A stretch of 28,174 nucleotides of DNA from an uncultured Verrucomicrobiae bacterium (lineage in GTDB: Bacteria > Verrucomicrobiota > Verrucomicrobiia > Limisphaerales > JAFGQR01), in the NCBI GenBank assembly GCA_963788655.1, contig CAWBHS010000040.1, positions 1 through 28,174 on the forward strand. The letters run 5' to 3'. Of the stretch, positions 1 to 28,174 are shown one piece after another (within the stretch, counting starts at the first letter, position 1; each line of letters opens with the position of its first letter). The translations under genes and the position numbers were made by a program. The notes below the pieces were generated by a model. That model was not told the DNA's origin. It saw nothing but the letters and a program-made list of their open reading frames with translations, and did no database searches.

Positions 1-2
1 CC

Positions 3-449
3 AACGCGCAGGCGCTGGAAACAATCCAGCAATCCCTGGATCGCGAGCCCACTCCGGAAATGCTTGCGCACAAGGCTGAAATTGAAATCTTCATGGCCCA
101 ATACGACAACGCCCTGGAAACTCTGGCGCAGGCGTTGCAGATGAACCCCGCCTACGCCCGCGCCTGGAATGACAAGGGATACGCGCTTGAAATGCGTGTG
201 ACCGAGGACGACTGGGCGAAACTTACCGAACCGGCCGACTGCTACATCACGGCCCTTCGACTGGATCCCGATTTCGAAAAGGCATACAACAACTTGCGAC
301 ACGTCCGGGACCGGCAGCGACGCTCAAACCTGTTGCCCGACGACTGCAAGGGATTGATGAAAGCCAGGCCCTCCGCAACCGTGCAGTACCTTGATGTATC
401 GCGCACGCGCCAACTCTTATCTGAGCCGACCGGATCGCGAACGCAATGA
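3..449 (+). CDS. TPR-repeat protein, 5'-truncated N-terminal segment (frameshifts into 394..1383)
   Basis: Frame open from the window edge (NAQALETIQQSLDREPTPEM...). TPR-like helices ALETLAQALQMNPAYARAWNDKGYAL and ALRLDPDFEKAYNNL. Overlaps the next TPR ORF in another frame. Confidence 0.7.
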   Translation, partial: NAQALETIQQSLDREPTPEMLAHKAEIEIFMAQYDNALETLAQALQMNPAYARAWNDKGYALEMRVTEDDWAKLTEPADCYITALRLDPDFEKAYNNLRHVRDRQRRSNLLPDDCKGLMKARPSATVQYLDVSRTRQLLSEPTGSRTQ

Positions 450-1383
450 CGCGGAACAAGCACTCGCGCTTGCCCCCGGGAACATTGAGGCGCATGCCCG
501 GCTGGCCGAGGGTCTCCAAGGAATGGGGCGATACGATCAGGCGCGCGCGGAAACCAAATTCATACTGGAACGCGCCCCCAACAATCTGCTGGCCCACAAC
601 ATCAATGGAATGATCGCCGCCGAACTGGGTGAGTGGGACAAGGCAGAAGTGGCGGCCAACACGTTGAGCGGATTGGGGGCCGAAAATTGGGGAGGCTTTC
701 TTACGGCGCGGGTGCAAATGTACCGGGGCAAGTACAACGAGGCCGTTTCCAATTTCAAACGTTACGGGAGCCGCGACAACCTGGCCAACGAATGGGTCGC
801 CTCCTCGGCGTTGATGGCCGGCGAAGGCGCCGTCGCCGCCGGGGAAGCGGGTGACATGCTGAAACACTTTGGCGATTTCTATCCTCGCGCCAACTGGTGG
901 TTGATTTACGCGTATCTCGGCGCCCGGCTCGACGGTGATTCACAGCAAGCCGAATCGATTCTCGAACAGATTCGACACAAAGCGGATCACTGCGAATGGC
1001 CATATCCGGTGCTGCGCGTCTTCACCGGCGAGATTCCCTACGATGTGGCCATCGCCAAGTCCGAGGAGGTCGCGTTTGATGTGCTCAAGAAGATACAATA
1101 CTGGCCTCAGACCGCCTACGGCCATGAAGTCGCCGCCCGCGCGTATCTCGGAATGTTTGCGGAACTCGAAGGCGATTTCGACGTCGCGAAGACCCAGTAC
1201 CAATGGGTCATCGACCACCCGGACCAATTGTCGCTGGACTATATCCCGATGGTCAAAAAGCGTCTGCAAGGCATCGGCGGCCGGAAGAGCACCAGGAATA
1301 TTCCTTCGTCCGCGGATCCGCGTCCCACTGAAACTTCAAATCTCAACGATGGCTTGCTGGCGTGGCTTCCATTTCGAAAATGA
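394..1383 (+). CDS. TPR-repeat protein, middle segment of a TPR-LamG fusion
   Basis: TPR motifs AEQALALAPGNIEAHARLAEGL and ILERAPNNLLAHNINGMI. Ends in LNDGLLAWLPF, the usual opening strand of a LamG domain. Confidence 0.75.
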   Translation: MYRARANSYLSRPDRERNDAEQALALAPGNIEAHARLAEGLQGMGRYDQARAETKFILERAPNNLLAHNINGMIAAELGEWDKAEVAANTLSGLGAENWGGFLTARVQMYRGKYNEAVSNFKRYGSRDNLANEWVASSALMAGEGAVAAGEAGDMLKHFGDFYPRANWWLIYAYLGARLDGDSQQAESILEQIRHKADHCEWPYPVLRVFTGEIPYDVAIAKSEEVAFDVLKKIQYWPQTAYGHEVAARAYLGMFAELEGDFDVAKTQYQWVIDHPDQLSLDYIPMVKKRLQGIGGRKSTRNIPSSADPRPTETSNLNDGLLAWLPFRK

Positions 1384-1407
1384 CCTGACCGATCACGGAC
1401 CGAAAAA

Positions 1408-2286
1408 TTGCCGGCGGATATTCATGGGCAGATTCGCCTGGAGAATGGAGCCGCGCGGTTTCCCGGCGATGGAAATTTTATGGAGCTGCCGGGCGTGTCG
1501 CTGCACCGGCGGGATTTCGCGGTCAGTCTCTGGATGCGAGCCGACGGCACGAACGACACCTACAATCTTTTTTCCCAGTGGGACGACAACAAATGCGGTG
1601 AGGCGGCCTTTTTCGAAGTGAGGCAGAAGAATCAGTTACTGCTGGGATTCTACGGAGATCAGGTCATCGCACCGGTCGCCCTAGAAAGGCCGGGCGAATG
1701 GAATCACGTTGTCTTCCAGTATGAAAATTTCCGGCAAAAGATCTGGCTCAATGGCCGCCTTCTCGTGGAACACCTGTCGCAACCGGTGGAGGCGGAACGG
1801 AACCCGTGCCGGATTGGCGGCTATCCGCCGACGTGGAAAGGCCATCACGATTTCACCGGCTGGCTCCGCGACGTTCGCATTTATGGACGCGCGCTGAATC
1901 AAACCGAAATTCATCAACTCGCCGGCGTGGACCGTTTGCTTGCCGGCAAATCGGCCACCGAACCCGCCTCGAAAGTGTCCATTCCACCGTCGGTCAACCA
2001 GCGGAACCGCGCGCTCACGAAACAGGAGACGGCCGAACTGCTTGATCCCCGGCCCCTTCTCCAGATTGAGGGCAACCATCTGCGGATCAGCGGCCCGCCG
2101 GTGCAGGTCTATGAGTTGCAATTCACGCCGGATCTCAACGTCGCCTGGTCCCCCCTGATGACCTTGACAAACAGCGTGGGCGCCGTGGATTTGATCGACG
2201 AAGCCACCCTGCGGGACGGCGCGCGTTTTTACCGGGTGAAGGTTTTGTCTTTTACGCCGTTGAACCCGGCCGGTACCGCGAAGTGA
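1408..2286 (+). CDS. LamG/concanavalin-A-like domain plus Verrucomicrobia-type C-terminal domain (C-terminal part of the TPR gene)
   Basis: DFAVSLWMR, GEWNHVVF, KIWLNG and FTGWLRDVRIYGRALNQTEI fit LamG_3. C-terminus YELQFTPDLNVAWSPL...RFYRVKV. Confidence 0.8.
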   Translation: MPADIHGQIRLENGAARFPGDGNFMELPGVSLHRRDFAVSLWMRADGTNDTYNLFSQWDDNKCGEAAFFEVRQKNQLLLGFYGDQVIAPVALERPGEWNHVVFQYENFRQKIWLNGRLLVEHLSQPVEAERNPCRIGGYPPTWKGHHDFTGWLRDVRIYGRALNQTEIHQLAGVDRLLAGKSATEPASKVSIPPSVNQRNRALTKQETAELLDPRPLLQIEGNHLRISGPPVQVYELQFTPDLNVAWSPLMTLTNSVGAVDLIDEATLRDGARFYRVKVLSFTPLNPAGTAK

Positions 2287-2312
2287 GACGAGCAAAAAGA
2301 GAGGTTACCAAC

Positions 2313-2486
2313 ATGAACAAAACTGACGTTCCGATACGACCCAGTCCCGCTAGGATCTGCATCCTGACTGTAGCCATCGAATGCATCCTCATCTCTGCCG
2401 GTATATTGTCCTTTTTGACGTTTCCGATTCACGTCCCCGAAATTTTGCTTCTGGTCGGCACAGTGATGACAGCGGTTTCAAAATGA
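2313..2486 (+). CDS. small hydrophobic membrane protein
   Basis: AGAGAGG RBS-like motif ~9 nt upstream of ATG 2313. Two hydrophobic stretches. Stop overlaps the next start (ATGA at 2483-2486). Confidence 0.4.
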   Translation: MNKTDVPIRPSPARICILTVAIECILISAGILSFLTFPIHVPEILLLVGTVMTAVSK

Positions 2487-2758
2487 ACACGACCAAGAGC
2501 GCTTTGACTGCGTCCGCCGTGACGTGGCTGCTGGTCTTTCTTTTCTTTCCTGTGCCGGACGGGTTGACGCAGATTATTTACGCGACTCCGGTCGCAATGC
2601 TGGTCTTGCTCGGTTTGATTGTTACCCTGCGGTCCGGCCGGACCGCCCATTGGACGATTCGCAAACGTCGGACAGTTGTTTGGGCTGTCGCTTTGGGAGT
2701 GGCGGCCATTTCAATCGTTGGATTTCATGCCTACGTGTATTGGCGTTATCCGAGCTGA
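2483..2758 (+). CDS. small 3-TM membrane protein
   Basis: ATGA translational coupling. Three hydrophobic helices separated by PVPDGLTQ and a basic loop (IRKRR). Confidence 0.55.
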   Translation: MNTTKSALTASAVTWLLVFLFFPVPDGLTQIIYATPVAMLVLLGLIVTLRSGRTAHWTIRKRRTVVWAVALGVAAISIVGFHAYVYWRYPS

Positions 2759-2798
2759 CAGGCGCCTCGGCCTCCTTGAACACCGATCTGAGATCAAC

Positions 2799-3122
2799 AT
2801 GTACTACTTGCTTTCACATTCCACGGACCTGGCAACTGTTTGCGCCGCGATTCTGCTAACGGCAAACACCGGTGCCGCGGCGGACCCGATCACTCAAAAA
2901 TGGGGATACGCGGTTCAGTATCCAGCGTTCCATGCACCGGCATTGGGAGCCGATGGAAACATTCTGGTGGGCGCCAGCGAATGGCTTTATGCACTCGACA
3001 ACTCCGGAAACGCGATTTGGACCAACCATTTGAATCCCGCTCGACGTCCCCTTCACAAAAGGCAATTCATGACGCAAAACAATTCACTGGAGTCTATTGC
3101 TCGTGGCCAACGGGCATGCTAA
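2799..3122 (+). pseudogene. truncated secreted PQQ-like beta-propeller protein
   Basis: Signal-peptide-like N-terminus, then KW..., PALGADGNILVG...LYALDNSGNAIW (about one PQQ/BamB-type blade), after which similarity is lost. Confidence 0.5.
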
Positions 3123-3138
3123 AAAAAGCATTTATCAG

Positions 3139-4380
3139 ATGAAAGCCACCGACCAGAGACGAATCAGTCATACAGCAACCTGCCCACGCCAAGTCATTCA
3201 ATTGCTTGCCATAATTCTGGCCATGGTTGCCGCAGAATTTTCGCACGCCTCCAGCTCTGAACAATGGGATGACCGTTTCGGAGTTCCCAACTTGAACAGC
3301 CCTCCGCTTACAATCGATCGCTCCGCCAGTGGTAAGGTGGCGATCGGCGGCTATTTTTCAGGCAACAGTTACGAAAGTGGTGGCTACCTCAATGCCAACA
3401 AAGTGGCGATTTGGGACGGCCGCAAATGGAGCCGCACCGGAACCGGCGCCAACCACGGCCCCAGCGATGTCGTGCGGGCCGTTCAATGGATCGGCAATGA
3501 TCTTTATGTCGGTGGAGAATTCCTGGCGGTAAGCGGCACCCCCATGAGCCGGATTGCTCGTTGGGATGGCAGCTCCTGGCACATGCTGCTGGACGGGCTT
3601 TCGGAAGGCGTCAACGGTTACGTGTACGCCTTCGCTGAAAAAGATTCCCAGCTTTATGTGGGGGGCAGTTTCACCAGCGCCGCCGGAAAGGCGGCCAATC
3701 ATGTCGTTCGCTGGGATGGCAATAGCTGGGCCCAACTCGGACCGGGACTTTATGGCGGCACCAATCCTTTCGTGTGGGCCATTGCCGTGGCACCCAACGG
3801 TACGATCTACGCCGGAGGCCGCTTCACGATGGCCGGCATCAATTCTGCCCAATCAATCGCCAAGTGGGACGGCGGGTCATGGTCGCCCGTCGGGAGAAGC
3901 GTGGGCGGTCCCGATCCCATTGTCTATGCGATCGCGGTCGCCCCAAATGGCGACATCGTCGTCGGCGGCAACTTCACCAGCGCCGGCGGTCAACCCGCAT
4001 CGAATCTCGCGATTTGGAACGGGACCACGTGGGCGGAGCTGGGAAACGGAGTCGCTGGCGGGGAAGTCCACGCGCTCGCGTTTGAAGGAAACAAGCTGTG
4101 GGTTGGCGGCACATTTGATACGGCCGGCGGGCAGACAATTCACGGTTTGGCCACAGTGGAAAACGGGGTCTGGTCCCGTCCCGGAGGGGATGCCCTCATC
4201 AATGGCACCGGCCCCGGCGAAGTGAATTGTCTCAAAAGCACGCCCGACGGAATCTATCTCGCCGGTACGTTTACCGCCGCCGGCGACAAGACCGGGCTGT
4301 GGGGCATGGCGTACTGGGACGGCACCACATTTCACGCGCTGCATAATGGCTTCTTTCCTGGCAGTGACGCCCGCTCATGA
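3139..4380 (+). CDS. large secreted protein, N-terminal part: signal peptide plus 7 WDG-type (Rax2-like) beta-propeller repeats
   Basis: Repeating LYVGGxF...IARWDGxxW units. Frameshift near 4374 (gacgcccgctcatgaaatc) joins it to 4346..7738. Confidence 0.8.
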   Translation: MKATDQRRISHTATCPRQVIQLLAIILAMVAAEFSHASSSEQWDDRFGVPNLNSPPLTIDRSASGKVAIGGYFSGNSYESGGYLNANKVAIWDGRKWSRTGTGANHGPSDVVRAVQWIGNDLYVGGEFLAVSGTPMSRIARWDGSSWHMLLDGLSEGVNGYVYAFAEKDSQLYVGGSFTSAAGKAANHVVRWDGNSWAQLGPGLYGGTNPFVWAIAVAPNGTIYAGGRFTMAGINSAQSIAKWDGGSWSPVGRSVGGPDPIVYAIAVAPNGDIVVGGNFTSAGGQPASNLAIWNGTTWAELGNGVAGGEVHALAFEGNKLWVGGTFDTAGGQTIHGLATVENGVWSRPGGDALINGTGPGEVNCLKSTPDGIYLAGTFTAAGDKTGLWGMAYWDGTTFHALHNGFFPGSDARS

Positions 4381-7300
4381 AATCAGCGCCGCCGGTGATC
4401 AAGTCATGCTTGGCGGTGATTTTAGCACGATCGGAGGCCACAACACGCAACGCATCGCCCGCTGGGATGGTGACGACTGGCAAGTTTACGGGACTCCAGA
4501 ATCCAACGGAGTCACAGGCACGATCGCGGTCGCCGTAAATACCGTCGCAGCCGCCAAGGACGGCTCTGGCTACGTCGGCGGAGCCTTTACAACGGTTGCA
4601 GGAATCGCCGCGCAAAACATCGCCCATTGGAATGGCACCGCCTGGGAACCGCTGGGAACCGGGCTCACAGGAGGAAACAATCCAACCGTACGCGCACTGG
4701 CGCTGACCGACGACGGAGTGCTTTATGCCGCTGGTAATTTCACGACTGCGGGAGGAGAGCCCGTCAACCACATCGCGAAATGGGATGGCAACGACTGGTC
4801 CCCGCTGGGCGATGGCCTGACCTATTCGGCCGATCCGACTCGTACCCACGTTTATTCGCTCGCCTGGGCGGGAGACCGCCTCTACGCCGGCGGTGGCTTC
4901 GACAAATCGGGCCCGCTCGATGTCAACGGCATTGCGTGGTGGGACGGCAATGCGTGGCACGCGCTTGAGGGCGGGATGGCATTTTCTGGCAGCCTGGCCA
5001 CAGTGGAATCGCTTGCTGTGCGCGGCTTCGATGTTTTTGCCGGCGGAAATTTTGATCACGCCGGGACGACGGCCGCAGCCGACATTGCGCAATGGAACGG
5101 TACCGACGGTTGGCGCAACCTCAGCGACGGCTTCAATAGTTCGGTGAGTTCAATCTTGATCCATGGACAGCGTCTTTTTGCCGCCGGCAATTTCACCCAG
5201 TCCGGAACGACACCAATCCCCGGTTTTGCCGAATGGGACGGCAACGCGTGGCAGAGTGCGGGTGGCGGACTCGTCGGCGACAACGCATTCGCAATTGCCC
5301 TCGCCGCAAGTGAGACCAACCTTTACGCGAGCGGTTATTTCGAATCCGCCGGCAACGAGGTTTCGTCCCGTTTTGGCATCCTGCATTTAAGTAACGCACC
5401 GCCGGCAATCGCGTGGGTCAGTCCCGCGGCCGGGCATTATTTTGCCGATGGCTCTGACGTCCCACTGGAAGCGACCCCTTCCGATTCTGATGGCAACGTC
5501 GTCGGAGTCGACTTTTACGTGGAGGGTCAATCCGCTCCACTGGCCTCACTGACCTCGCCTCCGTGGACCTACTCTTGGCCGGGTGTCGCGTCAGGAGTGT
5601 ATCGTGTGGCCGCCCGGGTCATGGATGATTCCGGAGCCTCCACATGGTCGCTCGTGCGCAGATTTACGGTGCTTCCCCCTGGTGGAAGTATTCCGCCATC
5701 GGTCACCATGACGGCTCCTACCAACGGAGCTTCCTTCAAGATTACTTCCAATCATCTGCTGAGTGCCGATGCGCTGGATCCCGATGGCACCGTGGTACAA
5801 GTTCGCTTCTACACCGCCACCGATTTTTTGGGGAGCGTCAACTCGGCCCCGTGGGAAATGTTTTGGCCGGACATTCAACCTGGCACTTTCCAACTTCACG
5901 CCGTGGCCCTCGATGATACCGGCATGACATCGACCTCAGGGGTGGTCAACGTCACGGTCCTCCCCCCGAATCAACCACCTTACGTGCAAATTCGGTATCC
6001 GCGCGACACGGATACTTACGAGGAACCCGGGCCCGTGCTGCTGGGCGCTGATTGCGCGGACTATGACGGGCGACTCGTGTCTGTGAAGTTCCTGGTTGAC
6101 GACCAACCGCTGGAGGAGTTCACCAGCGATCTGCTCCGCTACACCTTCTATTACACTTGGGAAAATGTTCCCCCGGGCAACCATACCTTTCGGGCTGTCG
6201 CAGAAGACGACGATGGAGCCACAAACGAAGCGTCAATGCTTTTCAGCGTGGCCCCGTTCAACCAGCCGCCAACCATAACCTGGATTGGCCCCGCCGACGG
6301 TTCGACATTCCCGGCGCCCAACAGCATACCGCTAACGGTGAATCCGGTGGATCCGGACGGAACAATTGCCAAAGTCGAATGGCTGCGGGGCGACAAGGTG
6401 ATCGGGACCAAAACCAACGCACCCTGGGTGTTCAGTCTGCGCAACCTCACTCAGAACACTTACCCAATGAGCGCACAAGCGACCGACAACCTGGGCAAGT
6501 CGGCCGTCACTCCCGTCGTGTCGCTCATCATGACGAATGACCCCGCGCAAGTCCCCCGCTACCAACTGGTCGACTTGAATCCACCCGACGGTAACGGTGG
6601 CGAGGCATATGCAATCAATGACGATGGCAAGGTCGTGTTTTCGGTCTACAAGGGTCAGGACTACATGCACTCTTACCGATATTCCGACGGAGCTTTGTTT
6701 GATATCGGCGCGAATGAAAATCCCGCCATCGACCAGCCGATCTACGCCTTGGGAATCAACGATGCGGGAACCGTTGCCGGTTACATAGCGAACACACCGT
6801 GGGTGGATGAAGCGTATCAATGGACGTCCGCAAAACTGAACCGGCTGGCCTTCCTTGGCGATCCAAAGCAGTACCGGATCTACAGCCGCGCCAACGCCAT
6901 CAACAACCTGGGCTGGATCGTAGGCATTTCGGTCACCAGCAACAATGTGGACCATGCTTTTCTTTGGAAAGACGGCACCATGACCGATCTTGGCTCGAGG
7001 ACCTACACGAACAGCGAAGCCCTGGCTGTGAATGACAACGGGCAGATCGTCGGCTGGCTTTACAGCATCGGTCCGGCCGAAGCGTTTCTCTACGATGAAA
7101 AGAATGGAATGCAGCCCCTGGGATACTTGGGCGGTCTGGCGAGCAAAGCCACCGGCATCAACAATCGCGGCCAGGTGGTCGGGTCAATGTTTCCGGACGG
7201 CGAACACGAGTTTGGTTTCCTTCGCTCGGGTGGCCAGGTGATTCAGCTGGGTCTGCTGGACGGCTCCTACACCCGGCCAAAAAGCATCAACGAACGGGGA

Positions 7301-7738
7301 CAGATCGTCGGTTCGGCCGAAGACATCAATTCACGAGAACACGCCTTTCTATGGCAGGATTGCGCGATGATCGACCTCAACCAGACCATTACAAATGCAA
7401 ACTGGGAACTTCGTGTCGCCAATGCGATCAACAATCACGGATGGATCGTCGGCTATGGTTTTCGGGATCAAGTTGGGGTCGCCCGCCCGTTTCTCCTGAT
7501 ACCCGAGGACGAGTCGCAACAACTTACCGTGGGGGCGCCAATCACCTTGAAGAACGGTCGTTTCCAACTTTGCGTACCGGCCGCTCCCAACACCACTTAT
7601 CGATTGGACGCATCCACGGATTTCAAATCCTGGACGCCCGTTTCCACCAACTACGTGCCGGAGGGCGTGCTCGATTTTCGTGATCCAGACGCTGATGCTT
7701 ATCCAAATCGCTTTTATCGCGCGGTGCTGCTCCCGTGA
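4346..7738 (+). CDS. large secreted protein, C-terminal part: second WDG propeller, 4 Ig-like (Big_7-type) domains, HAF repeats, C-terminal domain
   Basis: Six to seven more WDG repeats. Four (N)xPP...DxDG Ig domains (~5395-6535). HAFLW/AINDNGQIVG repeats. Ends YRLDASTDFKSWTPV...RFYRAVLLP. Confidence 0.85.
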   Translation: MASFLAVTPAHEISAAGDQVMLGGDFSTIGGHNTQRIARWDGDDWQVYGTPESNGVTGTIAVAVNTVAAAKDGSGYVGGAFTTVAGIAAQNIAHWNGTAWEPLGTGLTGGNNPTVRALALTDDGVLYAAGNFTTAGGEPVNHIAKWDGNDWSPLGDGLTYSADPTRTHVYSLAWAGDRLYAGGGFDKSGPLDVNGIAWWDGNAWHALEGGMAFSGSLATVESLAVRGFDVFAGGNFDHAGTTAAADIAQWNGTDGWRNLSDGFNSSVSSILIHGQRLFAAGNFTQSGTTPIPGFAEWDGNAWQSAGGGLVGDNAFAIALAASETNLYASGYFESAGNEVSSRFGILHLSNAPPAIAWVSPAAGHYFADGSDVPLEATPSDSDGNVVGVDFYVEGQSAPLASLTSPPWTYSWPGVASGVYRVAARVMDDSGASTWSLVRRFTVLPPGGSIPPSVTMTAPTNGASFKITSNHLLSADALDPDGTVVQVRFYTATDFLGSVNSAPWEMFWPDIQPGTFQLHAVALDDTGMTSTSGVVNVTVLPPNQPPYVQIRYPRDTDTYEEPGPVLLGADCADYDGRLVSVKFLVDDQPLEEFTSDLLRYTFYYTWENVPPGNHTFRAVAEDDDGATNEASMLFSVAPFNQPPTITWIGPADGSTFPAPNSIPLTVNPVDPDGTIAKVEWLRGDKVIGTKTNAPWVFSLRNLTQNTYPMSAQATDNLGKSAVTPVVSLIMTNDPAQVPRYQLVDLNPPDGNGGEAYAINDDGKVVFSVYKGQDYMHSYRYSDGALFDIGANENPAIDQPIYALGINDAGTVAGYIANTPWVDEAYQWTSAKLNRLAFLGDPKQYRIYSRANAINNLGWIVGISVTSNNVDHAFLWKDGTMTDLGSRTYTNSEALAVNDNGQIVGWLYSIGPAEAFLYDEKNGMQPLGYLGGLASKATGINNRGQVVGSMFPDGEHEFGFLRSGGQVIQLGLLDGSYTRPKSINERGQIVGSAEDINSREHAFLWQDCAMIDLNQTITNANWELRVANAINNHGWIVGYGFRDQVGVARPFLLIPEDESQQLTVGAPITLKNGRFQLCVPAAPNTTYRLDASTDFKSWTPVSTNYVPEGVLDFRDPDADAYPNRFYRAVLLP

Positions 7739-7756
7739 GCATGTTGACCGCTTGAT

Positions 7757-9203
7757 TCAGTTTGCCCGCCCCGGTTCCCGGACCTGGGTGCCTTTGACAT
7801 GATTCAGATCGTCGCCCAATTCCGTTCGTTCCCGTTCGGCGGCCGTCGATAACACCGCAACAATATCCGGGTGTTCCTGAGCCACATCGTGCGCTTCGGC
7901 GATGTCCGCGTGCAGATCGTAAAGTTCCAGACCTGACGTGGCCGACGAATACTTCACCGGATGGCCATCAAATCCTCCGGGTCGACCGGCGAGCGTCCGG
8001 GTACTTGTGCGGAAACACCAGCTTCCAACGGCCATCTCCCGTCAGCACCGCCTCAAGATCATCGTGATTGTAGTAAATGAAATATTCTTCGTGCGGGTTC
8101 ACGGCGCCGGGCTGGTCCGATATGATCGACCAGACGTCCATCCCATCAATCGGGTGATCGGGTAAACGGGCACCAATCAATCCCGCAATTGTCGGAAACA
8201 GATCGATCGTCATCAACGGCTGGTTGCACACCGTTCCGGCCGGAATGCGCTTGGGCCAGCGCATGATGCAGGGCACCCGGACACCGCCTTCCCACGACGT
8301 CCCCTTCCCTTCGCGCAAAGGAAACGCGGAGCCCGCGTGGTCGCCGTAGCTCAGCCACGGTCCATTGTCGGACACAAAGATAACCAGCGTGTTGTCGGCC
8401 AGTTGATTGCGATCCAGTGCTCGCATGATTTCGCCCACGGACCAATCGAGCTCCATGATCACGTCGCCATACAATCCACTCGCGGACTTGCCCTTGAACT
8501 TGCGGGAGACGTGCAACGGCACGTGCGGCATGTTGTGCGCGACGTAGAGGAAGAACGGTCGATCGGCGTGGTCGTTGATGAACTGGACGGCGTGCTCGGT
8601 GTATTGAGTGGTCAACTGTTCCTGGTCCTCATGCTGCATCGCCGGGTTCACAATCTTCTCGTTGTGGTAAAGCGGCAGATCGGGATATGTCCCCGGCTTG
8701 GCGGTGGGATGATACGGCCACATGTCATTCGAGTAGGGCAGCCCAAACCACTCGTCGAAGCCGTGCCGCGTGGGCAGGAACTGAGGGCGATCGCCAAGGT
8801 GCCATTTGCCGTAGATTGCGGTCGCGTAATCCCGCTGTTTCACCAATTGCGCGAGCGTCACTTCATTCGAACTGATCCCGATCTTGCTTTTCGGGCCGAG
8901 GGCTCCGGAAAACCCGATGCGATTGGGGTAACACCCGGTAAGCAAGGCCGCCCGCGACGCGGAGCAAACAGCCTGGGCCACGTAGAACTGGCGGAACAAA
9001 CGTCCCTGCGCGGCAAGTCGATCGAGGTGCGGCGTCTTGAAACCACCGGCGCCAAAGACACCGACGTCTGCGTAACCCTGATCATCGGTCAGAATTAAAA
9101 CGACGTTCGGCGGACGGGCCTCCGTCGCAGCCCTGGAAACCTGGCAACCAAAGGAAGTCAGGATCGCCACCAGCAAGAATCGCAAACACAGCCTTGAATT
9201 CAT
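7757..9203 (-). CDS. sulfatase (arylsulfatase A family, S1 formylglycine-dependent), one apparent frameshift near 8000
   Basis: [32 protein letters not shown]. The C-terminal ELYDL..DIAE lies in ORF 7757..8035. Removing one base in GGG 7999-8001 restores FPHKYRTLAG. Confidence 0.9.
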
Positions 9204-9270
9204 TTGGATAGTATCCCTTCTCAAACGGTTAACGGAAAGTTTCAAATTGCGCCACCGCTACTGCCGCCGT

Positions 9271-10299
9271 TCACGGCTTCCACTCTTCGACCACCTGCTT
9301 GACGCGTTCCACGAACTTCAACTCCTCCGGATCCAATTGATCCATCAACCGCCGTTCGCGCAAATCAAACGATCGCCGCGGCCGCTCATCGGCGACGCCG
9401 CGCTGACTGCCATTGTGAAAGCACCAACCGGCAGCCCCGCCCCGCATCGCTCCCCGCAGGTCGGTCACAAAATCATCCGCCGTCGGCTGCCAGCGCGTGT
9501 ATCCGCGGCGGAATGGCTCCTGGTATTGAACCGGGACCTCATGGCCGGCTTCGCGGGCAAGTTTCAACATTCTGCGTGTTTGGAACCCGGTCTCTGCCGG
9601 TGACTTCGCGTTGCGCGGTCGATGGGGCGCGAGAAAATCCGCGCCGGCTTTCAAAATGGCGTCACGAACATCGTCGCCGCTCAAATCGTGTCCTCCAAAA
9701 GATGCCGTCGTCAAACGGTCGGGATCCAAATCACGAACGCGCGAGCGTAGCCGCTTTAATTCCTGGACGCTGACGAAACGCGCATCTCGAACATCGCGTT
9801 CGTTGCCCAGATCGAGATACCAGTTACGATGAGATTTGAGGGCATTGATGATCGTTTCAACCGCCGCCAGATGGGCGGTAAAATCCGGCATCTCCGTTCC
9901 TCGCGACAAGGTAACGTCCACGACCATGCCGCGCCGGTCACACTCGGCGATCAGCCATTCTAGCCGATCCAAATATGGCTGCCGTGCTTTCCCCTTCGTA
10001 TCGATCGCGGAAATGTTGTGATCAAAGGCGCTCCACGTCGCCCAGACTCTCAGCCAGTTGAAACCGCGCGCCTGTAGATCGTCGAGATCCTGCCGGATGA
10101 AATCCTGTGAGGCGCCCAACGCCGCGTAGTAACTGAATCCCAACAAAAATGCGGGGCGATCGTTCAACGTAAAGTGCGTCCCCCGGATGCCGAGAGTGGT
10201 TTTCGCGGAGCCCTTTACTGAAGGCGCCGCCGCCAAATCTACCGCCGCGACGACCGGCAACAATGCGACAAGAATCTTGCTGAGGCAGTTTTGAGGCAT
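9271..10299 (-). CDS. secreted clan GH-A-like (GH5-like) TIM-barrel glycoside hydrolase/hypothetical protein
   Basis: Signal peptide. FTLNDRPAFLLG, DLDDLQARGFNWLRVW, LGNE (candidate acid/base) and PVQYQEP (candidate nucleophile). Confidence 0.6.
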   Translation of the reverse strand: MPQNCLSKILVALLPVVAAVDLAAAPSVKGSAKTTLGIRGTHFTLNDRPAFLLGFSYYAALGASQDFIRQDLDDLQARGFNWLRVWATWSAFDHNISAIDTKGKARQPYLDRLEWLIAECDRRGMVVDVTLSRGTEMPDFTAHLAAVETIINALKSHRNWYLDLGNERDVRDARFVSVQELKRLRSRVRDLDPDRLTTASFGGHDLSGDDVRDAILKAGADFLAPHRPRNAKSPAETGFQTRRMLKLAREAGHEVPVQYQEPFRRGYTRWQPTADDFVTDLRGAMRGGAAGWCFHNGSQRGVADERPRRSFDLRERRLMDQLDPEELKFVERVKQVVEEWKP

Positions 10300-10390
10300 G
10301 GATTTGCGACGCAGGTTGACGGGCGATCATTCAAAACACCAACCCGCGATCAGTCTTCAAATCGACATCAAACAATGGAACAATCGCAGG

Positions 10391-13300
10391 CTACTCGACC
10401 AGGAACGTCACGTCGCCGGAGGAAACCTTGAACTTGTCCGGCAGTTCCTTGGGATGGAGTTTCACGAGCAGATCATAAGTTCCGGCCGGCAGATCGACGG
10501 ATACTTTATCCGCGGCCTTCACCGGTTTTCCGTTGATCCAAACCTGCGCGCCGTCGACGCCTTGTAGTGACAGGTTCACCGGACCCGATTTGCTGGAGCG
10601 GAATTTTGCGTGCGCCCAGAGGGCCACCATCGAATTGGCGTTGTTAAGGTTGTCAGTCCTCAAAGCCTGCTTCATTGCCGACTGCGGCAATTCGCCGTCG
10701 ACCAGCGTGGGTGCGGCACTCCAATCCTTTTCCTCGAGGAGCCCGGCCACCGAACCGGAACTCTCGAACTGCTCGTCGCGATGCGTGCCCCGGCGGAGTT
10801 GCCAGAGACGGGCCACGTCACCGTGCGCCGCATCAAACCGTCCCGGCTTGCCGAGTTCCGAAAGGAAGCGCACCAGGTTCAAACGATCCTGTTCAGGCAG
10901 TTGATCGATCAGTCCCGCGGGCATGAGTGAAGCCCCGGTCGACTGACGGGCGATGTTGTTCTTCGCCACCGCAACTTCCTGGTTGGCGGCATTGCGAATG
11001 AATATCTGCGAATCACTTTGCCGGACCATGATGCCACTGAACTCCTGTTCGTCCTTGGTCTCAATCACAACGGAATGATAGCCCTCCTTGACCTTGCGGT
11101 TCGGATAAACAATCGATTCAACCAGATAGTCCGCCGGCGAACTGGCACCAATCGAAGTCAGGTCGGGCCCCACCTTTCCACCCACGCCACCAATCGAGTG
11201 GCAGGAGGTGCAACCCAGTTCTGTTCGCCGATAAACGAGCTCGCCCCGGTCCGGATTACCTTGCGCGACAGCCTTGTCAGCGAGCGCCTTGATCTGGGCA
11301 TCGGTCAATTCTCCGACCGGACCGGCGGTGCTCGATGCCAGCGTCAGAGCTTCGAGCAGGTCGGGTTCGGTCCGGCCGCCTTCACGCACGGCCCGCAATC
11401 CTGCCGCGGCGGCAATCGACGACAGTTTGTTCCTTGCGGCAGCGCCGGCCAGAACCTTGCCCGCTCCACGATTGGCCAGCAATGAACGCCAGAAATTCAG
11501 CGCCGCGGTTTCGTCAGTAAACTGGTTCAAGACGTTCATCGCGATGGCGGCCGCCCTGGCCATGTCCAGGCCAGCCAGCGCGCTCACCGCACCCAACCGC
11601 ACGGCCGACGGCTGATTTTCGGCGCACAACGGCAGGAGCGCCTGCACGGATTTGCCCCCCCCAATTTCCCGCAATGTCTCGAAGGCGATCTGGCGTTCGG
11701 ACTCAGAAGTCTTCGCGTCACCCGCTCGTTGCGCAACGACCGCAAACGCGTTGCCGATTTCCTTCCAGGCTCCCGCCAGTCGGAGAGCCGCGCTGCGCAC
11801 CTCGGTCGAGTCGGAATTCAGGAAGTGTTCAATCCGGCTCAGATCGCCGGCAGGCTTCAGGTTCCGATGGCGGGCGGCATCGTTCAACGCGTTCAATGCC
11901 CGGGCCAGTGCCCCGGATTGGAAATCTCCAGTCACCGCCTGATCGTAGAGTTGTTGCAAGTCGGCCTGGCTGCCCGCGACGCCGATGATCTCGATCCACG
12001 GGCCATCCCCGGTGGACGAAAGCTTCGCCGGCAACAGCTTCGCCAGCACGCGGGCCGCCTTTTCAGGCGGGATGGATTTCAAGCCGTAGGCCAGTTGTTT
12101 TTCGCGACCGTCCGGCATCCATTGGCCATCTTCAATCGCGGCGATCCACGCATCCGAAACGTCGTTGATGCTGAGCCAGGCCGCGTATTCGACGAAGCGG
12201 TCCATTGGCCGATCCGTCGTCGCGAGGATCAAGGACGCCGTCTCCGCGGAAGGCTGGCGGGCGAGTCCGCGCAGGGCTTCAACGCGCACGCGGGCGTTCT
12301 CATCCCGGGACCGTTCGGCCAGCAAATCGACACTTCCCTTCAACCAAGGTCCCCACTGGCTGAGCACCCGGGTTGCCGCCGCCCGAACCCGGAAATCCTT
12401 TGCTCCAAGCAATTCCTTGAGCAGCGGAGGGTTGATCCGGTCGATCGATTGATAAATCCAAAGCGCCCGCAAACGCTCGATTTCCGTCTTCTGGCTGGGC
12501 AACCATTTGGGCAGCGCCTTGGCCATTTCCTCGGGTCGTTCCGAAAGCACTCGCAGAACGATCTTGCGAATTTCGGCATTGGGCGAATTCACCTTCTCGA
12601 GCAACTGCCACGTGGGCATGAATTGGTAGTTCAGAGAAATGTCAACCGGACCTCCTTTGTGCGTGACACGCCAGATGCGGCCACTGGTCTTGTCACGGCG
12701 CTTGTCCCGGAAATCGACTTCGCCATGCTGGATGATCGGGTTGGACCAGTCCGCGATGTAGAGCGCGCCGTCGGGACCGATCTTGACGTCGATCGGCCGG
12801 AAGGTCACGTCGGTGGATCGGATCAAGTCGGGCATTTCGCGGGTCACGTAACCTGCTCCATCCTCCTCCAGCTTGAAGCGCACAACCCGATGCGCGCGGA
12901 AGTCGCACGTGATCAAATCGCCCTGCCAGTCCTCCGGAAAATTGGGCGTGTAGATCGCCTCCAGGCCGGCGAATTTGGGATAGGCTCCCGGACTGACGCT
13001 TTCGAGAATGCGCGGGGCATCGGCATAAGTAAAATACATCGCGCCCGGCACACCCCAGCTGATTCCTTCAAAACCCGCACCGTCCGTCACGAAAGATTGC
13101 CCGTATTCGTCAAAAATGTGGCCCCAAGGATTGCAGAATCCGCGCAGATAAATCTCCAGTTCATCGGTGCCCGGTCGATAGGCCCAGATGCCACCGCTGT
13201 TCAGGCGCCGCACGCCGGTCGGCGTCTCGATGTGGCTGTGGATGTAGATCGACTGGTCCATGTAGATGCGGCCGTCGTTGCCCCAATGAAGCGCGTGCAG

Positions 13301-15055
13301 GAGATGATGGGTGTCCTCCGTGCCGAAAGCCGAAAGCACCGGGGTCCGGGAATCCGCGACGCCGTCACGATTGGTGTCCTTGAAAAACAACAACTCCGTG
13401 CCCTGGGCCACATAAACGCCCCCGTTGCCCGGAAGCACGCCCGTGGGAATTTGCAAATGATCAGCAAAGACCTGGGAAATGTCGGCCACGTGATCCCCAT
13501 CAATGTCACTCAGTACCATGACAGAGTCTCGCATGCTTTTTTCGGGGCTGAGCAGAGGATAGGACTGGGATGTGGCCACATAAAGTTTGCCGGAAGTGTC
13601 CCAAGCCATCTGGATCGGCTTCTTGATCAGGTCGCTGTCGGCGTACAGCTGCACTTCGAAACCATCAGCGACCTCAAACGGCACCTTGACGTCATCGTAT
13701 TTCTGTTTGCGGGTCTTGGTGGGAACATCACTGATGCCAATCATCCGGTCCGGGTATTCCCTTTGCACGTATTTCACTCCCGGTTGGTTCTGCACCAACG
13801 CGTATCGGTGAGCGGACGGCTTCTTCAACTGGTTGATCTGTTCGTCCAGCCGCGCCACTGCTTCGTCGAACTCGGGAACCTCACTCGCGTACTTGCCCTG
13901 CTCGTGCTTGCGGAAGCCAAACAGGTAGGTCGCGTTTTCCGGATGCCATCGATTGATATACAGGGTGTTCTTTTCGACGATCAATTGGCGCAGCTTCTCC
14001 GCCTGTTCAAACGCCGGCCCGCGGCACACCGAGAGGCTTTGCGCCCAATCCTTGGCGGTCCCCGACTGCACCACTTTGCCGTCGACCGACAACGAGTAAC
14101 TTTCGATGTCGTCCAGCTGGGGAAATTGCACGCGCGTTCGCTCCGGCCCCACGACGACAACCGCACCGACCGAGTTCGTGAAAGTCACGATGGCCGGCGG
14201 CAACCGATCGCGCTCAACGGTGAACTGGGAACTGATTGCGGTGCGCTCAATATTGGTCACACTGGCGCCGGCACTGCCGGAACGCAGAGTGCCATCGGGC
14301 ATGATGCTGAACCACGCGGCATTGCCGGGCCATCCGAGGTCGGCAGCAATTTTTGAGGCCATCAACAAATAGCCGGCCGGCGACAGATGGATGCCGTTCA
14401 CCGTTTCCGCAAATCCACGGTCGGGTGGCACGGTCTCGGTGGAAGGGTTGAAAAGGTCGACCACGCGCAGATCCCGGGACTTGCCAATGTCCTTGATGGC
14501 ATCCGCGTACAATTTCAAACTCTTGTTGTGCTCGTCACCGGAAGGGAAGGCACCGCCGAGATTTTGATGCGCCACGGGCGTCAGCAAAACAAAACGGACT
14601 TCGTGGCCGGCATTGGCCTTGATGGCATCCAGCAGCCGCTCGTAATCGCGCTTGAAACCGGCCACTCCGGACGGTCCGTCGAACGATGCCGCCATGCCAT
14701 AGCCAACGAACACGACGGTCGGATTCGCAATGGCGACCTGGTTGGTCAATTTGCCGAACCACACATCCGGCGACTTGTTCCAATCAAAACTGGCGCGCGA
14801 TTTGCCGTTCGGCAGGTCGGCGCCCCAGCCGAGATTGCGAAAGGCAATCTTTCGATCCGGGTATTGCACCGTCATGTAGGTCTCGACATATCCCAGACCG
14901 CGCTCGCGTTCCATGAGCGTATCGCCCAGGAACACCACCCGATCCCCGTCCAATAATTCGAAGGGCTTCGGAGGTTCGGGGGCAGCGGCAGGGGCGGCGG
15001 CGGCGGAATGTAAAACCAAAGGCAGTGCCAGCAATAGAGACGTCAGGCGTTTCAT
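10391..15055 (-). CDS. PVC-type heme-binding CxxCH protein (SGNH/GDSL domain, membrane-bound-dehydrogenase-type propeller, HEAT repeats, cytochrome c)
   Basis: 1554 aa. VVFLGDT...NGIHL SGNH domain; FRPIDVKIGPDGALYIADW; HEAT-like helices; CTSCH followed by VGPDLT and SLMPAGL. Confidence 0.9.
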   Translation of the reverse strand: MKRLTSLLLALPLVLHSAAAAPAAAPEPPKPFELLDGDRVVFLGDTLMERERGLGYVETYMTVQYPDRKIAFRNLGWGADLPNGKSRASFDWNKSPDVWFGKLTNQVAIANPTVVFVGYGMAASFDGPSGVAGFKRDYERLLDAIKANAGHEVRFVLLTPVAHQNLGGAFPSGDEHNKSLKLYADAIKDIGKSRDLRVVDLFNPSTETVPPDRGFAETVNGIHLSPAGYLLMASKIAADLGWPGNAAWFSIMPDGTLRSGSAGASVTNIERTAISSQFTVERDRLPPAIVTFTNSVGAVVVVGPERTRVQFPQLDDIESYSLSVDGKVVQSGTAKDWAQSLSVCRGPAFEQAEKLRQLIVEKNTLYINRWHPENATYLFGFRKHEQGKYASEVPEFDEAVARLDEQINQLKKPSAHRYALVQNQPGVKYVQREYPDRMIGISDVPTKTRKQKYDDVKVPFEVADGFEVQLYADSDLIKKPIQMAWDTSGKLYVATSQSYPLLSPEKSMRDSVMVLSDIDGDHVADISQVFADHLQIPTGVLPGNGGVYVAQGTELLFFKDTNRDGVADSRTPVLSAFGTEDTHHLLHALHWGNDGRIYMDQSIYIHSHIETPTGVRRLNSGGIWAYRPGTDELEIYLRGFCNPWGHIFDEYGQSFVTDGAGFEGISWGVPGAMYFTYADAPRILESVSPGAYPKFAGLEAIYTPNFPEDWQGDLITCDFRAHRVVRFKLEEDGAGYVTREMPDLIRSTDVTFRPIDVKIGPDGALYIADWSNPIIQHGEVDFRDKRRDKTSGRIWRVTHKGGPVDISLNYQFMPTWQLLEKVNSPNAEIRKIVLRVLSERPEEMAKALPKWLPSQKTEIERLRALWIYQSIDRINPPLLKELLGAKDFRVRAAATRVLSQWGPWLKGSVDLLAERSRDENARVRVEALRGLARQPSAETASLILATTDRPMDRFVEYAAWLSINDVSDAWIAAIEDGQWMPDGREKQLAYGLKSIPPEKAARVLAKLLPAKLSSTGDGPWIEIIGVAGSQADLQQLYDQAVTGDFQSGALARALNALNDAARHRNLKPAGDLSRIEHFLNSDSTEVRSAALRLAGAWKEIGNAFAVVAQRAGDAKTSESERQIAFETLREIGGGKSVQALLPLCAENQPSAVRLGAVSALAGLDMARAAAIAMNVLNQFTDETAALNFWRSLLANRGAGKVLAGAAARNKLSSIAAAAGLRAVREGGRTEPDLLEALTLASSTAGPVGELTDAQIKALADKAVAQGNPDRGELVYRRTELGCTSCHSIGGVGGKVGPDLTSIGASSPADYLVESIVYPNRKVKEGYHSVVIETKDEQEFSGIMVRQSDSQIFIRNAANQEVAVAKNNIARQSTGASLMPAGLIDQLPEQDRLNLVRFLSELGKPGRFDAAHGDVARLWQLRRGTHRDEQFESSGSVAGLLEEKDWSAAPTLVDGELPQSAMKQALRTDNLNNANSMVALWAHAKFRSSKSGPVNLSLQGVDGAQVWINGKPVKAADKVSVDLPAGTYDLLVKLHPKELPDKFKVSSGDVTFLVE

Positions 15056-15076
15056 AATTACGAAATGAATGGCCGT

Positions 15077-15104
15077 AAGATAGGCAAGGGGGACAAACGC
15101 GCAA
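15077..15104 (-). promoter_or_regulatory. possible sigma70-like promoter for the CxxCH gene
   Basis: Minus strand TTGCGC-N16-TATCTT ending 21 nt before ATG 15055. Confidence 0.35.
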
Positions 15105-15116
15105 GCCCAAGCCTGC

Positions 15117-15159
15117 CCGCCGTTTGATTTTGACTCGAGCTCGTCGGCTCAAACGGCGG
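15117..15159. terminator. hairpin downstream of the spermidine synthase-like gene
   Basis: 11-bp perfect inverted repeat CCGCCGTTTGA/TCAAACGGCGG. No clear U-tract. Confidence 0.35.
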
Positions 15160-15173
15160 CCAAGGTGCCCATT

Positions 15174-16750
15174 TCACAGGTCAAACATGAATCTCGCCAG
15201 GTCCCGGCGAAAGCGCTCCCGATTGGCCGCATCGCGAAAATCGACCGGGTTGTAATCGTCGGTCAACACGATACCGCTGGATGCGGCGGGACGCATGATG
15301 CCGGACAAGGCCGCCCGCATGTCGTCTTGAATTGCGGGAAAAGCCGCGGCCACGTCGGGCTGGCGATGCATCGTCAGAGGCTCCTGGTCACTCGCACGTA
15401 AAATACATTTCCGTTGCCCGACGCGTGGATGATGACACTGCGAAACACCGCCTTCAAGGTCTTGTCCAGCGAGGCCGCCATGAAGTCGCGACCAGCGTCA
15501 AAACGACCAAACGAATTGATCACCAACACGCCGTCCGGCTTCAAAACACGATGCATATCCGCAAAGGCTTCGCGGGTCATAAGGTGCGACGGAGAAGAGT
15601 CGCCCAGGAACGCGTCCAGAACGAGCGCGTCATAAGTGGCATCCGGAAACGTGTGCAAATACTGACGGCCGTCGCCAATCTTCAAATTGATCGCGCTCAA
15701 ATCAAAATCGAACCAATGCCGGGCGATGGGCACGATCGCGGGGTTGATCTCCACGACGTCCACCTGCCGGCCGTCCCGCGCAAACTGACCGGGCACGATG
15801 CCGACACCCATTCCGATGCAGAGCACGCGCTCAATCTTCGGTGCATAGGCCACCGCCAGATCGTGCAGCATGTACGTGAACAACGAGGCACTTTGATGGG
15901 TTTTGGGGTCGTAGGTATTCTGCAGAAGCAGGTCGTTGAGATAATAACGAAGATTCCCGCCGTCGCGATCGAGCACTTGCAACAGGCCAAATTCCGAATT
16001 GGAACGTGCCACCTCACGAAAACCCGGCAGCGAGACCCCCTCGCTGGAGCGCCCGCTCATGCACATGAGCCCCACGACCAGGATGCCCGGCACCGCCGTC
16101 GCCAGTTTCCGGCCACGATGCCAAAACAAAAAATAAGCGATGGCCAGCATCGCCACACACGCGGCGGTGAGGAACATCGTCACGGAATTCGGCAAAAGCG
16201 GAATCAGCACATACGAAATCAGCAAGGCGCCGCCGACACTGCCAAATGTGCTGATCGCGGTCACACGTCCCACCAGGGCGCCCGCGTCGTGCGTTGAACG
16301 AATCATCGCCCGCACCAAGAAAGGCCCCGTGACCGCCAGCAGTGTCAAAGGCACGAAGAACAAAAAGACGGCGGCGAGAATCGAACCGGTCGCCAGGCGC
16401 GACACGCTCAACGCGGCGAAGGAAACCGGTTTGACCAGGGGCACCGTTGCCGCCAGATAAACGGCCGCCACGAGCATGCACCAACAGAGTCGATGGAGCC
16501 CCGCCGAGCGATCGGCCAACCGCCCCCCAAACCAGTAGCCCACCGCCAGTGAAACCAGCGTAATTGCGATTTGTGCGGTCCAGACGAACTGCGACGTCCC
16601 GAAATACGGCGACAACATCTTGGCGCCGAGAATTTCAACGATCAGAACGGCGGCCCCGTTGATCGCCGCGATCAGGTAAAGGAACCCTCGCGGAAACGAG
16701 GCGGTTTGAGCGTCTGGACTTTTGCCGACGGCAGGAGCGGGCTTGGACAC
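15174..16750 (-). CDS. fused membrane domain / spermidine synthase-like SAM-dependent transferase, one apparent frameshift near 15395
   Basis: About 7 TM helices (VEILGAKMLSPYFGTS), VLCIGMGVG, VVEINP, GDGR, YDALVLDAF. C-terminal VLTDDYNPVD is in ORF 15174..15371; one added G restores YVASDQEPL. Confidence 0.9.
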
Positions 16751-16833
16751 GCCGAACGATTATCGGCTGACCCAACTCCGCGCAAGCCACAGTTCATCAG
16801 CGGGGAGGAATCACAAGTGGCGGTCAACCCGTG

Positions 16834-17127
16834 AGGTGGGGCGCGATCGTCAGGGCGCGCCGGTTCGACGGACCGTCCGCTCACCGTAATCGTTCCACAC
16901 GGTGCGCGCCAAGAGCCGGTTTGAAAACTCCTCGAATGATGGTAGCAGCCGAGGTAACGAGGCTCAAATATACCTGTTTTCCGGGCCGCTCTGTGAACGG
17001 AGTTGGAGCCTCCTTACGTCGGCTGCTACTTTTCAAACAGGCTCTAAGCGCGGCGGGCGTACAGCTTTTGACCGGCCGTCTGCTCTGAACCCACTCCCAG
17101 GCGCGACGGGAGGATCGCGCCCCACCT
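16834..17127. repeat. outer inverted REP-like pair
   Basis: 16834-16861 AGGTGGGGCGCGATCGTCAGGGCGCGCC versus reverse complement of 17100-17127, 24/28 match. Confidence 0.65.
16912..17045. mobile_element. MITE-like element carrying a GTAG-type REP doublet
   Basis: Terminal IRs AGAGCCGGTTTGAAAA / TTTTCAAACAGGCTCT (15/16). Inner IR 16942-16965 GTAGCAGCCGAGGTAACGAGGCTC with 17006-17029 (22/24). Confidence 0.65.
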
Positions 17128-17159
17128 TTTCCCGGCGGAACGGACGAAACTAAACTCAA

Positions 17160-18495
17160 TCAGAAATTGAACTCCACTTGCGCCCAAACTCTTTGCGCAT
17201 CGAATGCGTACGGAGCGTCTTCCCCGTCGTAGTACGCGTATTTCACGAGTGCCGTCCAATTCTTGAAAAACCTCTTCGAAGCCACCACGTCGAATTCCTG
17301 GCCGTAGTCCATGCTCACCTTGTCCGAGTCGAATTTGTGATACACGAACTGCAGCGGAACATCGCCCGGCAGTTTGACCCCAACGGTGCCATAGAGATCG
17401 CGCAAACCCAGAGCGGGCGTGGCGAGAAACACATCCGCCCAGCCATTGAATGCGTGCAATGTGGCCAACGGCGTGCGGAATCCCTGATTGTTATCCGAGC
17501 CGAGCACTTCGTAGCCGACGCCCCCGGTGTAGCGCTTGAACAAGTTGCCCGTCGCATTGATGTGATAGTACGGCGCACTGAAGGAAAGCGGACTGTTACC
17601 GTATTCGTTCTGCCAGGCGAACTCACCGCGATAGTTGATTTTGACGTCGTCTGAAATTGGCGCGGTACCGGTCAGACTGCCGCCGTAGGTCGCAGTGGAA
17701 TTAACCGGTGCGGTGTCGAAATCGAGCAGATACGCATAGCCGGTGATGTTCGCATACGGGCACCCCACCCATTTCGCGTTGATGATGTGTGAATCCGACT
17801 GCCAACGACCTTTGATTGCGGCATTGGCACTCGTCACCGTTTGAAAGTTCTCAGAACCAAACACGCGGTTGATCTGGTACAGATACGCGTACGTAAACGT
17901 CGTGTCCTTGAGGCTTTTGTTTTCGAGCAACACGCCGTCAAACGTCTGTGCGTTCTGGCGCCAGCCGACATCACCCACGAAGCGCACGTTGTCGAGCACG
18001 ATACGTTGGCGAGGGCCTTTGATGGTTGTGTCCCAGTTGGAATAACTGATCCACGCCTGGTTCATCTCGGTCGTCGGCGGATCGGCCACAGTTGTTTTGC
18101 CGTTCGCCGGATTGCCGGGATAAAACGCGTTGTTCTCATCGCCGATGACCGAAATATTCTCGCCTTCGATCATGCCCTGGAATCCGTGGTATTTCCCGGT
18201 CGTATAGCCGAAGCGTGGTACGGATCGTCGGCGCGTGGGAGACGTCGGACGTCGTCGTATCGGCGTATTCATACCGCAAACGAACGTTCAAGTTGAACTT
18301 GCCGTCCTTGATCCAGCCGGGCACATCGTCGCTGAAGAATCTGGCCACGCCTGATTTTTCGGGCTCGGTCATTGGAGCGGCCGTGGCGGGACTGGACTTT
18401 GCGGGTTCCTCGCCATAAACGGCGTTGATTGCTGCCAGCACCAGGGCGCCGGCCACCACCGAAGTGGGGTTGAGTTGGTTGCAGAGGTTTCTCAT
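17160..18495 (-). CDS. alginate-export-family outer membrane beta-barrel (putative anion porin), one apparent frameshift near 18217
   Basis: Signal peptide, LNVRLRYE, RQRIVLDNVRFVGDVGWRQNAQTFD, FRTPLATLHAFNGWAD, terminal Phe. Pieces lie in ORFs 18136..18867 and 17160..18272. Confidence 0.85.
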
Positions 18496-18689
18496 GGTTT
18501 GGTTCCAGGGTTGGGTGGTAAGGCTTCCATCACTGGTCCCAGTCTCGAGCGAGCGGGGAATCAAGTCATTGATCTGGATCAAAACGCTGTGCGTTCTACA
18601 GCACGCCGCAGCGATTGCTTGAATGACCGGCAATTCGATGATCAGGGTCATCTCGCCGGTCCTGCACTGACGCATACCTGCCGGTTCGG

Positions 18690-19224
18690 GAGGAGTCAGT
18701 TCGAGGTCCGCGCGGCAGATGTACGGTCGATAGATTTTCTTCGCGGTTTCGTGGAACCACTTCGTAGTCGTCACCCACGTGTTGCGATCGTGAATGAATC
18801 CGGGCCGCCCCCTCGCGATTGACCAGCTCTCCATTGGCGTCGGTTTCATCCAAGTATTTGCCGGCACGAATCAACGCCTTGGTGATGACCATGGAGGGTT
18901 ATGGATTCGCGTCCGCCGATTCCTTGGTGACACCAAACACTTTCTCCGGATTGTTTTTCCAGATGTCGCAGTTGGTGGCTACGGGCACGCCAATGCCGCG
19001 CACGACCGCCTGTTGATTCCACGATTCACCGACGCAATACCCTTCAATTGTCCTGGCATCGAGCGTGGCGGGCATTGGGGATGGCGGCGTGATCGAAGAC
19101 AAACCGTCGGCATCGGTCGTGCCGGTCGCATTAATCGACCCCGACTTCCGATCAACGTAATCAGCACGAGTACCTCTGATTCGAAGCAGCGATGGGCGCG
19201 TGGGAATGGTGAGGTTTTCATCAT
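18690..19224 (-). pseudogene. nrtA: eroded NrtA/CmpA nitrate ABC substrate-binding protein
   Basis: Fragments [29 protein letters not shown]...[13 protein letters not shown], an in-frame TAA at 18899-18901, [14 protein letters not shown]...HVGDDYEV and [11 protein letters not shown]. Far shorter than a full NrtA. Confidence 0.8.
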
Positions 19225-20312
19225 GAGCAGCAGGCGGTTTCCGGCTCAGTTTCAAGTCGAGTTTCGGGGACGGGTTGGCTTTCAACCAGACGGAGAGCGG
19301 CCTGGTAAATGTCTTCACGAAATACCTTGGCCAAGGTGGCGGGAGAAGCGGCAGGCGTCCGGTCCGGCTGGCCAAGCCGGAGCAAGTTGTTGGTCACCCA
19401 CGCCGCCTTCATCGGGGTCGGAGCGTTGGCGTCGTAGCGGTGAAAGACGTGAAAATCCGAAAGCGCTTCGGCGACGCCCGGACCCAAGTCCAACGAGCCG
19501 GTGAGACTGTCCCGCAACGTTTCAAACGAAACGTTCAAGTAAGCACGCCGCGACAACACGCGGGCAAGCTCCTCCCGGTTTGCCGGCGCATCGCACCAGA
19601 GGCAGGCTTCGTAAATGGCGGCGATCAAACGCACGTGTTCATCGGTATGCTGCTCGGCAAAATCCTTTCGTACCATGAGCACTTTCTCCGCGTGACCCGG
19701 TGCCAGATCGAGGCTGGTCGACGCGACCCAGCCCATGTTCTTGCGCACCGCCACGGTGTTCCATGGTTCGCCCACGCAATAACCATCGAGGTGGCCATTG
19801 CGCAGGTTCTCAAACATCGACGGAGCCGGCACGATCACCACGTTGACGTCCGCTTCCGGATGAATGCCGCCGCGCCGCAGCCATTCGCGCAACAGGTAGT
19901 GATGCGATGAACTGCGAAATACGACGCCAAACGTGAACTGCCGGTCGTGGCGATTCAGCTCGATGATCTGGCGAAGTGAATTTGCGTCGCGAACACCGCG
20001 CTCGCGAAGGGTGTTGGACAGCGTGATCCCGTTCCCGTTGAGGCTCAGCACCAGGCCGCTGAGACAATCGCAGGCGACACAGCTCTGTCCGATGGTCGCG
20101 GCGAAAGGCATGGCCGCGAGCGCATGGGCGGCGTCGAGCTGGCCGAAAATGATTTTGTCACGGATCGTGGCCCAGCCGACCTCACGACTGAGCTGCACTT
20201 GAATCCCATATCGATCGTAGCAACCCAGTTCCCGGGCCATGATTAACGGGGCGGCATCGATCAATGGCACGAAGCCCACTCGCAACGGTTTCATCTGTCG
20301 GATCATTCGCAT
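19221..20312 (-). CDS. CmpA/NrtA-family nitrate-binding protein without signal peptide (NasS-like cytoplasmic sensor)
   Basis: [56 protein letters not shown]. The domain starts right at the N-terminus. Start could be 20312, 20306 or 20294. Confidence 0.85.
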
Positions 20313-20403
20313 GGATTTATGGTTGGAATTACGCAACGCCGCTCCTTCAGCCGCACCGGTGCCACCGGGCGAGAAACACGCACGCATGATTTGCAGCCGG
20401 GCA

Positions 20404-20418
20404 ATGAATTCCATTCAT
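20404..20418. promoter_or_regulatory. candidate LysR operator (T-N11-A palindrome)
   Basis: ATGAAT-TCC-ATTCAT, about 90 bp upstream of the NasS-like gene. Confidence 0.5.
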
Positions 20419-20976
20419 CGTCGTGCGCCCGCCGCGGTCATTCAGCCGTTTCGCTCCAAAGCTGTGCGGCAAAAATCCTTTTTGGACCGACCGTTCGCCC
20501 CGCTGCGAATGAACGCCATGCCGGGTGACCATGAATGAAGTTTCCTGTTCGCCGGCGGGCTCTGGCTTCTTTTGCACAAGATGTCGCCGACGGCGCGAAC
20601 AGAACGTTTCGCCCGTGAAGAAGCGCGAACCAAGCTTTTCGCCGCGCGACCGGACTCGGTTCTGCGTTCATTGGTTCAATCAATTGCAACAGCCACGCGA
20701 ACTGCCCGGCGATCGGCGGCACCCGGACAATTCGACAGAGCCCTGCTTCCTCGTCTGCTACTGAGGTGGTTTCTGATCCCGGCCTCAGCGAAGGCAACCA
20801 ACAAGTTGGCGCTGGTGGCGACACTTCGAACATGGACGCGCGGCTGCGGGCGGATGGATTGGCTCCGCGTCTGCTAGAAGGGTTTCAACGTTTCGGGCGC
20901 AGATCAAATGGCTGCGGCCGGGTGTGCCTGTGGACCACAGGCTTTTGAACGAAACTTGAACGACGGGATGACCGTA

Positions 20977-20991
20977 ATGAAAGGTAATCAT
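20977..20991. promoter_or_regulatory. candidate LysR autoregulatory operator
   Basis: ATGA-AAGGTAA-TCAT immediately before the LysR start, with the same A-ATGA-N7-TCAT-CG context as 20404. Confidence 0.5.
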
Positions 20992-20993
20992 CG

Positions 20994-21926
20994 ATGCATG
21001 GACCGCTGGACAGCAGGCAATTGAGGGCGTTCGCCATCCTGGCGAGAACTTCGAGCTTCACCTTGGCTGCAAAGGAATTGTTCCTCTCACAGTCGGCGGT
21101 CAGTCATTCCATGAAAGCCCTCGAATCCGATATTGGTTGTCGGCTTTTTGACAGGGTGGGCAAAAAAGTTTTGCTCACCCAGGCGGGCGAACAGTTGCTG
21201 GCGCACGCGGATAAGATTCTTGGCGAAATGTCCGAGGCCCGCGAGTCCATCCGTCAGCTCGGCCGCTGGGGCCGCACCCGCCTGCGCATCGGGGCCAGCA
21301 CCACCGGTTGCACCTACCTGTTGCCGTCGGTCCTGCGTGAGTTTCGAGAAAGTTTTCCGCAATGTACGATTGCCATTGAACCGGGCGACACGCCGGAACT
21401 CTTGGAATTGCTGGCCGGTAACCGCATCGATCTGGCGATTGGCATGAAGCCCCACCGCGAGGACCAGTTTGAGTTCAAGGAACTTTTCTCCGACGAATTG
21501 AAGTTTCTCGTGGGACCGCAACATCCGTGGGCGCGGGCGGGTCAGGTCACGCGGGCCGAGATCCCACGGCAAAACTACATTCTCTACAGCAAAAAGAGCT
21601 ATACGTTTCGGCAGGTGGAGGACTATTTCCTGGAGGAAGACATGGTGCTGAACACGTGCATCGAGCTGGGCAGCATGGAGGCGATCAAGGAAATGGTAAA
21701 ACTGGAACTGGGCATCTGCGTGCTGGCTCCCTGGGTGGCGCATAAGGAATTGCGCGAAGGTTCACTGGTCGCCCTTCCGCTGGGTCGTCGAAAACTGCGA
21801 CGCACTTGGGGCGTGCTCCACTGGCGCGGGCGACGGCTGAGCCTGCCAGAAGAATCATTCGTGGGTCTCTGTCGTGAAGGCACCATCGGGTTGAGTTCGT
21901 TGTCCGCCGACGATCTGGCCGCATAA
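20994..21926 (+). CDS. LysR-family transcriptional regulator
   Basis: RQLRAF...SFTLAAKELFLSQSAVSHSMKALE...LFDR...LTQAG HTH, then a substrate-binding domain. 310 aa. Confidence 0.95.
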   Translation: MHGPLDSRQLRAFAILARTSSFTLAAKELFLSQSAVSHSMKALESDIGCRLFDRVGKKVLLTQAGEQLLAHADKILGEMSEARESIRQLGRWGRTRLRIGASTTGCTYLLPSVLREFRESFPQCTIAIEPGDTPELLELLAGNRIDLAIGMKPHREDQFEFKELFSDELKFLVGPQHPWARAGQVTRAEIPRQNYILYSKKSYTFRQVEDYFLEEDMVLNTCIELGSMEAIKEMVKLELGICVLAPWVAHKELREGSLVALPLGRRKLRRTWGVLHWRGRRLSLPEESFVGLCREGTIGLSSLSADDLAA

Positions 21927-21929
21927 GCA

Positions 21930-22127
21930 AATCCTCGGGCAGTCAGCTTCGAAGCAAGGTTGATCGAACGCCAGAAAACTGTTTATGCCGCGTCATCCGG
22001 CACACCGGCACAGACTACCGCTTATGTCACCCTCACCGGTCAGTTGAAATCCCAGACCGATCCGGATGGGGTGATCACGCGTTACGCCCACAATGCGAAG
22101 GGTGAACTATTCGAGACGGCCATTGAT
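21930..22127 (+). pseudogene. RHS/YD-repeat fragment
   Basis: GQLKSQTDPDGVITRYAHNAKGEL resembles a YD repeat. No real start, and cut by the IS21 end at 22128. Confidence 0.6.
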
Positions 22128-22318
22128 TGTCAGCGGGCAGTCAAAACCGGCCAGGGATGGGCGAATGAAAACCAGCCACTTTGAGAGTGGGATTGCGCAC
22201 GGGGCGGCGAAGGCCGCACAGGTGCGCGATGAACCAACTCAACGTGAGCCTGCAACATTCCATCGCAACGCTGGCGGCCAATGGCTGGTCGGCCCGCAAG
22301 ATTGCCCGCCAGCTGGGC
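22128..22318 (+). mobile_element. istA: IS21-family left end with istA N-terminal fragment
   Basis: Begins TGTCAGCGG with internal repeats AAAACCGGCCA/AAAACCAGCCA. ATG 22229 MNQLNVSLQHSIATLAANGWSARKIARQLG (HTH), then breaks off. Confidence 0.75.
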
Positions 22319-22627
22319 GGTGCCCCGGGCACCTGTCCGGATAGGAGCTGGTGCCGGACGACATCTCCGGGCACACAAAGACGCGGCGACACCGGCCGGC
22401 AGCACTCACGCGCAAGACTCCGGGAAGACCCCGGAAAGGAAGGCTTGGAAGAAAATGACGTGAAGCAACCCGAAGTGGAAAAGGACGCCCGGAGTGGGTG
22501 GGGAGCACCACCGCTGGCGCGCGCGTCTTCGCTTCACTCCGTTGCGCTCCGCGCGATCAACCCACCGAAAATACTCAGCACCGAAAAACCTGGCGGCTTA
22601 ATCACGCCCCTTGACAACCCTCATAGG
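22319..22627 (+). mobile_element. probable right-end remnant of a second, different IS110-family element
   Basis: Ends CCCCTTGACAACCCTCATAGG (TTGACA just inside the end, as seen in IS110 right ends) and abuts a half attC. No recognisable transposase motif remains. Confidence 0.4.
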
Positions 22628-22648
22628 GGCTCCGGCGTCTTGTTAGGT
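22628..22648 (-). other. attC half site (R'' and L'' only)
   Basis: Minus strand ACCTAAC-AAGAC-GCCGGAGC overlapping the cassette stop codon, then interrupted. Confidence 0.7.
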
Positions 22649-22960
22649 GTGTTCACACTCATACTCTAAGAAGCCACCTCGGATAAAAAGTCTGACACTG
22701 CCTTCGTCTATAAACTCCAAAACACTGTGGCCGGACTCATGTTTTGTGAGCCTAATAGTATCTACGTCAAATGACGGAAAAAACCGCACCTCGATTGGAC
22801 TCGTGCACCTAATCACCAAATCGCGATAATAAGAAACGTCTCTGGTTCCAACGATCACGATCTGTTCCTTACCAAAGTCGTAGCTCTCCACAAAAAAGCC
22901 ATCGTGCAGAGTTGGAAGCAACTCATTAATCGTATCCAGATGTTCAAGCAGTGAGCGCAT
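22643..22960 (-). CDS. integron cassette gene, hypothetical (immunity-protein-like)
   Basis: 105 aa, lower GC. Cassette start GTTAGGTGTGT is complementary to its end ACACACCTAAC over 11 bp. Confidence 0.75.
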   Translation of the reverse strand: MRSLLEHLDTINELLPTLHDGFFVESYDFGKEQIVIVGTRDVSYYRDLVIRCTSPIEVRFFPSFDVDTIRLTKHESGHSVLEFIDEGSVRLFIRGGFLEYECEHT

Positions 22961-23158
22961 ACACACCTAACGAAAAAATATAGGTAATCCGAAGTTATTC
23001 ATCCGGGGACGAGCGGAGCCGCCTGGCGGAGCTCGGCGAAGGACCCGGTGAATAACTTCGTCGCGCCGGGAAATGTTCCGGCGCCCGGCAGGTTTCGGAT
23101 GGCTGACTGGATTCATTCTGCTATCCGTTTCCGCGACTGGTTTTCCCGCCCCGGCGGG

Positions 23159-23899
23159 GTGGCAGGGCCACTTCCCCGTCGCGCTGCGCGCAGCGCCTTG
23201 GGCCGCCGGACCTTCCGGCCCGGCCCGCCGGGCGGGACTTGACCCTCTCAACGACTCCTCAAGAGGGCGTCTCTCATTCACTGTTGAGGACTCTTCTATA
23301 TTGCCGTCGCCCGGGTCAAGTCTGCGGGCAAGGCGGGGCCTTGACCCAAACGCGCTCCGCGCGAAGCGCTGTGGGAAGCGGGCACTGCCCGCCCTGGTCA
23401 TCGGCCTGGATCGCTCCGATCGCAAGGCCGACCTGCACTTCATTGAAACCGCCTCCGGCAAACAATGGTCCCAGACCATCGAGACCAAACCCGAGGCGCT
23501 CCACGACTGGCTGGCCCAGCTGCGCCAGCAGTATCCCGAGGCGAAGATCGGGCTGTGCGTCGAGCAACCCGCCGGGGCGATCATCGCCTTCGTCGAGGCC
23601 TACGCCTGGATCACGATCCACGCGATCAACGAGGCGAAGCCTCGACCCAATGCGCGCGGCCAGCGCGTGGGCGCAGGCACTGCCTGCCCAAGGACGCCCG
23701 TTACCTGGCCGAACTCCTTTGGCATCATTGGGCCGAGCTGCCGGTCTGGTTGCCGGAGGATTCGGCCACCCGCAAACTCCAGCTGTTGGTGGTCCACCGC
23801 CGGGCCGTCGTCGATGAACGCACCGGCCTCACCAACAAGGCAAAGCCTTGACCCAATGCGCTTCGCGCGCAGCGCGTGTGGGAGGCAGGCACTGCCTGC
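23159..23899 (+). repeat. four dispersed copies of a ~60-nt triple-hairpin motif (23159-23219, 23330-23392, 23631-23687, 23837-23899)
   Basis: Copies 2-4 share (A/G)AGGC-NNN-GCCT(T/C)-GACCCAA..GCGC..AGCGC..TGGG..GC(A/G)GGC-ACT-GCC(T/C)GC. Copy 1 has the same fold with diverged sequence. All four are absent from IS copy 2. Confidence 0.8.
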
Positions 23900-24669
23900 T
23901 GGCGGCCGCTGGCCACTGACTTCCTCCTCAAGTGGCCGACTTGCAGAAGGTGATGAAGGTCAAAACCGCGACGCTGATGCAGTTCTATTATGTGCATGGC
24001 TCGCGCAGTGAAAAGGCGATCGAGCGCCGGCTGAGCCTGATCGAACAGGCCGTGCCCTTGACCGATGAACCGGCGTTGCTGGAGAGCTTCACCCTGCGCG
24101 TGCAGCTCCTCTGCCGGGAACTCAAGCTGGTGGTCAACGCGATCAAGGACTACGACCGGCAGATCACCGAAGCCTTCGACGCGCATCCCGACCGCGAGAT
24201 CTTCCGTAATCTCCCCGGGGCCGGACCGACCTTCGCGCCCCGCCTGCTGGCCAGCCTGGGTTCGCAGCGGGAGCGTTTTGCCGATGCGGCGGCGTTGCAG
24301 CATTACAGCGGCATCGCGCCGGTGACCAAACAGAGCGGCGGCAAACGCCACGTGCATCGGCGCTACCTGTGCCCGAAATTCCTGCGCCAGAGTTTTCATG
24401 AGTACGCCAAGGAATCGATCCTCCACAGCCGCTGGGCGGCGGCGTTCTATCAGCAGCAACGGGAGAAGGGTTGTCCGCATCACACGGCGGTGCGGGCGCT
24501 GGCCTTCAAATGGCAACGGATCATCTTCCGCCTGTGGCAGGACAAACAAGTCTACCGCGAGGAAACCTACGAAGCCGCGCTGAAGAAAACCAGGAGCCCG
24601 CTGGTGGCCCGGCTGGAACATATCGAAGTGGGCAAAAGCCCCTTCAAAAACCCGGCGAAGAAAAACTGA
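23393..24669 (+). pseudogene. IS110 transposase pseudogene
   Basis: LVIGLDRSD...CVEQ and QHYSGIAPVTKQSG retained. The start codon and the AKDDAKD catalytic segment are lost to replaced segments, with frameshifts. Confidence 0.88.
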
Positions 24670-24787
24670 AAAACCACTTGTCGGATGCCCTCAGAGGGGA
24701 ACTCAGCGACGCCGGGCCAAGCGTATCGGACATGAAACCAAAGCGTAATCCCGGCGTTCGCTGTAGTGATTTTGTTCGGCTTCCATC

Positions 24788-25015
24788 TCATTGCCGCTCT
24801 TGAATGAACTCCTCCGCCGTAAGTCCGATGTCGCGAGCGATTTGTCGCAGGAGAATTGGGGAAACGTCTCGACCGGGATGATTCGGAACGGTGGTTCCCC
24901 GGCCGTCAGCGTGTCTGTACTGCAAATGCGAACCACGCTGCCGCACAAGCAGAAACCCCAAGGCCTCGAGCCGACGGCAGACCTCGCGTGGTTTTAGAAC
25001 TGGCAGCTTGCCCAT
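24788..25015 (-). CDS. hicA: HicA-family toxin (mRNA interferase)
   Basis: LEALGF..VRQRGSH..YRHADGRGTTVPNH...LLRQI, 75 aa. Confidence 0.93.
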   Translation of the reverse strand: MGKLPVLKPREVCRRLEALGFLLVRQRGSHLQYRHADGRGTTVPNHPGRDVSPILLRQIARDIGLTAEEFIQERQ

Positions 25016-25018
25016 ACA

Positions 25019-25228
25019 CTAGCCCACCTGAATCATTTGTGTGCCAACAAAATCCGCTTCCAAGGACGGCTCACCGTCCTCAAGGAGCATGCTGATTACC
25101 TCCTCCAGATTCTCCTTCAATTCATCAAGCGAAGCCCCCTGGGAATGTGCTCCAGCAAACCCGGGAACGTAGCCGACATAAAGGCCGGTGTCGGCGCATT
25201 TCTCAACAATCGCTGTAAACAATTTCAT
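25019..25228 (-). CDS. hicB: HicB-family antitoxin (short form, no DNA-binding domain)
   Basis: YVGYVPGFAGAHSQGASLDELKENLEEVISMLLE, 69 aa, 3 nt upstream of hicA. Confidence 0.92.
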   Translation of the reverse strand: MKLFTAIVEKCADTGLYVGYVPGFAGAHSQGASLDELKENLEEVISMLLEDGEPSLEADFVGTQMIQVG

Positions 25229-25234
25229 ATCCGG

Positions 25235-25265
25235 AGATTACTTGGTTCCGCTGAAACTGCGTCAA
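25235..25265 (-). promoter_or_regulatory. cassette-internal promoter for hicBA
   Basis: TTGACG-N19-TAATCT, 6 nt before ATG. The spacer is long, so this is tentative. Confidence 0.4.
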
Positions 25266-25285
25266 AGCCCAAGACCCACGCAAAC

Positions 25286-25344
25286 GCCGAACGTCGAGGT
25301 CAGGCGCGGCGCGCAGCGTCGTTGCCTGCACCGATTTGTTCGAC
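25286..25344 (-). other. intact 59-bp attC site
   Basis: Minus strand GTCGAAC-AAATC-GGTGCAGG...CCTGACC-TCGAC-GTTCGGC, with one extra base in L''. Confidence 0.9.
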
Positions 25345-25348
25345 CCGG

Positions 25349-25928
25349 TTATTTACGTTTGAGGAGAGCAAAACCAAAGTCTTCTTTTCTGTCAGGTGCT
25401 GTGAAGAGTTCGAAAGTTCGCACAATACTTCTTGTCGTAGTCAATGAGAGTAGTGTCGAGGCCACGCTTATTCTTGGCTGACTTCTCGATCTTCTCGAAT
25501 GGATTCTTTGCTTCGGCTGAAACGTCACGAAAGAGTGCCAGGAACCAGCAGTATGCATTTGAATTGAAACTGTGACACTTGTTTAGGTCGGTCTTCACTT
25601 TCCCAGGGGTGAAGTCGCCAACTAATCAAGAATGGGTGGCCACCTTTGGTGGGCCGAAGCCAGAGGTCAATCTGCTGTGGACGCTGCTCTCTTGCCCGTC
25701 TTGATCTTCCACTCTCTTCGGATCTCGTAGTCTCGAAGAACGGGAGACATGAGTAAATGCTCATATAACGACGTCACAATACCGGTCTCAAACAGGGTCG
25801 AGACATTGAGATTTGCGTGAACCGAACCTGGTCGATCATGGGTGAGAAGCAACAGGCGATACGCGAAGAACACGACTGCCGGCTTCACCAAGTCAAAGAC
25901 TGTTCGGGGAATCTTCGCTTCGGTGCAT
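25349..25928 (-). CDS. cassette gene (~190 aa if several frameshifts are corrected), possible PD-(D/E)xK nuclease fold
   Basis: Consecutive ORF pieces 25667..25891, 25525..25764, 25392..25598 and 25349..25558 tile the interval between two attC sites. Motifs LFETG, EIRREW, QQIDLWL. Confidence 0.6.
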
Positions 25929-25936
25929 ACTTCTTT

Positions 25937-26029
25937 GTCGAACGTTCCGGATCAGTGACCCGGCGCCGCTGGTCCTCGATTGCAAGCCGGAGCGCCATCG
26001 CCGGGTTCACTGCATCCGGTTTGTTATGC
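25937..26029 (-). other. intact 93-bp attC site
   Basis: Minus strand GCATAAC-AAACCG-GATGCAGT-GAACCCGGCG...CGCCGGGTC-ACTGATC-CGGAAC-GTTCGAC. Confidence 0.9.
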
Positions 26030-26033
26030 CTTT

Positions 26034-26350
26034 TCATGTTTCGGCGATGTGAAAAAACAAACACTTCGTCGTCAATCAGTGCCTGCTCGAAATACTGCCT
26101 GCCCTCCGACTTTCCCTGATAGGTCTCCTCAGATACCAAGATACTGTCTTCGAGGGAAAGAGCCACCCATCCATGATCCTCGATCCATCCTTTTGCGATC
26201 AGGTAAGCATTCTTCCTCGTCTGAATTCTTGATCCAGTATCCCACGGACGCGCCGCCATACTCCTTCTCGTGTGCGAAAGTCGGGTCTTGAGCAGCATCG
26301 ATTATCAGATACTGCATCGGGATACGCTCGTGCTCGGAGTATTCAGGCAT
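26034..26350 (-). CDS. cassette gene, acidic hypothetical protein (~105 aa, apparent frameshifts near 26210 and 26055)
   Basis: MPEYSEH...GGASVGYWIKNSDEE joins NAYLIAKGWIEDHGW...YFEQALIDDEVFVF. The ATG lies inside the R' box GTTATGC, which matches its R'' GCATAAC. Confidence 0.65.
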
Positions 26351-26358
26351 AACGACAA

Positions 26359-26700
26359 TATAGGTAATCCGAAGTTATTCATCCGGGGACGAGCGGAGCC
26401 GCCTGGCGGAGCTCGGCGAAGGACCCGGTGAATAACTTCGTCGCGCCGGGAAATCCCGGCGCCCGGCAGGTTTCGGATGGCTGACTGGATTCATTCTGCT
26501 ATCCGTTTCCGCGACTGGTTTTCCCGCCCCGGCGGGGTGGCAGGTCTGCTAACGTTCCGTCGCGCTCGCACGACTTTGAGCTATTATGGACCGGCCCGCC
26601 GGGCGGGACTTGACCCCCTTAACGACTCCTCAAGAGGGCGTCTCTCAATCTGATGACGACTCTTCTATATTGCCGTCGCCCGGGTCAAGTCTGCGGGCAA
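26359..26700 (+). ncRNA. putative IS110 bridge RNA (target-binding loop ~26543-26592, donor-binding loop 26607-26691)
   Basis: Two stems, each enclosing an internal loop and an inner hairpin. Loop segments AGAGGG and CTATATT match the IS ends; CTAACGTT and TGAGCT match attC. Exact RNA ends unknown. Confidence 0.75.
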
Positions 26701-26735
26701 GGCCACCCAACTAAAACACTCAAACCCCAGCGTTC

Positions 26736-28039
26736 ATGAAAGCCACTTGTCCCTACGACCTGGTCATCGGCCTGGATCGGTCCGATCGCAAGGCCGACCT
26801 GCACTTCATCGACACCCACACCGGCCAACAATGGTCCCAGACCATCGAGACCAAACCCGAGGCGCTCCACGACTGGCTGGCCCAGCTGCGCCAGCAGTAT
26901 CCCGAGGCGAAGATCGGGCTGTGCGTCGAGCAACCCGCCGGGGCGATCCTCGCCTTCGTCGAGGCCTACGCCTGGATCACGATCCACGCGATCAATCCGC
27001 TGACGCTCCAGAAATATCGCGAGGCCTTTGTCACTTCGCGCGCCAAGGACGATGCCAAGGACGCCCGTTACCTGGCCGAACTCCTTTGGCATCATTGGGC
27101 CGAACTGCCGGTCTGGTTGCCGGAGGATTCGGCCACGCGCAAACTCCAGCTGTTGGTGGTCCACCGCCGGGCCGTCGTCGATGAACGCACCGGCCTCACC
27201 AACCGCCTGATCGCCCTGTTAAAACAGTACTTCCCGCAGGCGCTGTGAACTCTGCGGCGAGGACTCTCTGGCGGCCGCTGGCCACCGACTTCCTCCTCAA
27301 GTGGCCGACTCTGCAAAAGGTGTCCAAGGTCAAAACCGCGACGCTGATGCAGTTCTATTATGTGCATGGCTCGCGCAGTGAAAAGGCGATCGAGCGACGG
27401 CTGAGCCTGATCGAACAGGCCGTGCCCTTGACCGATGAACCGGCGTTGCTGGAGAGCTTCACCTTGCGCGTGCAGCTCATCTGCCGGGAACTCAAGCTGG
27501 TGGTCAACGCGATCAAGGAATACGACCGGCAGATCACCGAAGCCTTCGACGCGCATCCCGACCGCGAGATCTTCCGTAATCTCCCCGGGGCCGGACCGAC
27601 CTTCGCGCCCCGCCTGCTGGCCAGCCTGGGTTCGCAGCGGGAGCGTTTTGCCGATGCGGCGGCGTTGCAGCATTACAGCGGCATCGCGCCGGTGACCAAA
27701 CAGAGCGGCGGCAAGCGCCACGTGCATCGGCGCTACCTGTGCCCGAAATTCCTGCGCCAGAGTTTTCATGAGTACGCCAAGGAATCGATCCTCCACAGCC
27801 GCTGGGCGGCGGCGTTCTATCAGCAGCAACGGGAGAAGGGTTGTCCGCATCACACGGCGGTGCGGGCGCTGGCCTTCAAATGGCAACGGATCATCTTCCG
27901 CCTGTGGCAGGACAAACAAGTCTACCGCGAGGAAACCTACGAAGCCGCGCTGAAGAAAACCAGGAGCCCGCTGGTGGCCCGGCTGGAACAGATCGAAGTG
28001 GGCAAAAGCCCCTTCAAAAACCCGGCGAAGAAAAACTGA
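26736..28039 (+). CDS. IS110-family DEDD transposase/bridge recombinase (apparent indels at 27246-27266)
   Basis: IGLD, CVE and AKDDAKDA (D-E-D-D), LPGAGP, YSGIAPVTKQSG. Removing two bases restores QALELCGEDLWRPLA. Confidence 0.93.
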
Positions 28040-28174
28040 AAAACCACTTGTCGGATGCCCTCAGAGGGGAGGTATCCGGCGGCAAAAACCCAGATGCCTC
28101 GAAAGGAAAATGACTATGGCAAACCGAAACTCGACGATGATGCCGGGGCAGCGCAAGCCGGATTACCTCCAGCG

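Follow-up and report, generated by a model that had tools for sequence, protein, structure and literature searches.

A small palindromic cassette has replaced four separate segments of one insertion sequence (IS) in the DNA stretch analyzed here, and it is also found inside broken mobile-element genes of other genomes and metagenomes. We regard it as a small palindromic element, apparently not described before, which spreads by substituting patches of DNA and thereby kills the IS that hosts it. The data show that the element is real and that it replaces target DNA; a route of entry resembling SPDIR, as a single strand protected by its own hairpins, is in our judgment probable.

Four Segments of One IS110 Copy Have Been Overwritten

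The window, that is, the whole stretch of 28,174 bp that was analyzed, is the entire contig C40 of genome G000 (8.96 Mb in 115 contigs, 59.6% G+C; completeness 86%, contamination 5.6%). It includes two IS110-family copies on the same strand (Table 1). In pairwise alignment these are 94–100% identical outside four blocks and bear no relation to each other within them, the interior of block b1 excepted (see below). The transposase is of the DEDD type that defines IS110 members, with an N-terminal DEDD_Tnp_IS110 and a C-terminal Transposase_20 domain, and the ORF pieces of copy 2 match the NCBIfam model NF033542 at positions 1–151 and 157–342 of 343, each piece by itself scoring below the whole-protein cut-off of the model. 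Two 1-nt insertions around block 4 interrupt the frame of copy 2. Both are confined to this copy, and the ancestral block must therefore have been 62 nt long, as b4 is.

Table 1. Positions in the window of the two IS110-family copies and of the four cassettes.
Feature	Position	Strand	Remarks
IS110-family copy 1	22977..24700	+	Dead; four blocks overwritten
Cassette b1	23158/23159..23219	+	In the conserved 5′ non-coding region; most divergent copy
Cassette b2	23329/23330..23392	+	Replaces the region with the transposase start codon
Cassette b3	23630/23631..23687	+	Centre shortened; replaces the codons for PLTLQKYREAFVTSRAKDD
Cassette b4	23836/23837..23899	+	Replaces 62–64 nt of coding sequence
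IS110-family copy 2	26357..28070	+	Unmodified; reference state for all four blocks

Genome G000 contains four further relatives of this IS (C48, C59, C27, and C49), which are 66–70% identical; the one in C59 has an intact frame. When the two copies and the four relatives were aligned together, copy 2 was found to have the family sequence at all four blocks, and copy 1 therefore represents the derived state. Neither copy 2 nor any of the four relatives has a cassette.

The four blocks, their spacing in copy 1 (110, 238, and 149 nt) and the lengths of three of them had been reported in an earlier note on this DNA and were all reproduced. With the shared flanks trimmed, copies 1 and 2 measure 53 and 46 nt at b1, 58 and 59 nt at b3, and 62 and 64 nt at b4; at b2 the alignment gives copy 1 a net excess of 3 nt, consistent with the 58 versus 55 nt given in that note. 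Alignment with copy 2 and the relatives also bears out the losses that had been proposed for the coding part: copy 1 lacks the start codon (b2), the greater part of the KDD portion of its catalytic region (b3) and a further coding block (b4), and has in addition lost part of its 5′ non-coding RNA region. Its reading frame is disrupted from b3 on, where it has one nucleotide less than copy 2. There is one more 1-nt deletion 3′ of 23940, a position at which read-derived contigs have an extra base.

The replacement is wholesale at b2, b3, and b4, as had been claimed for all four blocks, but not at b1. The first 9 nt of the latter (GGTGGCAGG) are native, and its interior retains significant native similarity (z 3.4; about 4 of 2000 shuffles are equally good). 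Block b1 is hence a hybrid, with native stretches including CCGTCGCGCT retained inside. Of its hairpins GTGGC-AGG-GCCAC and GCCGGA-CCT-TCCGGC, the first has a 5′ arm (GTGGC) and a loop of native IS sequence; the arm opposite, GCCAC, is new and pairs with the native one. Simple integration leaves this complementarity unexplained; our guess is quasi-palindrome correction through template switching. Such correction, if operating, would weaken the case for reading covariation in the stems as selection.

The Cassette Is a Near-Palindrome With Conserved Stems

The cassette is a GC-rich near-palindrome of 61–64 nt, copies ranging overall from 57 to 64 nt, with the layout C-AAGGC-NNN-GCCTT-G, ACCCAAT, GCGCTTC-GCGC-GAAGCGC, NGTGGGT, GCAGGC-NNN-GCCTGC. 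The four blocks aligned with each other have a mean column identity of 80%. Adding 15 copies from elsewhere yields a 19-copy consensus, AAGGCGGGGCCTTGACCCAATGCGCTTCGCGCGAAGCGCnGTGGGTGCAGGCnCTGCCTGC, with a mean column identity of 84%.

Over these 19 copies, 93.9% of the pair cells are standard and five pairs are changed on both sides; none of 500 shuffles attained either the observed number of both-side changes or the covariation score, and pairing falls to 30–48% when the partner is shifted by 1–3 columns. The compensatory stem changes that had been pointed out previously are thus real. The hairpins listed at that time are present as well, and the minimum-energy DNA fold of b1, b2, b3, and b4 consists of the same three hairpins. 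As RNA, b1–b3 fold into three hairpins and b4 folds differently. Copies close to the consensus have a single long hairpin, not three short ones, as their DNA fold of lowest energy. The loops of hairpins 1 and 3 are complementary, allowing them either to kiss or to form one long hairpin, in b1 and in the copy at locus L096, but not in most copies. The L096 copy is self-complementary at 50 of its 62 positions (score 38; the highest of 2000 shuffles scored 18) and so has terminal inverted repeats of the MITE type.

Stems kept by compensatory change, together with a few G-T pairs that would pair on this strand only, are what would be expected of a functional array of structured small RNAs under selection, for which the IS is merely the location. 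We consider this very improbable. The cassette being a near-palindrome, either of its strands folds. Outside the window it is single-copy and lies inside different broken mobile-element genes, which speaks against the ncRNA array suggested in the earlier note. A search of the window and of loci L035 and L087 against Rfam gave no match at E up to 1, in agreement with the statement of that note that no known family was recognized. Compensatory changes in the stems need not imply selection on an RNA, as quasi-palindrome correction could preserve the stems in its place.

The Blocks Are Present in Reads

A structural descriptor requiring a 5-bp hairpin, CCC..GGG and a 6-bp hairpin in this order was matched, in 17.9 Mb of both strands, by the four blocks and by one unrelated site (C6); before the CCC...GGG part was required, 212 hairpin pairs at the correct spacing were found in the whole genome. 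Chance origin of the four blocks is excluded. Searches with blastn-short, nhmmer, two covariance models and the hairpin descriptor revealed no further cassette copies in the 8.96 Mb of G000, the covariance-model searches having cut several thousand first-look candidates down to the 150, or 35, that were scored.

Since the motif is found in only one IS copy of the assembly, and since the best public run contains 22% of the words sampled from the window, with no listed contig covering the whole stretch, an artefact of assembly, polishing, base calling or in silico handling had to be considered. To this end, Logan contigs from four salt-marsh metagenome runs were aligned to positions 22700–24800. 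A 328-nt contig (X1 record 2) corresponds to 23081–23410 and spans b1 and b2 with four differences and two gaps. Record 18 of X3 covers 23250–23422, spanning b2 with three differences. Record 19 of X3 and record 27 of X4 contain b3 with five single added bases, that is, a longer version of b3, and most of b4 is covered by X1 record 5 and X4 record 29. In other Logan contigs only the first 40 nt of b4 match, with different flanks on both sides, and some contigs leave the alignment at block edges, with loose ends at 23688 and at 23836, and go over into IS sequence of the native type. X1 is possibly the sample of the genome itself, so that its contigs, although obtained without the assembler of the genome, may not represent an independent sample; those of X3 and X4 show variants of the blocks. 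The same cassette also occurs in metagenome contigs from JGI and NCBI and in MAGs, and the contig names indicate different assemblers. The blocks are therefore present in reads, variable among populations and found in other contexts. With independent read-derived contigs carrying the blocks, and the motif lying also in unrelated contexts, the artefact reading that the earlier note had set beside a structured repeat is rejected.

The Cassette Occurs Mainly in Transposase Genes of Several Families

Outside the window the cassette was found in 19 distinct contexts in metagenomes and genomes. Sixteen of these are transposase genes of six IS families, one is a gene similar to conjugation ATPases, and two have no host gene assignment (L099/L104/L116 and L156). 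IS110 accounts for nine contexts: L097, the L100 group, L109, L111, and L155 were assigned by Pfam, L035 and L118 by a weak NCBIfam match plus alignment, L117 by DNA alignment to the IS of the window, and L154 by eye. Three contexts belong to IS66 (L101, L105, and L112/L115) and one each to IS256 (L098), an IS1182-type DDE transposase (L103/L113), IS91 (L107) and ISNCY (L087/L096). The first four of these families, IS110 included, and IS91 were recognized as hosts by Pfam, and ISNCY by NCBIfam; the TraC/VirB4-like host at L114 rests on a weak NCBIfam match of 34.5 bits. Mobile-element genes thus make up 17 of the 19 contexts, and none of the 19 could be called intergenic. Among the 17 contexts with an assigned host, the cassette runs antisense at L103 and L114 and sense in the other 15, a count that includes related and hence non-independent hosts.

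When one genome per species was scanned for an exact pattern, 75 loci were obtained, with the full cassette in two of them, L035 and L087; hairpin 1 is absent from the other 73, which we took for chance matches. From metagenome contigs, a stricter pattern retrieved 20 loci. Nineteen of them have the cassette, in 13 distinct flanks, and L108 was dropped because both outer hairpins are absent. With the covariance model R2, three of 150 further genomes from the order of G000 yielded one copy each (G083, G106, and, in degenerate form, G097); no cassette was detected in 150 genomes from outside this order but within the phylum, under strict filters and with 35 candidates scored per genome. A half-site pattern was matched in 29 of 401 genomes of the order, G000 included, and its reversed control pattern gave about 20 matches; three of the 28 half-site loci besides G000 have the full cassette (G427, G459, and G480).

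Copy number is one in each of G061, G062, G083, G106, G097, G427, G459, and G480, against four in G000, all of them in one IS. The sister genome G001 has no cassette; a 36-nt stretch in it that matches b1 at 89% (C26) lies in unrelated DNA and was taken as chance. No cassette match was obtained in viral contigs or in plasmids. A limited search of open-access full text on SPDIR, small dispersed repeats and hairpins in transposase genes did not retrieve a description of the cassette.

Native Target Sequence Is Lost Under the Cassette

Where a native paralogue is known, the cassette enters DNA by substitution. At L035, a cassette of 63 nt stands where the paralogue in G061 (C572) has 44 nt, the codons EHSSGGKQRMGSIDR. 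At L087 there are 61 nt in place of the 45 nt of the paralogue C147 in G062, and L096 retains four native bases more than L087, so that 41–45 nt have given way to 61. L117, in G106, belongs to the same IS family as the copies of the window and has the cassette at the b4 site, with an identical 3′ junction (…GCCTGC|TGGCG) and a 5′ junction 19 nt further downstream; here about 43 nt have become 64. Profile matches tell the same: 15 positions are absent both from the ISNCY profile at L096 (162–176) and from Pfam Transposase_mut at L098 (144–158). By homology, the target loss is of about 33 nt at L155 and about 42–45 nt at L154. The usual pattern is thus that 33–64 bp of target are gone under a cassette of 57–64 nt, the lengths being similar and not equal. 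At L112/L115 the loss is far larger: TnpB_IS66 position 54 is fused to DDE_Tnp_IS66 position 145, and about 1 kb is missing. Target-site duplication is absent from b1–b4, L035, and L096/L087, where target is lost instead. These data, at the blocks and at the other sites with native paralogues, support the view of the earlier note that a structured repeat has been written into the IS by replacement. In doing so, the cassette breaks the mobile-element genes that host it.

Small palindromic repeats are common and are known as insertions that accumulate between genes. The MITE-like Correia and ERIC repeats and the Rickettsia palindromic elements are likewise tiny, consist almost wholly of two inverted halves and can sit in coding sequence. 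In contrast to these, the cassette has no target-site duplication, does not proliferate within a genome, and disrupts the host gene instead of being inserted in frame and tolerated. The SDR repeats of Nostoc, reportedly described by Elhai and colleagues in 2008, are said to be cyanobacterial sequences of 21–27 nt which occur in high copy number in other repeats; they too are reported to be tiny and structured, with compensatory changes and apparent movement in the absence of an obvious enzyme. The cassette resembles them in its very small size, its structure and its compensatory changes, and differs in being longer and low-copy. What makes it unusual among small palindromic repeats is that it is rare, that it substitutes, and that its hosts of choice are mobile-element genes.

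Junctions, Target Word and Reading Frame

Conservation extends into the 5′ flank. Among 20 copies, position −1 is C in 19, position −2 is A in 15 and position −3 is a purine in 18; the C at −1 adds a sixth pair to hairpin 1. At sites with known native sequence, the flanking bases are mostly native too. The stretch common to cassette and native DNA at the 5′ junction comprises 9 nt at b1 and 6 nt, CAAGGC, at b2; at L117 it is down to 2 nt, and at b3, b4, and L087 to a single one. On the 3′ side a TGG is located at most 6 nt downstream in 7 of the 20 copies, and the junction itself has 0–1 nt in common with native DNA at several sites (none at L035, b2, and b3).

Read with its in-frame TGA, the cassette encodes (N/D)-K-A-x-P-stop. 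The TGA is in frame with the upstream codons of the host in 11 of 14 determinable cases: b3 (in which TGA has been altered to CGA), b4 (..LTN-KAKP-stop), L035, L096, L097, L100, L098 (save for a 1-nt deletion in a loop), L107, L118, L154, and L155. It is out of frame at L109, L112, and L117. In the genes of the genome, RAC is codon-aligned in 56% of cases and RACA in 67%, and 55% of RAC words are on the sense strand. A RAC target alone could therefore yield most of the frame bias, but not the orientation bias. As 11 of 14 is not clearly above the 56–67% expected from RAC(A), the frame bias was discarded as a sign of selection.

This bears on the idea that a silencing system, encoded by the host or by a competing element, writes a stop-and-hairpin cassette into mobile genes. 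Such a system would account for the predominance of mobile-element genes, for the sense orientation and the in-frame TGA, and for four hits on one IS copy in a genome of 8.96 Mb that has no others. Nevertheless we find it quite improbable: apart from the frame bias lying near its RAC/RACA expectation, the adjacent copy 2 and the four relatives are untouched, there is no candidate gene nearby, the other genes of the window being ordinary, and a simple scan detected no intrinsic terminator at the cassettes, whose hairpins are not followed by a T-run. In broader terms, a self-folding cassette of 62 bp that copies itself by overwriting a similar length of target, instead of inserting, with an inherent preference for the genes of other mobile elements, would represent a novel mode of DNA movement in bacteria. 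It might be a hyperparasite, or else a natural write-to-kill device that turns transposons off by means of an in-frame stop and a stack of hairpins, a proposal that we make tentatively and rate as rather unlikely.

A Route Resembling SPDIR Is the Preferred Mechanism

In SPDIR, 3 to approximately 100 bp are replaced by foreign DNA of similar length via microhomology (bioRxiv 10.1101/2023.11.22.568220). According to the model put forward there, stray single strands prime like Okazaki fragments at the replication fork; the events are extremely rare and unique, with arbitrary donors (bioRxiv 10.1101/2023.11.22.568220). A second preprint is reported to tie such substitutions to single strands made by plasmids. 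The cassette fits the exchange of a short patch for heterologous DNA of similar length (46 nt for 53, 59 for 58, 62–64 for 62, 44 for 63, and 41–45 for 61).

We infer, as our preferred mechanism, a microhomology-guided route of this kind. The cassette would travel as a single strand, with its hairpins shielding it against exonucleases. Its end bases would pair with an exposed single-stranded target, at RAC on the 5′ junction and often at TGG on the 3′ side, and the paired strand would then be incorporated in the new strand in the manner of an Okazaki fragment. The four copies within 740 bp might represent one multi-hit event on a single exposed stretch of template or, alternatively, a few events on DNA that is single-stranded during transfer. 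Strand integration of this type fits the similar lengths, the microhomology at the 5′ junction, the hybrid nature of b1 and the presence of four same-strand copies in so short a distance, and it could also account for the restriction to DNA that is often single-stranded in transfer or transposition.

Several observations stand against this route. For SPDIR an identifiable donor would be expected, and none was found for the cassette in the assembly, which at 86% completeness includes no donor copy outside the blocks, nor in viral contigs or plasmids. Arbitrary donors do not predict the same 62 nt at 19 unrelated places; the cassette is one conserved hairpin structure, reused nearly exclusively in mobile-element genes and mostly in one orientation, and neither the restriction to mobile genes (17/19) nor the sense bias (15/17) is predicted. 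Of the microhomology that SPDIR would show at both crossovers, the cassette has 1–9 shared nt at the 5′ end at most sites and, at the 3′ end, 0–1 nt at several sites, with TGG following in 7 of 20 copies; on the 3′ side it is thus weak. The loss of about 1 kb at L112/L115 and the complementary arm of b1 are not explained. Furthermore, since the four copies are not identical, they cannot all have come from a single species of donor molecule.

If enzyme-free patch substitution is true, the cassette would be the first natural recurrent case of a process so far known solely from very rare mutations in the laboratory, and a natural counterpart to oligonucleotide recombineering. With an enzyme or a defence-like system at work, a defined sequence would be written into chosen targets. 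Either way, it offers a concrete, testable instance of natural IS inactivation.

Evidence Bearing on a Dedicated Enzyme and a Possible Source of the Cassette

The main rival to an SPDIR-like route is a miniature non-autonomous element, mobilized by a dedicated enzyme that recognizes the hairpins and the RAC target and swaps the target for the cassette. We hold this to be unlikely. The two-fold symmetry of the cassette is typical of the site of a dimeric enzyme. The near-invariant C at −1, mostly within RAC, is what would be expected if a short, fixed word preceded the insertion point, as it does in certain elements, and diverged IS110 genes have been entered at equivalent codons, after CCPxD in L035 and L154 and after DR(M/I)G(N/H) in L118 and L155. 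Candidate enzymes would be an HUH/Y1 transposase of the IS200/IS605-RAYT kind or an HNH nuclease whose gene shares 24 nt with the cassette (see below).

As regards the first candidate, G000 has 12 Y1_Tnp matches, but none of them is flanked by a cassette, there being none outside 23158–23899, and each of the eight other genomes examined has a single copy. Known IS200/IS605 and REP systems insert without target loss; IS200/IS605-derived elements do so at a fixed word with neither loss nor gain of target, and the cassette has such a word, yet 33–64 bp are gone. REP, BIME, and REPIN sequences share with it short GC-rich palindromes with conserved stems, an occasional location in genes and a single-strand transposase as suspected mover. 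A GTAG or CGTC tetranucleotide is given for one end of their palindrome (PMC3733652); these repeats and the RAYT transposases are also the subject of PMC3333891 and PMC3116915. GTAG, CGTC and their complements are all absent from the 19-copy consensus. These repeats are reported to number tens to hundreds per genome and to be mainly extragenic, whereas the cassette is present in 1–4 copies, inside genes and with loss of target.

With respect to the second candidate, an HNH-endonuclease gene of approximately 203 codons (Pfam HNH_4/HNH_5) was found in 7 of the 401 genomes of the order that were searched. The protein ends with ...FL(N/S)DKAxP-stop, and the 3′ end of the gene reads GAC-AAGGC-NNN-GCCTT-GACCCAAT, the same 24 nt with which the cassette begins. 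Beyond the end of the gene lies a strong hairpin of another kind. The HNH orthologue of G000 itself is cut off after about 55 codons, which argues against its being the enzyme in this genome. The end of the HNH gene may be the evolutionary source of the cassette, or else it may be another of its targets. At L146, the HNH gene is located downstream of a tRNA-like sequence. Other loci combine the 5′ module of the cassette with yet other interiors, and at L160 this module truncates, in frame, a gene of the phage-integrase type.

Reading frames of copy 2 and of further IS relatives

The transposase of IS110-family copy 2 is split into two ORFs by two 1-nt insertions lying in the block-4 region (window 27204-27267), which are private to this copy in comparison with four other family members. 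The 'intact' copy 2 is likewise broken, or dependent on frameshift. These four relatives, with 66-70% identity to the IS of the window, are present in the same genome (G000) and are listed with the other features in the table.

Features located in the window, in G000 and in other genomes of the order
Feature	Location	State or distribution
Copy 2 transposase ORF, piece 1	window 26736-27248	
Copy 2 transposase ORF, piece 2	window 27245-28039	
IS relative	G000 C48:294-1659	frameshifted
IS relative	G000 C59:58502-59868	transposase frame uninterrupted
IS relative	G000 C27:21115-22602	frameshifted
IS relative	G000 C49:299415-300768	frameshifted
HNH-endonuclease gene ending in the 5′ module	L145, L146, L153, L158, L159, L162, L174	seven genomes of the order

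Cassette variants, look-alikes and other repeats

Contigs from two other samples (public metagenome runs X3 and X4) contain cassette copy b3 (window 23631-23687) with five extra single bases. As the centre of this variant is closer to the family consensus, the b3 of the window seems to be a version that has decayed or slipped.

In genome G106, two units of another hairpin repeat, of ~52 nt, occur in the cassette-bearing, degenerate IS remnant L117 (C173), in the region about 50-130 nt upstream of the cassette; about 50 matches to this repeat are found over the G106 genome. Its presence besides the cassette suggests that several kinds of small repeats accumulate in IS remnants of the order.

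Within unrelated DNA of the sister genome, a 36-nt sequence (L016, G001:C26:19587-19622) matches the centre of b1 at 89% identity, a similarity that is probably due to chance in GC-rich sequence. The Y1 (IS200/RAYT-type) transposase family has twelve matches in G000 (e.g., C100:16795-17136), none of which has a cassette copy nearby.

The 5′ module outside the cassette

The short units at L147, L148, L150, L160 and L164/L173 have the 5′ module RAC-AAGGC-NNN-GCCTT-GACCCAA in common with the cassette and differ from it in their interiors; they may represent sister families. One such unit truncates a phage-integrase-type gene in frame.

The 24 nt of the cassette's 5′ module also form the 3′ end (…DKAxP-stop) of a conserved HNH-endonuclease gene of ~203 codons, followed by a hairpin with a 9-bp stem. 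The G000 orthologue (C38:195101-195265) is cut short after about 55 codons. A histidine-kinase gene in genome G390 (L166, C27) ends in …DGKAAP-stop with a similar hairpin word, and the same ~25 nt occur again about 130 nt downstream.

Follow-up and report, generated by a model that had tools for sequence, protein, structure and literature searches.

Elements of the IS110 family can be guided to their insertion sites by RNAs that they encode themselves; experiments have demonstrated this for IS621 and ISEc21 (passages of PMC11208160 and PMC11187229). In these passages, the bridge RNA of IS621 (Durrant et al., 2024) and the seekRNA of ISEc21 (Siddiquee et al., 2024) are encoded upstream of the transposase gene and have a 5′ stem-loop and two internal loops. 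Left guides read in the same sense as the DNA, and right guides are its complement; the target loop varies and the donor loop is conserved. Both reprogrammable RNA-guided IS110 elements and insertion sequences that target integron attC sites are already known, the latter from the IS1111 branch only. The IS1111-attC elements ISPa21, ISPst6, ISKpn4 and ISPa25 insert site-specifically into attC, antisense to the cassettes, and part of PMC3001079 places ISPa21 and ISPst6 near the 5′ end of the site; according to a section of PMC11187229, elements of this group are guided by an element-encoded RNA. Group IIC-attC introns are also mobile elements that home to attC in antisense orientation (PMC3001079, in part), but these retroelements, which carry a ribozyme and a reverse transcriptase, work by an unrelated mechanism. 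ISEsa2 and its relatives ISCfr13, ISEch11 and ISEch13 are IS110-family elements with an upstream leader, and ISEsa2 has the named transposase closest to the one studied here. In our literature search, which did not extend to subscription papers or bioRxiv supplements, we met no IS110-type lineage with an upstream leader that is described as targeting attC. We consider it highly probable that the element described below represents such a lineage, with a leader that would encode a bridge RNA whose target loop is aimed at attC.

The window, i.e., the whole stretch of DNA that was analyzed, is contig C40 (28,174 bp) of an 8.96-Mb metagenome-assembled genome in 115 contigs, the relatives of which are Verrucomicrobiota. 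From about 22.6 kb to the right contig end, it holds small minus-strand genes set apart by imperfect palindromes with AAC and GTT boundaries. This region is an integron cassette array, with no integrase on the contig. One cassette, lying between two attC sites, carries a HicA toxin/HicB antitoxin pair (24788-25228, minus strand), and a free attC of 59 bp (25286-25344, plus strand, GCCGAAC to GTTCGAC) separates it from the next cassette. The inner edge of the array (21960-22669) contains an RHS-repeat fragment and a small helix-turn-helix ORF. Elsewhere in the genome, three integron integrase genes score above the TIGR02249 cut-off, and an internal stop interrupts two of these (G000 C59:66134-68710 and C49:288364-289293); on C59, more integrase-like pieces adjoin the first of these.

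Two copies of an IS110-family element, both on the plus strand and 91% alike overall, interrupt the array. The two copies and the free attC at 25286 of the original prediction are indeed present, and every sequence string quoted there was found in the window at its position. Copy B (26358-28067, 1710 bp) runs from ATATAGG to CCTCAGAGG, its ends having been set from six copies in its own genome and about 25 relatives, and its insertion point from uninterrupted attC sites. It has a 379-nt leader upstream of the transposase gene and 28 nt downstream. The gene encodes an N-terminal DEDD domain (26736-27248, plus strand; PF01548, E 1.4e-27) that ends in a premature TGA (27246-27248) and a C-terminal part (27245-28039, plus strand; PF02371, E 2.8e-15) reached by a net 2-nt frame shift. 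In a nearly identical contig from a different sample, one base is missing at 27264, and the frameshifts in the assembly may in part be assembly errors. Among the contigs of four DNA runs, no empty site was bridged and no piece spanned the first frameshift. Copy A (22978-24697) lies between CCTAAC-GAAAAA and the GGAACTCAGCG of another attC, whose far end is GTTCGGC at 24774-24780. Four of its stretches have been overwritten, namely the target loop, which is destroyed, the beginning of the gene and two internal parts. Each of these stretches (23163-23222, 23335-23398, 23630-23692 and 23836-23902) is about 60 nt long and has given way to GC-rich sequence of almost the same length that contains two small palindromes. 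Three of the four replacements are alike, and blastn-short (E <= 1e-3) found no other occurrence of them in the genome. Both copies in the window are relics, B with a stop, a frameshift and a drifted target loop, and A with four overwritten patches. The first ~188 nt of their leaders (22977-23166 and 26357-26544) are 100% identical save a small indel, and beyond them the copies are 94-99% alike, which suggests a recent gene conversion of the left end. Contigs C27, C48, C49 and C59 carry four more copies with about 70% identity, of which only the C59 copy has an intact gene (440 aa, P0001).

With both transposase domains in copy B, an intact 440-aa homologue, ends (ATATAG and CCTCAGAGG) that are not inverted repeats and no target duplication at the insertion sites (see below), the element has the features of the IS110 family, and the upstream 379-nt leader together with the length of the transposase assigns it to the IS110 rather than the IS1111 group. 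P0001 is 38% identical to the ISEsa2 transposase over 403 aa (E 6e-101). BLASTP against IS4321, the IS1111-family reference from plasmid R751, gave nothing significant, the only alignment being a 20-residue stretch with E 0.028. In a tblastn search of 72,556 plasmids with P0001 (E <= 1e-5), 1313 records were matched, and IS4321/IS5075 was absent among the 60 matches listed, though it is present in at least 5000 records. In a quick maximum-likelihood tree of 31 rows, which left out the frameshifted C48 copy, L055 and partial or broken genes and had no IS1111-attC member among its rows, the 13 attC-flanked rows formed one clade (SH-aLRT 100), L034 being scored as attC-flanked from its right flank alone. 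This clade is nested in a larger one of 24 rows (100) that also contains ISEsa2, an element from a Leptolyngbya plasmid and nine sister elements of the same order; IS116, ISMav6, ISEc20 and ISEc21 fall outside it, with IS4321 set as the outgroup. As the group was defined by its flanks before the tree was viewed, its monophyly is descriptive. The element belongs to an ISEsa2-related subgroup of IS110 found mainly in Verrucomicrobiota genomes. Some members of the clade were found in bins labelled Competibacteraceae (L016), Acidoferrum (L020/L022) and Akkermansia muciniphila (L026); such labels reflect either transfer across phyla or binning errors.

If the element were simply a member of the described IS1111-attC group, nothing about it would be new. 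Such membership would account for the shared kind of target and the shared antisense orientation (PMC3001079, in part), but we find it scarcely credible. IS1111-type transposases have 330-350 aa according to a passage of PMC11187229, compared with 440 aa here; the IS1111-attC elements belong to another subfamily and have a downstream leader and subterminal inverted repeats, a combination that the present element does not show; and, as will be seen, the insertion point of the clade lies between L′ and R′, at the 3′ end of attC, and not near the 5′ end, the position reported for IS1111-attC elements (PMC3001079, in part). In the source data of Siddiquee et al. (part of PMC11187229), ISEsa2 is listed in the IS110 family, and the published matrix gives it 16.3% identity to ISPst6, ISKpn4 and ISPa21. 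The 38% identity to ISEsa2 and the lack of significant similarity to IS4321 thus place the element outside the known IS1111-attC group, and the original prediction of a lineage with an upstream non-coding region, apart from the IS1111 type, was borne out on these grounds. Its label "IS621-type" is loose: phmmer found no match for P0001 among solved structures, IS621 included, at E <= 0.01, and the nearest named element is ISEsa2. The targeting of attC was probably acquired independently of the IS1111-attC group.

Comparison with relatives indicates that the leader most probably codes for a bridge (seek) RNA. With a hidden Markov model of the leader core, this region was recovered at 24 distinct loci of the window's own genome and of relatives, 22 of which were aligned. 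RNAalifold predicted for these 22 leaders a long basal stem around an internal loop, capped by a GUCG/CGAC hairpin, followed by a second stem-loop with a second internal loop. Of the 835 cells at the 38 pairs of this alignment, 95.6% hold standard pairs, compared with 27-51% when the 3′ partners were slid by 1-3 columns, and 12 pairs showed compensatory changes on both sides, compared with 1-5 after sliding. None of 500 shuffles reached any of the observed fold measures; kinship among the sequences inflates these shuffle counts, while the slid controls retain relatedness. Ten of the 12 compensatory pairs lie in helices 1-4, which form the target-binding stem-loop (26521-26607, plus strand), where a basal stem and an apical hairpin (26559-26574) enclose the internal loop. 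The donor-binding stem-loop (26607-26691, plus strand) has a basal stem of GACTTGACCC (26607-26616) and GGGTCAAGTC (26682-26691), an inner CGAC/GTCG stem and an apical hairpin, in which pair 151/170 changes from CG to UA in five sequences; a predicted GAGGG/CUCUU pairing within the donor loop showed no covariation. Further upstream, a 5′ stem-loop (CGAAGTTATTCA to TGAATAACTTCG, 26370-26440, plus strand) is kept in all relatives and sister lineages and is the counterpart of the 5′ stem-loop that part of PMC11208160 describes in published bridge RNAs. The leader of copy B thus has the layout of a bridge RNA, with a 5′ hairpin and two stem-loops with internal loops, at about twice the length of the IS621 and ISEc21 leaders; that of ISEsa2 has the same layout and is shorter (~225 nt). 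Folded alone, the copy B leader was unexceptional (z -1.62). Searches of Rfam gave nothing at the gathering score over the whole window and nothing at E <= 1 over 26300-26780, and a scan of 26300-26800 for promoters and terminators found no sites of either kind. Among the sequencing runs listed for the stretch, none was an RNA run.

The two sides of the donor loop correspond to the two ends of the element. On its 5′ side, the left donor guide TCCTCAAGAGGGC (26627-26639, plus strand) contains CCTCAAGAGGG (26628-26638), which has the same sense as the right end CCTCAGAGG (28059-28067). On its 3′ side, the right donor guide TCTTCTATATTGCC (26661-26674, plus strand) is reverse-complementary to the left end ATATAG; within it, CTATATT (26665-26671), the counterpart on the opposite strand of AATATAG at 26357-26363 of the left end, is nearly invariant in the alignment. 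The correspondence extends to the sister lineages, whose right ends read CTCAG and then ATG, AAC, GTA, GTG, AAG or GGC, and in which the left donor guide changes along with the final 3-4 nt of that end (GAGG, GATG, GAAC, GGTA, GGTG, GAAG and GGGC). Where the sister left ends are TTATAG or GTATAG, the donor loop has the matching change in every lineage. ISEsa2, a member of the same well-supported clade, has homologous ends (ATATAG on the left and CTTGTCG.A..CTCAG on the right) and donor guides that match them. At two loci (L018 and L035), the first 19-60 nt of the left end are tandemly duplicated (ATAT.GGT.ATCCGAAGTT repeated).

The clade's target, as read from its flanks, is the R′-spacer/L′ end of integron attC sites (the slash here and below marks the insertion point), with the elements in antisense orientation relative to the cassettes. 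In the left flank of copy B (26347-26357, plus strand), GCATAAC, the complement of an attC R′ box (GTTATGC on the cassette strand), precedes a 4-nt spacer, GACA. In its right flank (28068-28174, plus strand), an L′ arm, GGAGGTATCCGGC, pairs with GCCGGATTACCTCC (stem score 21), and the contig end cuts the attC. Across the clade, 23 of 25 left junctions have an AAC, usually within GCCTAAC, 4-7 nt ahead of the element, the 25 being 24 found by pattern after removal of the internal duplicate in L035, plus L036; it is missing from L068 and L036, and also from one short metagenome contig, X1. The 28 right flanks start an imperfect inverted repeat, with a mean stem score of 19.4 compared with 12.3 +/- 2.2 for shuffled flanks, and the 3′ arm typically has one or two extra bases; in 16 of the 28, GTT follows within 22 nt of the 3′ arm. 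This set includes a few doubtful pattern hits and omits four C27-type copies, three of which, read by eye, end in GTTCGGC or GTTAGCC. Integron integrase genes lie ~6 kb (C59) and ~10 kb (C49) from IS copies, and their orientation fixes the cassette strand: on both contigs the IS has the antisense orientation and lies, in the cassette sense, at the 3′ end of attC, between L′ arm and R′ box. The HicBA cassette of the window gives the same reading. The sites combine an RYYYAAC...GTTRRRY frame, an imperfect palindrome with extra-helical bases, cassette arrays and, for the C59 and C49 copies, nearby integrases.

Uninterrupted sites were sought in metagenomes with a loose-pattern scan, which gave 60 hits, mostly due to chance, of which two passed a crude stem and GTT filter; sites were chosen from them by eye. 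Those found (L080, L081/L082 on one contig, L094 and L111) read CCTAACGACC, then A or C, then TGAGCTCA, and end in GTTAGGC or GTTACAC, while the exact 19-nt predicted target had no hits in the metagenome collection. Judged by these sites, insertion occurs after the 5-nt spacer and before TGAGCTCA, and the element has its ends at ATATAG and CCTCAGAGR. Uninterrupted sites have ACGACC, A or C, and then TGAGCTCA, occupied ones ACGACCA, the IS and then TGAGCTCA, so that no target duplication is seen. The claim that the flanks are the R′-spacer-L′ part of attC, with the element antisense, is thus upheld by the left-junction AAC, the integrase orientation and the uninterrupted sites. The target as first written, CTAACGTT-N-AGCTCA, was too compressed: uninterrupted and occupied sites alike have CTAACG and 4 nt before the junction and TG and AGCTCA after it, so that 6 nt, not 3, separate CTAACG from AGCTCA.

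The target loop in turn resembles these flanks. The left target guide of copy B, TGCTAACGTTCC (26547-26558, plus strand; family consensus TGCTAACGACCA), contains CTAACGTT (26549-26556) and has the sense of the left flank CTAACGACCA; in sister lineages it changes with the flank. The right target guide, TTTGAGCTATTATG (26575-26588, plus strand), contains TGAGCT (26577-26582), and its reverse complement, ending in AGCTCA, matches the right flank TGAGCTCA. In consensus, the left flank is GCCTAACGACC(C)A before the junction and the right flank TGAGCTCA after it, and the right guide is TTTGAGCTT(T)ATC, the reverse complement of which ends in AAGCTCAAA. Over six guide bases in 18 clade elements, the right guide matched its own right flank at 101 of 108 positions, compared with a permutation mean of 92.4 (7 of 10,000 permutations reached 101). 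All three variant guides (AGGTCA in L032, AGCGCA in L038 and AAGTGA in L036) stand beside the exact variant flank (6/6 each). On the left side, a junction-anchored 7-mer count gave 63 compared with 57.0, with 124 of 10,000 permutations as high and one flank wrongly taken, and this anchored test is weak; the distal left-guide position (CTAAC or CGAAC) follows the target in two of seven G-bearing elements, by our own reading. A longest-common-substring test over whole leaders was too noisy and was redone as a blind score of guide against flank in a fixed 115-nt window, from which L036 and L038 are absent since the end pattern missed both. In this score, which covered 17 elements including 10 non-attC sisters, own flanks averaged 13.6, the flanks of other target classes averaged 9.1 (sd 1.2, n = 230), and an element's own flank scored best in 14 of 17 rows. 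The covariation of guides and targets that had been put forward as a check was therefore found.

It might be argued that attC is found through the protein, by way of its folded hairpin or the integrase-binding boxes, and that the likeness between loop and flank is a by-product or serves another purpose. The sites are structured, group IIC-attC introns and IS1111-attC elements also home to attC (PMC3001079, in part), and the guide matches are imperfect at some positions. However, changes in the guide track changes in the flank within the clade, including all three variant guides, and ten relatives outside it (nine sister elements and ISEsa2) have unrelated flanks and carry correspondingly different loops that match them; examples are AACCCTT and TCTGGGCT (L039), TGCGAC and TCTCTGCG (L042), and TCCAAACCGT and GGCTTAA (L043). 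ISEsa2 itself, in the one plasmid copy that was read, is flanked by CCTGAGCGAC/GTGAAGCGG, a target that by this reading is not attC, and has another target loop. RNA guidance is, moreover, established by experiment for IS621 and ISEc21 in this same family. Recognition by protein therefore seems very improbable to us as an explanation for the choice of site, and guidance by the target loop remains our preferred reading. The architecture of the leader, the agreement of donor guides with the ends and that of target guides with the flanks all stand as originally proposed, given the fold of 22 relatives and the guide matches. The fold, the guide/end and guide/flank matches, the covariation, the attC targets and the phylogenetic position are results of sequence comparison, and from them we infer that the leader RNA would be made, bound by the transposase and used to direct recombination; the RNAs of IS621 and ISEc21 are known as guides from experiments, while the present one is predicted.

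In the proposed mechanism, the donor-binding loop would pair with the joined ends of the element (CCTCAGAGG/ATATAG), and the target-binding loop with both halves of CTAACGACCA/TGAGCTCA, which comprises the R′ box, the 5-nt spacer and the start of the L′ arm of one attC class, read on the strand opposite the cassette genes. Insertion of the circular element by the DEDD transposase would then take place between the spacer and the L′ arm, with no visible target duplication, and would separate the R′ crossover point from the remaining attC.

The guides of copy B fit their own site poorly, at about 5/8 positions on the left and 3/6 on the right. The counts of the original prediction, 11/14 for the free attC and 8/14 for the insertion site of the second copy, are reproducible in its own register, and it had concluded that the element tolerates many mismatches. 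This conclusion is not supported: copy B has a broken gene, its target loop reads ACGTTCC where the family consensus is ACGACCA, and its left flank, AACGACA, is nearer to the consensus than its own guide is. Decay of the dead copy after insertion, or mobilization in trans by the RNA of another copy, would explain the misfit equally well, and we think it rather probable that one of these, and not mismatch tolerance, is the cause. Contigs of near relatives from four other samples have AACGATCA...TGAGCT at the place of the copy B target loop, and intact relatives occupy well-matched sites, e.g., L015 (7/7) and L031. On the other hand, the apparently intact elements c59, L030 and L050 are also in imperfect sites, so that some mismatch tolerance in the clade is likely. 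Taken as a whole, the original interpretation is partly supported: the observation was real and the core of the interpretation right.

If the clade is guided by such an RNA, integron sites would have been captured by guide RNAs a second time and independently, here at the other end of attC, and the clade would differ from IS621 and ISEc21 in having a structured integron site as its target. With its sister lineages it would also provide a natural set of reprogrammed guides, and it could serve as a marker of Verrucomicrobiota cassette arrays and as a test case for the rule of a shared core dinucleotide. IS621 has a CT core dinucleotide (passages of PMC11208160), unlike the junctions here, which show no visible shared core: the junction dinucleotides differ, being CA/AT on the left and GG/TG on the right, with GT, AT, GG and AT at the guide positions. 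A bridge RNA might conceivably direct recombination without the identical core of IS621, between a CA/TG target and a GG/AT donor, and the insertions might also act as a reversible lock on cassettes, ideas that we put forward as speculative and rather unlikely. If true, core-less recombination would mean a different strand-exchange geometry or a built-in tolerance of wobble pairs, and cutting R′ off from attC would reversibly lock cassette excision and shuffling in verrucomicrobial integrons.

Two further observations concern the surroundings of the elements. In one genome, the right flanks of two copies (L029, G338:C14; L067, G338:C79) are identical over more than 140 nt and their left flanks differ, which could be due to recombination between copies, segmental duplication or an effect of assembly. 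A motif, GCCTGTGTGAAAAC, closes the attC sites of L015 and L030 in the GTTRRRY position and also flanks ISEsa2 on an Enterobacter plasmid (L058 2060-2100 and 2225-2245); it may be the end of another mobile element.
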